A stretch of 63,104 nucleotides of DNA, counting the filler, from Globobulimina sp. (lineage: Eukaryota), in assembly GCA_003354225.1 (NCBI GenBank). It is 15 parts of 15 records of this genome, joined end to end, with 100 filler letters (N's around TTAATTAATTAA, not from the genome) between each part and the next. Parts side by side here need not be neighbours in the genome. Positions count along the whole stretch, not along the records: positions 42,157 to 46,268 come from PIVH01001597.1; 14 more parts are not named here. One strand, given 5' to 3'. The notes beneath the pieces are model-generated. The model saw nothing but the letters and a program-made list of their open reading frames with translations. It was not told the origin of the DNA and made no database searches. A program made the position numbers and the translations under genes. Positions within the stretch are counted from its first letter, which is position 1. The number at the start of each line of letters is the position of its first letter. Positions 1 to 63,104 of this stretch are shown here, piece after piece.

Positions 1-159
1 GCATTCCTTGTTTAAATAATCCTCAATTTGTATTACAAGTGAATCATAAAATATTTTTTTACATAATTTCGGTTCCTCTTTCTCCTCTGTATTATTACTA
101 GTTATATTTTCAAGTTTAATCAATAATGAATCTAGTTCACAGAGTGCAGACGATGTCAT
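1..159 (-). CDS. Hypothetical protein, 3'-partial (MTSSALCELDSLLIKLE...)
   Basis: ATG at 159, open to the window edge. No recognisable motif. Confidence 0.4.
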   Translation of the reverse strand, partial: MTSSALCELDSLLIKLENITSNNTEEKEEPKLCKKIFYDSLVIQIEDYLNKEC

Positions 160-468
160 TGTCAACAATAAGATTTTGCGGAAAGTTTAATGGCAACGCC
201 GCCGCTAAAGTATATTTTCTGATTTATTTAGTGCATCAAAGATAGCAAATACACCAACAAATACGCCTATCAATAATAACGTCTTCAAAACTTTAAGAAT
301 CAACCAAACAATTATTTTTATATTGTGTATGGTGATTACTGTCTGGTTCAGAGAAATGTGGAAAAAAGAAAAAAAGTTAGACAATTCACAATTTTCCTTT
401 AAATAAAAATCCAAGTATGTTAGGAGCAATTCGGGATGACATTAATTATATTTTACAACAATGATATT

Positions 469-762
469 TCATATATTTTTCTGTTTTGAGAGTTCTAACT
501 TCAATTTATTTTTAAGATATGTATGTTCTGTATTTTTATTTGCATCAATTGCTTTCCGTGGTATTTTTTTGTAGCCATCAATTGTTTGACGAAACAACTC
601 ATTATTTTCATATTCAGTGTCATGCGTTTGGCACAATGTCAGTCTGTTTCTTACACTCCAACAATTTGACGCTTTACAGCCGCAATATCGGCACCATTTT
701 TTACCAAAACAAAAGGAAGCATCGTATTTCTTAATTTCTTCAATCAACTCATCTCTGTTCAT
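469..762 (-). CDS. Small protein with a GATA-like C-x2-C-x16-C-x2-H zinc finger
   Basis: WCRYCGCKASNCWSVRNRLTLCQTH; first ATG at 762 gives 97 aa. Confidence 0.55.
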   Translation of the reverse strand: MNRDELIEEIKKYDASFCFGKKWCRYCGCKASNCWSVRNRLTLCQTHDTEYENNELFRQTIDGYKKIPRKAIDANKNTEHTYLKNKLKLELSKQKNI

Positions 763-915
763 ATCTTGACAATTAACAAAAACAATCGATTGCAAATAAA
801 AAGCAACTACAATTTCAACACAACAACGCAAACAAATTAACAATTAAAACAATCAAAAAATACAAAGAAAAATGAAAAAAAAACATGTATGTCATGATAA
901 AAAAAAAAAAACAGG

Positions 916-3900
916 CTAAAAACATTTGAAAGTACCGACTTTATCGATTTTCTCTCTTTGTAGGTTTGTATGGAACGGGGTTTTTTGCATTCGGAGAGGA
1001 TCAAATCCGACTAAAACAATGAAAGAAATACATGTATAGGAATAGGGATTTTTTTATAGACATAATCATAAAACAGAGAAAGAGAAATATAAATAACAAC
1101 ATACTGTTTGGGATCGGAATGGCATCCAACTGCAGTTTGAGCCGTTTATTTGGCGGTTGTTTATAATTAATGGAGCTATGCCTTTTGTTGCCCGACATGT
1201 GTTTTTGGTGCTTTTTGCGTGTTTGCGCCCGTGTCATGTGCGTTTTTTTTGCAATATTAGTATCATCACAATCTAATACAATAACATCCATATGTTTGGT
1301 CTGTTTGTGTTGTACATGTTTGTGTTGCAAACCTTTGCAATAATCAGATTCAATTTTGATTCTATACTTTTCCCTTTGAATCTGATTATTATTCATAGTA
1401 ATTTCACTCAAAACCTTTAAAACTTGTGAAGTTTCAGCAAATTCAAGTTTAAATACCTTATTATTGGCATTTGCGGCCTTCCCATAGTTAGCTAGCTGCT
1501 CAGTGCAGATATTGCTGTTTATCTCGTTGGCATTCACTGACTTTACCTTTACCGTCTCGCAGATATTTATATTTACATTGTTTATGGTCGAATCTGAATC
1601 ATTATTTATCGTCGCAATGGACAGCGTGGAATCCGTATCATTGTTGTTCATATTATTCATCTTTGCGTGATGCTGCGAATTGGAAATGCAATCCACCAAA
1701 TTCCTATGCACTCTCAATGGAGGCTGCACAGTCTTTTTCGCCGCAGTATTTGATGGACCTTTCAATGATTCAAACAATAATTTGTGCTTATTATTACTGT
1801 TCGAATTGGCATTGCCATTCTTACCCAGAACTGGCGCCAAATGAGAGTCCAAATCGTTTTTCAAAAACGTTTTATGAGCATCCAATCGCCGTTTTTCTTT
1901 CATTTGTCTCACTTTTAATTTCTGCGCATCTTCGGCTAACTCACTGCGTAATTCATGATTAAATGCGCGGAAACGAGGCGGAGGATGGTGAGGATGCGGC
2001 CGATTCATTCGATTGATAGCGGACGGATAGCCTCTATACGACCAATGGGGCACTGGTACCGGCGCATAATATCGCCGATTATTATAATAATTGATCTGCT
2101 GCTGTCTCTCCATCGCAATATTCATCAGCGGCTCCGTCGATTTATGCCGTTGATCCGCTGCTTTATTGGGCGACTGCGACAAGGAAATAAGCGTCGGATT
2201 ATCCCGATTATTCACAGCATAGCCACCGCCATGACCGGCGGCGTGGGGCTGCACCAATGGCACCGCCACGTGCTGCTGCTGCATTTGTTGCATTTTATTC
2301 ATTTTCAGCGCCCAGCGCTTGGACCGCTTGCCGAATATCTTGGTGTCTTCAATGCTTTTCAATGCCGCATGAAACAGCTTAAACTGCGGCGTCAAATGCT
2401 TGATTTCCTTCGCCTCCGCACTGGTCAATATATGTTGGAAGAATTTGATCAAATTCTCCTTGGCGCCACGCACCAATTTCAGGCCATAGCTTTTATTTTG
2501 TCCCCACGACTCTGGATTCCCTTCGTGGTACAATACCGCTGCTAACTGCCCCACGCTGCGACACTGTCGCCGATATTCCACCGCCTCCTCGCCAATATAC
2601 TCACCGCTCGTCACACTCACACTGTGCTTCACTTTGATCCGTCGTCTATGCCATCGCGACACCACACAAATCTTATTATTCACTCGCAATTTCTCCTTCT
2701 TTTCATCCGTCGCGTCGCGTTTACTCCGACTCCGCGTCTGCCGCCGCAACGGAGTCACTAACTTCGTGCTGGCCATCATAGCCACATCGCCATCGCCGTC
2801 GCTGTCATTGCCATTGTCCGTATCCACGACAGAGACGGCATCAATGTCATCTTCGCTGAAATGGAAAAAATAGCGCGGGTTCACCAACAACCCCTTCTCC
2901 TCTAACTGCAGCCGCTGCGGTTTGCCATGAAGCTCAAAATAGGGATCGTACTCATTCATACTCGACAACACTTCATCGAATTTCTTCAAATCGGAGGGGT
3001 GCATCACAGGGTACACCTCGTCCGCTGTATTCTCGTCATCCTCGTCCGCGGCGGCCGCGCCTTTACTTTTATTCCTATTCTTCTCGCCTTGTTTGCTGAA
3101 ATCCGTATTGTAGATCAGCAGCTTCCTCAATTGCTTGATCTGAAACGCACGGATTAAGTTCACCGAGTTCTTGTACTGTTTGGCGTTTTGCGTGAACACG
3201 GTCCCCGGCTCCACACCGGTTTGCGTCTTGCCATTGATGTTGGTCTGCGAGGGCCAATTGGTGCAATTAAAGGGGCGGTAAAAGGCCTGCGAATACCACG
3301 ACTGCCCCTTGGCGATGGATCGGATAGTTTTGAGGTACAGATTGCACTGCGAACGCGACGTATTGCCGCCGTATTTGATCTTGCTGTCGTCGTGCAAATA
3401 GACCCAACGTAGGTCCAAGGCGGAAGAGAGCGCGTTTTCGATGGCCAAGGCGTCCGTCCCCGACACGTTTTGCCCCTTTTGCAGCCAGACCAATTCGCCG
3501 CAATTGCCGCCCTTATCGCAGCGGATGAGCAGGATGATGTTGTTGGGCGTGGTGTGCCCTTCCAACACACGAAAGAAGTAATAATCGCGCTGGCTGAGCT
3601 CCGTGGTGTAACCCATCATCTGCTGCTCCGACGTGCAGTTCGTGAACCAATTGCCGTCGTTGATGAGTAATTGAATCCATTTCTGCTTTTGCGGGATCTG
3701 CAGCCATAGGGAGTAGAAACGTTTGGTGTCGCCGTGGTTGTGCAGCTCGTTGAGAGTGCAGAACTGCAGCAGTTTGTTCATTTTGTGCGTGAAGAGCTGG
3801 CGCTGCTTCTTCTTGATGGAATGTTGGTGGTCGTAAGGCTCGAGATTGTATTTCAGCCATTCGCGGAATTCGCGCCATTTCAAGGCTTTGGTGGCTTTGG

Positions 3901-4117
3901 TGCACTCGGTGTCGGAGACGTAGACTCTCTGCGAGGCCAAGTGCAAGATTTTGTGGGTGGTGGATTGCCGCTTTTTTTTGCACTTTTTCTTTTTTTTTCG
4001 CTTTTTCTTGCTCTTTTTCTTGCCGCCTGCGGTATGGGTGGAGTGTTGCTTTCGTGCAAGGATAGGAAATGAAAATGGAATAAAATACCATTTGGATCGA
4101 GTGCGGTGGCCGGGTCG
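916..4117 (-). CDS. Large 5'-partial protein with a putative GNAT-like core followed by Q/N/K-rich low-complexity regions
   Basis: The 981-aa ORF frame stays open to the contig edge. A GT-AG intron at 1011-1104 restores a terminal exon ending at TAG 916-918. Core motifs: ELVWLQKG..SGTDAL, VYLHDDSK, GQSWYSQAFY. Confidence 0.75.
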
Positions 4118-4217
4118 NNNNNNNNNNNNNNNNNNNNNNNNNNNNNNNNNNNNNNNNNNNNTTAATTAATTAANNNNNNNNNNNNNNNNNNNNNNNNNNN
4201 NNNNNNNNNNNNNNNNN
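4118..4217. other. Artificial contig-join spacer. The same spacer recurs at 8335, 12552, 16769, 20985, 25201, 29417, 33631, 37844, 42057, 46269, 50479, 54689 and 58897.
   Basis: 44 N + TTAATTAATTAA (stops in all six frames) + 44 N, repeated 14 times. Segment lengths between spacers never increase, running 4117 to 4108 nt. Confidence 0.99.
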
Positions 4218-4539
4218 ATGTATATTGTATACTGTATATTGATGTATAAGTACTTTAGAATAGGACCTGTTTGAAACACTGCGTTTTAGAAAAATTTTAA
4301 AACCTATGGAGAGGTCATCACCATCTCCTAACAATGTGTTTTAAAAACATTATAAAGTATATTTTTAAAAACATAATTGTATATTGTATTGTAGTCAATT
4401 AATTGTATATTATGATATTGTATATGTAGTCAAGAAATATATACACAGAAATAAAAAACAAAATAACACAGCAAATCCACGCGAATAAAAAAGTTTATAT
4501 GTTATAATTAAGACAATTTAATCTCAATGTTCGTATTGG

Positions 4540-5481
4540 TCACACAATTACTGTAGAGGCAGAGATCTCTGCTAAGCCAAGTTCAACCCTTTCAATATCA
4601 ATATTTTTGCGACTAATTTTATTCCATAATATTCTACATTTTGTGTCGATGCATCCACATAATATCTCATAGGAATCATGAAAATAATTATATGATAAAA
4701 TAATGCAAATAAAACTGATATACGGATCCAACAAATACAATGAATATAAAACTGCGGCTGTACTTGGAAAGACAATGAATACTACAAACACGACGGGCAC
4801 ACATAATGTCATAAATATACTGATCAATGCTAAGATGCTATTTCGTGTTATTATTTCCAGCAAACTGGCATCGACATGGATGGATCTGTAAACACAAACC
4901 AATTTATAAATAAATAAACCCATCACCGAGACCATTAACGACAGAATCAACAAAAAACCAATCAATATCAAAACGGCAGCAATAGCAATGGAATCATGAT
5001 CAGCAAACATATAAACCATTATAGCACAGATTAATTCAAATGGCGTCAATATGTAAATAACGAGAAACACTTTAGTTGCATTGCGAGATAGTGCATGTTG
5101 CGTGTTATCAAAAATACAAACAAGGCGGACAAATAACAATAATAACAATGCGTATGTCTGGATCACATAAAATAAATTCGCCAACAAAGGAACCAATATT
5201 CGATATGCGGCATAACCGGGACTTGGAGTACAACTAAGGACATCTCGCGGTACTTTCAATGCTGAAATAATAAATGTTGAGATGCAAATTAAAAGCCCCA
5301 AATAAAATAATGGCGCTGAGAATTGGGATGTTTTTTTCTTTTGACGATGAGATTTGGAACGTCTAGATATAAATTGATAAGTAATCGGAATGGTCGTAAG
5401 GCACAGCACCAAACTAACAGCATTTACAACGACTCTCATGCCGAAATACTGGCACATGTACAATGCATATCCGTCTGACAT
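4540..5481 (-). CDS. Seven-transmembrane, GPCR-like membrane protein
   Basis: 313-aa intronless ORF with about 7 hydrophobic segments and a C-terminal 'YEILCGCID' helix-8-like segment. Confidence 0.75.
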   Translation of the reverse strand: MSDGYALYMCQYFGMRVVVNAVSLVLCLTTIPITYQFISRRSKSHRQKKKTSQFSAPLFYLGLLICISTFIISALKVPRDVLSCTPSPGYAAYRILVPLLANLFYVIQTYALLLLLFVRLVCIFDNTQHALSRNATKVFLVIYILTPFELICAIMVYMFADHDSIAIAAVLILIGFLLILSLMVSVMGLFIYKLVCVYRSIHVDASLLEIITRNSILALISIFMTLCVPVVFVVFIVFPSTAAVLYSLYLLDPYISFICIILSYNYFHDSYEILCGCIDTKCRILWNKISRKNIDIERVELGLAEISASTVIV

Positions 5482-5541
5482 TATAATCTCAGATGAATGA
5501 CTACAAAACTTCGAAACTTTGAAGTGTGTAACACAAATATC

Positions 5542-8334
5542 ATGGCAGATTTACCAAACACAATGGCAATGGACGACAGCGCGTCAGATAACAATGATAA
5601 CGCAAATACCCACAATACAAACCATAACAGCACCGCAGTCTGCGGCTATTTAGTACGCATCGACCAGTCCGGCAACCACTGCACACCGTTCATTCTCACC
5701 AAACGAAACACCACCATCGGGCGGAAAAAAAACAACGACATCACCTTAACCGATGCCACCATCTCCTCCAATCACGCCGAAATTGAAATAGATTCTGCCA
5801 ACAAACAGGCATTTATCATCGACCTGGCCTCCACCAATAAAACACGAGTCGGTCGTTTATTGCCCTCAGCAACGCAGAGCAATAAAAGCTGCAAAGCCCA
5901 CCGTGAATGTATCCTAAACTCCGGCGATTATGCCACTTTTGGTGATGTACATTTTATCTTTTACCACGAAGAGGATTACGACGAATATCAGTCACAACAA
6001 AGCCAACAAAAAGTATCTCCCAACACAGCACAAAGAAACAGCATATCCTTAAGCCACACGCAAGCATTTGATGTCGATGAGACTGCGGCCAATACGGCGG
6101 CGAACCGGACGAGTAAAAGCGAAATAGATTTAAAAATGTCAGTGTCTGACGACGACACTGTCAAACAGCCATCGCCAAAGCGAGTGCAGTTCAAAGACCC
6201 GCATTCTCCGAATGACAACTCGCATAATTTAGAGCCTACACTGGCATGGGACGACGATTCGACTCAGGTACGCCATACATACACATTACGCATTTCTGGC
6301 TGAAACCGCATGCAAAACGTACATAGGAAGAGGAGGATAATGCTGCTTCGGACCCGTTGGCTGCGACAATGGCATTTGACGACATCGATGATGAAGATGA
6401 CGGGTTAGCAGCAACAATGGCGTTTGATGACATTGATGATAATAATGGATTGGCAGCAACTATGGCCTTTGACGATGATGTAGATGATGGTAAAGATGCG
6501 TTACCCGCTACAATGGCGTTTGGTGATGATAATGACAATGATGAATATGGAATGTGTGGTGGTGACTTAGCTGCGACCATAGCCATTGGCAGTGATAACG
6601 AGGAAGACCATGGCGGTGAATTAGCGGCAACAATGGCTATTGGCAGCGATGACGAGGATGACGGTGTAGGTGAACTAGCCGCTACTATGCGTATTGACGA
6701 TGATGTTGATGGTGAGTTGGCTGCTACGATGGCCATTGGCAGTGATAATGAGGATGGTAATATGGGTGATGTTGATGGTGAGTTAGCGGCTACGATGGCT
6801 ATTGATGGGAGTGATGATGATGAGGCAGTGGATAATTTACCGCAAACTGTAGCTATTGATGATAATGATGGCGATACGGAGGAAGAAGTAGGAGAGGAAG
6901 AGGTGGATAAATTGCCACAAACCATAGCGATGGATGTTTATGAGGATGAATGTGCTGCGACAATGGCTATTATTGATGTTAATTCTATATGTTTTTGCAC
7001 GCACTTTTGTGATATTTGTGTTTTTCTATAGGATAATGACGATGTAAATGATCAATTGCCGGCTACCATTGCTATTGATAACGATGGTGACACAGAAGAA
7101 GAAGAAGAAGATGTAGGCCACCAATTGCCTGCTACCATGGCTATGGACGATGAGGATGTAGCTCCTGATACAGATTTAGCTGCTACGTTAGCGGTATTAT
7201 CAGGAAATAGTAATGACAGTAATGACGACAATAATAATGCATTAGCAGCAACCATGGCCATTGATGAGAGCGAATGTCACGAATTTCAGTCTGAAAAAGT
7301 GCAGCTTGAGCCCACATTGGCGGTGATGGATGACAATAAGAACGAAACGGAATTGGCTGCGACGGTCAGGATTGACACAGAAGACATTGATTTAAATGAT
7401 TCCAATGATTCCAATGAGTTAAATACAAATTTTGATGAATTATCCTCTGAAGAAGAAGAGGAAGAGCCTCAGGAACCTTTTATTGAGGAAAAGCCAAAGG
7501 AGCCAACACCGCCACCCCCACCGCCACAGAAACGAGGTCGAGGAAGAAGAGCAAAACAGACAAATAAAAAAGTTAATTTCATTTTGTTTTATTATATTTT
7601 AAAATGTTTGATGGAAAATAACAGGAACAGGCGGAAGAAGTGCAACCAATCAATGCACGGAGACGAAGTGCACGCATTGCAAAAAGATCAAATTCCATTT
7701 CCACTGAAAATAGCGCTGAAGATGGCGAGGGTGACATTGAAATGAAAACAAATCCCAAAAATGAAAAAAAAGTTGCAACTCAAAAAAAAACTGCAGCGAA
7801 AGCCAATGGTTCATTGTCATCCTTATTTGCATCGCGAGGGAAAAAAAATGCACTTCGCGGTAAGAAAAGAACAGTGCAACAACGAGATGAAGAAGAAGAT
7901 AACACAAATAATTCCAATACTAATCCAGTTGAACCACCACCGGCAAAGCGTCCGCGTCGTGGCCGAATAGCAAAACGATCGCAACAATCAGACGATGAAA
8001 ATGACACAAATAATAAAAATAAAAAGAAAAAGTCACCGAATCGACGGAAAAAGTCAAACAATCGAAGACGTAAACGGAAACAGTCGAGTTCTGAGGAGGA
8101 AGAAGAGGATAAACATGTGGTACTATTACGCACTGGAACTGATAACAAAAATGAAACAAAGCAGTTGCAAAATTTAGGTTTGTGTCTGTGCCATGCTTCA
8201 AAAAGAAAACTTTTTAGTGCGGTGAACTTTAAACCATGTCAACATTTACTTTTTTTTAAAGGTGCCACAGTGTTGGAAGATTATGATGATTCTGTTACTC
8301 ATATTATATCATCACAGCCTCGAAGGACACTTAA
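5542..8334 (+). CDS. MDC1-like DNA-damage scaffold (FHA - acidic Thr repeats - BRCT), 3'-partial
   Basis: FHA motifs TIGR..SSNHA..DLASTNKT. About 20 L[AP]xT[MLIV]A[IFVM] repeats. BRCT start VLLRTG...THIISSQPRRTL. Introns at 6268-6326, 6978-7031, 7572-7624 and 8178-8261 join the four ORFs in frame. Confidence 0.8.
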
Positions 8335-8434
8335 NNNNNNNNNNNNNNNNNNNNNNNNNNNNNNNNNNNNNNNNNNNNTTAATTAATTAANNNNNNNNNN
8401 NNNNNNNNNNNNNNNNNNNNNNNNNNNNNNNNNN

Positions 8435-8700
8435 TACAAATTGACTTAATATTGCCAGCCTGTAAGGTTCGCTCGGAAATCCAAAACATAGCGACCAATG
8501 GATCAAGTGGCATATGGAATGGATCCTCATCCATCATTATACAATATGTGGCAAAATGCCTCAAACTGGAGACATAATGCTCTTTGGTGGACAATTCTTT
8601 ATTGGATAAAATTAGTTTGTTGATATCTTTTGCATTTTTTGCGTCTTTCCGTGCCATACGATTATTATTTAAACGTTGACACATATAATCTGAATATGTA
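8435..8700 (-). CDS. Tyrosine recombinase N-terminal (SAM-like) region, truncated by the contig end
   Basis: LSTKEHYVSSLRHFATYC...PLDPLVAMFWISE...SI fits the 'ST..Y...W/F..FC' start of DIRS YR ORFs and lies downstream of RT-RH. Catalytic residues are not in the window. Confidence 0.6.
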
Positions 8701-9122
8701 TTAAATTTGTATACAAAAGTTAGAAACACTTTTAGTAATGTAAAGCGCAGTCAGTATTTCCGCAGTTCAAACAAAATTATAGGAGAGTTAAAGAAAGGGA
8801 TAAGACAAACAATTTTCACTTGTCCCAAATTATGCATACAAAGAGGGAAAGGGACTGACTTGAAAAGTTATTGACGGCTGACCTTTTCCAGAAAGTTCTC
8901 CAGATTTAAGGCAGTTTCAATCAATTTGGACTGCATAAAAGCAGGCAAAGACAATAAATTGTAAACGTAAAATTTTTAGAAAGAGACTTGAAAACAAACA
9001 AAGTTTTTGTGTAAGTTTGTTTTTGCATTTTTCAATGGAGGAGGGAGAGGTAGGAAGCGGTTGCTGTTGACACATTGATATAATTTGCAGAGGAATTAGG
9101 ACAGTCTGTGTGGAAAGACATA

Positions 9123-10878
9123 TCAATAATTCATATAGAAGGGATACGGGGAATGTTGACGTTGACTCTTTGGCAATCTCAGCCAATTAACAAATTGCTT
9201 ATATTCCACCATATCGCGTTGATGAAATTTAGTCTTCGAATCCATAAATACAAAATTTGAGAAATAATCAGGAGATATTTCATTAAGATGGAGATTAAAT
9301 TGATTGGATAACTGATTAAAAGCATTCATATCATATCTTGACAATAAATCAGCAAAATCATTAAACTCAGAAGGAATCCATTCGAAGAACATATAAATTT
9401 TATATTTTATTAACTGTAAACAAAGCTCATAAACAAAGATCATTACTGAGTAGCGACCGGACCATTTTCTGGTCATCGCATAGAAACAAATGGAATTATG
9501 AATTGTATAAATGAACAGATTTCCCAGTTAAGATATGTTTGTATGACTCAACTAAGGTAAGGACGCAATGAGCTTCCTTTTGATGTATTTTCCAGTTCAA
9601 ATGTTGATCAATAAATTTATATTTTGCATAAACAGAATCAACAACAAAACCTGCGCCTTTATTGCAAGCGTCTGTCGCCGCATAGATATTAATGGATGGC
9701 TTGCGAATTAAATTAAGTATTGGGACCGAACGGATATAAAAAGCATATTTGAGCCAGAATTTAAGATCATTGATGATCGAAAGTGGGAGAATTATCCAAT
9801 CTGTTTTCTTAATATGTCCATTACGGATATTTTGATGGATATAATATATCGAATTATAAACTAAGGCTTTCGTATTTGGGTTAAGCTGGCTCCAATGCAT
9901 TATTTTGCCAGTTAAGGACTCCAAAGCACGGCCTGAGACAACTCTGTATTGAATGACCCACGTTATAAATTTCTTTAATTGTAGGAAGGTTTTATGTGGA
10001 ATCTGAGCAGTTTGGTGACGGAGATTCCATTGTATTCCGTGAACGACTGACTCTTGGCATGCATGGACAGATTTGCCGTGGGAAACGGTCACATTTAACT
10101 CTTTAAAGAGGTCATCAAAGATCTGCTCCATTAAGAGACAGTCTTGCTTGGTTTTTGTGGCCATGGTAAAGTCATCAACGTGGACACGAATCGAATTTAA
10201 TAAATGAGGATATTGGATATGTAATTTGCAGTTATTTATAATCCAAACTAACAAAGTTGCAAAGTATTGACAGTTTGCAGGAGCTGATGATACTCCGTAT
10301 GGTTGTTTTCTGTCTCTGAACCGAAGACCGAATAAGGAGTATCCCAAGAAATCAGAATCGATTTCGGGTAATCCAATTTGCCTAAAAAAATCAGCTAAAT
10401 CGCGTAAGGCAAAATACTTTTTATCATGGAACAATTTGGCATAATCTTTCAAATTTGGAAGGTCAATCATGGCACATTTTTCTTGACGGATCCATTGATT
10501 AATGGCGGTGGTATTTATTGTATGGAAGGAACCATTGCGAATGACTCGGACTTTCGTATAAAAACCAAAATGGTCTTTTTTGGGGACGGCAAATATCATT
10601 ATAACATATTTCGGATCATAGTGAATGGGCTCAATTTGACCATTCTCACACTCGGAAATTATTTTGTCAACAATAGCAATCGCTTCTCTGTTATATATAT
10701 ATTTCGATAAATTAGATGGATTTTCTTGTTTATTGAAGGTTTTCAACCATAACGGAAAGCCATTTTTAATAAATTCTAATTCTACTTTGTCGTTCTTCTT
10801 GTTTTTTAAGTAACGTTCAAAGGCGTCAATATTTAACGCATTGCGATATTTCGAGCCCTCTTTGTGAAGCTGTTGCAA
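9123..10878 (-). pseudogene. Reverse transcriptase-RNase H of the DIRS-like element, frameshifted at about 9500
   Basis: RT motifs GFPL, VPKKD, DLADFFRQI, PYGVSSAP, HVDDF. RNase H motifs TDAC..GAG and HQKEA, then WIPSEFNDFADLLSR in the next frame (9123-9476). Confidence 0.9.
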
Positions 10879-11360
10879 CTTCGTAACTTTACTTGCGAGC
10901 TCCGGGGATATTTCTAATATACAATAACAGAGACAATATTCGGAGAACAGAACGTTTCATAGTAGACCAATACACTAAATTGGTGGAGGTGGACGTAAGT
11001 TTGACTAAGTTTGGAGAGAAACTGCATAAAATTGAAAACAGAAAAATTAAATAAATCCGCAAGAGAAACAATTTGAACTCTGCAAATAACAAGAAATTGA
11101 ACCAAAAAAGTAAAATTAAAACACAGTGAGTCGGAAAACAGCACAATAAATTGATTGTGACTGCAAACTATAAAATTGGTAGTTTGAGACAAAAACGTGT
11201 AATAAAATACGTAATAAACCAATCCCATGAAAGAAAGTAGTTGCATACACGGTGCGGTATACAATAAAAAGAAATTGAATATTGATAATATGCATAATAG
11301 TGATTGAATACAAATAAGTTTAATTTGATAAATAATATCAATCAATTTGAATAAAATAAA

Positions 11361-12317
11361 TTACTTTGAGACTAATTCACATTTACATAATGGATGAGAT
11401 TCGCCTGAATGCAATACACATTCATGTTTCTTTGGGCAATTCTCACCTTTTCTACATTCACCGGTGGCATTATAAAAGGCACATTTGTCACTGTGACGAA
11501 AGTCAAAGGAAGTACCTGAATCCTTCAACATCACAGAGATTTTCTTGGAATTTAAAATCATTGGGTTGTCATGCCAACGCGCGGCAAAATCCTGACCGGC
11601 ATTGCGATTGCGAGGCTTAGTTGGATCTCTATTTCTGTCGCGACCTCGATTTTCAGGATTCTTTGTTTTAACAAATGGTTTCCGCTCTTTTGGCTTTTTG
11701 ATGGGTTTCGGAGCGATTTGGACGTCGTCAGGGTTAAATGAGGAGAAATTATCCGATAAGAATGAAATCAATGACATATTTGATTTGCGATAAGATGGAT
11801 TTTGGAGCCAATTGGAAGAAAACGTGGAATAAAGAGACTGGTTTTGATTGATTGCGATTAACACACCTTTTTGTAACCAAGTCCACATATCTTGAGCCGG
11901 GAAGGATGGATCTTTCATAAACGGATGCAATAAATTGATGGTTTTGTTTAAATCGAAACTTTTATAATCTAAATAAACTCGAATTTCTCTGAAAAGTAGC
12001 TGTTGATTTTGTGATTGTGGTAATAATTTATTTAAACGGCAGGAGATATCAAAGATAAAATCACGAATAAAATTGAGAGTGTGAAGTATATTCCATTTTG
12101 ATTTGAATAACGAAGTGAGTTCCGACGTTGGGGTCAATTTATCAATGAATTTCAATGAATTATTTAAATATTTGGTGATGCGATAAACCATTCCAATAAA
12201 AGAAAAAGTCGGTCGAACCATGCCATTGATGAATTTAATGAGATGTATTTTGCATAATATTAAGTCAGATTGTTTGACGGCAGATTGCAATTTGGAGGAA
12301 TTTGACGGAGAATTCAA
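11361..12317 (-). CDS. Gag-like ORF1 with a C-terminal CCCH-type zinc knuckle
   Basis: CAFYNATGECRKGENCPKKHECVLHSGESHPLCKC resembles the Cys/His motif at the end of DIRS/Ngaro ORF1. It is preceded by a basic, R-rich stretch. Confidence 0.7.
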   Translation of the reverse strand: MNSPSNSSKLQSAVKQSDLILCKIHLIKFINGMVRPTFSFIGMVYRITKYLNNSLKFIDKLTPTSELTSLFKSKWNILHTLNFIRDFIFDISCRLNKLLPQSQNQQLLFREIRVYLDYKSFDLNKTINLLHPFMKDPSFPAQDMWTWLQKGVLIAINQNQSLYSTFSSNWLQNPSYRKSNMSLISFLSDNFSSFNPDDVQIAPKPIKKPKERKPFVKTKNPENRGRDRNRDPTKPRNRNAGQDFAARWHDNPMILNSKKISVMLKDSGTSFDFRHSDKCAFYNATGECRKGENCPKKHECVLHSGESHPLCKCELVSK

Positions 12318-12651
12318 ATTTAATAAATGTTTGAGGGTGATTGGGTCTATTAATTTGGGTCAAAATTAGGTAAAAAGTATGTATAAAAAAGTGAGTTTCT
12401 CAAATTTGAAAGCTGTGCATAAAATTGTATGCAGATTGTATACATTTGAAACGTTGGAAAGATAAAACTCAGAGAAGGGTAGCCTCAGATTACGGCTTCC
12501 ATTTAATCAGAGCAAAGGAGAGAAAAAAGAACCAATAAACGGGATCTTTCCNNNNNNNNNNNNNNNNNNNNNNNNNNNNNNNNNNNNNNNNNNNNTTAAT
12601 TAATTAANNNNNNNNNNNNNNNNNNNNNNNNNNNNNNNNNNNNNNNNNNNN

Positions 12652-13494
12652 TCATTTTGCATTTTTTTGAATTTTTTCATACATTCTGCTTTCTGTGAAT
12701 TGTACATGTGTTGAGATTAAAGGATAACAATCGTAACATACCATTTCCTGCATCTTATGTTTGAGTGTCGTTACGGTTTCAACAGCTTCAACACCATCCT
12801 TACTCTCATTACTTCCGTTGCCGCTCAGTGCAGACGCATCTGTCAGCCGTTGCTCTCGAGAATGCAAATGTGATTTATATTGTTTTGGGTCTTTCCAATG
12901 AATTATAAATTTTAATTTCTTTCGATTTAATAAATCAAATACCACATCATTATCAGTCAATTTTGCATGATTATTAAACCCCCACGCCGCCCAAAACTCA
13001 AACGGTAAATTATCATCATTCACCTTCAAAGTCTGATCATGTAACAGCGGTTGGATAAGTGTCCATAATTTATTTCGTATCTGATTCATAGTAATCTTAA
13101 TCTTACGGGAAAAGGCCACCAACAATGGATAACCTATATATTGTTGTCTCGACACTACTCGATGTTGATTATTCACCACAAAACGTTGAGAATCTTTAAT
13201 CTCAACACCATCCGGTCGCTTACAATGATAAATAAATATATCATCTGATTTCTGGCTAATATTATCCCACACATTGTCATGTCTTCGGAGCTCACGATGA
13301 ATCTTCGACTTCCATATATCACACACAAACAACTCACCCTTATCACACCCTTGCTTGAGTTGCTTCTTGGCCACACTTTCCATCAGCATGCCAATATCTG
13401 CCTCTTTCAACATCTTTTGTCCATACACGGTGGGCGGTTTACTCGTATCACTGTCAATAAATGTATACAGAATCACCCTACTGTTCATTTCCAT
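12652..13494 (-). CDS. Protein containing a USP4/11/15-like insertion (UBL-like) region, 3'-partial
   Basis: PTVYG, CDIWKSKIHREL, DDIFIY, IGYPLLV and IIHW motifs. No Cys or His box is visible. An intron near 12692-12740 suggests the gene continues past the contig edge. Confidence 0.55.
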   Translation of the reverse strand: MEMNSRVILYTFIDSDTSKPPTVYGQKMLKEADIGMLMESVAKKQLKQGCDKGELFVCDIWKSKIHRELRRHDNVWDNISQKSDDIFIYHCKRPDGVEIKDSQRFVVNNQHRVVSRQQYIGYPLLVAFSRKIKITMNQIRNKLWTLIQPLLHDQTLKVNDDNLPFEFWAAWGFNNHAKLTDNDVVFDLLNRKKLKFIIHWKDPKQYKSHLHSREQRLTDASALSGNGSNESKDGVEAVETVTTLKHKMQEMVCYDCYPLISTHVQFTESRMYEKIQKNAK

Positions 13495-13593
13495 ACGTTG
13501 ATAATTAGTTTCTTTAACAACAAACAGACGATGCCATTCAACGACTAGCTAGTACTAGTTTTGCTCTGGATATTTGGATACAGCATTTAAGCC

Positions 13594-15161
13594 ATGCAAG
13601 AGCTATTGGTATTTGGTTACAGCCAACAATTCCAAAGTCATGGTACATTAACAAGTATACCAATAGAAATTATAAACATTATATATTTATTTTACAATAA
13701 AAAGCGAATGCTAAATGAATGGATTAGTGGTGAGCTCATCAATTATAATAAGCAACGACAAATAAGACAAGGAATACATTTCAAAACCGGCAAAATATCA
13801 TTATTAATCGAAATAAATGCACAAAAAATAAGACATAGTAAAAAACGGCAAATGTTACGAGAATTTTCAATGATGAAAAAAATAAATCATCCAAATATAA
13901 TTCCCATTGTGGATATAACTCTGAATGCAGATAAATATGATCACAATGGAAAGAAAACAAAATGTATTTTATATCAATTTGATCACAAACATTACTGTCT
14001 ATTGTTTGACATTATATGTTTTATTGGTCATTTAAATGAGTATTCCTCACTTTCATATTTCAAACAAATCGTAAATGCTTTGTCTGCAATTTATGAATTC
14101 GGAATTGCACCACATAAAATAGCTGAAAAACACTTATTTTTAGATTCAAATTTTACTTTAAAGCTTATGATTGACACAGATATTCCCGCAATGCAACCAA
14201 AAAAGTGCCATCGTCGACATTGGGGCCAAACTTGCAATAAAAGTGCAAATATATTTGATTGTGGAATATTATTATTTTCAATGTATGCCGGTTTCCCACC
14301 ATTTCGGAACGCCATCGCATCCGATTGGTGGTGGGATAAATTAAGTAAAGGGTGGAAATATTTAGTTGCCTCAGAAAAGCAAAAATATCAAAAAGACAGA
14401 GACAAACACGTCGCAGCATCAACGAGGAAGATTCAATTATTTTGGAAAGCACATGAAAGGACGAGAATATTCAATGATAAGTTAAAGAATATTATTGTAA
14501 ATATGTTACATCCATATTATGAATATCGGTATAAAATAAATGACATCAAACAGCATGAATGGTATTCACAGCCATTGGAATCAAATAATATGAACAAATT
14601 GCAACAATATATGAAGGATACATTGGTCTGTTTTAAGCAGGAATATAGTTTTCGAGCACAGCTACAAAATAAACAAAACCAGTACGACAACGTCAGTTTG
14701 AGAGCATTGGAACGTATGGCAAAACAATTGGATCCATATAATGGATTTATGACAAATATGTCTGTTTTGACAGATGACTTCTTGATAAATTATGGAATGT
14801 ATCAATTTTTTACACAAATTGAACCCGCTCAGATTGCTGCCCGTTTACAAGTGTTGTTTGCTCATCGGGATGGAAGTAAATTGACTGTTTCTTGTCACGA
14901 TGCGGATATATTAATTGAATGCGTGAATATTGATAATAATGTAATATTATTATGTAAGCAATATCTGATTAAAAATGCATATTTTCTTGTTAAATTTTCA
15001 AGAGTTAAAGTTAAGTGTAATATATGTATTTCTTTTAAAACAATTAATATTATTTTATGCATTGTATTTAGGGCTCCTCCGCCAGATTTCATTTGATTAT
15101 GCAAGATATTTATCAATCGCATGAAATTATGTCAGCAATGGATTTTAATAAACCAACGTAA
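13594..15161 (+). CDS. CAMK-like pseudokinase with an N-terminal F-box-like motif and a C-terminal KA1-like domain
   Basis: HPNII, YFKQIV and AGFPPF are present but HRD and DFG are absent. An intron at 15010-15071 gives ...SRVK|GSSARF...KPT*. Confidence 0.75.
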
Positions 15162-15570
15162 AAATGTGTATATAATACAGTACAGTGCAAGGATAATTAT
15201 GTTATATTTTATCAACAGATTCATCCTCATATTTTCTTGGTAAATGTAGTCCAGCTGCAAATTTTCACTCACGAACTCAAGCCTCACTACTCATATAAAT
15301 TCATGACAAAGAAAGGTGAGTTATCAACATATATTTCATATAAATATGACAAAAAAAGGTGATGAGTCATGGCTTGGTTTCATGCAAAAAGATAACTATC
15401 ACTCTTTAATCTTTATGCAAATATCATATGATAAAAAAGATGATCGATAATATTAATTTTTATACCGTAACGGCGTAATAAACCAATTATACAGTATACG
15501 TAAACAATTATACACATTCCATTATTGATTATGAAATTATAGATTCTAACGAAAATCTCACACATACAAT

Positions 15571-16542
15571 ATGTCCAATAGAATCTCTGAGGTTAAATGC
15601 ATCAACCAATCAATAAAAAATGCTGTATTCGGATATGTGCGGGAAGCTGAATCATTGTTAAACAGCTCAACATCTATACACGTCATACCACTGATAATTC
15701 CTCACATTTGCAGTTTATACTACCATCAAAAAGAAACTTTTATTCCCTCACATGAAGCGAGTTTAATATTAAATAAAAAGAAGACCATCGTCGAATCACA
15801 CCCAACAAAGTCCCACTTACTTTATCAAGACAACCCATGTTATGGTTCATTTTTTATTCAACCAACCAATCATAAAAACTCTTTGTTTCAATGGAAAATA
15901 AAATTACTTGCTGTCAATGATAGAATTAGGATTGGAATATTTGCATCGGTTCTTGGCTCATATTATTCAATGGAAAGTAGCGGTAAATTGTATAAACACA
16001 ACACAAACTCACACACGATTTGCATCGGAAAGTGGGGAAATTATTATTGCCCACAACTCAAAACTAATGACATTGTTACCATGGAATTTAATATTAAACA
16101 CAAAACAATTCGATATTACATAAATGACATAAATCTGGGCATAGCATTCAGAAACATTCCAATGAACAAAAATTATAATTTCGGACTTGTATTAAGAAGA
16201 AACGACAAAGCAGAAATGTTGCGCTTTCAAGAAATGATTGTAAATGACGAAACAGAAGCATTTGATTGTGATATGGATACAATTGAGAGCTTATTTCAAT
16301 TAAATGTAGACATTGCTCAACTTATCATACACACACTACATACGCATACAAATGCGAATTGTAATCAAGAAATGGAATTGAAGATTAAAGATATTGTGAC
16401 TAATAATCACATCGACGCAAAACAGCTATTGAGTATGGGAAGGAAAACATTTCTTCATTTGTTGCGAAATGAAGCAAATGTAAAATTAGGTCATGGATGT
16501 AAAGCATTTAAATTCGTTGAACATTACATACTAAATCAATAA
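15571..16542 (+). CDS. F-box-like motif plus SPRY/B30.2-like domain protein
   Basis: VFGYVR...IPLII..IC.LYY at the N-terminus; WKIK..IGI and KTNDIVTMEFN...IRYYIND...GIAF...Y SPRY-like motifs. Confidence 0.75.
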   Translation: MSNRISEVKCINQSIKNAVFGYVREAESLLNSSTSIHVIPLIIPHICSLYYHQKETFIPSHEASLILNKKKTIVESHPTKSHLLYQDNPCYGSFFIQPTNHKNSLFQWKIKLLAVNDRIRIGIFASVLGSYYSMESSGKLYKHNTNSHTICIGKWGNYYCPQLKTNDIVTMEFNIKHKTIRYYINDINLGIAFRNIPMNKNYNFGLVLRRNDKAEMLRFQEMIVNDETEAFDCDMDTIESLFQLNVDIAQLIIHTLHTHTNANCNQEMELKIKDIVTNNHIDAKQLLSMGRKTFLHLLRNEANVKLGHGCKAFKFVEHYILNQ

Positions 16543-16868
16543 TTATGTATGAATCACAGCATGTAGAAAGCAAATGAAATTATCTCATTGTATACCAGAG
16601 TCGTTTGTTATTGCTTTTTGTTAAACGATGAATTTTGATACATAACCCGCCCCCCTTTGTTATTAATTGTTGGAATTCATTAATTGCTGTTTCAATGTTG
16701 GTAATGATTGAAAATGTCTAATCAATGCTTTTCTGTCTGGCAACGATTTAATTCCAAATGGTTCATTCNNNNNNNNNNNNNNNNNNNNNNNNNNNNNNNN
16801 NNNNNNNNNNNNTTAATTAATTAANNNNNNNNNNNNNNNNNNNNNNNNNNNNNNNNNNNNNNNNNNNN

Positions 16869-17487
16869 GGCCAAATGCTTTTTCTAAATCATTAATGTCA
16901 TCACAACTTGTCTTGAAATTCACATTTAATGTAACTGTGGGAGTGAGTGGTTTGATAGATACTGTTTTTGTGGTTTTATCCCATATCACGTTTACATCCA
17001 TTTGAGTGGTTGCAGTGCCTGTCGTGGTCGATGGATCATTGCGACACAGAGTCCACGTCCATAAACAGCCATATATGGGCCATGCACAGTAACCACCTTC
17101 GCGAACATAAACGGGAGCATTGATCACCACATTATATTTTGTCCATACTCGAAATCCATTGGATAGGATGCTCAATTTAATTCCATTTGGATCATCGATG
17201 GTAAATTTATGTGATCCTCGGGAGAGATATATGATATACTTTTGGCAACAGTGAGATTCGCAAATTTGTTGATCGGGAAATGTCTGCGCATTTAACCAAT
17301 CTACAGCATCTTGAATGAATTTCGCATATCTTTGAGGAGCATCTGTCAATGCATTTTGAGTGATAATATATGATGCAAAATTCAAAATGCTTGTACTATT
17401 TGCAGACGGTTCAAATGAATCGAATCCATATGAATGCCATAAAAATGAAAACCAGACAACACATCGTAAGACTGCGGAGAGCGACAT
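16869..17487 (-). CDS. Secreted hypothetical protein, 3'-partial
   Basis: Signal-peptide-like N-terminus, several Cys residues, open to the contig edge. Confidence 0.65.
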
Positions 17488-17551
17488 TGTACACTACTAG
17501 TTTTTGTAGTCCTTTTTTTGAAACATACAAAACCTTTTTAAGAAGCCAATC

Positions 17552-19639
17552 ATGTCAAATAGAACAGTTTTTGAAGAGGAATCAGTTGAGAATGATGCAT
17601 ATGAATCACAAATAAGCGCCATAGACTGCCTGAAGTCTTTATGTGTTGCGTTATGCCAATCATTATTTATAAAATTAATTATTTTGATGTTATCCTTATA
17701 TTTCGGAGGCTTAATTTGGTTTTTTTATTCCTACGCAACGAGTTGGACTCAATTATACCATCTTTGCCACGAATCCTCGACTCAATTTATAGCCAATGTT
17801 TATGACAACAAACATTATTATCAATACCCATCATTTCTTTATGACAATAAACACCAAAACAATTTAAACAATTTACATAAATGCGAATTTGATAAACAAT
17901 CCTTGGATATGCTGACCTGTGAAATGGAGCGCCAACAACAAGAAATACTGTGGTCCAAAACAAACAAAAATCGCGACCATTGTTCAAAAAACGTGCGGGA
18001 CGAACATTTGAACCACATCCAAGTACAACAAACACTTATCGATAAGCACAAACATAGCACCTTAAATGAATTATTATCCGATATAATTACAACTTCCTTC
18101 TCAGACTCCACCTTATCAATGGAATTGAATGTAAATGAAATGAAAACGGAATTTATGTTACAATATAATGACTGTAACCTGCGATCAGCGCAATACTTAA
18201 CTTCGTTTGCACCCATTTTAGGCTTTCATGTGCTATGTTTTTATTCCTTTGCGCCGCAATACTCGCAATTATTAGTCATTGCGTACCAGCACGGCTATGC
18301 AAAGCAGAAATTGCCATCCATCCCATACAAAAATAGAAGACGTTGCATTGTCCGCAATATAGTGGGTAATATGAGCAGTTATTATGTGACCAATGAATGT
18401 GAGCGAGAGCTCACATTGTCGTCGCAATCCAACCCAAAATACATATTGATATCCATCGATGTCGCAAATATAAACTCTATGCGTAAATTGCGTCGGCATT
18501 TACAAAATCACTTAATTAAAGACATCGGCTCATACGATCAGTATACCATGGAAGGCTTTGACATTTATAACAATAATCAGCAACAAAGCATGCCATACGA
18601 ACCTACAAAATCTCCAGAAACCGAGAAATTTTACGATAAGTTGGAGCTAAAAAGGAATCCGAAACGCAATGATAATAACATTCGCATCATATCACAATAC
18701 AAAAAGAACCCGTTTGGTTTATATTATCCGCATGGCGAATCCATTGAGAATATCGATATGTTGCTGCAGGATAACATGAATATTTTTTTTATGTTCGAAG
18801 GTGGCCGGTTTATGTGGCCAGGAATTAAGATTGGACACATTATTCGGTTAGGTTCCATTGGGCCAAACATTAAGTTGAAAACCATGAATATGCGGCCATT
18901 GATATTCGAGTTGAGCGGCCTGATCAGCGCAGGCGAAGTGGAATATATTTGCAATAAATCCTTACCGCGCTTCAATCGCAGCGAAGTGGGCTTGAATGAG
19001 GAGAAGAAAGTGAGCGAGTCACGCACTTGTGAGAGTGCGTGGCTTTTCGGCCAACAAGATATCATTGTCAATTCGTTGAAGAATAGGTGTTCCAAAATAT
19101 TACAAATACCTAAGAACCATATGGAGGATATGGAGGTAGTTCGGTATCAAAGCGGGCAGAGATTCGATATGCATTACGATGCATTTCAACAACACGACGC
19201 AAACTCACAACAGTCGCAGATTTTGTTACATGGCGGGTTTAAAAATAGGATTGCTACCATTTTGTACTATTTGTCTCCGGTTTGGATGAATGAGAGTTGT
19301 AACGGATACACCGTGTTCCCGCGCTATGATTTGAATATACAATTTGATGAGAATGGCATTGAGAAATATGCCAACAGGAACAGTCATGCTCAGAATAGGG
19401 AGAATATAGCGGGCGGCATTGGAACGAGTATCGTATCGCATAAAGCGTGTTGCAATGGGAAGGAGAATGAGAAACATGGTCTTAAAATAAAACCGAAAAA
19501 TGGGAAAACGATTCTGTTTTATAATATGTTAGCAAATGGTGAGTTAGATCCTGCTGCGTTGCATGGTGGATGTGTCTTAAAATATGGACAAAAATGGGCC
19601 GCCAATCAATGGATTTGGAATAGACCTTTTAATCAATAA
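17552..19639 (+). CDS. Membrane-anchored prolyl 4-hydroxylase alpha-like 2OG-Fe(II) dioxygenase
   Basis: N-terminal TM segment; VVRYQSGQRFDMHYD, RIATILYYL, GYTVFP, ALHGGC, KWAANQW. Confidence 0.9.
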   Translation: MSNRTVFEEESVENDAYESQISAIDCLKSLCVALCQSLFIKLIILMLSLYFGGLIWFFYSYATSWTQLYHLCHESSTQFIANVYDNKHYYQYPSFLYDNKHQNNLNNLHKCEFDKQSLDMLTCEMERQQQEILWSKTNKNRDHCSKNVRDEHLNHIQVQQTLIDKHKHSTLNELLSDIITTSFSDSTLSMELNVNEMKTEFMLQYNDCNLRSAQYLTSFAPILGFHVLCFYSFAPQYSQLLVIAYQHGYAKQKLPSIPYKNRRRCIVRNIVGNMSSYYVTNECERELTLSSQSNPKYILISIDVANINSMRKLRRHLQNHLIKDIGSYDQYTMEGFDIYNNNQQQSMPYEPTKSPETEKFYDKLELKRNPKRNDNNIRIISQYKKNPFGLYYPHGESIENIDMLLQDNMNIFFMFEGGRFMWPGIKIGHIIRLGSIGPNIKLKTMNMRPLIFELSGLISAGEVEYICNKSLPRFNRSEVGLNEEKKVSESRTCESAWLFGQQDIIVNSLKNRCSKILQIPKNHMEDMEVVRYQSGQRFDMHYDAFQQHDANSQQSQILLHGGFKNRIATILYYLSPVWMNESCNGYTVFPRYDLNIQFDENGIEKYANRNSHAQNRENIAGGIGTSIVSHKACCNGKENEKHGLKIKPKNGKTILFYNMLANGELDPAALHGGCVLKYGQKWAANQWIWNRPFNQ

Positions 19640-19852
19640 TTTGCTGTATTTATTTTATTTTAATTATGCCTTGTCATGTTTCATTTGCCTTAAAACGCCG
19701 TAAAAAATACTACTATCTGTTCTTTATTGTTTTAAATATCCGATAGTTGAGGTATAATTATAATATATTAATAATAATTTAAACGATATAGAGCAACACT
19801 CACACACTGAAATACAAAAACACAACACAAAAAACTATAGATTTACGTTACA

Positions 19853-20984
19853 TTACATGGGTGAATTGGGAGTCATAATATCTTGACTCATCACAACATG
19901 TTCCACTAAGCTCTCATGATAAACAGATAATTGCTTAAACTGCGCCACTTCTTTTTTATCCATCTCACGTAAACTTGAGCTTCGTTTCAAAATCAATGAG
20001 GCATTCTTTGCTGCGTCTACATAAGATAACGGATGCAAATCGGTTTCGTTTTCATTTTGACAAACAATATTTTGCTTAATGGGGGTTTTAGGTGTTAATC
20101 TCTGTTGTTCTGCAACCTCCGATATTTGCTGCATATACCAATCTGTATCGATTTCAATTTCCGTCGCACTTTTTGGATGAACAACATTAGTATTAAGTGG
20201 CGAGCCTGAATAGATTGCAGTTGCATAGCGAGAATGTTGTTTTTTGGGATCACTGGGATCGCAATTATATGACATTGTGGTTGCAACAGTTACAGTCATA
20301 TCCACCTGCGGACTCAGGGGCAATTCCAATGAAACTGGCAACTTTCCACTATCTGCAATTTGAGAGTCAGGCGCTACACTCGCATTCATATTGCGCTTAC
20401 CTTTATTCTTTTTATTCTTTTTCACAATTATTAACATATTGTACACACTAAAAACACCACAAACACAACATGCAGTGATTACAATTCCTGCCGCACCGCA
20501 TAGGATAACAAATAATTGCGACAGTCCATGGACAACATTGGTAGGTTCAGGTTGCAATAATTGAGGCGGTGAGCATTGATTATCACGGCATGACCAATCA
20601 TTTTGAATGATGCAATGTGAGCTGTAATTGGAACCGCAGTGCATTGAACCCGGAGAGTATGCAAATGTTCTTTCAGATTGGATATCGACATTTTGCCATC
20701 CGTTTATTGAATATATTTGAATTTCTCCGCGCAAATTATCGTTTCCTGTGAATGAAACCGTTGCATTCAAAGAGATGGGAGAATGGGATATGTTATGTGG
20801 ATAAAAGTACCTTTGATCAAACAATTTGTGGATAATGGACAGTATAAAGAAATATCAAAGCAGGAAGAGTTTCCTCTGCAATTGATTGTTAGTGTATTAT
20901 TGATTGGACCATGAATTTGCGTAAATGCACATGATGCGGTATCAATACAATTAACGACACAGTCTGCGTCTGGTGAACAAGTTA
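19853..20984 (-). CDS. Type I membrane protein with a Cys-rich ectodomain, 5'-partial
   Basis: Upstream exon TCSPDADCVVNCIDTASC..., then one TM helix followed by KKNKKNK. Confidence 0.7.
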
Positions 20985-21084
20985 NNNNNNNNNNNNNNNN
21001 NNNNNNNNNNNNNNNNNNNNNNNNNNNNTTAATTAATTAANNNNNNNNNNNNNNNNNNNNNNNNNNNNNNNNNNNNNNNNNNNN

Positions 21085-21692
21085 ATAATTAATGTATTTA
21101 ATTCTTTAGTATTGATTGACTGTTTTGGTTTTTTATAGTTTGAATTGGTGACAGTTAACGCCGTGATTGGATATAAATAATCAATTATTTGATGTTTATT
21201 TGTTTTTTTATGAAATGTATTTGTATCAATATTGTTATAGTCCGGTTGTAGAGTCATTATACATTTCTTTCTTCCGACATCCCAGATTCTTATGGAACAA
21301 TCAGACGATGCAGAGACTAATAATTCAATGAATGGACACTCTGAACAGTCTGATTTATTCTCATTCATATTATCCATTATGGAATGTGGTGCGAGGATTT
21401 TGGAGGAAAAAAAAGAAAATTTACAACATTGGACACGATCTTTGTGTCCTAATAATTCACCAATAAATAAAGGGTAATTCCTATCATGCGCATGCGCTGT
21501 ATATGGAATGGAAATGTTTTTATAACCATTGATATTGACGCAATAAGAAAGCATACTTTGTACAGATGGCGTAACCAGTAATAATGTAATCCAATGATGC
21601 GTTCCAATTGCAACAACTCCTTGCGATGAACAATCACATAACGAGGATTGGAACCAATTCGGAGCACTGCAAAGCATTCGAAAGCTGTCCAT
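21085..21692 (-). CDS. GEMIN5: Gemin5-like WD40 protein, N-terminal part
   Basis: MLCSAPNWF..CD...G, IGELLGHKDRV and SASSDCSIRIWDV parallel the Gemin5 N-terminus (LPPSPNWY...IGELVGHTERV...TSSDDGTVKIWDV). Confidence 0.75.
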
Positions 21693-21792
21693 CAGTCAAA
21701 ATGGTTTTTTCCTCTCAAAAACTTAGTAATACAAGAAAAATCATTACAATATTTAGAAGTTTATAGCAAGCCATGAACATGTCAATTTATAT

Positions 21793-23178
21793 TCATCGCT
21801 GTGGATCCCATACCCAAAAATTACACAACCATTTTTCACCTTCCTTCACGGGCAACGCGGCATGCAATGATAAATCATCAGCATTCCCATCCTCCAACAT
21901 TGAATAAAATAGCACAGAATTCGCCTTTCCAGGATGTAAAGCAACGCCATGTCCATTATTAGCTTTTGGAAATCTAGTCTCGCCGCCTGCATTCTCATTT
22001 AATTGATTATTCAAATAAAATAACAATGTTATCATCCTTTGATTTGGTCTTCCTGACGCACCAAAGTCATGATGTGCCGTATATTCCTGTGATACATCAT
22101 AACTTATATAGTTATAATTACTTTTGGTGCTTTACATTGTACTAATTATAAATTACTTAACTGCAACACTTGCAACTCTTCCACATTTTTATTTGGCCAC
22201 AACCACGATTCATCCAATTGCAATATATCCGCTGCTCTCCGATACAATGTATCAAAAAAATAATGATGTTTCCTTCCGATCCAGGTATTGAATGAGGTTC
22301 GCGTGGTCGATATCATACCGCCATCCTGCCCTGCTCTCGATCTTTGCAATCTGTCACCAGCTATTTGTATAATTAAATCAGCCTCTTCATCGCTTAAAGT
22401 CTGCAGACAAATTAAAAGCATTTCATGTATATACACTTTATAGATTACAAAAACATACGTTTTCTATAGTAAATACTTTAGGTTTCAGCGATACCACTTT
22501 TATGTCGAACTCGATGGGTTCGTTGTCTCTGCATTTGTGCATTTTATAATAATCATCTTTATCTGGAAAACATCTCCAATATGATTCATTTGATGAGACT
22601 TTATGAATTTGTCCGATATGATCCGCGGGCCACATTGGTAATATCGGTGGGTCGCGAGGATAGTGAGCCAACCACGGATAACCAGTACGTTGTTTATAAT
22701 CTATCATAAATTGTTGCTCTTTCAGGAATTTTTGATAGAATGGATCTTCTGCATTTTCGTTTGGTAATATATAAAGATTGTGTTCTCTGTTAACTGTAAA
22801 TCGCCATAATTCGTTAGGATTGTCATGTTTTGTCACATAAAATATATGTCCTATGTAGGAGTTTGTTGCGGTTACGCCATATGCGCGTATTCTACCTTGT
22901 AACTGGCCTTGCTGTGTGGTTGGATTCCACTGAATATATTATGTTTGTAAGTTAATGAGAAACTCGCTCAGAAAATAATCAACGTTACGTACCCAGTAAT
23001 AATCAACCATTTCATTGTAGCTGTTTCTAATTTTTATCCCATGATGGGTGGGTTGTCGCGTTGGCTCTTGTCTGGTTGTACTGCCGTCTGTATTTACCCC
23101 AACAGACTCATATTCCTATTCACATACAGTGTTTTGCACAAATATACATATGATAAATAACATATACGTAATAGGCAT
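21793..23178 (-). CDS. Prolyl 4-hydroxylase with signal peptide and an N-terminal VHL-beta-like domain; multi-exon, with an in-frame TAG at 23116-23118
   Basis: Catalytic motifs AHHDF, LLFYLN, GGETRFP, LHAALP, KWLCNFW. Exons are joined by short GT-AG introns (e.g. 22930-22992). Confidence 0.85.
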
Positions 23179-23260
23179 TGTGAATGACCGAGGTATGTTT
23201 TTAGATTAAAATGTGGTTTTCTAAAAACTTGGAAGTTATACTTAGTAAAGTAAGTAAACC

Positions 23261-25200
23261 ATGGTGGCGTTCCTATTGGTCTTGCTTTGCATATTTAAGC
23301 ACGCACACTCGCAAGGTTGAGTTCATTCCCTAATCGATATAAACTAATCACTATCTAAATCAATGACAAAAAGACGTTTGTTTTTGGGGTCGATCGAATA
23401 CTAATAATTCTAATACGTTTATGAATGGGCAATTTGTGCAAGCTGGAACATATGATTCTCGACCATATTATACATTGACAGCAGGGGCAGGATGTCCTGG
23501 TCCTGTGTATCTATGGTATCGCTCTCCTGTAACCGATTGGTATATAACATTAGCTGTTCCTGGCGGCTCACAATATTATGCTCGCTGTGATAGCTCAAAT
23601 GCTGATATCGAGGCAGGATGTGGGCCTGGAATGTGGCAGTTTGCAGGAGGAGGCCCTTTAGATCCTAATACTTTTACCTTTTATGGTTCATGTCCAGGTA
23701 TGATATCACATACATACATCCACGTAAATGTGTCACAAATATGCCTAATATAGAATGGGATTGCGATTTAGTACGTATCACCACTGTAGGAAATAGCTGC
23801 AATCACGATTATTCTGTTAAAATCGGTACAAATGCATGGAGTAACTCTGCAGGAGATCGATTTTGGTGGTTTGATCCTATATTCTTTAATTGGCGTTGTG
23901 CCCAGACCCATTGCACGGATTGTCCCGGCTGTTCAAATTATGCGTATACAGTCGGTGGATGGATAGATAATACAGAGGGAAGCAGCGCAAATTTAGATTT
24001 TACGTATCCTGCACTCACACCTACTATACGACCTGTACAATGTGTTAATGTCCCAACTGCAACTCCGACGCCTGGACCTACCAAGCAACCTACACCTGGG
24101 CCGACACCACCGCCTACAAAAAGCCCTACTAAACAACCAACACCGGCACCAACAACAAAATCACCCACCAACCAACCAACAAAATCGCCCACCAATCAAC
24201 CAACAACTCGCCCAACTCGTATACCTTCAAAATCACCAACCAAACGACCCACAACAAACCCTAGCAAGCAGCCCACCAATCCGCCCACCAAAGCTCCGAG
24301 CAAACAACCAACTGCGACACCTACACCCGCTCCAACTGCTGATCCATCCAAAACACCCACTAAATCACCATCACCACAGCCAACTAAGAGCCCCGTCGTT
24401 CCTGGTAATACATATATATATATATATAATACAAAAACATTTATAAAAACACACCACATACACAGGCTCTCCTACAAAGGCACCGAGTATTTCAACACCA
24501 TCTCCATCCGATAATCCCTCCACAGCACCAACAAAAATGCCATCGACACCACCTACTTCATCCCCATCTAAATATCCTTCCACAACACCCACCAAAATGC
24601 CATCAACACCACCTACTGCATCGCCATCAAAAAACCCCTCTACCGCGCCATCAAATTATCCAAGTATCCCTCCATCAAAGAACCCATCCTTCTCACCATC
24701 AAAAACACCTTCTTCCTCTCCCTCAAAGCATCCAGCTAACACACCATCAAATGATCCCAGTATCGCTCCATCCAAAACACCCAGTACTGATCCATCCATT
24801 GCACCCACTACAATGCCTTCCATTACACCTACGTCTCATCCAACAGTACAACCAACCCCCGCACCCACTGAGGTTAGCTTCAATGTAATTGCTCAATGGT
24901 CTGCTAATTATTTATCCATAAATATCAACGTAATGAATAACGATTTTGGTATCGAAAACATCCAATTACGATACAATGGCTTACAAACGTTTTCATCAAA
25001 AACAAATTGCGGACTCTATTTTGATGATGCAACGTTAGATATTATTGGTCAGTCCAGTACCTGTTCGTGGATTGTCAATCCTGCAGATGCTACAAATACG
25101 GATGATATTGTCATCCATTTAATATATTCATCCATTAATCCGCCACAAGTAAATCTAACCTCATCGTTGACTCTGCGTGCGGGCGCCTTTGAATATCGAT
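23261..25200 (+). CDS. Secreted Cys-rich protein with a long Pro/Thr/Ser-rich (PTxxP, PSxxP) stalk, 3'-partial
   Basis: Signal peptide MVAFLLVLLCIFKHAHS. Intron 23316-23373 and further short introns join the ORFs at 23421, 23690 and 24537. Confidence 0.85.
24050..24870 (+). repeat. Coding tetrapeptide-period PT/PS repeat tract
   Basis: PTKSPTNQPTKSP... and PSKNPSTAPSNYPS... Confidence 0.9.
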
Positions 25201-25300
25201 NNNNNNNNNNNNNNNNNNNNNNNNNNNNNNNNNNNNNNNNNNNNTTAATTAATTAANNNNNNNNNNNNNNNNNNNNNNNNNNNNNNNNNNNNNNNNNNNN

Positions 25301-26538
25301 TTAATTATATCTTTACCACCTTCAATGTTATTCATATTCAAACAAGCTTTCAATGCTAACATATTTATGGTGTCATTGGTTAATCCATTTTCATTTTCAT
25401 TTGCTTGTTGATAAATAGACAGTGCATCTTCATTACAACCATTATGAATGCAACATTTCATCATTGAACCAATACAAACTGTAGATATTTGATAATGCTT
25501 TGATATAAATCTAAATACATTGAACGCAGATTGAATATCACTAATCTCACCATAAAAATCAATGACTGTTGTCAGCAATTCAAGCGAATGTGTTTTAGAA
25601 CTTTTATTTTCATAATCAATATCTAAATCAATTATTGTTTTACCAAATTCAATATTTTTATTCTTTATACATGCTTTCAAACAAAGTAAATGCGACACAT
25701 CATCCAAACCAATTGCTGCATATGTTTTGCTTTGTTGATAAATATTTAAACATTTATCATTAATATTATTTTTCAAATAGCAGGTCATCATTGCATTTAT
25801 ATTTACTACATTCAGTTTATGCTTAGATATGGAATAAAATACACATTCTGCCTTGTCAATATCATTGCATTCGCTGTAAAAATCAATTAATGTATTAAGC
25901 AGTTCTGAGCTGTGCTTTTCATTCATAAAATCTATATGTTTTTGTATCACTTTATTTCCAAACTCATAGTCATAAATATGTTGACAAGATTTAAGCAGTA
26001 ATAAGTTAGTAACATCATTATGAAATGAGTAATTATCACATTTATCATATTTTTTATATAATGATATTGCATTCCGATATTGTTTATTATTTATAAATGC
26101 TGACATTAAGGAACCGACACATCCAACATTGATTCTCCTCTGTGTTTGTAGACAATTAAATGTTTTCACAGCACTGTTTATGTCAAAACATAGACCATTT
26201 GCATGAATATATAGACAATAAACATGTATGTCATCTTTTAATTGACTGTTGTTTATTAAGATTTGCTGTAAGATTTGAATACATTGTTTTATCTCCGATA
26301 ATGTTAAATTTTTACTTTTCAATGCATTGGAACAGCATTTTACAAGTAATCCATGGGAAATATTGCTGATATTTATATTATTATTTGTGTTGATTATATC
26401 TTGCCAAATTATAAATATTTTATATGGATTATGTGCAGTGCATACTTTTAATAATTTATTAATTGAATAATGATTCTTTGTTTCACTGATTTTGTTATAC
26501 AGATTGAAGGCAGTTTCACATGAATCGATATTTTTCAT
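25301..26538 (-). CDS. Pentatricopeptide-repeat (PPR) protein, 3'-partial
   Basis: About 35-aa helical repeats: LLNTLIDFYSEC.DI..A..VF, INAMMTCY, LCLKAC. Confidence 0.85.
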
Positions 26539-26998
26539 TATTTGTACGTACTGATAATTGGTTATTCTGTCAAGCTAGTTATTGAATGTGATCAATGGTT
26601 AAACATTATTGGTAACGAAATTATTTTCCGGAAAATTCATACAGTTAATATTGAACCAACAGAATGTAAACATTGCTTCAGCACCAGAATATTTACAGTA
26701 CAATCTATTGAAAAGCACCGATTATACTTTATTTTAACAAACATGTTTCTAAACTTTCTTTTTAGGTTTGAAAATCGTTTGATTTTTGCATTTATGTACT
26801 TTAGTTCAAACGCATTGGGGAATATCAAATACAATCATATTAAGTCTATAAATTTCAATGTAAATAATAGCTAGTAAAACACAATGAAAAATATTGTTTA
26901 AAGAGTAAATAAATGGATACCAAAACTTGTGTGAGAAGAAAAAAAACAAAAAAAAAAATATGCCCCCACAAAACACACACAAAGCATTATAATGTTAA

Positions 26999-29416
26999 TT
27001 ATTCAGATGCAGATTCTTCGACATATTCAACTGATCCAGATTCAGATTCAGAGCTTGTAGCATCTTCCTCTCTTTTGCTGGATGCTTTTGCTCTGCCACG
27101 TCCTCGTCCTCTCCCTCTCCCTCTCCCCCTTCCTATTCCTCCCCCTCTTTTACTTGTTTTATTTGCTTTATTTGTTGCTTTCTTTCTTCCTCTTCCCCGG
27201 CCCCGTCCTCTTTTAATTGGAGGCTCACTCTCTGACTTTTCTTGAGAGGATGTGTCCTCTTCTTCTTCTTGAGATGATTCAGATGTTTGTCTCTTTCTTT
27301 TCCTTCGTGGGCCCTCATCACTGTCTGATTCTAATACCATATCAATATCGTCATCCTCATCTGACTCAGTCTCACTATCACGATATGATATTTTCCTTTT
27401 TTTTGACTTTCTTTGTTTCTTTTTTTTATTTTTATTATTTTTATTTTTATTTTTATATTTTAACAATTTATCATTCCCTCTCTCATCGGCATCATTATCA
27501 TTTTTCCGATTCAAATGCATTTGTTGTAAGAAATTGCACCACGAATCAAAGGTTTCTTTGTATTGCTGACTCACATGTTTTTTGCATTTATTTTGGATTT
27601 CTTTAAAATATGAAAATATCTCCTGATCAAACAATTTATCCTTATATTTTTTCACCAACTCCTCATCACAGATCTTTTTAATTAACCGTTCCGACGAATA
27701 ATTGATTAGACCCAAACAATAAGAAATATATCGCCATGCCTTAATATCTTGCGATGAATTGTACCGATTGCATAGTTTCTCAATCAAATTCTCTTTCTGC
27801 TTATCGCGTGTTATAAATGGTAGTAAAAACTTCATTATATATTTAAACGTCGCTTGCGAGACATTCTCATTATTACTTAGCCTCGAAATCGTATCCGGTA
27901 AGATGTTATAAATCGGGTTCTTTCCTTTTTTGCTCAATTCCTGGAAAAATAATCTCGCCAAATCCGATATGGCTGAGATTGGGTCTTCTAACAACAACGC
28001 AATCTCAGATATCGAATCTCGAACTTTTATCATATCATTCAATATCAAATGGGTCAAGACCATCAACGTGTTTTTGCGAACAATCACATTGGTATCTCGC
28101 AGATTTTTATAAATAAACAAGGACCATTCATCCAATTCATTGGGAAATCGAAAGGCCATATCGCCCAAAGCAATGATTATATTTGCTCGGATGGAGGGAT
28201 CCTTATGTTTCTCTAATAAGGTGAATAATATTTGTAAATTATTCTCACAGAATCTAGACGAGATACACATATATTTGGTGAAGGCCAACACCGCCGACGA
28301 CTGCAATATGGTGCAATTATATTGTTGCGGATCACCAATGATATGCAATATTATCGGCGTGAATTTGCCCAATAAACTATCATTGTCTACGATGGATATT
28401 TCTGCTCTGTTCTTCATTTGTTCAATTTCGTAATCTTCCACGCCGCAGCCACCCATTGCTTCATTTATTTCATAGTCTGTATCTTCATCGCCAGCACCCT
28501 CACCTTCAGCATCCACATTCTCTTTCTTCTTATTCTTTTCTTTATCTTTCAATTTCTTTAGTTCCGTCTCTTTCAATTCAATATACACCAATAATTTTAT
28601 AGCGGTGTTGCCCAAAATAAATAAAAACTTGGCTAAATCATATCGTTTATAAAAAATACCATTCTCATTGTTCTCGTCATTCTCTTCGTGGCTTTCATTC
28701 GCTTCTTCTTCTTTATCTTTATTAAATAAATTGATGGCAACGGTTTTGATAATGTTTTGGATGAATAAATCCGGTCTTTCACACAAATGATAACTAAATA
28801 ATAAGTTTATGGCTTCTTGGCAGGTGGCAAACCAATGTTTACTTTGTACGACTCCACCACGTAAAATATAACTAATATAGGATAAAATGCGTGATTTCAT
28901 TTCGTTATTTACAGACTGAGCATCCCCATTAAATACCACACTCAATGCCATACAGCCACTTCTAGCCATACCCGCATCTCCTTTGGCAATCTCACCAAAT
29001 GCTATATTCACAATGGACTCAATCTTGCTTAAAAGTATACTTTTTTTAGCTGCGCCAGCCATACGCAATATATCTAATGCGCCTCTACGTTGCGCCACGG
29101 TCACATCGCGCAATTTCCCTTCAAATATCCACCACAGCGCAGAATATACACGATTGGGTATGGTAACATCGGTATTATTATTGCGCTCCGATGCATTTCT
29201 ATCACCATTTAATACTAATAAACGGATTAATTCCTCAATACAGGTAATATCCGCTAACGTAGCGCCATTGGTTAATTTGATTAAATTGATGGCAATTTTC
29301 ATGCATTGCTCGGATTGCTGATCATCATCCATCCCATTATCATCATCATCCATATCTTGCTCTGTGAATTGTATATATTTATAATGATAAGCTTTCAATA
29401 CATTAAAAGTGATCTG
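26999..29416 (-). CDS. NCAPD2: Condensin I subunit CAP-D2 (Cnd1), C-terminal part
   Basis: IRANIIIALGDMAFRFPN, VRKNTLMVLTHLILNDMIKV and NPIYNILPDTISRL; acidic and RG-rich tail. Confidence 0.95.
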   Translation of the reverse strand, partial: QITFNVLKAYHYKYIQFTEQDMDDDDNGMDDDQQSEQCMKIAINLIKLTNGATLADITCIEELIRLLVLNGDRNASERNNNTDVTIPNRVYSALWWIFEGKLRDVTVAQRRGALDILRMAGAAKKSILLSKIESIVNIAFGEIAKGDAGMARSGCMALSVVFNGDAQSVNNEMKSRILSYISYILRGGVVQSKHWFATCQEAINLLFSYHLCERPDLFIQNIIKTVAINLFNKDKEEEANESHEENDENNENGIFYKRYDLAKFLFILGNTAIKLLVYIELKETELKKLKDKEKNKKKENVDAEGEGAGDEDTDYEINEAMGGCGVEDYEIEQMKNRAEISIVDNDSLLGKFTPIILHIIGDPQQYNCTILQSSAVLAFTKYMCISSRFCENNLQILFTLLEKHKDPSIRANIIIALGDMAFRFPNELDEWSLFIYKNLRDTNVIVRKNTLMVLTHLILNDMIKVRDSISEIALLLEDPISAISDLARLFFQELSKKGKNPIYNILPDTISRLSNNENVSQATFKYIMKFLLPFITRDKQKENLIEKLCNRYNSSQDIKAWRYISYCLGLINYSSERLIKKICDEELVKKYKDKLFDQEIFSYFKEIQNKCKKHVSQQYKETFDSWCNFLQQMHLNRKNDNDADERGNDKLLKYKNKNKNNKNKKKKQRKSKKRKISYRDSETESDEDDDIDMVLESDSDEGPRRKRKRQTSESSQEEEEDTSSQEKSESEPPIKRGRGRGRGRKKATNKANKTSKRGGGIGRGRGRGRGRGRGRAKASSKREEDATSSESESGSVEYVEESASE

Positions 29417-29516
29417 NNNNNNNNNNNNNNNNNNNNNNNNNNNNNNNNNNNNNNNNNNNNTTAATTAATTAANNNNNNNNNNNNNNNNNNNNNNNNNNNN
29501 NNNNNNNNNNNNNNNN

Positions 29517-30390
29517 TCGCAGTGTCCACAGCGGGCAAACTATGTTTGTAAATACATTTATTTCTCCGACTACAATAGCCCCACAGCCAATATTTGCAGA
29601 CCGCATTGGCAGCGCCAACATCGTGGCTAAACATACAATCCAATAACTTACAATCGCCCATTAAATAGTACCGAAGATATCCATTTTGCCATTCCAGGCC
29701 GTTGCTGAGCGTAATGTGGACGTACTCCGCTGTTGATGCGTATATCTGTTTATTTGGTATGATTTCCTTTTGATATGTTTGTACATGTTGAAAATAGAAA
29801 CATTGTATGAACATACCTTCATATCTCGGGCATCGTCACCATTCACGAGGGTGGAGGCTAAATTTATAATAATATTTTGTGTGTTAGTACCAGCATGAAC
29901 TTTGATTCCACGTAGTCCTACATACAAGTAATGGATATCATATGTTTTGTACGTCCATCACAGTCAGCAATTACATTTAGAAAACGTACCTCGGCTTGAC
30001 AGCCCCATATCAAATGTCGCATTGCCGTTGTTAGGTACATAAATGATGGCTTTTTTCATACATTCAGTACCATCTTTACTTGCAATCACATTTATATTGT
30101 TACTATTGGTGGCATATACTGTGAGTGATTGAGCACAGCGTCGCTTATTACAATAAATATTACATTCTCCAGCAGAAGCACAATCGAGTATTTTTGATGC
30201 CAGTCCGTAGGTATAATCACAAATTATGTTGCAGGTTCCAGTTTGTCCAACAGTGCATGTGTAATCGCGATATATGTTTGTAGATACATAAAATGTGGAT
30301 GCTAGGCCTTGTGCTGTATGTAAGCAATCAAAGTCAGATCGAGTATCATAGAATGGATTGTTGACACATACAGTATAGGAAGATGTGTAT
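29517..30390 (-). pseudogene. Exons of a Cys-rich extracellular-type repeat protein, running in frame into a tandem CCCH zinc-finger fragment; no start codon
   Basis: Unannotated frame YTCTVGQTGTCNIICDY...GECNIYCNKRRCA, two introns, then RYYLMGDC..DCMFSH...CKYWLWGYC..CIYKH. Confidence 0.5.
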
Positions 30391-30461
30391 GATTAGAAAT
30401 TGTAAAGTTGGAACATGGTCAAACATGTTCGAGTTTGGTAAAATAAAAAACCGCAAAGAAA

Positions 30462-31499
30462 ATGAGCAAAAGTCGCAAGAGTCGCAGAAGGCGCTCCAGA
30501 AAATCAAAGCAACCTGACCCAATAAGCAGATTTACATTTGATTATGTCAAAGATTTATTGTTAACTGCTTATATTGGAGATATTGCACAAACTTTAGATG
30601 GTGTCATACCAGACGGAATATCACGAATTTGTTCACGATTTTATGGTAGCATAAAACCAAAGAAATTGGATGCTTTAATTCCCCAAATAATGCAATATGT
30701 AATGGAGTTGGATAAGTCGAAAAATGCATTGTGTTCGTGTTGTCGTTATAAAGTGCCGAGTTTAACAGATCATCCTTGTGAGAAAACTCGTCGATTTAGA
30801 TTTAATTCACATTTCCATTCATTACAACCATATATGAAAAAATTATTTTGTAGAAGAATTGTATTGGATAAGAAATATGCTATATATTCAATTAAAATGT
30901 ATGCAAGCAATGAGGAGATATCATTAGAGGAACAATTTGAATATTTGGAATATATATTATTGAAAAGATATAAAACTGTGCATAAAGCGGATTTATCTCA
31001 AATAGATTTGACTGATAATCACATTGTGTATTTCTGCGATATGATTGAAAACATAATAAAATATCACACGCAACGCGTAAAAGCGCAGAAAATTAAAACA
31101 ATTACAATGAGTTTGCATGAACTTAATTTAGCATTAAATCCGAAAATTAGCGATAAAAATATAGCGTTGTTATTGAGAATGATTAGAAAACATTTGCCCA
31201 AAATGAAAGATTTGCTTTTATCATCAACGAAAGTTACAAATAAATCGATAGCAATTATCATGAAATATAATATTGGAAATATGAAGGTGCATTTGACCGA
31301 TTGTAAAGGAGTGACATTGAGAGCACTAAAGAATGAGATTCGTGGCGACTATGAAGATGAAGATGATGCAATTGAAAAATATGTTTATTGTCACAAGTTA
31401 ATATATTTCGCAAATCCACAGGAACGTCGATCTGAATCACGTGGAAACGTCGTTGTGTGGAAACGTAGAAATAAGGCAAAAAAGTGGAAACGTCGTTGA
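30462..31499 (+). CDS. F-box-like motif plus leucine-rich-repeat protein
   Basis: LLLTAYI...IPDGISRICSRFY; LRRs DLSQIDLTD, LNLALNPKISD, LLLSSTKVTN, LTDCKGVT. Confidence 0.75.
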   Translation: MSKSRKSRRRRSRKSKQPDPISRFTFDYVKDLLLTAYIGDIAQTLDGVIPDGISRICSRFYGSIKPKKLDALIPQIMQYVMELDKSKNALCSCCRYKVPSLTDHPCEKTRRFRFNSHFHSLQPYMKKLFCRRIVLDKKYAIYSIKMYASNEEISLEEQFEYLEYILLKRYKTVHKADLSQIDLTDNHIVYFCDMIENIIKYHTQRVKAQKIKTITMSLHELNLALNPKISDKNIALLLRMIRKHLPKMKDLLLSSTKVTNKSIAIIMKYNIGNMKVHLTDCKGVTLRALKNEIRGDYEDEDDAIEKYVYCHKLIYFANPQERRSESRGNVVVWKRRNKAKKWKRR

Positions 31500-31571
31500 T
31501 GACTTTTTTAATAGTTTCAGACATAAAAATAATGCTAAAACCACTCCAGTCCAGTTATTATTTCCGCTGCA

Positions 31572-33180
31572 ATGCTAGTCTTCTTTCTTTTTTTGTTGAA
31601 CACAAAACAAGTATTTTCATCTCCAACCTATTGCAATGAAGAAGAATCACAATTTTATTGCACAATTGCCAGACCGTTAGAAACTGTCAGAAACGTTATC
31701 ACTCAAAACGATCGATATTGATACGAATAGCAGTGTAACTACAACAAATGTATGGCATATCGATACCATAATTTATTTATCAAATGGATTCTGGCAACCT
31801 GGAATCTCAACGTTGCCTTGGTTTCCTTCACCAATCATTTACATTGAGGATAATGGCAAATTAATCATTGAAAATAGTGCAAATATGGAAGTCTCAATAC
31901 GCAGCAACATATTCATTTGTGATGGCGGTGAATTTCGTATCACAAATTCCAAATTTCGAGCTGATATGGATTATGGATTTCAATTTTTTCTATGGGCACA
32001 AGACAATGCTAAATTGACAATTACAGATTCGACTGTTGCTATGGAGAAAGAAAGCATAGATGGTCACTGGTTAAATTATATTCGAATGAATGCAAGTTGC
32101 CACGTTAACAATATGACAGGTATACAAACAGTATATTGCACAATGCATATTTTATATGTACAGTATGCTTGCACTTTGTTGACAGGAATTGATGGAGTAT
32201 GGGAATTTGCAACATTGGATAATGCCACATCTAATGTGTTGAATACATATGCTTTGACAGAAATGTATATATCGCAAAACGCACAATTGTTTGTCGACAA
32301 TATGCAATTAATGGACATATTTTTTGCTTTATGTCCGTCACAGACTCCAATTACATTAGAAAACCTACCTTCGGTCGGTGCAAATATAACATTATCAATT
32401 TCACAAAGCAATGGATTTACATTTGAAGCACGCAATACATTTATATTCGCCTTTGCTTGTGAATTGTATATTGGCTCCAATGTAATCTTCAATAACATCG
32501 CACAAGAATCCAATTTCGCATTAGGATTAAATATCGATATTAAATATCACACAAAATGATTATAATATTACACTGTATGTTGGCACTCCAGCGGTATTTA
32601 CCGGATTTGAGGATATCTATGTTACTGTATTTAATAATGTGTATGTGTTTGCATATATGTTATGGATGAAAAATGTAAATATGCACATTATGCCAGGCAG
32701 TGAAGTAGGCGATATTTATGCCACTGAAAATGCAAATGTATATGGGAAAGAATTGAGACTTATAAATGGAAATAACAGACAACAAAGCAATTCTATGACC
32801 ATGTTGGACGATTCTGAAGTAAATACATTTTCTGTTGTGCTGTCTGGCGGTTTTTTAGTGTTTCGGAATTGTACTTTTCATATACAAATATTAATGATGA
32901 CCATATACAAAATAGAGCTAGGTGGATATTTATGGTTTGTTGATAATATAATATTCAATCATCATATCCTACACATATTTATATAGAAAACAATGGGCAA
33001 TATTTTAATGTGAATGTTACAAATATAGCATATCGGAGCCATATAATTGTAGATGGAGAGAATGGGATTAGTATTATTGGCAATATTGTTGAAAAGAATA
33101 ATAATGCATTCGAGTGTGATATTAAATTGGTGGACAATGTAAATAATAATTGGAATAATTTGCCCATTCGGACTCACATA
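31572..33180 (+). pseudogene. Secreted beta-strand-rich (beta-helix-like) protein pseudogene
   Basis: Signal peptide at ATG 31572. Frame changes near 31710, 32555 and 32980; ends at a GC-rich hairpin cassette. Confidence 0.6.
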
Positions 33181-33192
33181 TTTGTTTTCTTT

Positions 33193-33237
33193 CCTGGCGA
33201 GCGAAGCGAGCCAGGCACGAGCACGAAGTGCGAGTGT
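33193..33237. repeat. Tandem GAA-loop DNA hairpins with G.A mismatches; probable end of a non-autonomous rolling-circle element
   Basis: CCTGGC-GA-GC-GAA-GC-GA-GCCAGG immediately followed by CAC-GA-GCAC-GAA-GTGC-GA-GTG, after a T-rich run. Confidence 0.7.
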
Positions 33238-34218
33238 CCAGTCGGATCACAAAATTTAATCAACAATTAAGTCCCGTGAAAATTTAATAATTGCTAGACA
33301 TGCCAGTGTTGGTTTGGTTGGTCATGATATTCAACACTTTTTTTTACTCAACATTTTCACAGACAAAAACGTCAAATGCGGCATGGTGTTAATTAATTAA
33401 TTATAAAATGGTTTTTATGCTTATTTTATACTAATGGAAATTAATTACGGATAGGTGTTTTGGTTCAAATATCAACCGTCGTTGGCCAAAATACACGTTG
33501 CCGCCTTTAACTGACAGTAACTAGAGTCGAAACTTGGGGTCATGCCTTTTCGTCTCTTTATAACTCAGTGCCTGACCGGTTCCTAATTCGGCTGAGGCTG
33601 TCTCGACAACGTCATTTTATGGATTGATTTNNNNNNNNNNNNNNNNNNNNNNNNNNNNNNNNNNNNNNNNNNNNTTAATTAATTAANNNNNNNNNNNNNN
33701 NNNNNNNNNNNNNNNNNNNNNNNNNNNNNNGAGTGGCCAGTTTGGATTGCATTAATGGAAAAATTGTATTGCATAAATTTGGCACAAATGAAATATGGAT
33801 GGAGTGGAGCAAAGGAGACATTTTAGGGATTGGAGAAATTTATAATGAAAAGAAATCATGGATGGCTAAGAAATTATCAGCGGAACAGTCGATATTTGTC
33901 GGATCAATTCTAAAACCACAAAAGCTTATCGTGAGATGTTAGAGAGATTTATGAATCAAAATAAATCAACTGAAACTTGGTATGCTGGGTTTTGGAACAA
34001 AGTGGAGAAAGTCAGCGAATATATCGCCTCAAATAAGTGAAATGTCCAGTAGCAGACTGTTTTCCTGGTGGAGAACGTTACTGTGCAAGGATAGCTGTCT
34101 GGCTTATATTTTATCATGTGTAAACTAGTCATCTTTCCTTCAAACGTACCAAATAGACGACGAAAAGTCGAAAACAAACAAAAAATAAATAAATACATTG
34201 ACATACACCTCGCCCTAT

Positions 34219-35412
34219 TCATGTTGATCCTCGTCCTCGGTTACTCCACATCTGTTTCTTGTCCTTTTTATTCGGAGCACGTCTCCTCTGATGCCGATGC
34301 GCATGCTTATGTCTTCGATTGTTTCTTCTCCAATGATTGTGTCTTTTACAACAAAACAATGCACCAAATTGTTCTGTCCTTGTCGTTCTGACACATGCTT
34401 TCTCTGTCTCTTTGGTTACTTGTACATAATGCGAGAACCCACCAAAATCATTATGTGCGTCTTTCAAAACCTCCACTTTATATCCAAATTCATCACCAGT
34501 ATATGTGTGTGGAGGCTTTAATATCATTTCATCATGATACTTATTCATTGCATTATTTGCAATCAGAAGTTTGTCACCAGATACTCTACATTTTTTATAC
34601 GATTCTCCACATTTGAAATCCATCTCTTCAGCAGTATCTTGCCAACCATCCACAGCACAAAAATAAAGTGCACCTTCATCAATTGCAATTTTATGCGAAT
34701 TATCAGGACATGGACCCGCCACTACACATTCTGACGGTTCTTGGATGATATCACTATTGGTAAATCTCTCAAATAAATCAGCATACATTTTCAATGAATT
34801 TCCCTCATCATTGTTTTCAAATTGAATAACAGAATCTGAAAGTTGTTGGTTGCGATCTTCACAACAAAAGTATGCTGTAAATGTTGTATTCTCTGGTAAT
34901 AAATCAACGAATGAATTATTGAATACTTTTGCATTGACTTTGTGAACAAATCCAATTGTATCAGTAGGTCTAAATAGGTCATCAGGCCCCAACTTAATGT
35001 CATCATAATCAACCTCAAAATGTTCTTTGCATGCTTGTTTTTCTAAATCGTAATTACACATGTGATAACCTTCATTACAAGACATAGTATTTACATCATC
35101 ATCATAAATGTTCACAATATCATCAACTGCGATGTGCATCATCTCCATGCGGAGACAGAGGTCCACCAGGGAAATTAAATGATTGCCCTCTCGTATCTGA
35201 TTACATGGACTGTGCATATCAATACATAATTTTGGTGCATTTGGCGCTTCGAGTTGGAATGCTGTTGGTGGACAGACGTTATTCTTAGGAAAATACGGTA
35301 TTAATTTATAATCATACATGATGGCACTGTGTTGTTTTCTATTGTTGATATCTGTCTCAGTGCGTTTCTTTTGAATGTGGTTTTGTTGTAATTGTTCTTT
35401 GCAGACCGCCAA
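34219..35412 (-). CDS. Cys-rich acidic hypothetical protein (paralog A)
   Basis: 397-aa ORF sharing motifs with 36225..37031. True start uncertain. Confidence 0.7.
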   Translation of the reverse strand: MAVCKEQLQQNHIQKKRTETDINNRKQHSAIMYDYKLIPYFPKNNVCPPTAFQLEAPNAPKLCIDMHSPCNQIREGNHLISLVDLCLRMEMMHIAVDDIVNIYDDDVNTMSCNEGYHMCNYDLEKQACKEHFEVDYDDIKLGPDDLFRPTDTIGFVHKVNAKVFNNSFVDLLPENTTFTAYFCCEDRNQQLSDSVIQFENNDEGNSLKMYADLFERFTNSDIIQEPSECVVAGPCPDNSHKIAIDEGALYFCAVDGWQDTAEEMDFKCGESYKKCRVSGDKLLIANNAMNKYHDEMILKPPHTYTGDEFGYKVEVLKDAHNDFGGFSHYVQVTKETEKACVRTTRTEQFGALFCCKRHNHWRRNNRRHKHAHRHQRRRAPNKKDKKQMWSNRGRGST

Positions 35413-36224
35413 TTATCGATAAATATAGCATTATTTATCATAATTTAAATACAGCTGACTACACGCACTTATGGAATGACAGCATGCCATAAACAATTCA
35501 CTTCACTTCACACTCGCATGGCAGCATGTTCCATTTTTCTAAAGAGGCCGTAAAATAATTTGAGATGTAAAATCAGACATTCGTGACTCGCAAGTGGCCC
35601 AAGTGCACGGGGTGCCCAAGTGGCACTAGATTTGTCACTAGTGAATTCAAAAGAAGGCATGAAAATTGGTCCTATTGTATATTGTTGGGTGCCTGTCACT
35701 TTCCATGAATATATATCATGCTTTTATGCGATAATTCAATCTACCTTTGCCGAATTTGTGTGTTGAGTTTGGTATCAATGCATTTGTAATGAGAGACAGT
35801 TCAACGTTTTCAGATAGCAAAGTTACAGATGATTTTTTTTCTGTAACTTTTCCCATAAATCTTGAAGAGTCTTGACCCTTGATACCATTGGCATCGTGTC
35901 AAAAATTGCAGAAAATAAAAGCTCTTGGTCTCAAAGGTTTTCACGAAGTAAAGTGGTCATCAGATAAACATCTGTTTGCTAGACTCAACTCGTCTTAACT
36001 CTGCGATATCGTTTTACCTTACGAAAATAATTGTTATGAGCTGGGATGTAGCTGCATAGTGGTCTGAATCGGAACACATCCAATTATGATTGTAAAAATA
36101 GCTTTAATTTATATAATACAGAAAAAAATAAAAACATTTTTGCGTCGTCTTCAATCAACAGAAACAAACCAACTCTTTACTCAAAATCAAAAAGTAAAGC
36201 AAATCACAGACAACGTCAAACTCG

Positions 36225-37031
36225 ATGGGGGGACTGTGTAGTTGTTCAATTGCTAAGGAAATACCTCTTGTCCAAACAGATTCTCAAAATAAACTATCAT
36301 TATGTCTTGCAGTAGTCAATGAAGATGAGAATGTCGATGTGGGTGCAGAAGGCTGGTGTTCCGCCAAATGGGGAGGTTATCCATGTCGATGGAACCATAA
36401 AGATTCAACATGTCTTGAAGAAACTGTCAAAGGTGAACAACAAAGGATTTTACTTGATGAAGTTTTTGGAAAAGAATATCAGTTTGATGATGCAGTCATG
36501 AACGTATCGGATAGATACAGTTATGATGTATATTTACAACCACCACCTGCGCCAGGTGTTTATTTCAAAACATTTTATTGTTGTTTGGGAGATGGTGAGA
36601 ACAGAGATGAGGAATTAGATTCATACGAATGTCTTCTACCTGACCCATGTCCTGATGGATTAGTTGATGTGCCAGTTACAGAGCCGGTGAACGGAAAAAG
36701 TGATACTTATGTATGCAGATCAAAAGAGATACGAAACCAATTTCCAAGCTGCACGGAACCAATCTGCAATTCTCAAAGTGATACCGGTATGGAATATGAA
36801 TTATGTGATTTGGATTCTGAAACATTGAATATGGCAGTCGATGCTGCTAAACTCGATGCTGGAATGAGTGCTGAATGGACAACATCATTTATTGAGGATA
36901 CTTCTGATGATTTGAGTGGATTTTCACATTATCTTCAATTTGAAAGGGCGGAACATAATGAATATGGTAGAATGACAGATACAGAGAAATACAGCTCATA
37001 TTTTTGCTGTGCAAAGGAAGCGCATGATTAA
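36225..37031 (+). CDS. Cys-rich acidic hypothetical protein (paralog B) with an MGGLCSC acylation-like start
   Basis: 268-aa intronless ORF with YCC, ECLLPDPCPD and GFSHYLQ...FCC. Confidence 0.75.
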   Translation: MGGLCSCSIAKEIPLVQTDSQNKLSLCLAVVNEDENVDVGAEGWCSAKWGGYPCRWNHKDSTCLEETVKGEQQRILLDEVFGKEYQFDDAVMNVSDRYSYDVYLQPPPAPGVYFKTFYCCLGDGENRDEELDSYECLLPDPCPDGLVDVPVTEPVNGKSDTYVCRSKEIRNQFPSCTEPICNSQSDTGMEYELCDLDSETLNMAVDAAKLDAGMSAEWTTSFIEDTSDDLSGFSHYLQFERAEHNEYGRMTDTEKYSSYFCCAKEAHD

Positions 37032-38096
37032 AACTCTCATTTACCAAAATGAATCTTTTGTTGTTTAATATTACTTTTTGAAACGGTTTGCCTTTTAAAC
37101 AAATAATTCTGAAATTTTGTTCAAACCATTTGTTTTTTTGTACCAGCATTCAAACAATATGCAATACACACACATCGATTGTTTTCGAGATAGCAAAGTA
37201 GAAAAGTCAATAGTAATTTATCAAACACGAATGCTATTTACCGAAGGTATATTTATAAGTCGATATAGAAGAAGAGGGCTTGCCTGAGGCTTCGTATCGA
37301 GGCTGTACAAAGACCTGTGGTATTGGCATCGTCGTTGATACATTATTAATGATTATTTTATCAGAGACACAACACATACAACAAAAATAACGTAACATCG
37401 TAGTATACCATTGAATTTTGAACTTTTAGATTTTATCGAATCAAAGCAAATATCCTAATAAAATAACATATGAGAAAAGATATGTCTCATTTGCACGGAC
37501 AAACTGTTGGTCATTTTCTAAGTCTCAAAAATAAAAAGTAGAACGGTTTGAATATTATCAAATGCCATTGCCAGGGCTATCTTTTGGTGCAATCCATTCC
37601 ACTTTTCATTTTCGGGACTGCGAAAATTGTCACAAAAGTTGTCATCTACTCTGGCCTCGAGTTCGAGGCCACAAAAAGTTCAAAATTTAATGGTATACTA
37701 CGATGTAAAATTAGAAGATATGCAACAAACCAAACTACATGATCTGAGATGAAAATTTATTTCATACTCAAATAATGCATACATACAACGTACAGAATAA
37801 TAATAAATGTATAAAATTAATATCCATTAAATGGTGGTGGTGGNNNNNNNNNNNNNNNNNNNNNNNNNNNNNNNNNNNNNNNNNNNNTTAATTAATTAAN
37901 NNNNNNNNNNNNNNNNNNNNNNNNNNNNNNNNNNNNNNNNNNNTTTTTTTGAGCATTTTTATCAATATCCATAAAAAATTCTCTGAGCCCATTGAATAAA
38001 TATTAGCTATTTTGGAAATAATCACCTTTTAGAGCCCATTTCGCCCTTCAGCGACAATAGATATCTGATCAAACGAGATTTACCACTTTTAGCCAA

Positions 38097-38440
38097 TTAA
38101 AACCAAACTATTTTGACTCTTTCTTGAGTATTATTAGGTCGTATAGCACAAGGGTTCTGGACACTCTTGGCATCAAGATTGATTTCTGTTAATATTTCGG
38201 TTGATATTTGTTTCTGTTGGTCAATTTGACATAGAAATCGTATAAAAGTTCTAAAAAAAACCCAATCAGATACAAAATACATGATATGGACGATATATGT
38301 GTTAAATACCGTAGTTTCTGCATTTCGACAGATGCAACTTGCAATAGTTTCAATTTTGATAGTTGTAATCTATGTAATTCAGCCAATAATGCATCATATC
38401 GGTTGAATGTTTTCCCAGTGGAGTTTACATTTTGTGCCAT
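38097..38440 (-). CDS. Small spliced hypothetical protein
   Basis: ATG 38440; a GT-AG intron at about 38250-38309 joins the two short ORFs in frame. Confidence 0.4.
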
Positions 38441-38500
38441 GTTCAGACTTCAGAGTATACAAAAAAAAACAGTTTAAAGTTTAGTAAACAACTTTTTATC

Positions 38501-40352
38501 ATGGCACAAGACACTAAATATGATGGCGAATCATGTGACTCGAATGAAAATGAAGACTATTTTTCATGTGATTCAGGAATCGGTGCTCTTAAATTTAGGA
38601 AACGTTTAGAACAGTTACAAAGTCAAGATAAACGTTTAGAGAGTTTACAATTTCAATTATTAACCATCAAAAATGCAAATTACATCACTGAGTTAGAGAC
38701 AGTTTGTGCAGTGTCGATAATTCAAGCACCACACAAATCAAATAGCAAATTAGCCAGAAAGGCGTCAGATTATCACATAGTATTCCAATTATTTTCTGAA
38801 CCTGAGACCCAACGCGCTTTCAATGCCGTAATAAATGCAGATTTCGGCAAACTATGTCATTCATATTGGAAAGATACATTTGAAGCGAATAATAATGCAT
38901 TAACTTTATCCTATCAGTTGGTGGAGACAACGTACACATTATTTCGCAAATCACTCAATAACAAAACATTTATATTTTTAATGGTTGGCAACCACGAACC
39001 GGATATGATAGAATCGTATCGATTGTTAGACATATTGCAGTCTATGATCGTGGATTTATGTACTTTGTTGCAAATAAAATGCACAAAAACAAGCAAACAG
39101 AAAAATAAAAATAAAACAACAGATAGAAAGATGTCATTAACTGCGATGATTGAAATATTGGAAGAAGTATTTGGCGGAAATGGCGACGATATTTACCCAT
39201 TGAATAAAACCGAATTTGTGACGTGTATGCGTGTCCGCATTGGTTTGTGTTTTATGTTTCTGTTTCTCAGCAATTATATAATTATTATAAAGTGTTTCTG
39301 ATCATATTGCAATGAATTAATTGTCATTGTATACAGGAATGGAAAGTGTATGGGAAGACAAAACAAAACAGAAATTACAAAACTTGTTTGATAGCATAAT
39401 ATCAGCGACAGATGACGAAGATATTGATGTTATCCTTGAAGATAATGTAAATAATAAATGTTTGCGGTTTGATAATTTTATCACGTATTTTTCACCATTT
39501 TTAAGGCAGAACAGTTACTTGGATGAGGACGATGAGATGGATGCGTATTTTGATAAGAAAATAAGATTTGATGATTGGAAGGATATTAAAAAGGCCGTTT
39601 GCAAGTCTCCCTTATCCAAAAGGAACAAAGAATTACGCGAAAAAGAGAACATTTCGGCGGGGAAATATAGGGAGAAATTAAATTATATTGAAAAGTTAAT
39701 AAATTTGTTGGAAGAATGTGTGATATTCGCTGAGTTGAAATGTATTAAAAAAAAAAAGAAAACAGCGGATAAAGATAAAAGGATGGAAAACGAACAATTG
39801 TTTTGGAGGAAAAAGCTTTTGCAGCATCGCGAATTTGTGAGGTTTTATCAGGATGTTATTTTACATGAAACCATCAAAGAAAATAACAAAATGAAATTGA
39901 AAATTGATAAGTTAGTCAAATTGAATAAATTCTCAAAGAAAGTGCAATATGAAGAAAATGAATGGTTTCGCAAAAATCAACATTTGTTGCAAATTGAGCA
40001 AAGATATTACGCTGTTTTACAAAAACAAAGGAATCAACAAAATGCGATGAAAGAATGTGAGAAATTGATTCAAGAGAAAGATAATCAAATTTACCAATTA
40101 AAATCACAAATACATAAATTAAGCAAACAAAATATAAGCAATGCAAATCGCAATAACAGTAATGATGAGCGATCCGCACCGCCATCCTCGAAAAATGTGT
40201 TAAATCATAAAATTTCAAAATTAAAAGGGGAAATTGCACAAAAAAAATTACAAATACAAAATCAATTGAATTTAATTACTGCGAATATTAATCATGAAAA
40301 TGATAATGCTTTTAATAATAAACAAGAAAAGGTAAAACATGATAGGATATAA
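38501..40352 (+). CDS. Hypothetical protein with degenerate EF-hand-like segments and a C-terminal coiled coil
   Basis: Two ORFs linked by an intron near 39242-39292; LNKTEFV and LRFDNF motifs; K/E/Q heptads. Confidence 0.65.
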
Positions 40353-40589
40353 TATAAAATTATCAGTGTCATTGTACCATATTATTGCTTTTTTTTTCAA
40401 ACTTTTTTTTTAATTTGTGATAATGTTTTTATTTTTTGTATACTGCTTTGGATTTTGATTTTTTATGATTATGTTTATACAGTAAGAATAATTTTTGTAT
40501 TATTAAGTTTATGTTTTTTTATCGGAGGGACATATCATTTTTTAGTTTCTCAAAATATAAGCCACTCAAAAACATATATACTTAGAATG

Positions 40590-41742
40590 ATGGGCAACAA
40601 AGCTTCGTCACAAGAGCAGAAACGCGATGATACTGAAGCTAAAACCAATGATAAATCCAAACCTTCAATCAAATTCACAGAAGATGACGCCATCGATGTC
40701 GCTTTAATTGACTGTGGTAATTATTATTTAATACCATCTAATGTTAAGCTATATATTATCACATTAAATCATAATTATATCATACCATACAATACCAATT
40801 TACAAATATGCACAGCTTGATCCAGAAAAAGACGAAAGCGTAATTAAAATATTAACAATATCGGATACACACAGCAAACATTCACAAATTAAGAACATTC
40901 CATCAGCAGATATATTAGTACATGGCGGCGATTTTACAAATACAGGTTCATTAAAAGACGTAACATCATATGATAAGTGGGTTGCTCACTTGCTTAAAAC
41001 TGAGAAGTTCAAATATTGCGTATTGATTGCTGGCAATCACGACATAACATTGGAAGAGGATTATTATAATCAAGTTGGATACAAACGCTTTCATCACGGC
41101 AAGAAACAGAATTTCAAGGAGTGCATAAACATTGCGCGCAATGGGAATAATGTGTATTTATTGGATGAAACAGTCGAATTATTTGGCATTAAATTTTATG
41201 GCAGTCCGTATCAGCCAGAATTCTGTCAATGGGCTTTTAATATGGAACGAGGCCTCCCATTAAAGCAGGAATGGGCCAAAATCCCTGATCATGGCATTGA
41301 TGTGTTGGTTACGCATGGCCCACCAAAGGTAGTTTGTTTATTTATGAGTCTATATTTGTGCGTCATTGTCATTGCTCATTAGTTCCATGGCGATGAAGTG
41401 GTTCCGCAGCATGCCAGTTTGAATGATTCCGCCTGGGTCGGTTGCGATGATTTGTTGCAAAGGATGACACAAATCAATGATGTCAAGTTTCATATTTTTG
41501 GACATATTCATGAAGGATACGGTGTGACAAAGAATAAAAAAATTAAGGATGTTATCTTTATAAATTCTTCGACTGTGAATGTACATTATCAATGTGTTAA
41601 TAAACCAATTTTGTTTTATGTCAAAGGGAGAGGGAGACAATATTGTGATGTTAAGAGGTTATTTCAAGGGAATCAACAAATAAAAAATAGTAATAATAAG
41701 AAGCAAGTTGATGAGGAGAAAGAAGAAGGCACTGGAAAATAA
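40590..41742 (+). CDS. Metallophosphoesterase (MPPED1/2-like) with an N-myristoylation-like start
   Basis: ISDTH, HGGDFT, AGNHD, VTHGPP, FGHIHEGYG; MGNKAS start; introns at 40743-40816 and about 41329-41382. Confidence 0.92.
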
Positions 41743-42156
41743 TGGTCATTGGCACATGTTTTTTTTTTTTAGCTGTTTTTCAACACTTTTTCCAAACTCA
41801 TTCTCTTGCTCGGACTTGCTCCACCATGTAAGTCAAGTGTCGCTATCAAACTACCTACAGAACATCAGATATTGTCAGATAACATATATTTATGTCGTCG
41901 TCTGCGACTGCAACGAGTGATGCAGTCAAATTTGTTAAGCATACATAAATATATCATGCATAAACAAGACACATACAAAACAAAAAAGGAAAAACATGAG
42001 ACGACGAGAGACATATTAAAAATGTTAAATATTGCAGATGAGAATGGGTCGATTAGNNNNNNNNNNNNNNNNNNNNNNNNNNNNNNNNNNNNNNNNNNNN
42101 TTAATTAATTAANNNNNNNNNNNNNNNNNNNNNNNNNNNNNNNNNNNNNNNNNNNN

Positions 42157-43081
42157 GAGCAGATTAATAGGTTCAGATGATTTATTAAGTCACATCTATC
42201 AATGGTTAACATCCAATGAATTAGTAAACAAATATTTAAATCCTGAAAACATTCGTTTTAGGAAAGTGGCAGAGTCTGAACTGAAACAAAGAGATTTAGG
42301 AACTGCAAATAATACAATACACTCAGACGATTATGCAAGATTAATAAATGCATTTATGAGCGAAGAAAAACAAAATGTAACAACTGCACGCACCGCAAAC
42401 AGATTAAATTTTGGTGAGAATTTCAAAAAACAAATAAAAACAACATATTCAAACATGATCGGTTCAATGATTAATAGAAAAATAATAGAATGTCAGAGGT
42501 CCGGTGGGGATTTAAAATTAAACAAAATATTTGGAAATTTGAATAACTCAAACGATGTGTTACAATATTTGAAAATTGCTGACCATGCATTTAAAATTCC
42601 AGCATTCACTGTCGTTGAATTAAAAGGCAATAATTTAGATTCATTACAAAAGTTTTTATTTGAAAGTATTGAATGTTTATTCATTGCTAATAATAAGTTT
42701 ACGCGGTTAGATCATGAAACATTTGGTATGTCATTCGCTGTGAAGTATGTTTATATTTCTAATAATCCAATTCAAGGAGTTATTGATTTCAAGGCATGCA
42801 ATTCTACTCTTACAATGGCAGAGGAGTTTGATATGAAAGGATGTAAATTTGTAACAAGACTTGTAAACATACCCAAAACATTACGATTTCTTAACATTTT
42901 CAATTCATACATTACATCACCAAATCAATTAGAATTTGAGAATGGCATTGGATTAAACTCTGTTATAATGAATCGTAACCAATCAAAACTGTGGAAAACG
43001 TTTTTCCGTGAAAATGACATAGAAGTGCGGGTTACTACACATTCAGAGGAAACATTAATGTGTCTGATAACTGCTGTTTAA
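42157..43081 (+). CDS. F-box-like plus LRR protein, 5'-partial
   Basis: Frame open from the contig edge: DDLLSHIYQWLTSNELV...RFRKVA, then LRRs (VELKGNNL, LFIANNKF, VYISNNPI). Confidence 0.65.
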
Positions 43082-43214
43082 CCAATTGGTGCATATACCA
43101 ATACGGCAATTAATATCAACCATAATTTACTATATTCTGCATTTATTGAATATTATCAATTTTTGTTTTTCCTAAAAACTATCCTTGCAAAACTTGTGTA
43201 ACTTTAAATTGATA

Positions 43215-43955
43215 ATGGCAGATAAAGATAAAGCATGGTTCTGCAGGTTTGAAAAGATCTGGTTATCAAACCTTCCAATCGATATCTTTTCAATCTTTAC
43301 ATGTTTGATAAGATTATAAAAAGCTTGAGAAGATTGAAAGGTTTGATAACCAGATCTTTTCAAACCTGACTGCAGTGCAGATAAAGGAAGACTTGGGGTA
43401 TTTGGAGGTGTTTGTGGATTGATTGCAGTGATTTGCATCATTATTGCAATGATTGCAAACAATATCACTGGTTATAGTTATGTGGGAGGAATATTGCAGT
43501 TAAGATATTCAATGACATGTCGGTGGCATACATTCGATGGTTGTTGGGCCTCAGTTTGTGTAAATGGGGTAAAATATAATAATTATTGTGATGATGAAAA
43601 TGCACCGTATGGTAATTGGTGCAAACAAAGAAGTATTGGACAAACCTGGATTGCAATGTTATTGATGTCATGCATAGTTACAGCACTCGCTGTTTTATCC
43701 GTATTTTTATCACATTTAAAAAAAGTGCAAGGATTTGTTAAATGGCTGTTTTGTATAAGTTGTATATTGTGTATGATTGCAGTTTTTTCGTGGATTGGAG
43801 GTAGCGGTGACACGCATTTGTGTTATGACACTGATTATGTTGGATTATACTTGGGAGCAAGTTTTATATTTGCAGTGTTTGCCAGTGTTTTCAATCTTTT
43901 TGCTTTTGGCTTTACGTTTACATCAAATGAAGGTGACTACGAAACATTGCTTTAA
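43215..43955 (+). CDS. Four-TM claudin/PMP22-like membrane protein, 2 exons
   Basis: ATG 43215; intron 43247-43375 gives MADKDKAWFCS-ADKGRLG; four hydrophobic helices and a Cys/Trp-rich first loop. Confidence 0.75.
43244..43368. mobile_element. MITE-like element with 31-bp perfect terminal inverted repeats, forming an intron (introner-like)
   Basis: CAGGTTTGAAAAGATCTGGTTATCAAACCTT (43244-43274) is the exact reverse complement of 43338-43368. Confidence 0.85.
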
Positions 43956-44408
43956 ATCAACATCATCCATTATACTTTGTTTTTGTTGTATATATTCTTC
44001 GAGTATTCTATTTTTTTCTATCCTCGCACATAAAGGGAAATTGCGCACTGAGTGCGAGGATACAAAAAATAGAACACTTATGGACAAAGGTCCTCATGTT
44101 CTTATTTGTGCAATTGTGTACAGCCACGAGTATGAGTGTTTATTTATGAATACTGCTCTTAAAACAAAAATAAAATAAAATAAAAACAAAAAAACGTTGC
44201 TATATTATATACGGGAGTAGAATTTTGCTCATTTTTTTCAAATATATTTGGGAATTCTTGTATTTAATATTTAGGCAAGATTACTGAACTTCCTTGCTTA
44301 AAAACTTTTTCTTTTTAGTGGTATCAGATTATACAACTTGGGGATCTCATTATTTTCTTAGTTATTTATTTATTGATATATACATATAAGTAAAAAAAAA
44401 AGGCCGTT

Positions 44409-46202
44409 TCACTGACTTATTTCAAGAGCAACAGAGCCAATGTTTGTATATTCGAGTGAATCGCCAATACTGCATCTATTATCATTGTATCTGGCAAGTT
44501 TGTTATCCTTATTCGCAATAAATGATAAAATAATAGTTGCAATCTTAGTGTTTCCAATACAGTCCATAACGACAACATTTCTTTCCAATGTTCCATAAAT
44601 CGCTTCAACATTATATAAGGAGGGATCATGACCACTTGTCAATATCTTTGATATATATCCAGTATAATGTATCTGTTGAATTAACCCAATTAGAAACGGG
44701 ACTGTTGCTCCAAGTAAAACAACATAAATCAATGTAACTGTTGTGATTAATAAATGTTGATAGTTATCATATTCATCAGATAACCAATTTGTAATTCCCA
44801 GCGGAGCATTATAATTAAGATGATTACGCGCTAAATAATTGATATGATAAATATAAATATATCCAAACCAAAGCATTGGGAAACAATGACAAAACACGCC
44901 AACTATAACCAACATATTCAATGATATCCAAACACAAATACCAGTCAACAAAGTGTCATCCGGACTGAACCAAAATTGTATTCTACGAAACACTGATTGA
45001 TGACCAATGACTGCATTTATATATTGTTTCTTTTCTGTATTATTCAGTTTCATAAATTCATATTGATATTCATAACAGATTCTACTTAAAGTATCATGCT
45101 TTGATATCATTAATTCATCATTTGGCTCATTAATATTATCATCTTCATGTGCTTCTAATTCTGATTCACTGTTTTTTTTTAATAGCAATGGCGAAATGGG
45201 TGACATTGGGGTTATTGTTATACTTTTAATTCTTTGTCGTGATGTTATTTTTGATGGAATTTGATTATGGATACTTTTAAAACCCAGTGAATTGTAAGAA
45301 TGAGTCGCAACATGTATGATACTGTACAATTTATCTACAATGTTTGCATCAATTTTATTGTTTTCAAATAAAAAGGGATAATATAATTTAATTGTGGTTC
45401 CATTCAAATATTTAAACATAATAAGTGTGCCTAGAAAGGGTATATTTGGAAAGAGATAGGTAAGACATGCAAGTAATACAAGCCATTCTTGAAAGGAGTG
45501 ATTCTGTAAAAACGCATCTGTTTTCACCATAAAACCCAACAATAAGTACCATACTAACAATATAAATTCGCAGCAACATAATAACTTAAATGCATAATGT
45601 GATATGGTGCTGATTTGAGTAAACATAAACATCAAAATATGACACATTGCGAGTAAAAAGGCACAGGTTAATGCCCAGGAAGATAGATAGTAATTGCAAA
45701 TGATTAGAAAATGCAAAATGGTAAAACATGATACAACAATTAATTGAGATATGATGATCATAGATTGAATGTCTTCGTCGGTAACATAATATAAATAAAT
45801 GCATAAAAAGAATGGTGAAAATATGCTAATGATTGATATTGGAATTATGGATGGAATGAATGCGAGACATATCAAACATTTTGGTGTCGATCGGCGAGTT
45901 AAAATGCAACAATGGTAATGTGATGGTACACAAACACCACACGTTAATACAGCAAACAGCCCCGTAAATATAAGACATGGTAATATTTCTTCATTGCCAG
46001 TCCAGGCCATTGATATGTAAAAGATAAAAAAGAATAGAAATGCACTAAAATAAATTAGGACTAATAATGAAATGGATAATCCAAAATAAACATATTCCTG
46101 ACTGTCCCATAATTGGTAGGTTATCAAATGACTGCAGAGACCAAAATGTAACAAGAATGATATATTGAGGAAGGTAGACACTGCAAAAGGCAACACACTC
46201 AT
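44409..46202 (-). CDS. Multi-pass membrane protein of unknown function
   Basis: 597-aa intronless ORF with about 10 hydrophobic segments. Confidence 0.75.
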   Translation of the reverse strand: MSVLPFAVSTFLNISFLLHFGLCSHLITYQLWDSQEYVYFGLSISLLVLIYFSAFLFFFIFYISMAWTGNEEILPCLIFTGLFAVLTCGVCVPSHYHCCILTRRSTPKCLICLAFIPSIIPISIISIFSPFFLCIYLYYVTDEDIQSMIIISQLIVVSCFTILHFLIICNYYLSSWALTCAFLLAMCHILMFMFTQISTISHYAFKLLCCCEFILLVWYLLLGFMVKTDAFLQNHSFQEWLVLLACLTYLFPNIPFLGTLIMFKYLNGTTIKLYYPFLFENNKIDANIVDKLYSIIHVATHSYNSLGFKSIHNQIPSKITSRQRIKSITITPMSPISPLLLKKNSESELEAHEDDNINEPNDELMISKHDTLSRICYEYQYEFMKLNNTEKKQYINAVIGHQSVFRRIQFWFSPDDTLLTGICVWISLNMLVIVGVFCHCFPMLWFGYIYIYHINYLARNHLNYNAPLGITNWLSDEYDNYQHLLITTVTLIYVVLLGATVPFLIGLIQQIHYTGYISKILTSGHDPSLYNVEAIYGTLERNVVVMDCIGNTKIATIILSFIANKDNKLARYNDNRCSIGDSLEYTNIGSVALEISQ

Positions 46203-46864
46203 TGACTGGCGTTGTTTTTTTTAAGCTAGAAAACTCTCCACAATCATCAATCATGGTTGATTATTCCANNNNNNNNNNNNNNNNNNNNNNNNNNNNNNNN
46301 NNNNNNNNNNNNTTAATTAATTAANNNNNNNNNNNNNNNNNNNNNNNNNNNNNNNNNNNNNNNNNNNNAAATGTTGCTTGCAAATATGACAATTGTTAAT
46401 TGAATTGAATTTTTATTGACGGTGTTGATTTTTGTTTTGTTTGAATGGCCTCAATTAGATCAATAAATATATTGTTAACATTTGTTGTGGCCTGTGAACA
46501 GTGCAGTGTTATCCCATGAAAGTCGTTCTTATTTGTTGTTTGTGTATGATTGGACGAAACAACGTTGCTGAATTTAATTATTTGTTGCTCGGAGTTTTTA
46601 ATCCTCTGTCGGAAGGAAAGATTTATTTAAGCTGGTTTTCATCTTATGACGCGACTAAAAACAAATATGAACATAAAAAAAAAAGAACTTAATACTTACA
46701 ATGCAAATTAGAAATAATTAATTAAAGGATGAGGGCAACAAAAATGTTATAATTAAATATTGAATCATCGATTTTATCCAACATACACTTGATCTTTGTC
46801 CATCACACAACATGCACAGAACTAACATGCACAGAACTTGAACACGTAGACAAATGAAAAAAAA

Positions 46865-48699
46865 TCAAATCCATTTTGTGGCAATAACATCATTTGCTTT
46901 TTGTATTTGTTTTTTCTGCGCATCGAGTCTTAATTTCAATGATAAATCGTATACTTTTGATGGCAGATCACGTCTATATTCAGAAAACCTGTTCCCTCTC
47001 ACATTCCATTTATTTATTACCTTTATTTTCTTTTCATCCCTGTCCCTATCACTATTATCACGGTCTGCCATTTTTTTATATTACATGTGTTGTGCAAGGA
47101 TAACAATAAAAAAAACAAATCACTTAACATCCATAGGGTAACTCATTAAAGTTTTGCACTCGATTTGAAATAATATCAAATTGCGGTGGATTGTCCAAAT
47201 AGCGCACAAATTGATTAATATTCATATTCATGCTCAATGACAGTGATTGCTCCTCCTCTTCAAAGGACGATTGCAATTCGTCCTGATACTGCATAAATAT
47301 CCGCAGTCCAATAAACTGAATATTTACATCATTGTGGCCGACCCCATCAATCAGAAACTTTTTCGCTTTCAACAAAGGCCTTTTGTCGTCTATCACAGTC
47401 ATAATTGTATTCGTGTGGTTATACGGTATCAACTCATCATTCTTACCATGAAACACCATGAAATTGTCACATTGCCACTTTTCAATTTGGGTCACGTTGT
47501 TAAATACAAATGCGGGCTTTTTACGTTTAGGTCTGACGTTTTTCTTTGCTTTCACCTTTTTTCTGCTCCTCTGCTTATATTTTTCCCTGCGTTTCCCGGA
47601 TAAAACAGCGGATGTTTGCGATTTAAGCAATGGCGGCGACTCATCAAAGCCGCCCAAACACGCAATATCTGGGAATGTGTGTGCTTGAATGTGCGTGCAG
47701 GTCATATCTTGCTTATATTCATTGCAACTGTCATCATCATAGCTGTCAACACGGAGCAAATCAAGCGATGACACCTTATTGAGATCATAGGCATGTTCTT
47801 TTTTTTTGTGCTCTATCTCAGTCAATGCAGCATAATTTGAAGCAATTAACTGTGAATCTGACGCAGTCTTAGACAGTGGCGACAGTACAGGCATATTATC
47901 ACTGGCACTCAACGCCTCATCGTCATCCATATGATTCGCGTAATCTTTTGGCAGCATCCATTTGGTCCATTTGCCCATTAAGTCCTTATTTATATGTATC
48001 AAAAACCAACGTTTTTGCTTATAAATTTATAGAAGATACCTTGGATAAGTTATGAATGGACGTAAAGGGTGAAACCAATATAAGTGTACGGCATTTTTGT
48101 TTGGCGATATGTGAAGCGGGGCCAGTTCCAATCGACCGGCCCAAAATAATTAATTTGTCGACAGATATGTTCAATCCACCGCGTGAAATGGGTGACGTTA
48201 CGAACTGATAAATATGTTCTGCCACTTTCAGCACTTGTTTGCAGGTACAACGGCCATCCATGACACCATAGCCAGGGTACTCTACGATTAATAAATGGAT
48301 CGGCAAGGCGCGGATTAAGGGGCGCCAGATAGCAGAGGCCATGCCTAAATCCACGCCATTGCCATGGAATAATATCATAAAATGTGTGGGATTGTTTTTC
48401 GGATTGCCGTGAATCAACAACGCAGTTGCTCCGAATTTGTGGTTTAATTTCTTGGCAGACGAGAATAGATTCGATGGGTTGTGTCGCGGAGTGGTGCTGT
48501 CCCGGTAGGGTATGAATAGTAATTCGTGTGGAAAGGAGAGGAAGTCGTAAGTTGGGCCGTTATATTGCATGGGGAATATGAGTGCGTCGGCCAGGGAGCC
48601 TGAGGCTGGCGCATGGGCCGAGGTGAAGCCATTGCTATTCTCAATGCTGTCTGACTTATTCTTGTTTTTTTTGCGACCGAACGTAAACCACGAAGTCAT
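46865..48699 (-). CDS. ABHD17-like alpha/beta hydrolase, 3 exons, with a long insertion between the catalytic Ser and Asp/His
   Basis: FHGNGVD, EYPGYG, GRSIGTG, LVSPFTS, FHGKNDELIP, GHND. Confidence 0.88.
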
Positions 48700-48989
48700 T
48701 TTGTGTGAGATAACTTACAGTATGTAGGCAATGATGCGATGTGTTAAATGTCACAAACAGTAAAAAACTCTGAGTACTAAGACACTAAAATAAAATCATT
48801 TTACTTGTTGATTTCTAGTTCCATCCCATTTCCATACGTCGTTTGAGCACAAATTCTGTCGACTAACGACTAGAAAAAAATCAATACATAAAGCATAACA
48901 AATTTTAGTGTGGAACAACACAAGAAAATTATACATAAAGCATCAAATCTCAATAAACAAACTGCTAAACACAACAAGCAATACACACT

Positions 48990-50478
48990 ATGCATCCACA
49001 ATCGATCAATGTCAACGTATGTAAATCTGACACAACACATTTTTTTTTCATCTATTTTTTTTGCAAATAATCTTTAACATTCACATTCATTCCATTTATA
49101 TCCCAAAACGCGCTCTAACAAACAAAAAAAAGTAAAACTTACCTTTGTACTGCGCACATTTAAAATTTCCAAACGAATGTACAAAACGGTAAACAAGCAT
49201 AATAGCAAACAGTTTAGCCAAAAGGGTGTACGTGAACCGACACAAATAAAAATCCAAATTTTCACAGTAAAAAAATAACTGACACTCATCGCATACCACA
49301 CAGCCAACGCAGTTGCAACAAATCCTGCAATTGCAACAACTCCAACGTCAACAGGCACAATTTCAACAACAACAACAACAAAACAATCGGCAACAAATCC
49401 AAATATTCGCCTCGCCACCCAATACAAACCACGTTAATAACAACAACAACGCGCCAAATACGAGCAATGCAGCCACCTTATTCCAGGTCAACGGCGCCGG
49501 CAACGAGGAGAACCCAGCAAATAATAATGGTCACAACACCAACACTGCCACAAACGGTATACAGTTCCAACCGTTACAAATCCTTCAGATGGCTCAAGGC
49601 AACAACAACAATGCAAATAGCACGCCCAACAACGCAGTAAACAGCAGAAATAGCACACCGATCTCCTTCACGACGGGTATCCCCAACTTCAACGCGAACA
49701 GAATAGCTTTGATCCATCAACTACGACAACGACAACAGGCGCAGCAACAAAGCATCACACAACAAGGACTTGCCGCTGCGATGGGCCAAGCGCACCTAAA
49801 CGCAAATCATGCACAAGCGGCACAACAGGCCAATGGCGGCGGCGGTGGCGGTGCCAATGGCAATGTGAACGTCGGCGCAGCGAACAGCGGCGGGCAGTTT
49901 CGTCAGAGCATCCAGCAGCAAATGGTGACCTTCATCCAGCAATTGCAGCAATTCCCGCCGTTGTTCCAGCATTTGCAGAATAACCCTCATGTGTTGGCGC
50001 AGCTATTGCAGCAATTTAAGTGGAAGCAGGAGCAGAATGCGCGGGACATGCAGCAGAGACTGAGTCTGTCGAATAATATGCAGGTGCCGCTGTCGCAGGG
50101 CAACATAGCCAACGTAGGGGGTTTGATTCGCAGTTTTGCAGCGCGACAGTTACATAATAACAACCAGAGCAATATGTTAAACGTAGCGCATACTCCCATC
50201 GCTATTCAGCCTCCAAACACGAGCAATAATACGGGCTTATTGCCAGCGTTGGAGAATGAACATAGCAAATCTTTAGACAATCAGCAGAATAACAACAGCC
50301 ACAACAAGAGTGCGGACGACGTGATCATTTTGAACGATGCAGAGCTAAATGAGGAGAATAATAATAATGTAAACAGTGCGAATGCAAACAATTCAAATTC
50401 ATCAAATATATCCATACCGCCTTTATTAAACGCGACTGGTGCGGCGGGCGCCGGTGCTGTGAGTCAATTAGATTTCAG
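48990..50478 (+). CDS. Q/N-rich low-complexity protein, 3'-partial
   Basis: A 27-nt first exon (ATG 48990) and intron 49017-49303 join the 405-aa Q/N/A-rich ORF in frame. Confidence 0.7.
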
Positions 50479-50578
50479 NNNNNNNNNNNNNNNNNNNNNN
50501 NNNNNNNNNNNNNNNNNNNNNNTTAATTAATTAANNNNNNNNNNNNNNNNNNNNNNNNNNNNNNNNNNNNNNNNNNNN

Positions 50579-50858
50579 TTTAGATCTTTTTCAAATTGAA
50601 TTATTTTTAAAGGACACCTTTCATAATAGTTCGAATAAGATGAGGCCCTTGGCCGAATTATTGTCCACCAAAACTGACGGCAATCCGTTTTTTCTTAACG
50701 AGTTTTTAACTGCGCTATATGCAAACGAATTGGTAATCTTTAATACTCAAGATGGTGTTTGGCAATGGAATTTAGATCAAATTCAATCTCAAACAATTAC
50801 CGAGAATGTAGCTGAATTATTGTCTCACAAAATTTGTATATTTGCTTTTTCTTTGTAA
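50579..50858 (+). CDS. Fragment of a bacterial-type COG3899 AAA ATPase (as in Ser/Thr kinase-ATPase-sensor kinase hybrids)
   Basis: LAELLSTKTDGNPFFLNEFLTALY..L..FN...GVWQWNLDQI....ITENVAELL..K. Confidence 0.8.
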
Positions 50859-51183
50859 CTGTTTTTGTTTTTGGCCACGTCATTTTATTTGGTGTGCTTT
50901 TAATTTGCTTTCATGTATTTTTAAATTTCCTTTTTAATTTATTAGTTATATTTTTATGTTTATTTATATATTTATTTATAAATTTTCTTTTCTCTCAACT
51001 TACTTATTTTGTTTGCTTTGATCAATTTTATTATGATATATACCAATTTTTGCTCTTTTTATATCCTTTTCTTTTTCTTTTTGATTGTTTGGATTTCTCT
51101 GTTTCTGATTTTGGCAAATCTTGTTTCTGGATATTTTATTTTGATTTGTATCATTTTCTTTTTTCTTACTTTAATTTATTGTG

Positions 51184-54100
51184 ATGATGAACGATAATAA
51201 CACACAGCGTCTATATAACGACACCAACCCGGCAATTATTAGTAGTCATGACATTATTGGTCATATTTCGCATTATTAGAGTTATTTTGATCAATCTGTA
51301 TCTTTGTTATCTTTGAATATCAATGGCCTGTTTTCACGGACAGGAAATGGCGAATTTAACACAGAAAAATTGGATGTTTTAACTGATATCATTATGGAGT
51401 TGGAACCGACTTTTGTTATATTGCAGGAAGTTTGTATCCATTATAAGGTCGATATACATCCTCCAGATATTGATGGTTACTTTAATAAAATAAATGAGGT
51501 GCCAATGTATGATCAGATGTTAAAGACTGTTATTTATGTACAAAATGAGTTGCGTGAATATGTAGATATCGTTCGAATTGATACAGTGACACAAGAACGT
51601 ATCATCCGTGATTTTGTTGATCCAACTACCTTAATTAAGGCAAATGGGCACTATTCTACGTGGATTGTGATACATCCTGGACCCGATACAATATATAGAC
51701 AATCAATTTTGTTAAGCGCTTATTATCGCTCTCCGAATCGTGATCTGACAGTTCCTGATCTGAAACTATTTAAATATTTCATGGATTATATTATTCTGCA
51801 CTATAAACAGAAGCGATGGATTAATGAGGCTTTGCAGCAAACAAATAATAGAATTAATTTGATTATTATTGGTGGTGATTTTAATCTGCATAATGAATTA
51901 TATTCGCGTTTGGATTATGCGAGTTATAACAAACAAGATCGATCAGAGTTTGTATGGTTAGATAGCATCATTGACAAGAAACGTATATCCGTTGTTAATA
52001 CGAAACGAATTGCGACACATTATCGAGGCAATGTATTGGATCTTCATTTGATTTCTGATAAACTGCTGCAAAATCATGATAATTATGTGATAAAATATGA
52101 TGATTCTCAACGGATTCGTTTCTCTGACCATTATTTTTTGTTTACAATTATGCATTTGCCTTTTCATGAAGCTTCATTTAAATGCCATCAGAATCCATAT
52201 TATAATGTTGCAAATATGCATTATCGTTTTAGTTGCCCTAAAACGCTTTATTTGTATCAGATGTATACAGTGAAACAATTACGCGAATTACAACAACGCA
52301 TTGAGGTATTAACCGATTATAAACATGATGTTATTGACAATATTGCGCATGATTTTTATTGCATTATTCATCATAATGCGGCTCGATATATTGGCAAAGC
52401 ACATAACCATAAATATCAACATCGACAGGTTTGGTGTACCAATGCTATCATTGATATGAGTGCTAATTTGAGACAGATCAAACGAGAGTGGCTTTCTTGT
52501 AATGATAATACGCAACGCGCTGCCAAACATTTGCTGTATAAACGTTGCAAAAACCGATTGAAAGCTTCCTGTATTAAAGCAAAGAAGTTGTATTTACAGC
52601 GAAATATGGATTTAACTATTGATGGTACGCGAGATATATATAAATCTATGAGGTATCTGCGCAAAATTAGTTCAGTTGCGCGCCGAAAGAAATATGTTCA
52701 GTAGTCATACCAAAGCAAATTTGTTTGCTCGTAAATTCTGTTACCGTTATCTGAAGGAAGTACCCTATCAACCATTGGAACGTTTGCGTTTCAAACATAT
52801 TCCATTCTGTGATAATATCTATAAATGCACGCATGTAATGCAAACTATCTCTGATGATATCTTGGAAGCGAATACAGTGACTAATCCTCGTTTGTTTCCT
52901 AATGATTCTACTCATAAAAATGCAAATGTTACCATAATACAGCCGATCTCTCGTCATTTAATCAAATTATACTACGAATAATGAATAAGCGGTGTAATCA
53001 CGGTATTGGTCTGCATATACAGTTGTTACTGTATCTTAATCCGTACATTGTTGATTTTTTGTATATATATTTGAATCTGTTCTATCGCTCTGGATACTTA
53101 CCACGGATACATAAAATTACGTATATTACACCAATAGCGAAGCCACGGCGTGATCCGCATTATATTGATAACTATAGAGAGATCTCTCTGAATGGATGTA
53201 TTAAAAAGATGTATGAGATGTGCTTATTGTATAAAGGTATCGAATTTGTGATAAATTGTGACTCGATACACCCCAATAATACTACTAATATGAAGGGGAA
53301 ATCGACGCGGGACATAGTTGCATTATTAATAAACGACATTGATGTTGGTTGGAATAAACAGATCCCGACATATGCAATTTTCTCTGATATTTCGCAAGAT
53401 TTCCCGTCGCTTTGTTATGATATTTTGGTGCAACGTCTGCATCGTTATTATGGATTTCCTATGAAATATATACAAGCTATTTATGATTTGTTTGTCAATT
53501 GCTGGTGTGCTGTCATTGTAAATGGAGTGAGATCGCATTGGATGCTGCAATTAATTGGCTTAGCACAAGGGCGCCCATTGAGCCCTTTCCTTAATATGCT
53601 TTATTTAGATCCTTTGTATTATGTGATACCGTCATATTTGCCCATAAAATTGTATATTTATGTCGATGATTTGGTGCTGTGGACGGTTTTGAAAGCTATA
53701 TTTGTTTATGATATTCAATATGGTTTGCAATATGCCATCGATAATATTATTAGATGGCTTCAACTGAATGGTATGTCTTTATCTGCGAAAAAGACGAAAT
53801 ATATCATCTTTCGCACCAATAACATGGATAAAAATTATCATATTCCCGTCCCACAGTTACATATCAATAATGTGGTTAAAACAGAGCCTGAGAAATATGT
53901 CAAATATGTTGGATATTATTTGACGTATAATTTATCCGCACGTACTCATATTAATCATATTGTACAGAACATCTTTTTGGATTACAGAGCAATGAAAAAT
54001 ATTCGTTATCGATTTCGGCGATTTCGTGTTAAAAAATTGTACCATTATATACACTCTGTAATATTATCCAAAATCGAATATCCGGTATTGCTGTTTGGCT

Positions 54101-54688
54101 GTATTTCCAATCAGAATGATATTAAACCACTGAAGCAAATGTATTATCGTGTTATAAAATTGCTGTATGGTGCATTAAATACGACGCCTTTGGACATTTT
54201 GTCCATTTTGACGTCTTTATTGACATTAAATTGATCCGTTTGTGGGTGAGTTTGTTGTATATTCATGATCGTAATATATTGTATACTCTAATTACCACAC
54301 AATGGATGCCAGTATGGAATGATTATATGTTATCCACAGTGAATATGCGTACACAGAAACCGAAGTTACTGTATATGAAGACTTATGATCGGAAGAATCC
54401 TTTGTTCCGCATCTTTTTATTGGCAATGAAGTACAAAGTATTGCGTTTAATTCATTATAATTGGCGTTTTATGATTAATTCGCATGGCCGTAAAATCAAA
54501 TATATCCCATCTTTTGTACCTAAGTGTGAGTATTTTGTGTTTGTTGATGGTTTATACACAGAGGAAGATACAATTAACCATTCTGATGTTACTTTGTATA
54601 CTTTTACCGATGGATCAATAGTTAATACAAACTGTGCAGGCATTGGTCTCTTAATTGAAATACATCAGATCCATCATCATGTTTTGAG
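51184..54688 (+). mobile_element. Degenerate non-LTR retrotransposon ORF2: APE endonuclease - RT - RNase H
   Basis: APE motifs NING, LQE, YRSP, GDFN, LD, SDH. RT motifs PIAKP, NYREISL, DISQDF, GLAQG.PLSP, YVDD, KYVG. RNase H motif FTDGS..AGIG. One in-frame TAG near 51277 and three frame changes (~52690, 52981, 54232). Confidence 0.92.
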
Positions 54689-54974
54689 NNNNNNNNNNNN
54701 NNNNNNNNNNNNNNNNNNNNNNNNNNNNNNNNTTAATTAATTAANNNNNNNNNNNNNNNNNNNNNNNNNNNNNNNNNNNNNNNNNNNNATCACATTCCTT
54801 ACAATAACCATCAGTTTGACATAAATGTTAAATGCCTGTGCATTGCGAGCATATTAACCGTTTCACAATATTGCATGGTTCCATGTTGCTTAATTAAATT
54901 GAAAAGATTTAGAGTTAATTTTTTGAGTGTTTTTTGGGTATTAGACTAGTAAAACCATCACTTTTTAAAATTAA

Positions 54975-57900
54975 TCAATGACATACAATATCATATTGAG
55001 TTTCTATCAACAATAATGATTTTTTATTATTATTCCATTTAATTTTCTTGTTATAAATAGTCAACTCATCTAACCGTAATTTACCGAATAAAACTTGAAT
55101 TCTATAGCAATAATTCTCTGTATCCACACAAATTAACGACGATGAACCTGTTAACAATAAAGGAACACATTCATTTTTATTCTTAAATGGTATTAAAGGC
55201 GATATTTGTAACCGATAAAAACTATTTCTTTTATCATATTTTTGCTGATTTAATGCCAAAATCAAACTATAACCTATCAATTGGCGATCATAATGAGAAG
55301 TACAGCCAGGTCTTGACGAAGGCGTGTTTGGCGGAACAACATTTTCAACTCCGCTGGTTACACAAGACAATGGGTTTTGAGCCGGAACTGTTGACTTTAA
55401 CCAGCAATATGGCTCTGTATTACTGAAACTTTGACACCCGGGGTAAGTATGCGGTGGTTGGTATGTCCAAGCCATACATCCATTTGTTTCACCACATAAA
55501 GACTCACATAACATATAATCCGCTCTACTTAATATATGCGGTGAACCTGGCATATCAGAGCCAGGCAAATCAATTCCAATCATAGTCGTATTATACACAT
55601 CAGCATAATAATGCGATAATATTCTGTAATCCCATTGGTCTTTGTATAAATCCGCATATTTATTTAAAATAGTTTCGAAATATGTGAATGCGGAATTTGT
55701 GTCATTCAATAAATACACATACAAAGAGCCAGAATTCAATGTAAAATCATCCCATTTATCTAAGTCTGTAAACTTACCGGAGTTACTAGAGCCATATGCG
55801 CAGTGATAGGAGAAATTGGACATATTTACATTAAATATGACACCATATTCATTATATGGCAAATAATTCCATTCATGTTCTCTTTGTAAATGTGATACAA
55901 ACATATTTTTCAATGTTGCATCCATTTCAATATCAATATCCAGCACAAATTTCCATAACAAACCATATAAAGTATCCCCTTGCAATGTATTCCTTGAATA
56001 CAAACTATTTGCACAATAAAATGAGATAAAATTACCATTGTCAGCATTCCATAAAAGTTGAGTTAAATTAGCCTTTGCATGTCCAATCTCAGCATTCAAT
56101 ATATTTGTCATATTAATATCATTTAGCGACTGCGACATTTCTTTCATAGCATACAAAGCCACAACATAAATGATTGAATTATAACTGTTCAAATCTCCAA
56201 TAACGCCATGTTCGTCAAATGTATTTACCATTTTATAAGGCAATGAATAGCCATTCTTGATGGCATTATTCATACTGTAAAATATGGCTTTTTTTGCAAA
56301 TGGATACGATTGTTTCATAAAAGCATCGCCGTTTTCTGCCCACTTCCAATTCATATAAATATCATAAATAAAAACAGGATTATCATCGCCTCGCGGGTCT
56401 CCATTCGGTGTATCCATTTTATACAATTTGCCTGGATTCGCGCAACTGCCACCAAAATTTTCTGACACCATGCCTTGTTCACCGAATATTCCATTGGATG
56501 GTAGCATTTGCTGCATATATAATGTAGTTAATATATTTTGATCTAACTCTGTAAAAAAAAGTTGATACGGCAACTTTCTATAATATCCGACATGCGGTGG
56601 TTCAATTTGATCACAATCAAAAGCTTCTAATTGTCTCCAACGACCATCAGCGAGATACATTGATGTACGAACTAAATATGATGCTGAATTGACATAGAAA
56701 TCTTTCAAATATTCTGGATACGCATTGTTATACATTAAGTTATGCCAATTTTTTGTATTATTTATTATTTCCGCAATGTTCTTTATAGTAAAACTATTTA
56801 CATCCTCTGAATCTTTGTATAAATTGCTGTAATACTGACCAATAAAACCGTTATCCCATGTTCTATATGGAAAGTAATATGAAAATGAATAAACTACACT
56901 AACGACCGAATTTGCTGCTACTTTAACGGCACCATTGCTTAATGCATATTGTGTTTTATTTGTAACTGCTTTCATATTTTGTTGTACATTTTGTGTAACA
57001 TTGCCATTTAAGAAAGAGTCCCACATTAAACGCAATGTATCATATTGGAAAGCTTTACCATTTAATTGCAGGCAATTGGCACTGGACAAACATTGATAAG
57101 TTGCCATTGTAATATTGCCACTTGAAATTGCAACGCCTTGTTTGTTGATTGTAAATCCATTTGTATTGTACGCTGATAATGTGTCAAAATGCATATTTTG
57201 ATCAGGGAAATTAAACACTAAATCAACAGTTATATCTTGCGCGCCATCATTGATTAAATCCATCACAAACAGTACGCCGGGAGTGCTATATTAGTATAAC
57301 ACACAAATTGCAAATATAATTATATAAATATGTAACAAACATACGTTGACATATTCATATTATGTGGTTTAAATGTTCCAAATGCAGTCAAATTCACATT
57401 GAATCTGTATTGTTGATCCCAAATGGTGTGATATGCGGATAAACGGGCGGTTGGATACGCGCCTTGATATTGTAAATTTTGTACTGCATAGTCTTGCATA
57501 TGGGCTTCCTTTTCTTGATTGGTTTCAAGTTGAGTCCTTAATATTTTTGCCGACGATTTGTCACTGTTTATCATAACACCAAACATCATCTCATTGAGAT
57601 CCATTTTATGCCAATTATTATCGGGCCATGCACCTGGGCCATTATTGTAAATCAATGAATCGGTAAAGCGGCCATCCGCTCTCATTTCAAAGATACCGCC
57701 ACCCATTGAACCAAATGGTACGGATGATCTCAGGCCTGAAGGTGGTGTTGAATAGGAACCATTTGGCTCTTTTTTAAATAACCAGCCTAACTCACCAACT
57801 TGAATATTATTATTATTATTTGGATCGTCCATATACATGTAACCCTCTTGGTAATTGGATGCAAGATTTACTATTTCAAACGACGAGCTCGAATCCACTG

Positions 57901-58003
57901 AACCATGATTATAAAAAACAAGTGAATCAATGGCAAGTGGAGATTCGCACAATACAGCATCGACAAATATTGTGAAACAAATTAACAGTGATGCCTGGCA
58001 CAT
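54975..58003 (-). CDS. Secreted GH116 (GBA2-like) beta-glucosidase/glucosylceramidase with an inserted PAN/apple domain
   Basis: Signal peptide at ATG 58003; SVPFGSMGGG, YQGAYP, WRQLEAFDC (nucleophile region), NTFD (acid/base region); one intron at about 57290-57343. Confidence 0.85.
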
Positions 58004-58056
58004 TGCGATTAACAAAGTAAGATTTTGGATACTAAAAAAACAACACTTTCTGTATA

Positions 58057-58464
58057 ATGGCACAAGAAGCAAAACCGTCACAATTTGATGCAAAGGATGT
58101 TGTTGAAACCGCCATCGCAGAAGGCCCAGTTGTGATGGTATGTAAGCTACACACATTTACATTATATTCACTTTAAATATTATATTATTGATTAAAGATT
58201 GCAAAGTCATTTTGTGGATATTGTAATCGTGCTTATGGAATCTTAGGAAAATATTATGGAGATGTAATCCGAAAAGATATTGATAGTGAATATAACGATG
58301 ATGAGGGAGAAGCAATTCAGGATTATTGTAAAGCGATAACCGGCGGGAGATCTGTTCCGAGAGTATTTATTAACGCCGTATTCATTGGCGGTTGTGATGA
58401 TACTGCAAAATTAGACTCACAAAAGAAATTAAAAGGTTTGATTGAAGCTGCTATAAGCAAATAA
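58057..58464 (+). CDS. Dithiol glutaredoxin (CGYC), 2 exons; absent from the supplied ORF track
   Basis: Intron 58138-58197 gives VVM-IAKSFCGYC...IQDY...TGGRSVPRVFI...IGGCDD. Confidence 0.93.
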
Positions 58465-59371
58465 ATTGAAATTGGCAGAGATAGATCAATGTCGTATTGA
58501 TCCATCTAGATGTCTTAAAATAATTCATTAACGACATCCTTGTTATGTTCGTTTTCGGACTTTTTCCGATTAAATTTAGAACTTTATATTGTATGCTCAG
58601 CGTTTTTTGTTTGAGTGCACGGAGTAAGGATTACGCAGCGTTTTGATGACTCAACGATACATTTTTTTCAATTATCTGAGAAACTGTTTTTTTCTTGGAT
58701 TTATATTGGGTTTGTTATAACTTTGTCTTGGGTTTGCAAATCTAGCACAAAATTATAACAAATGTATAATTGAATTTTCGGTATACAAATGGAAGGGCTT
58801 ATCTTGGAAATATCATTCAGTGTTATCACCTCACACAACAAAATTCAAATATTCGCAATCTATAAATGCTGTTCTATCGTTGTCATATGACGGTGTNNNN
58901 NNNNNNNNNNNNNNNNNNNNNNNNNNNNNNNNNNNNNNNNTTAATTAATTAANNNNNNNNNNNNNNNNNNNNNNNNNNNNNNNNNNNNNNNNNNNNAGAA
59001 TCACAATCATTCCAACATCACAACTCACTCTTTGAATTACAAGCAGATTGTTATCTCTACCAACAGCAAACTGCATTGGACATTTCACAAATTTACGTTG
59101 CCATTGTCAACTGACTAGAAAGATGTAAAAAATGCATTTTTCCAACCAAACATCAAAAAACTGTAACTACACACACTTGCGAACATTAACAAAATCGAAG
59201 AAAATTCTAGAAAATTCTTATTTTGATTTATTTTATCATTGCACTCACGCAAATTCGCAAAACATTTATGTTTAATTTTTTAAAATTTTAATTTTTTATC
59301 CTTACACTCGCTTTACGCAATATTTTTTAATTTTTGTTTTGCAATAACATATAGTACATCAAACACGTGGA

Positions 59372-60448
59372 ATGAAACGAAGTAAACCCGTTTGTTGGCT
59401 CAATAGTAGTGCACAACGTTTCAACGTTATACCTTGGCCTAGTGCTTTTTACACTTATATAACAAAAGAAAGGGATGCATTCGCAGTTACATTTAATTTA
59501 ATTGCTCAATTACGTGCAAAAAAAACTCAACCAATTTCAGCTGATCAATGTAACAAAGCTGCACAATATTTTATTGATTATGTTAACTATCAAAAAACAA
59601 AAATAATAACGGATAATATTAAAATATCCGATGAGAAATGGGACATTGGTATTGAGCAAGATGCTGAAGCATGCGTCGGTTATTTTTTGAACATGATCGC
59701 GGATTTAAAAGATGACAGAGCCATACCAGATGCTTTAACTGTTACTGCTGAAAATATTACGATCATTGACACAATGCAAAAATTTATTAGAAATAATTTT
59801 GCGTTTGCAACAAGCGATTGGTTAAATTGTGAAAAAAAACAAACTGGGCATGTTTGTAATACAGTTGCACAATATATGTTAACTCTTGATTTACCTGTTG
59901 ACAATTCAAGCTGTTCATTACAACAATTAATTGAAATGTATATAAAATCAGAGCCAGTAGATTTATTAGAGTGTGAACATTGCAAAGAAAATCATTCAGA
60001 TATTAAACAAACAAAATTTGCACAACTATCAGAAAAATATTTGATGATTCATTTAAAACGCTTCATCTTTGATGAGTCCGTTTCAATGCAAGGCATGAAG
60101 AAAAACAATGCAGTTGATTGTACAAAACATGTTGTTTTAAACTGTAATGATATATATACTGCGTACAAAGTTATATCTGTAGTTAATCATTATGGAAACA
60201 CTGTTCAGTATGGTCATTATTCCACTGACATAGCAACACCTAATGGTTTTGTAAATTGTAATGATGACCGAATTAAAAAGGTTTCACATTTTAATCCCAA
60301 AGCATGTTATGTTATTTTATTAGAAAAATTAAATAATCAACAAGGTTCTGTAGCTATTTCAAATTACATTTCTAATTTAAAACATTGTGGTAACCAGACT
60401 TCATCAGTAAACAAAAACAAAACAAATACTAAACCCAAATCAACACAA

Positions 60449-60479
<31 letters not shown>

Positions 60480-63104
60480 AGAATTTTGATATGTTGTTCC
60501 ATAGAGCGCCTTCAAAACATCCCAAAACTCCTAACTCTCCAAAAACTCCCAACTCTCCAAAACCCTCCACTAAACCTAAAACAACACAAAAAACTGCAAA
60601 AAAAGCAACACACAAAAAAATCAAAAGAAAGCAAACATTTACCCCTCAGCAAATTACTAATTATCGAAAAATGGCTATACAAAATAATATTACTAAAGAT
60701 TATACTGAACCGGAATTAAATTGTAAAACATTAACTGAACTACTTAGTATATGTAATAAATGGGAGATTCGGGTTAAATCAAGTAAAAAAAAAAATGTGA
60801 TTCAACAGATTTACAATCATCGTCGCAACCAACCTTGGTTCAGGGCATATATTCAAAAATATTTCAATCCCAAACCACCACCAACTAAGAAACGTAGAGT
60901 TGCTTCATTTGTTTTTCCAAAATCAGGAAAAACACCCAAACCTACAAAACATCCAAAAACTCCTAAACCACAACTAACTACAAAACCTACAAAACCTCAC
61001 AAATCTCAAAAAAAATCAAAATACTCGAAAACTACAAAAAGCACTGAAGAATTGCAAAAAATTGATGTTAATTTACAAAAATTAGAGCTTAATACAGCTC
61101 CAAAAGCAACTTTCGAAATAATGGACAAAATTAATCTTTGTAAATTAGCAACTTCATTTCCTGCTGGTTGGACTAAAAAAATTATTAAACAATTGCAAAC
61201 TTTGCAAAAGCAAAAAGGTAAAATATCAATAAATGATTTTTGGGCTATACATACAAAAATGGGGAAGAGATCAAAAATAAAATCTGATAATATCAAATCA
61301 TGGCAAAAGAATAACGTACAAATTTTGTTTTATGGACAAGATTTTGTAGAAAATGTGTGGAAGAAAAAACAAATTCCAGTGAAATTTGCTGATAATGTTT
61401 GTGCATTTTGTTATAAAAAATTTCATTCCAAAAAAGCTGTAGCAGCACATCGCACAAAATGTAAGAAGTTTATCAGAAAAAAAAATGCACAGATTAAAAG
61501 AAAACAATATCATGTTGCAAATTATGACCCTGTTGACAGGCATGAAAAGTATGAAAAAAAAGAAAAAGAAAAAAACCTTAAAACAGACAAAGAAAAAAAT
61601 GAGGAAGAAAGACTCGCTTACTGGAAAACAGGCAATCCAGACAATAAATTACACGATCAACAGTTTACTAAAAAAGCAGCCCTCAAATTTCATGAAAAAC
61701 AAAAAAAATATCATTTAATACAATGTCAAGAATGTTTTGAGCGATGGTATAGAGCTTTAAATTTACAATTTATACAAGAAAAGAAACATCATTGCAGTGG
61801 ATGTGCAGAATATTGTCCACAAAATACAATACCATATTATTGCCAAAAATGTAAAACTGGATGATTTTATTGCAATAATTGTGTGAATGAAAAAAAAAAC
61901 AAAAAATGTGAAAACGCAAAATGCCAAAAAAAAAACAAAAAATATGGCTCAAAAATATTAAAAAAATATATTTGTTCGAAATGTGAGTTACAATTGAAAA
62001 AAATTAAATGTAAAAATCCAGAATTTTCAGTTACATTGTTTGGAAAAGCAAATAATATGCACCCAGGTACTTTCCCAAAATTCGTGCAAGAGATGACAAT
62101 GATAGAAAGATTATTAGTTTCTCCCATAATTCACAAAGCACCCATTTATAGAGTTAAAGGAGGATCTCACCGTTATGCTGGAAATATTATTAATTTCATA
62201 CAACATACTGAAGAAATTATTGAAGAACTTCCGCGATTACCGCAAGATTTAAACATATTAATTATTAGGAGCTCACAAAACAGTTTAAAAAAAAATAAAA
62301 ACTTTGAAATTAATCGCAAACGTGTACGCGAATTTTGTCATTGGGCAGTAAACCAAAACTTACCAGGATGGAATAAAATTCGAGTCTCTGAAGAAAATAT
62401 TAATAAATTACCAGTAAATGGTGTACCTGAAACTCTACCTACGGTTATAGATGATACAATAGATGAGATCGAAATAGCTGACGGACCTGGCTATAATGAT
62501 GCATATTTGGACAATGAAAAAAAAAATGAAAGAGAAGATTCTGATGAAACTGCGGAAAAACCATTCATTTCTTGCGGCATAACTGTTCCAGGCAAAGAGC
62601 AATTGCAGTCTAAAAAAATTGAACACATTTTAAATTGGCCAAGCACAGACAACAACGCAGTAAGCGAATTTTTAACTAGTAGTTTATGTAGCAAAGTATT
62701 CCCCACATTATTTCCTAATGGAACAGGAGATCCCACAAATTCAAACAGAATTCGCAGTGTAAAAGATTTTGCTGCTGCTGTTAAACATTTGCTTAAGTTT
62801 GCGTACCAACAAGAAGATGGAAAATGGTTTTACCCTTACGCAGCACATCCAACTTTTGCATTTTGGTGTTTAAATATGATACAAAGACATAGAGCCTTAA
62901 AAAGTGCAAATTTATATTTAACAAAACACCCTGAAGATCAAGAATTAACGGTGGAGGAAATTTTAGAGGAATTACAAACTACGAATAAAAAACCACAATT
63001 TTTAAAAAGAATTCAACGTTGGAGTGAGAACATCACAGGTTCCACAGGATATTGGCACGCACACACTAAAAAATTGCGAAATGGACTCGAACAATTGAAT
63101 TCTG
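59372..63104 (+). CDS. USP (peptidase C19) - K/P/T-rich linker - SAP-like - C2H2-like - ZZ-like finger - DUF6570 - Helitron Rep N-terminus; one frame with a single TGA at 61862-61864
   Basis: USP motifs CWLNSSAQ, EQDA, CEHC, IHLKRF, VVNHYG...GHY, NDD. The frame after the TGA is the same as before it. Confidence 0.85.
60451..60480 (+). repeat. (GAT)n microsatellite encoding poly-Asp
   Basis: TGATGATGAT... run directly after the USP domain linker. Confidence 0.9.

Follow-up and report, generated by a model that had tools for sequence, protein, structure and literature searches.

Results

The membrane-protein gene and its surroundings

The stretch of DNA analysed here (63 kb; hereinafter the window) is made up of 15 pieces, each about 4.1 kb long, of which adjoining ones may lie apart in the genome; the insertion locus described below sits within the piece at 42157–46268 (Table 1). 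The window is eukaryotic and AT-rich (30–40% G+C). Among its genes are those for a condensin subunit, a protein kinase and a GH116 glucosidase; it also carries pieces of non-LTR retrotransposons, and a search for tRNA genes found none. An Atlas search with the condensin reading frame returned a mixture of phyla. The only intron in the window supported by homology (57286–57344; 59 nt; GTATGT...TATAG) connects the N-terminal and catalytic halves of the GH116 beta-glucosidase gene, which also has a PAN domain. Eight further candidate introns that join open reading frames (ORFs), chosen by eye out of mechanical lists with much noise, measure 54–68 nt, and the donors hand-picked in the window are mostly of the GTA type.

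The gene at the locus codes for a membrane protein, P0001, whose start codon lies at 43215–17; the first 13 nt of its first exon are the N-terminal codons of its protein family. P0001 matched no Pfam family above the cut-off. Its nearest Atlas clusters are PMP22/claudin-like, and a PMP22/claudin-like four-helix membrane fold is accordingly suggested as a lead only; the Atlas search gave animal clusters (Mollusca, Nematoda, Rotifera) and a ciliate cluster. A word-index search recovered two homologues at 58–59% identity, and an exhaustive search of representatives recovered 15 in all at E <= 0.001. We aligned the window protein with seven homologues picked as full-length and of similar size, leaving aside P0004, P0006, P0009, P0011 and P0013–P0017 as fused, partial or weak. 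All seven begin with a Met placed 3–5 residues ahead of a conserved (Q/R)-hydrophobic-G-G motif, and the two closest begin Met-Ala-Asp-(Lys/Leu). This Met position aligns not with the start codon at 43215–17 but with an AGT at 43374–76, the codon that spans the proposed splice junction.

Table 1. Positions of the features at the insertion locus and of the spacers in the window
Feature	Position	Strand	Basis
Exon 1: start codon, nine more codons and two bases; ends in CTGCAG	43215..43246	+	Sequence reading, frame check
Left copy of perfect 10-nt direct repeat, candidate target-site duplication	43218..43227	+	Repeat search (family D14)
16 nt between left repeat copy and element; starts with a tandem copy of the previous 6 nt	43228..43243	+	Sequence reading
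Element with terminal inverted repeats, 125 nt	43244..43368	.	Repeat search, shuffles, folding, motif count
Left inverted arm, 37 nt; holds candidate donor GT (43247-48)	43244..43280	+	Inverted-repeat search
Candidate GT..AG intron, 129 nt (CAG/GTTTGA ... CTGACTGCAG/T)	43247..43375	+	Frame check; ends of X1 and X2 contigs
Right inverted arm, 37 nt	43332..43368	+	Inverted-repeat search
8 nt between element and right repeat copy; holds AG (43374-75) and AGT	43369..43376	+	Sequence reading, homologues
Exon 2, to TAA stop; membrane protein P0001, about 190 aa, Cys-rich loop	43376..43955	+	Translation, homologues
Right copy of perfect 10-nt direct repeat	43377..43386	+	Repeat search (family D14)
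100-nt spacers between pieces (N runs around TTAATTAATTAA)	4118-4217, 8335-8434, 12552-12651 and so on, to 58897-58996		

A short element resembling a miniature inverted-repeat transposon

Between the start codon and the conserved part of the gene lies an element with terminal inverted repeats. Its arms, 51 nt apart, are 97% complementary with one mismatch, and their outer 31 nt are perfect by eye. A 29-nt string from the arms has two matches in the window, which are these arms themselves (0 expected from 100 shuffles), and the RNA of 43215–43400 folds with an energy of -70.1 kcal/mol (z = -8.7; none of 200 shuffles equally stable). Five of the nine matches to the 9-nt motif GTTTGAWAA in the window fall inside the 125 nt of the element, in both orientations, in a symmetric layout plus one in the loop. 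Repeated binding motifs are typical of small DNA transposons, and because its motif copies are arranged symmetrically the element looks like an organised mobile element rather than a chance palindrome. It resembles a miniature inverted-repeat transposon (MITE) in being small, bounded by terminal inverted repeats and non-coding (stops interrupt the entering frame), and departs from one in its flanks: the bases adjoining the arms, where an abutting target duplication would lie, are TCTG and ACTG, alike at three of four positions. As a transposon, it would be expected to have relatives elsewhere in the genome.

Searches for such relatives were negative within their scope. Sensitive blastn found no second copy in the other ~59 kb of the window, where the best other match was 13 nt. 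A 20-mer of the arm had no matches in metagenome, prokaryote-genome and viral contigs, and a two-ended gapped arm pattern had none in metagenome contigs, all being collections that probably lack this organism. A DDE transposase domain was absent from all 30 long ORFs of the window that were scanned. Because only one copy was found, we treat the locus as a probable single intron gain known from one copy and claim no membership of an introner family for it.

We also considered a microRNA precursor and rejected it: there were no Rfam matches at the gathering score, and the 16 sub-threshold matches (best 45.7 bits vs a threshold of 230), which were to unrelated plant and animal microRNA hairpins, are a generic signal of a long hairpin.

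Probable insertion of the element into codon 5

The element is enclosed by a perfect 10-nt direct repeat, a match length reached by 18 of 5000 shuffled flank pairs and, among 2349 real pairs taken from the window with equal spacing, by 25 (the locus included). Both copies encode Ala-Asp-Lys in frame, the left directly after the ATG and the right after the AGT, and the right copy reads on into Gly-Arg-Leu-Gly, the family consensus; the residues that precede the insertion, taken with those following the right copy, give that consensus. The in-frame placement of both copies at the N-terminus of the family is a coincidence independent of, and beyond, the length of the repeat. Since all seven homologues start at the position of the AGT and the ten bases after the ATG recur there, the fifth codon probably took in about 149 nt, with 10 nt duplicated. 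An ancestral start at the position of the AGT itself was rejected, as the upstream ATG together with the left repeat copy gives the family N-terminus without any base change. Directly observed are the element, the duplication, where both lie with respect to the start of the family, and that the frame is open; that the insertion came about in one event is the simplest construction we would put on them. The near-perfect arms and perfect duplication suggest that it was recent.

The reading that we favour, with restrained confidence, is accordingly a recent insertion of about 149 nt at codon 5 that carried the MITE-like element, made a 10-nt duplication and is most likely spliced out as a new intron. 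The ancestral gene would have run from the ATG at 43215 directly into what is now 43387. Into its fifth codon would have come 43228–43376 (the 125-nt element with 16 nt before and 8 nt after it), with ten target bases duplicated, and this inserted stretch would have brought with it CAG/GT at the hairpin's left base and CAG/ shortly after its right base. The spliceosome would most likely excise 43247–43375 (129 nt), because both of these sites come with the inserted stretch; and the insertion was probably tolerated, because the GT..AG pair at the hairpin base allows it to be spliced out. Splicing would then add ten residues to a short cytoplasmic N-terminus, ahead of the first membrane helix. 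A clean cut-and-paste insertion, in which the duplication would adjoin the arms, accounts poorly for the 16 nt and 8 nt lying outside them. Each repeat copy is adjoined by a short tandem copy, a doubled ATAAAG on the left and a doubled TGCAG on the right; these, together with the offset of the repeat by 16 and 8 nt from the arms, suggest, for this one locus, that the element may have been captured where a staggered break was joined untidily and in part from a template, a route near to that proposed for the new introns of Daphnia.

This account departs in several ways from the sequence-only reading of the same DNA, which had proposed a transposon-driven intron gain. The proposal stands as far as the MITE-like look, the lineage-specific insertion at the coding start and the in-frame GT..AG pair are concerned; it is not supported as to the restoration of the frame and the co-option of a splice site. 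The pre-insertion frame it had reconstructed, WFCSADK, itself contains inserted DNA, because the whole of 43228–43376 between the repeat copies is insertion: all seven homologues begin at the AGT, and 30 extra nt would remain after splicing. The TCTG/ACTG duplication it had named matches at three bases of four, and the perfect 10-nt repeat had been overlooked. Nor, with the 10-nt repeat taken as the duplication, is one splice site carried by the element and the other co-opted from the target, as in the introners it had cited, because the GT at 43247 and the AG at 43374–75 both lie within the inserted 149 nt.

A related scenario would have the 125-nt element alone enter by cut-and-paste with a 3–4-nt duplication, as a classical introner, into a coding sequence that already bore a lineage-specific N-terminal extension of 30 nt; that earlier frame would be restored exactly, and the element would belong to a multi-copy family that forms introns in other genes. 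The inverted arms and the repeated internal motif, typical of small DNA transposons, fit this scenario, as does the removal of 129 nt, which equals the element plus 4 nt. Micromonas introners, as described in the portion of the source used here, likewise carry one splice site of their own and take the other from a duplicated target of 3 nt (PMC11282704); at the present locus one carried and one target-derived site are obtained only under the TCTG/ACTG reading, in which a quarter of the bases disagree. The scenario moreover calls for a separate prior 30-nt insertion, itself flanked by the perfect 10-nt repeat, and hence for two events where one suffices, and no second copy turned up in the window or in three public collections (which probably lack the organism). 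We consider it unlikely.

Evidence on splicing

For the single insertion with splicing, the geometry of the locus is favourable, and here most of what the sequence-only reading had described holds good: an element of 125 nt with arms of 31 perfect positions, or about 37 with one mismatch; a donor GT 3 nt inside the left arm; an acceptor AG 6–7 nt past the right arm; CTGCAG at both junctions (43241–46 and 43370–75); and a TAA in the unspliced message, in which the frame from the ATG stops at 43317 after 34 codons. Read backwards, the frame of exon 2 stays open as far as 43350 and no further; the first ATG in it lies at 43449. The first membrane helix and the conserved N-terminus therefore need a spliced message. 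The claim that the intron is about twice the usual length is plausible: at 129 nt it is roughly double the local norm, the homology-supported intron having 59 nt and the eye-picked candidates 54–68 nt.

Among the 4 GT and 12 AG sites available, eight GT–AG pairs are in frame and free of stops, and an in-frame intron alone is thus weak evidence. Three in-frame donors can pair with the acceptor at 43375, of which only that at 43247 leaves an exon ending in CTGCAG. Against its use, this donor, GTTTGA, has a T at +3, where most donors picked in the window are of the GTA type, and lies within the 37-bp stem. Its use would keep the frame open and leave 30 nt, coding for ten residues found in none of the seven aligned homologues; in this comparison at the protein level, the position is specific to the lineage, as introner positions are.

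Contigs were available from four public runs (named X1, X2, X6 and X8), none recorded as RNA. Record 6 of X1 (658 nt, 3 other letters) matches 43370–44012 and has 15 extra letters, and record 12 of X2 (445 nt, 2 other letters), which belongs to another study, matches 43370–43780 and has 34; in both, the extra letters are known by count only. Because the matches stop at 43370 yet the letters continue, the neighbour of 43370 in these contigs is not the element. A junction of 43246 with 43376 predicts a match reaching back to exactly 43370, because the CTGCAG at the end of exon 1 is identical to 43370–75. Neither of the other two in-frame donors for the acceptor at 43375 would yield this match end, and an element-free DNA allele would be expected to match back only to about 43377. 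The ends of the two contigs agree with the 43246/43376 junction, without proving it. Coverage by the four runs is slight or nil over 42982–43255 and most of the element, a circumstance from which we draw nothing.

These ends have to be weighed against a reading in which the insertion recently broke the gene and is not spliced: either the message would read through to the TAA at 43317, or transcripts would start or end at the hairpin base near 43370, in each case with loss of the N-terminus and first helix. The 43246/43376 joint is not among the joints listed for the contigs, though joints with a 29-letter side are listed elsewhere, and the extra letters, as said, are counts. The 34 extra letters of the X2 contig equal the length of a full sequencing adapter, and adapter-like letters abut 43378 at a nearby contig end, that of a variant in X6; given such letters, the X1 and X2 ends could mark the end of an RNA or a stop of reverse transcription at the hairpin base. 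An X2 contig over the left arm (depth 48.2; 6-nt deletion at 43278; extending over ~43235–43302 by depth arithmetic) is colinear across the donor and represents either unspliced RNA or another copy. In addition, the donor is weak and buried in a hairpin of -70 kcal/mol, and after a recent insertion the frame downstream would by default still be intact. Set against this, two contigs from two studies both stop at exactly 43370, the very position that the splice model predicts, whereas an RNA end at the base of the stem is expected at about 43369 and its recurrence at the same base in both runs would be a coincidence; and an in-frame pair of CAG/GT and CAG/ stands at the hairpin base. We hold an unspliced, broken gene to be a rather doubtful reading and consider that 43247–43375 is probably removed as an intron.

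Relationship to known routes of intron gain

The insertion with a spliced MITE-like element may be set beside several described systems, each taken here from selected portions of the cited sources. In the work of Gozashti et al. (2022), introns derived from introners numbered 27,563 and came from 175 of 3,325 genomes; there were 548 introner families, the target duplications measured 3–9 bp and abutted the element, and among animals only two groups had introners (PMC9860276). Like the introners of Micromonas and Aureococcus in those portions, the present element is a short, non-coding inverted-repeat element that takes up nearly the whole of a candidate GT..AG intron in a position specific to the lineage, with a splice site in or next to the repeat and an intron longer than is usual for the host. 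Unlike introners as portrayed there, which are present as numerous, nearly identical copies in the introns of genes unrelated to one another, it is known from one copy, and in place of an abutting 3–9-bp duplication it has a 10-nt repeat set 16 and 8 nt off the arms; also unlike in introners, splicing here would leave 30 extra nt, and the target would not be restored. In a further reading, the element would be a copy of an active and undescribed intron-making transposon family in a short-intron, AT-rich eukaryote, perhaps an animal: a cassette with both splice sites and short exon-like flanks that makes a 10-bp duplication and, rather than restoring the target exactly, adds a few codons at each insertion. 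Such a cassette mode differs from the modes given in the portions of PMC9860276 and PMC11282704 drawn on here; we regard it as quite improbable.

The tunicate Fritillaria borealis has thousands of MITE-derived introns, mostly with AG-AC or AG-AT ends (Henriet et al., 2019, as cited in the part of PMC11282704 used here). There, as is proposed for the present locus, small inverted-repeat transposons have been turned into introns in which the repeat draws the two ends together; unlike those numerous non-canonical introns, the present candidate is a single instance with GT-AG ends. The nonconventional introns of euglenids, in the account given in the same part of that source (PMC11282704), are also similar in that CAG/CTG inverted ends pair to join the intron ends, with duplication-like repeats at the junctions; they differ in having non-canonical borders and in being removed by unknown means, whereas canonical GT..AG sites are available here. 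Nothing else in the window points to a euglenid-type genome.

In Daphnia pulex, new introns have been ascribed to staggered double-strand breaks, with 33 flanking repeats of 4–12 bp (PMC4202315, in the portion used here). As in those cases, the present locus has a recent insertion into an exon with a short direct repeat (10 bp) and is a candidate for removal as an intron; unlike it, the Daphnia inserts in that portion are mostly unique sequence without inverted ends, and one of their repeat copies falls at the intron's far end, whereas both copies are exonic here. That the insertion is a one-off, non-transposon stretch of palindromic filler DNA from the repair of such a break is very improbable: the whole insertion does lie between 10-nt direct repeats in the manner of Daphnia (PMC4202315), the tandem ATAAAG and TGCAG beside the repeat copies could be taken to resemble templated end-joining, and the window and the collections searched (which probably lack the organism) yielded no further copy, but five symmetric copies of a 9-nt motif and a 31-nt perfect inverted repeat look more like an organised element, and both repeat copies would remain in the message where one Daphnia copy, as far as that portion of the source goes, is intronic.

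If splicing of the inserted MITE-like element is confirmed, the locus would hold a very young intron at codon 5 of a conserved gene, its origin still legible in the intact element, duplication and junction repeats, and its ancestral state readable from the relatives of the membrane-protein gene. In such cases a coding insertion survives by being spliced out, at a cost here of ten extra residues. As it stands, the locus is another example of a known route of intron gain and would work like other transposon-derived introns. An element family in an animal genome would be of real interest, because introners are reported from only two animal groups in the portion of PMC9860276 drawn on here; this hinges wholly on the copy count.

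Other repeats and variants in the window

Pieces of non-LTR retrotransposons, with reverse transcriptase and endonuclease domains, lie at 9496–10878, 51304–52704 and 52981–54234. An ORF with a DUF6570 domain at 61883–63103, perhaps starting at 59372, may be a fragment of a Helitron; this domain goes with Helitron-type helicase genes. A second inverted-repeat element, unrelated to that in the membrane-protein gene, occupies 37388–37713 (326 nt; 40-nt arms at 90%) in what is apparently non-coding DNA, with no ORF of at least 100 aa overlapping it.

Upstream of the membrane-protein gene, a leucine-rich-repeat gene at 42160–42981 draws matches at 80–95% from many short contigs of each of the four runs; this points to a gene family with multiple copies. 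The membrane-protein gene itself is represented in runs X6 and X8 by a variant of about 93% identity (43402–43835), which in X8 is 9 nt shorter near 43392–43401; the contigs of this variant in both runs stop at 43378–43381, exactly at the right copy of the 10-nt repeat. X1 and X2 also carry a low-depth copy of the gene at about 85%, a paralogue. Past the stop of the gene, at 43997–44114, contigs of X1 and X6 have 8 other letters in place of 116 nt, a 3′ length variant whose ends are not GT..AG.

Follow-up and report, generated by a model that had tools for sequence, protein, structure and literature searches.

In the HELIANO survey, Pfam UCH is one of 20 domains that Helitron-like elements carry stably; it is found almost exclusively in HLE2 and is enriched in subgroups c and d, whose members derive mainly from lungfish and axolotl (PMC11417382). 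In the available part of that survey, UCH belongs to the 17 domains in ORFs other than RepHel, unlike DUF6570, which is located N-terminally to Rep and is proposed as an HLE2 marker (PMC11417382). Deubiquitinases (DUBs) of the OTU and VTD classes have been described in Helitron ORFs, and the VTD domains were assayed: they are active, cleaving K48 and K63 chains, and are proposed to shield transposition proteins from proteasomal degradation (PMC9741609). The same source states that viral DUBs often double as polyprotein processors (PMC9741609). The original prediction for the locus treated here regarded a pairing of USP/C19 with Rep as undescribed, which was too strong, as UCH is already listed for HLE2; the published UCH cases may represent another arrangement, since HELIANO places UCH outside the RepHel ORF in the available text (PMC11417382). 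The wording that the protease was captured from a host gene had no backing from any search.

The window, that is, the whole stretch of 63,104 nucleotides of Globobulimina sp. DNA that was analysed, consists of 15 contigs of about 4.1 kb each with N44-TTAATTAATTAA-N44 linkers between them. The USP-Helitron locus is on the final piece (58997–63104, 4108 nt). As the window joins separate contigs, its end is a contig end and the genes upstream are unlinked to the locus. The host DNA is AT-rich and intron-poor, of a microbial-type eukaryote. A single plus-strand frame, open since 59348, runs from the ATG at 59372 to 63103, and its first open run ends at the TGA at 61862–61864. Among the 1252 codons in frame, this TGA is the only stop codon, neither TAA nor TAG being present, and the DNA has a GC content of about 30%. 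On re-reading of the sequence, the frame, motifs and coordinates of the original prediction were as it had described.

The USP (peptidase C19) catalytic domain corresponds to residues 1–343 (59372–60400, plus strand), according to Pfam, PDB, AF2, Foldseek and residue conservation. When these N-terminal 343 residues were scanned alone, Pfam UCH (PF00443) scored 50.9 bits (cut-off 23.9; E = 2.1e-13) over residues 7–306 and profile positions 9–240 of 254. The match was missed in the Pfam scan of the whole 1244-residue protein. Using phmmer against the PDB, USP15, USP12, USP21 and USP46 were detected with E-values from 1.6e-4 to 2e-3. The AF2 model of the domain shows a pLDDT of 95.1 and a pTM of 0.92, and its top Foldseek matches in the PDB are all USP catalytic domains (USP12, 46, 8, 4, 18, 30 and 21; E 6.7e-20 to 5e-17, probability 1.00, TM 0.6–0.74, identity 13–20%). 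According to the predicted model, the N-terminal domain is a genuine USP fold. The nearest ESM Atlas clusters are UCH families, mainly recorded from Nucleocytoviricota (score 0.95); this likeness is a lead only and may be a composition effect. OTU and Herpes_teg_N (VTD) were absent from Pfam at E ≤ 1 for the whole protein and at E ≤ 10 for the protein in three pieces.

The catalytic elements are arranged along the plus strand as follows. The Cys box VCWLNSSAQ (59390–59416) contains the catalytic Cys8, and the motif search located CWLNS at residues 8–12 (59393–59407). The QDA box is at 59654–59671, and the finger Cys residues are Cys153 and C201-x2-C204. The His box NH..GHY (60185–60220) contains His282 (GHY, residues 281–283), and NDD at residues 297–299 (60260–60268) contains Asn297 and Asp298. 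In the PDB phmmer search, His282 pairs with the GHY box and Asn297 with the DDD box of USP12/15. Alignment A1 consists of 30 family rows, and residues were counted over the rows covering each column: Cys is kept in 22/22, His in 23/23, Asn/Asp297 in 21/21 and Asp298 in 20/21. Thus the Cys, His and Asp boxes, which had been read as intact with the oxyanion Asn replaced, were seen as such and are also conserved family-wide. The claim of a Helitron-like transposon protein headed by a USP-fold protease with an intact triad is supported by Pfam, AF2, Foldseek and the relatives.

In USPs, the Asn five residues before the catalytic Cys forms the oxyanion hole. Arg3 holds this site here. At the same position, Arg is present in all 21 family rows that cover it, and Asn in five of the six ordinary USP rows. 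As judged from the alignment, the Arg is a family trait. The Arg in 21/21 covering rows would suit a catalytically weak or dead pseudo-DUB, which would bind ubiquitin and guide the transposase to chromatin or PCNA marked with ubiquitin. We consider this unlikely, as Cys, His and Asn/Asp are present in every covering family row at 25–58% identity, which is the pattern of active enzymes, and some papain-like and USP-like viral proteases use other oxyanion residues. We infer that the USP domain would have deubiquitinase activity.

The contig piece includes 375 nt of 5′ flank (58997–59371, plus strand). A TAA at 59345–59347, upstream in frame and 8 codons ahead of the Met, cuts off an N-terminal leader that is conserved in relatives. 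The last 12 nt of the flank (59360–59371) continue the reading frame and encode 'QTRG', which corresponds by homology to the 'RG' conserved at the start of the Cys box in relatives. The earlier hint of coding sequence before the Met was therefore right, with tblastn homology starting at 59360–59366. The single formal in-frame option for an upstream exon (ATG 59132, donor 59163, acceptor AG 59353–59354) shows no similarity to the leaders of relatives. A repeat search of the contig piece, in which the 5′ flank is 375 nt and the 3′ end lies beyond the contig, gave nothing convincing that resembles element termini.

Downstream of the USP, low-complexity tracts alternate with conserved modules, all on the plus strand. 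The first linker (60401–60637) contains poly-Asp (60452–60478) and Pro/Lys-rich repeats with a 9-nt period (60509–60582), and according to the run contigs, other copies vary here by repeat-length joints. Module 1 (60638–60913), common to P0004 (42% identity) and P0019 (47%) by tblastn and also blastp, contains the 'SAP-like' motif (60716–60820). A second Pro/Lys/Thr-rich tract of 9-nt period (60914–61048, family D1 in the repeat search) separates it from module 2 ('FEIMDKINL...FPAGWTKK...', 61049–61369), which is common to P0004 and P0042. The following C-x2-C-x12-H-x3-C motif (61400–61462), earlier called 'C2H2-like', matches no family; the linkers of P0042 and P0054 show sub-threshold Pfam matches of C2H2 type. 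A CxxC...CxxC zinc-finger-like element (61724–61984) precedes DUF6570 in relatives also. In the window, a Cys-rich insert of about 64 residues (61757–61948), earlier called 'ZZ-like', interrupts this element. The insert is copy-specific: it is present in the window only and absent from the aligned P0006, P0015, P0002 and P0003. The Cys-rich/CxxC region gives a weak Gin zinc-ribbon match below the Pfam cut-off (E = 2.9e-4). The labels SAP-like, C2H2-like and ZZ-like found no database support: SAP, C2H2 and ZZ gave zero Pfam matches at E ≤ 10 with the protein scanned in three pieces, and the linker matched only low-complexity spastin in the PDB by phmmer (E = 0.065).

The in-frame TGA (61862–61864, plus strand) is codon 831, inside the Cys-rich insert, and parts open stretches of 838 and 413 codons. 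Removal by an intron was considered. All 20 in-frame GT..AG options end at or after 62021, and they were rejected because each would delete the conserved second CxxC. No in-frame GT..AG intron excising the insert alone was found. A variant genetic code was also rejected, as TGA acts as a stop elsewhere in the window: long TGA-ended ORFs on the other contigs continue for at most 48 codons before TAA or TAG, and therefore TGA is an ordinary stop there. If the TGA were nevertheless decoded, whether through programmed read-through or because the code is a variant one, a USP-linker protein plus a scarcer USP-RepHel fusion would be produced in gag-pol fashion. The long open frames on both sides, the lack of an intron and the tblastn alignment of P0015, which runs across the TGA, would agree with such decoding. 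We regard it as very unlikely, however, in view of the ordinary TGA stops in the other contigs, the absence of the TGA-bearing insert from 4/4 aligned relatives and the uninterrupted ORFs of the full-length relatives P0019, P0039 and P0012. It is simpler to assume that a copy in decay acquired a single nonsense mutation. Because the TGA lies in a copy-specific insert and the upstream stop removes the conserved leader, the present copy is probably non-functional as it stands, judging from its sequence.

DUF6570 corresponds to residues 889–1011 (62036–62404, plus strand; Pfam E = 7.1e-20 and 1.7e-20). The Rep (Helitron_like_N) part starts with 'FPTLFPNGTGDPTN...' and extends from 62699 to 63103 on the plus strand, where it ends at the contig end. 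Since the contig ends there, the Helitron_like_N match is partial and sub-threshold (E = 0.008; score 16.8 bits, Pfam cut-off 28.9; profile positions 13–102 of 191). Thus, of the predicted continuation into DUF6570/Helitron_like_N, the DUF6570 part was confirmed (E = 1.7e-20) and the Helitron_like_N part gave only this partial, sub-threshold match. BLASTP gave 33% identity over 389 residues to P0002, a complete RepHel, and the identities to P0002, P0003 and P0015 are 33–36% over about 300–390 residues. P0002 and P0003 carry DUF6570, Helitron_like_N and PIF1. The HUH and Tyr motifs of Rep fall beyond the contig end, and one contig of run X1 reaches 295 nt past 63104. The remaining pieces of the window showed zero tblastn matches to RepHel.

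Viral papain-like and USP-like proteases cut polyproteins. The USP could likewise be a cis-acting processing protease that splits the USP/linker part from RepHel, and not a deubiquitinase. Points in favour are the great length and modular build of the protein with its disordered linkers, the frequent double role of viral DUBs (PMC9741609) and a single Gly-Gly (RVKGG, residues 927–931). This Gly-Gly, however, is within DUF6570 and is probably structural, because DUF6570 is also found in HLE2 proteins without a Pfam-detectable protease. In addition, the Pfam scans revealed neither a ubiquitin-like domain nor an LRGG site, and the C-terminal USP of P0040 does not fit a fixed cleavage layout. A processing protease is thus an improbable explanation.

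The recurrence of the fusion was analysed with the USP alone as the query against 1.84 billion representatives, giving 540 matches at E ≤ 1e-3, 43 of them at E ≤ 1e-10. Architectures were counted among the best 39 of the 540 matches (E ≤ 4.3e-13), of which 11 are at least 759 residues long. DUF6570 and/or Helitron_like_N is present in nine of these 11 long close relatives (P0006, P0009, P0012, P0015, P0019, P0026, P0039, P0040 and P0042), and PIF1 as well in three of the 11; P0019 combines USP, Helitron_like_N and PIF1. The proposed search for UCH together with DUF6570/Helitron_like_N thus recovered a recurring pairing. As a control, the six long matches of a weaker tier (E 5e-9 to 3e-6) contain no Helitron domains; five are ordinary USPs, and the sixth, P0054, shows sub-threshold zinc-finger matches only. 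The USP is N-terminal in the DUF6570-positive proteins (the window, P0006, P0009, P0012, P0015 and P0026) and in the DUF6570-negative proteins with strong Helitron_like_N (P0019, P0039 and P0042), and it is C-terminal in P0040. Linker modules are common to P0004, P0019 and P0042.

Other searches returned fewer relatives. In a word-indexed homologue search, the whole protein as query returned P0002 and P0003 alone, both matching its C-terminal third, and the USP as query, among longer proteins, returned P0004 alone. A single-protein scan of JGI metagenome contigs gave 75 pattern matches and zero confirmed relatives. No UCH was detected by Pfam at E ≤ 10 in the N-terminal domain of P0002/P0003, the two closest Rep relatives, and this domain has only a weak likeness to the USP. 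When the N-terminal domain of the P0002/P0003 family (8 proteins) was compared with the USP by hhalign, the probability was 23–33% (best E = 4.5e-4), and the His and Asp boxes were aligned but the Cys box was not. The AF2 model of this domain from the 8-row alignment has a pLDDT of 40.7.

The element is multi-copy. Contigs of run X1 include 158 pieces that match the locus and cover all 30 bins; 31, 42, 55 and 30 pieces are 99% or more, 95–99%, 90–95% and under 90% alike, respectively. Runs X2 and X3 contain 2 and 8 pieces. All run evidence comes from one sample, possibly the assembly's own source, and no RNA runs containing the stretch are listed.

An assembly chimera or one-off capture, in which a host USP fragment was joined by chance to a Helitron fragment, would be compatible with the short contig (4108 nt) and the fragmented assembly. 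The summed contig depth also differs, being about 45–255 over 58997–60914 and about 18–55 over 60915–63104, but summed contig depth is not copy number. Independent database proteins from several sources (NCBI, ENA and Logan) show the USP and DUF6570/Helitron_like_N/PIF1 in one ORF in 9/11 cases, and the linker modules between the two halves are common to such fused proteins. The alignment of P0015 across the TGA likewise speaks against a chimeric join, which we regard as extremely improbable. At the level of sequence, these results show the USP to be a component that this transposase family stably inherits, and not a chimeric join.

Taken together, the contig is likely to be the 5′ two-fifths, approximately, of an autonomous HLE2 transposon copy, and the USP is likely to be a transposase-tethered deubiquitinase. 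The transposase ORF begins with a cysteine protease of USP fold. This is followed by linkers rich in Asp and in Pro/Lys, in which two conserved modules and Cys/His motifs are embedded, and then by a CxxC zinc finger, DUF6570 and Rep, which is truncated here; a PIF1 helicase would be expected past the contig end. At the site of transposition, the tethered USP would strip ubiquitin or a ubiquitin-like modifier either from the transposase itself or from host factors of replication or chromatin. This removal would protect the targets from proteasomal degradation or ubiquitin-dependent restriction, in line with the role suggested for the Helentron VTD deubiquitinases that were assayed (PMC9741609).

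The locus and its relatives show that USP, as a third class of DUB, can form part of the transposase polypeptide. The catalytic residues are kept over deep divergence, which lends weight to the view that countering host ubiquitination is a need of rolling-circle transposons. Tentatively, and with somewhat more doubt than belief, the results may be read jointly as a distinct USP subfamily that is confined to rolling-circle transposases, where it forms a module translated in the RepHel ORF, and that has moved between lineages. The traits of the subfamily in this joint reading are the Arg for the oxyanion Asn, a Trp that follows the catalytic Cys, and a basic leader. If it is true, Helitrons would have recruited USP in frame as a third class of DUB besides OTU and VTD, which would argue that tethered deubiquitination is nearly a general requirement of eukaryotic rolling-circle transposition. 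Biochemistry would also gain a compact USP whose oxyanion position is unusual. For annotation, UCH is seen only when the N-terminal piece is scanned apart from the low-complexity full-length protein. Because whole-protein Pfam scans miss UCH in the window and in 8/11 long relatives, they would undercount this family, and domain surveys may undercount USP-transposase fusions.

Compared with known systems, the locus resembles the HELIANO HLE2 elements in being DUF6570-positive, with a UCH/USP upstream of RepHel that is stable and not sporadic (PMC11417382). Unlike the UCH cases in the available part of that survey, the USP here is in frame with DUF6570/Rep, and the AT-rich, intron-poor microbial-type host is unlike the hosts of subgroups c and d (PMC11417382). 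As in the VTD/OTU Helentrons, a papain-fold DUB is present inside a Helitron ORF and its catalytic residues are conserved, there in autonomous copies, whereas the DUB class is USP/C19 and not VTD/C76 or OTU (PMC9741609). In the available part of that source, activity is demonstrated for VTD domains only and for no Helitron USP (PMC9741609). An AP-endonuclease, unlike in Helentrons, is not visible here because the contig ends. The fingers-palm-thumb fold is that of USP12/USP46, USP8, USP4/15, USP21 and USP30 (PDB 5k16, 5cvn, 2gfo, 2y6e, 3i3t and 5ohk), and the Cys box, QQDA box, finger Cys pairs, LKRF, GHY and N/D-D boxes are common to cellular USPs. The Arg for the oxyanion Asn, the Trp after the catalytic Cys and the fusion to a transposase are unlike cellular USPs. 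The fusion of USP and RepHel in one frame, the Arg at the oxyanion site and the occurrence in an AT-rich microbial eukaryote may be new.

The locus studied here occupies the last piece of the window (58997–63104, 4108 nt) on the + strand. The window is composed of 15 contigs, each about 4.1 kb long, which are sorted by length and do not form a single locus, and the joints between them are N44-TTAATTAATTAA-N44 linkers (e.g. 58897–58996). Thus, the neighbouring 'genes' are unlinked, and the window stops where its last contig stops. The reading frame starts at ATG 59372, is open until TGA 61862–61864, and is thereafter open again to 63103. Its 1252 codons include a single TGA, and TAA and TAG are absent; with so few stops in DNA so AT-rich (the GC content of the window is about 30–35%), the frame does not arise by chance. 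For searching only, the TGA was taken as Trp, and the read-through translation is a protein of 1244 aa (P0001).

Using the whole P0001, Pfam detected DUF6570 alone. Using the first 343 aa alone, UCH was detected at 50.9 bits (cut-off 23.9, E = 2.1e-13). A phmmer search against the PDB sequences gave USP15, USP12, USP21 and USP46 at E values from 1.6e-4 to 2e-3, with the GHY and N/D-D boxes aligned. The AlphaFold2 model of the USP, based on a 39-row alignment, has a mean pLDDT of 95.1 and a pTM of 0.92. According to Foldseek, the top PDB matches of this model are all USP catalytic domains; USP12 (5k16) is first at E = 6.7e-20, followed by USP46, USP8, USP4, USP18, USP30, USP21 and USP2 (TM 0.6–0.74, identity 13–20%). 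The USP domain of the window ORF is real.

In the alignment of USP-domain relatives (A1), 30 rows of the close family were separated from 8 rows of ordinary USPs, and each column was counted over the covering rows only. The catalytic Cys (C8) is present in 22/22 family rows and the His (H282) in 23/23. Position 297 is Asn or Asp in 21/21 family rows, and Asp298 is conserved in 20/21. In some USPs, the third member of the triad can be Asn. A reading of the domain as a pseudo-enzyme is not favoured. The residue five before the Cys, which we take to form the oxyanion hole, is Arg in all 21 family rows covering it and Asn in five of six ordinary USP rows. The original prediction that the usual oxyanion Asn is replaced was therefore right, and, as judged from the aligned family rows, the Arg is not a lesion.

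The Helitron part follows at the C-terminal side. DUF6570 is located at residues 889–1011 (Pfam E = 1.7e-20). The start of Helitron_like_N was matched at E = 0.008, below the threshold, and this domain is severed by the contig end. The C-terminal 390 aa show 33% identity to the related proteins P0002 and P0003, both of which have DUF6570, Helitron_like_N and PIF1, and 36% identity to P0015, which bears UCH and DUF6570.

The USP alone was searched against 1.84 billion representative proteins, resulting in 540 matches at E ≤ 1e-3, of which 43 reach E ≤ 1e-10 and 18 reach E ≤ 1e-30. Among the best 39 of the 540 matches (E ≤ 4.3e-13), 11 proteins have at least 759 aa, and all of them were scanned with Pfam. 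The relatives are encoded on contigs of 3.7–20 kb from NCBI, ENA and Logan. Architectures combining the USP with DUF6570 and/or Helitron_like_N were found: nine of the 11 long close relatives carry Helitron domains (DUF6570 in six, Helitron_like_N in six and PIF1 in three). The two remaining are P0004 (759 aa, no family, on a 3.7 kb contig) and P0029 (UCH only). Six long matches of a weaker tier (E from 5e-9 to 3e-6) served as a control, and a Helitron domain was found in none; ordinary USPs account for five of them (strong UCH, USP8_dimer, UIM), and the sixth has zinc-finger matches only. Two linker modules of the window (60638–60913 and 61049–61369) are common to P0004, P0019 and P0042, and the tblastn alignment of P0015 spans the TGA without a break. 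Because the fusion recurs in nine of the 11 relatives, the linker modules are shared and the P0015 alignment is unbroken, a chimeric join of the USP–Helitron ORF is excluded for practical purposes. These comparisons show that the transposases of this family inherit the USP-fold domain, with its triad conserved, as their N-terminal part.

UCH was missed by whole-protein Pfam scans in P0001 and in eight of the 11 long relatives, and was flagged only in P0015, P0029 and P0039. The USP family is probably undercounted by Pfam-based surveys.

The same USP family was observed on the proteins P0019, P0039 and P0042 (E from 9.5e-33 to 4.3e-13 to the window USP), for which a Pfam scan relaxed to E ≤ 5 still gave no DUF6570. 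These three have the USP at the head and a very strong Helitron_like_N (E from 1e-46 to 5e-56), and PIF1 is present in two of them. From their domain content they may be HLE1-type, though the literature puts UCH almost only in HLE2 (HLE1 and HLE2 are groups of Helitron-like elements). In P0040 (2672 aa), the USP is C-terminal (residues 2095–2420), behind DUF6570, Helitron_like_N and PIF1; the place of the module in the transposase has thus shifted. The DUF6570-negative proteins and the C-terminal USP of P0040 hint that the USP module moved between transposase lineages.

SAP-like, C2H2-like and ZZ-like modules had been assigned to the linker. The motifs are located as placed, and the family identities were not borne out: no Pfam match to SAP, C2H2 or ZZ families was obtained in the linker at E ≤ 10, and a comparison of the linker with PDB sequences gave nothing beyond low-complexity matches. 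As the 'SAP-like' stretch lies inside a conserved linker module, it is likely to be a real small domain.

Three features argue that the USP–Helitron copy of the window is incomplete or decaying. The contig stops inside Rep; the TGA (61862–61864) sits in a Cys-rich insert (61757–61948, about 64 aa), which interrupts the CxxC...CxxC finger preceding DUF6570; and an in-frame TAA lies shortly before the Met, where the relatives have a leader. According to the alignment, the insert is absent from P0006, P0015, P0002 and P0003. An in-frame intron excising only the insert was looked for, and none was found. Among the long ORFs of the window, only the USP–Helitron ORF has long open stretches on both sides of a TGA, and programmed read-through of this codon is not favoured. 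TGA as a sense codon was considered and rejected: elsewhere in the window it behaves as a normal stop, and the TGA-terminated long ORFs extend by at most 48 codons. A direct repeat, 'AAATGTAAAA...', is present at 61847–61868 and 62006–62027 (159 nt apart, 77% identity). Likewise, an A-rich unit of 21 nt recurs at 61890–61910 and 61926–61946 (36 nt apart, 95%). These short direct repeats hint at a local duplication of the zinc-finger region as the origin of the insert.

In the relatives, the Cys box is preceded by a leader whose last residues are a conserved 'RG'. It is 3–8 aa long in P0009 and P0042; in most other relatives it has about 20–40 aa, mostly basic. In the window, 'QTRG' is in frame ahead of the Met, the tblastn homology begins at 59360–59366, and a TAA is present 8 codons upstream in the same frame. 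Only one formal upstream-exon solution was obtained (ATG 59132, donor 59163, acceptor AG 59353–59354), and its peptide shows no resemblance to the leaders of the relatives.

The other pieces of the window code for ordinary proteins of eukaryotes (condensin Cnd1, PPR, kinase, GH116+PAN) and carry retrotransposon ORFs (non-LTR RT/endonuclease), and its short contigs are repeat-rich. The ORF at 54975–57266 (−) encodes a GH116-type protein that resembles glucosylceramidases and has a PAN domain at its C-terminus, and a second ORF (57320–58156, −) lies upstream in another frame. The upstream ORF ends in '...STYVCYIFI', which fits a short GTATGT intron between both ORFs; therefore introns are present in this organism. 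Non-LTR retrotransposon ORFs (RVT_1; Exo_endo_phos / Exo_endo_phos_2) are located at 9496–10878 (−), 51304–52704 (+) and 52981–54234 (+). A 981-aa ORF (1001–3946, −) has no Pfam family at E ≤ 0.001; the GC content at 2001–4000, which overlaps it, is 51%, whereas most other stretches show 30–35%.

The stretch was found in one sample (runs X1–X3 of one study), which may be the source of the assembly itself. Run X1 gave 158 short contigs that match across all 30 bins. The likeness classes of 99% or more, 95–99%, 90–95% and under 90% contain 31, 42, 55 and 30 pieces, respectively, and the contig depth is not a copy number. Many of the pieces differ through indels in Pro/Lys repeats. Such a distribution is consistent with diverged copies of one family.

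By analogy to the data on VTD, another deubiquitinase class, the USP would act as a functional deubiquitinase, in cis or close to the transposase, and its activity may counter ubiquitin-dependent degradation or restriction. We favour this role over one in polyprotein processing. The original prediction is confirmed as an observation, and its interpretation is supported in part. Most non-viral VTD deubiquitinases were found inside Helitron (Helentron) ORFs, 121 of which also have OTU, a further deubiquitinase class; zebrafish Helitron VTD domains cut Ub/NEDD8 probes and K48/K63 (and K11) chains, and the authors suggested that VTD spares transposition-required proteins from proteasomal degradation (PMC9741609). 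The available text of PMC9741609 and PMC11417382, the supplementary tables of which could contain cases, makes no mention of an in-frame fusion, the Arg variant or a microbial-type host. According to the text of the HELIANO survey (PMC11417382), DUF6570 is the marker of the HLE2 group. Helitron-like elements carry 20 domains stably, UCH being one of these; it occurs almost only in HLE2, with enrichment in subgroups c and d, whose members are mostly from lungfish and axolotl. Since UCH is listed there for HLE2, the presence of a USP on an HLE2 element has been published before, and the supposed novelty of the USP–Helitron pairing does not hold. In that survey, the RepHel ORF (Rep and PIF1 helicase) is shared only by DUF6570, Herpes_Helicase, Herpes_teg_N and UvrD_C_2, and other domains are in different ORFs. 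Thus, the HLE2 UCH described there is in an ORF separate from RepHel, whereas the USP of the window is in frame with DUF6570 and Rep.
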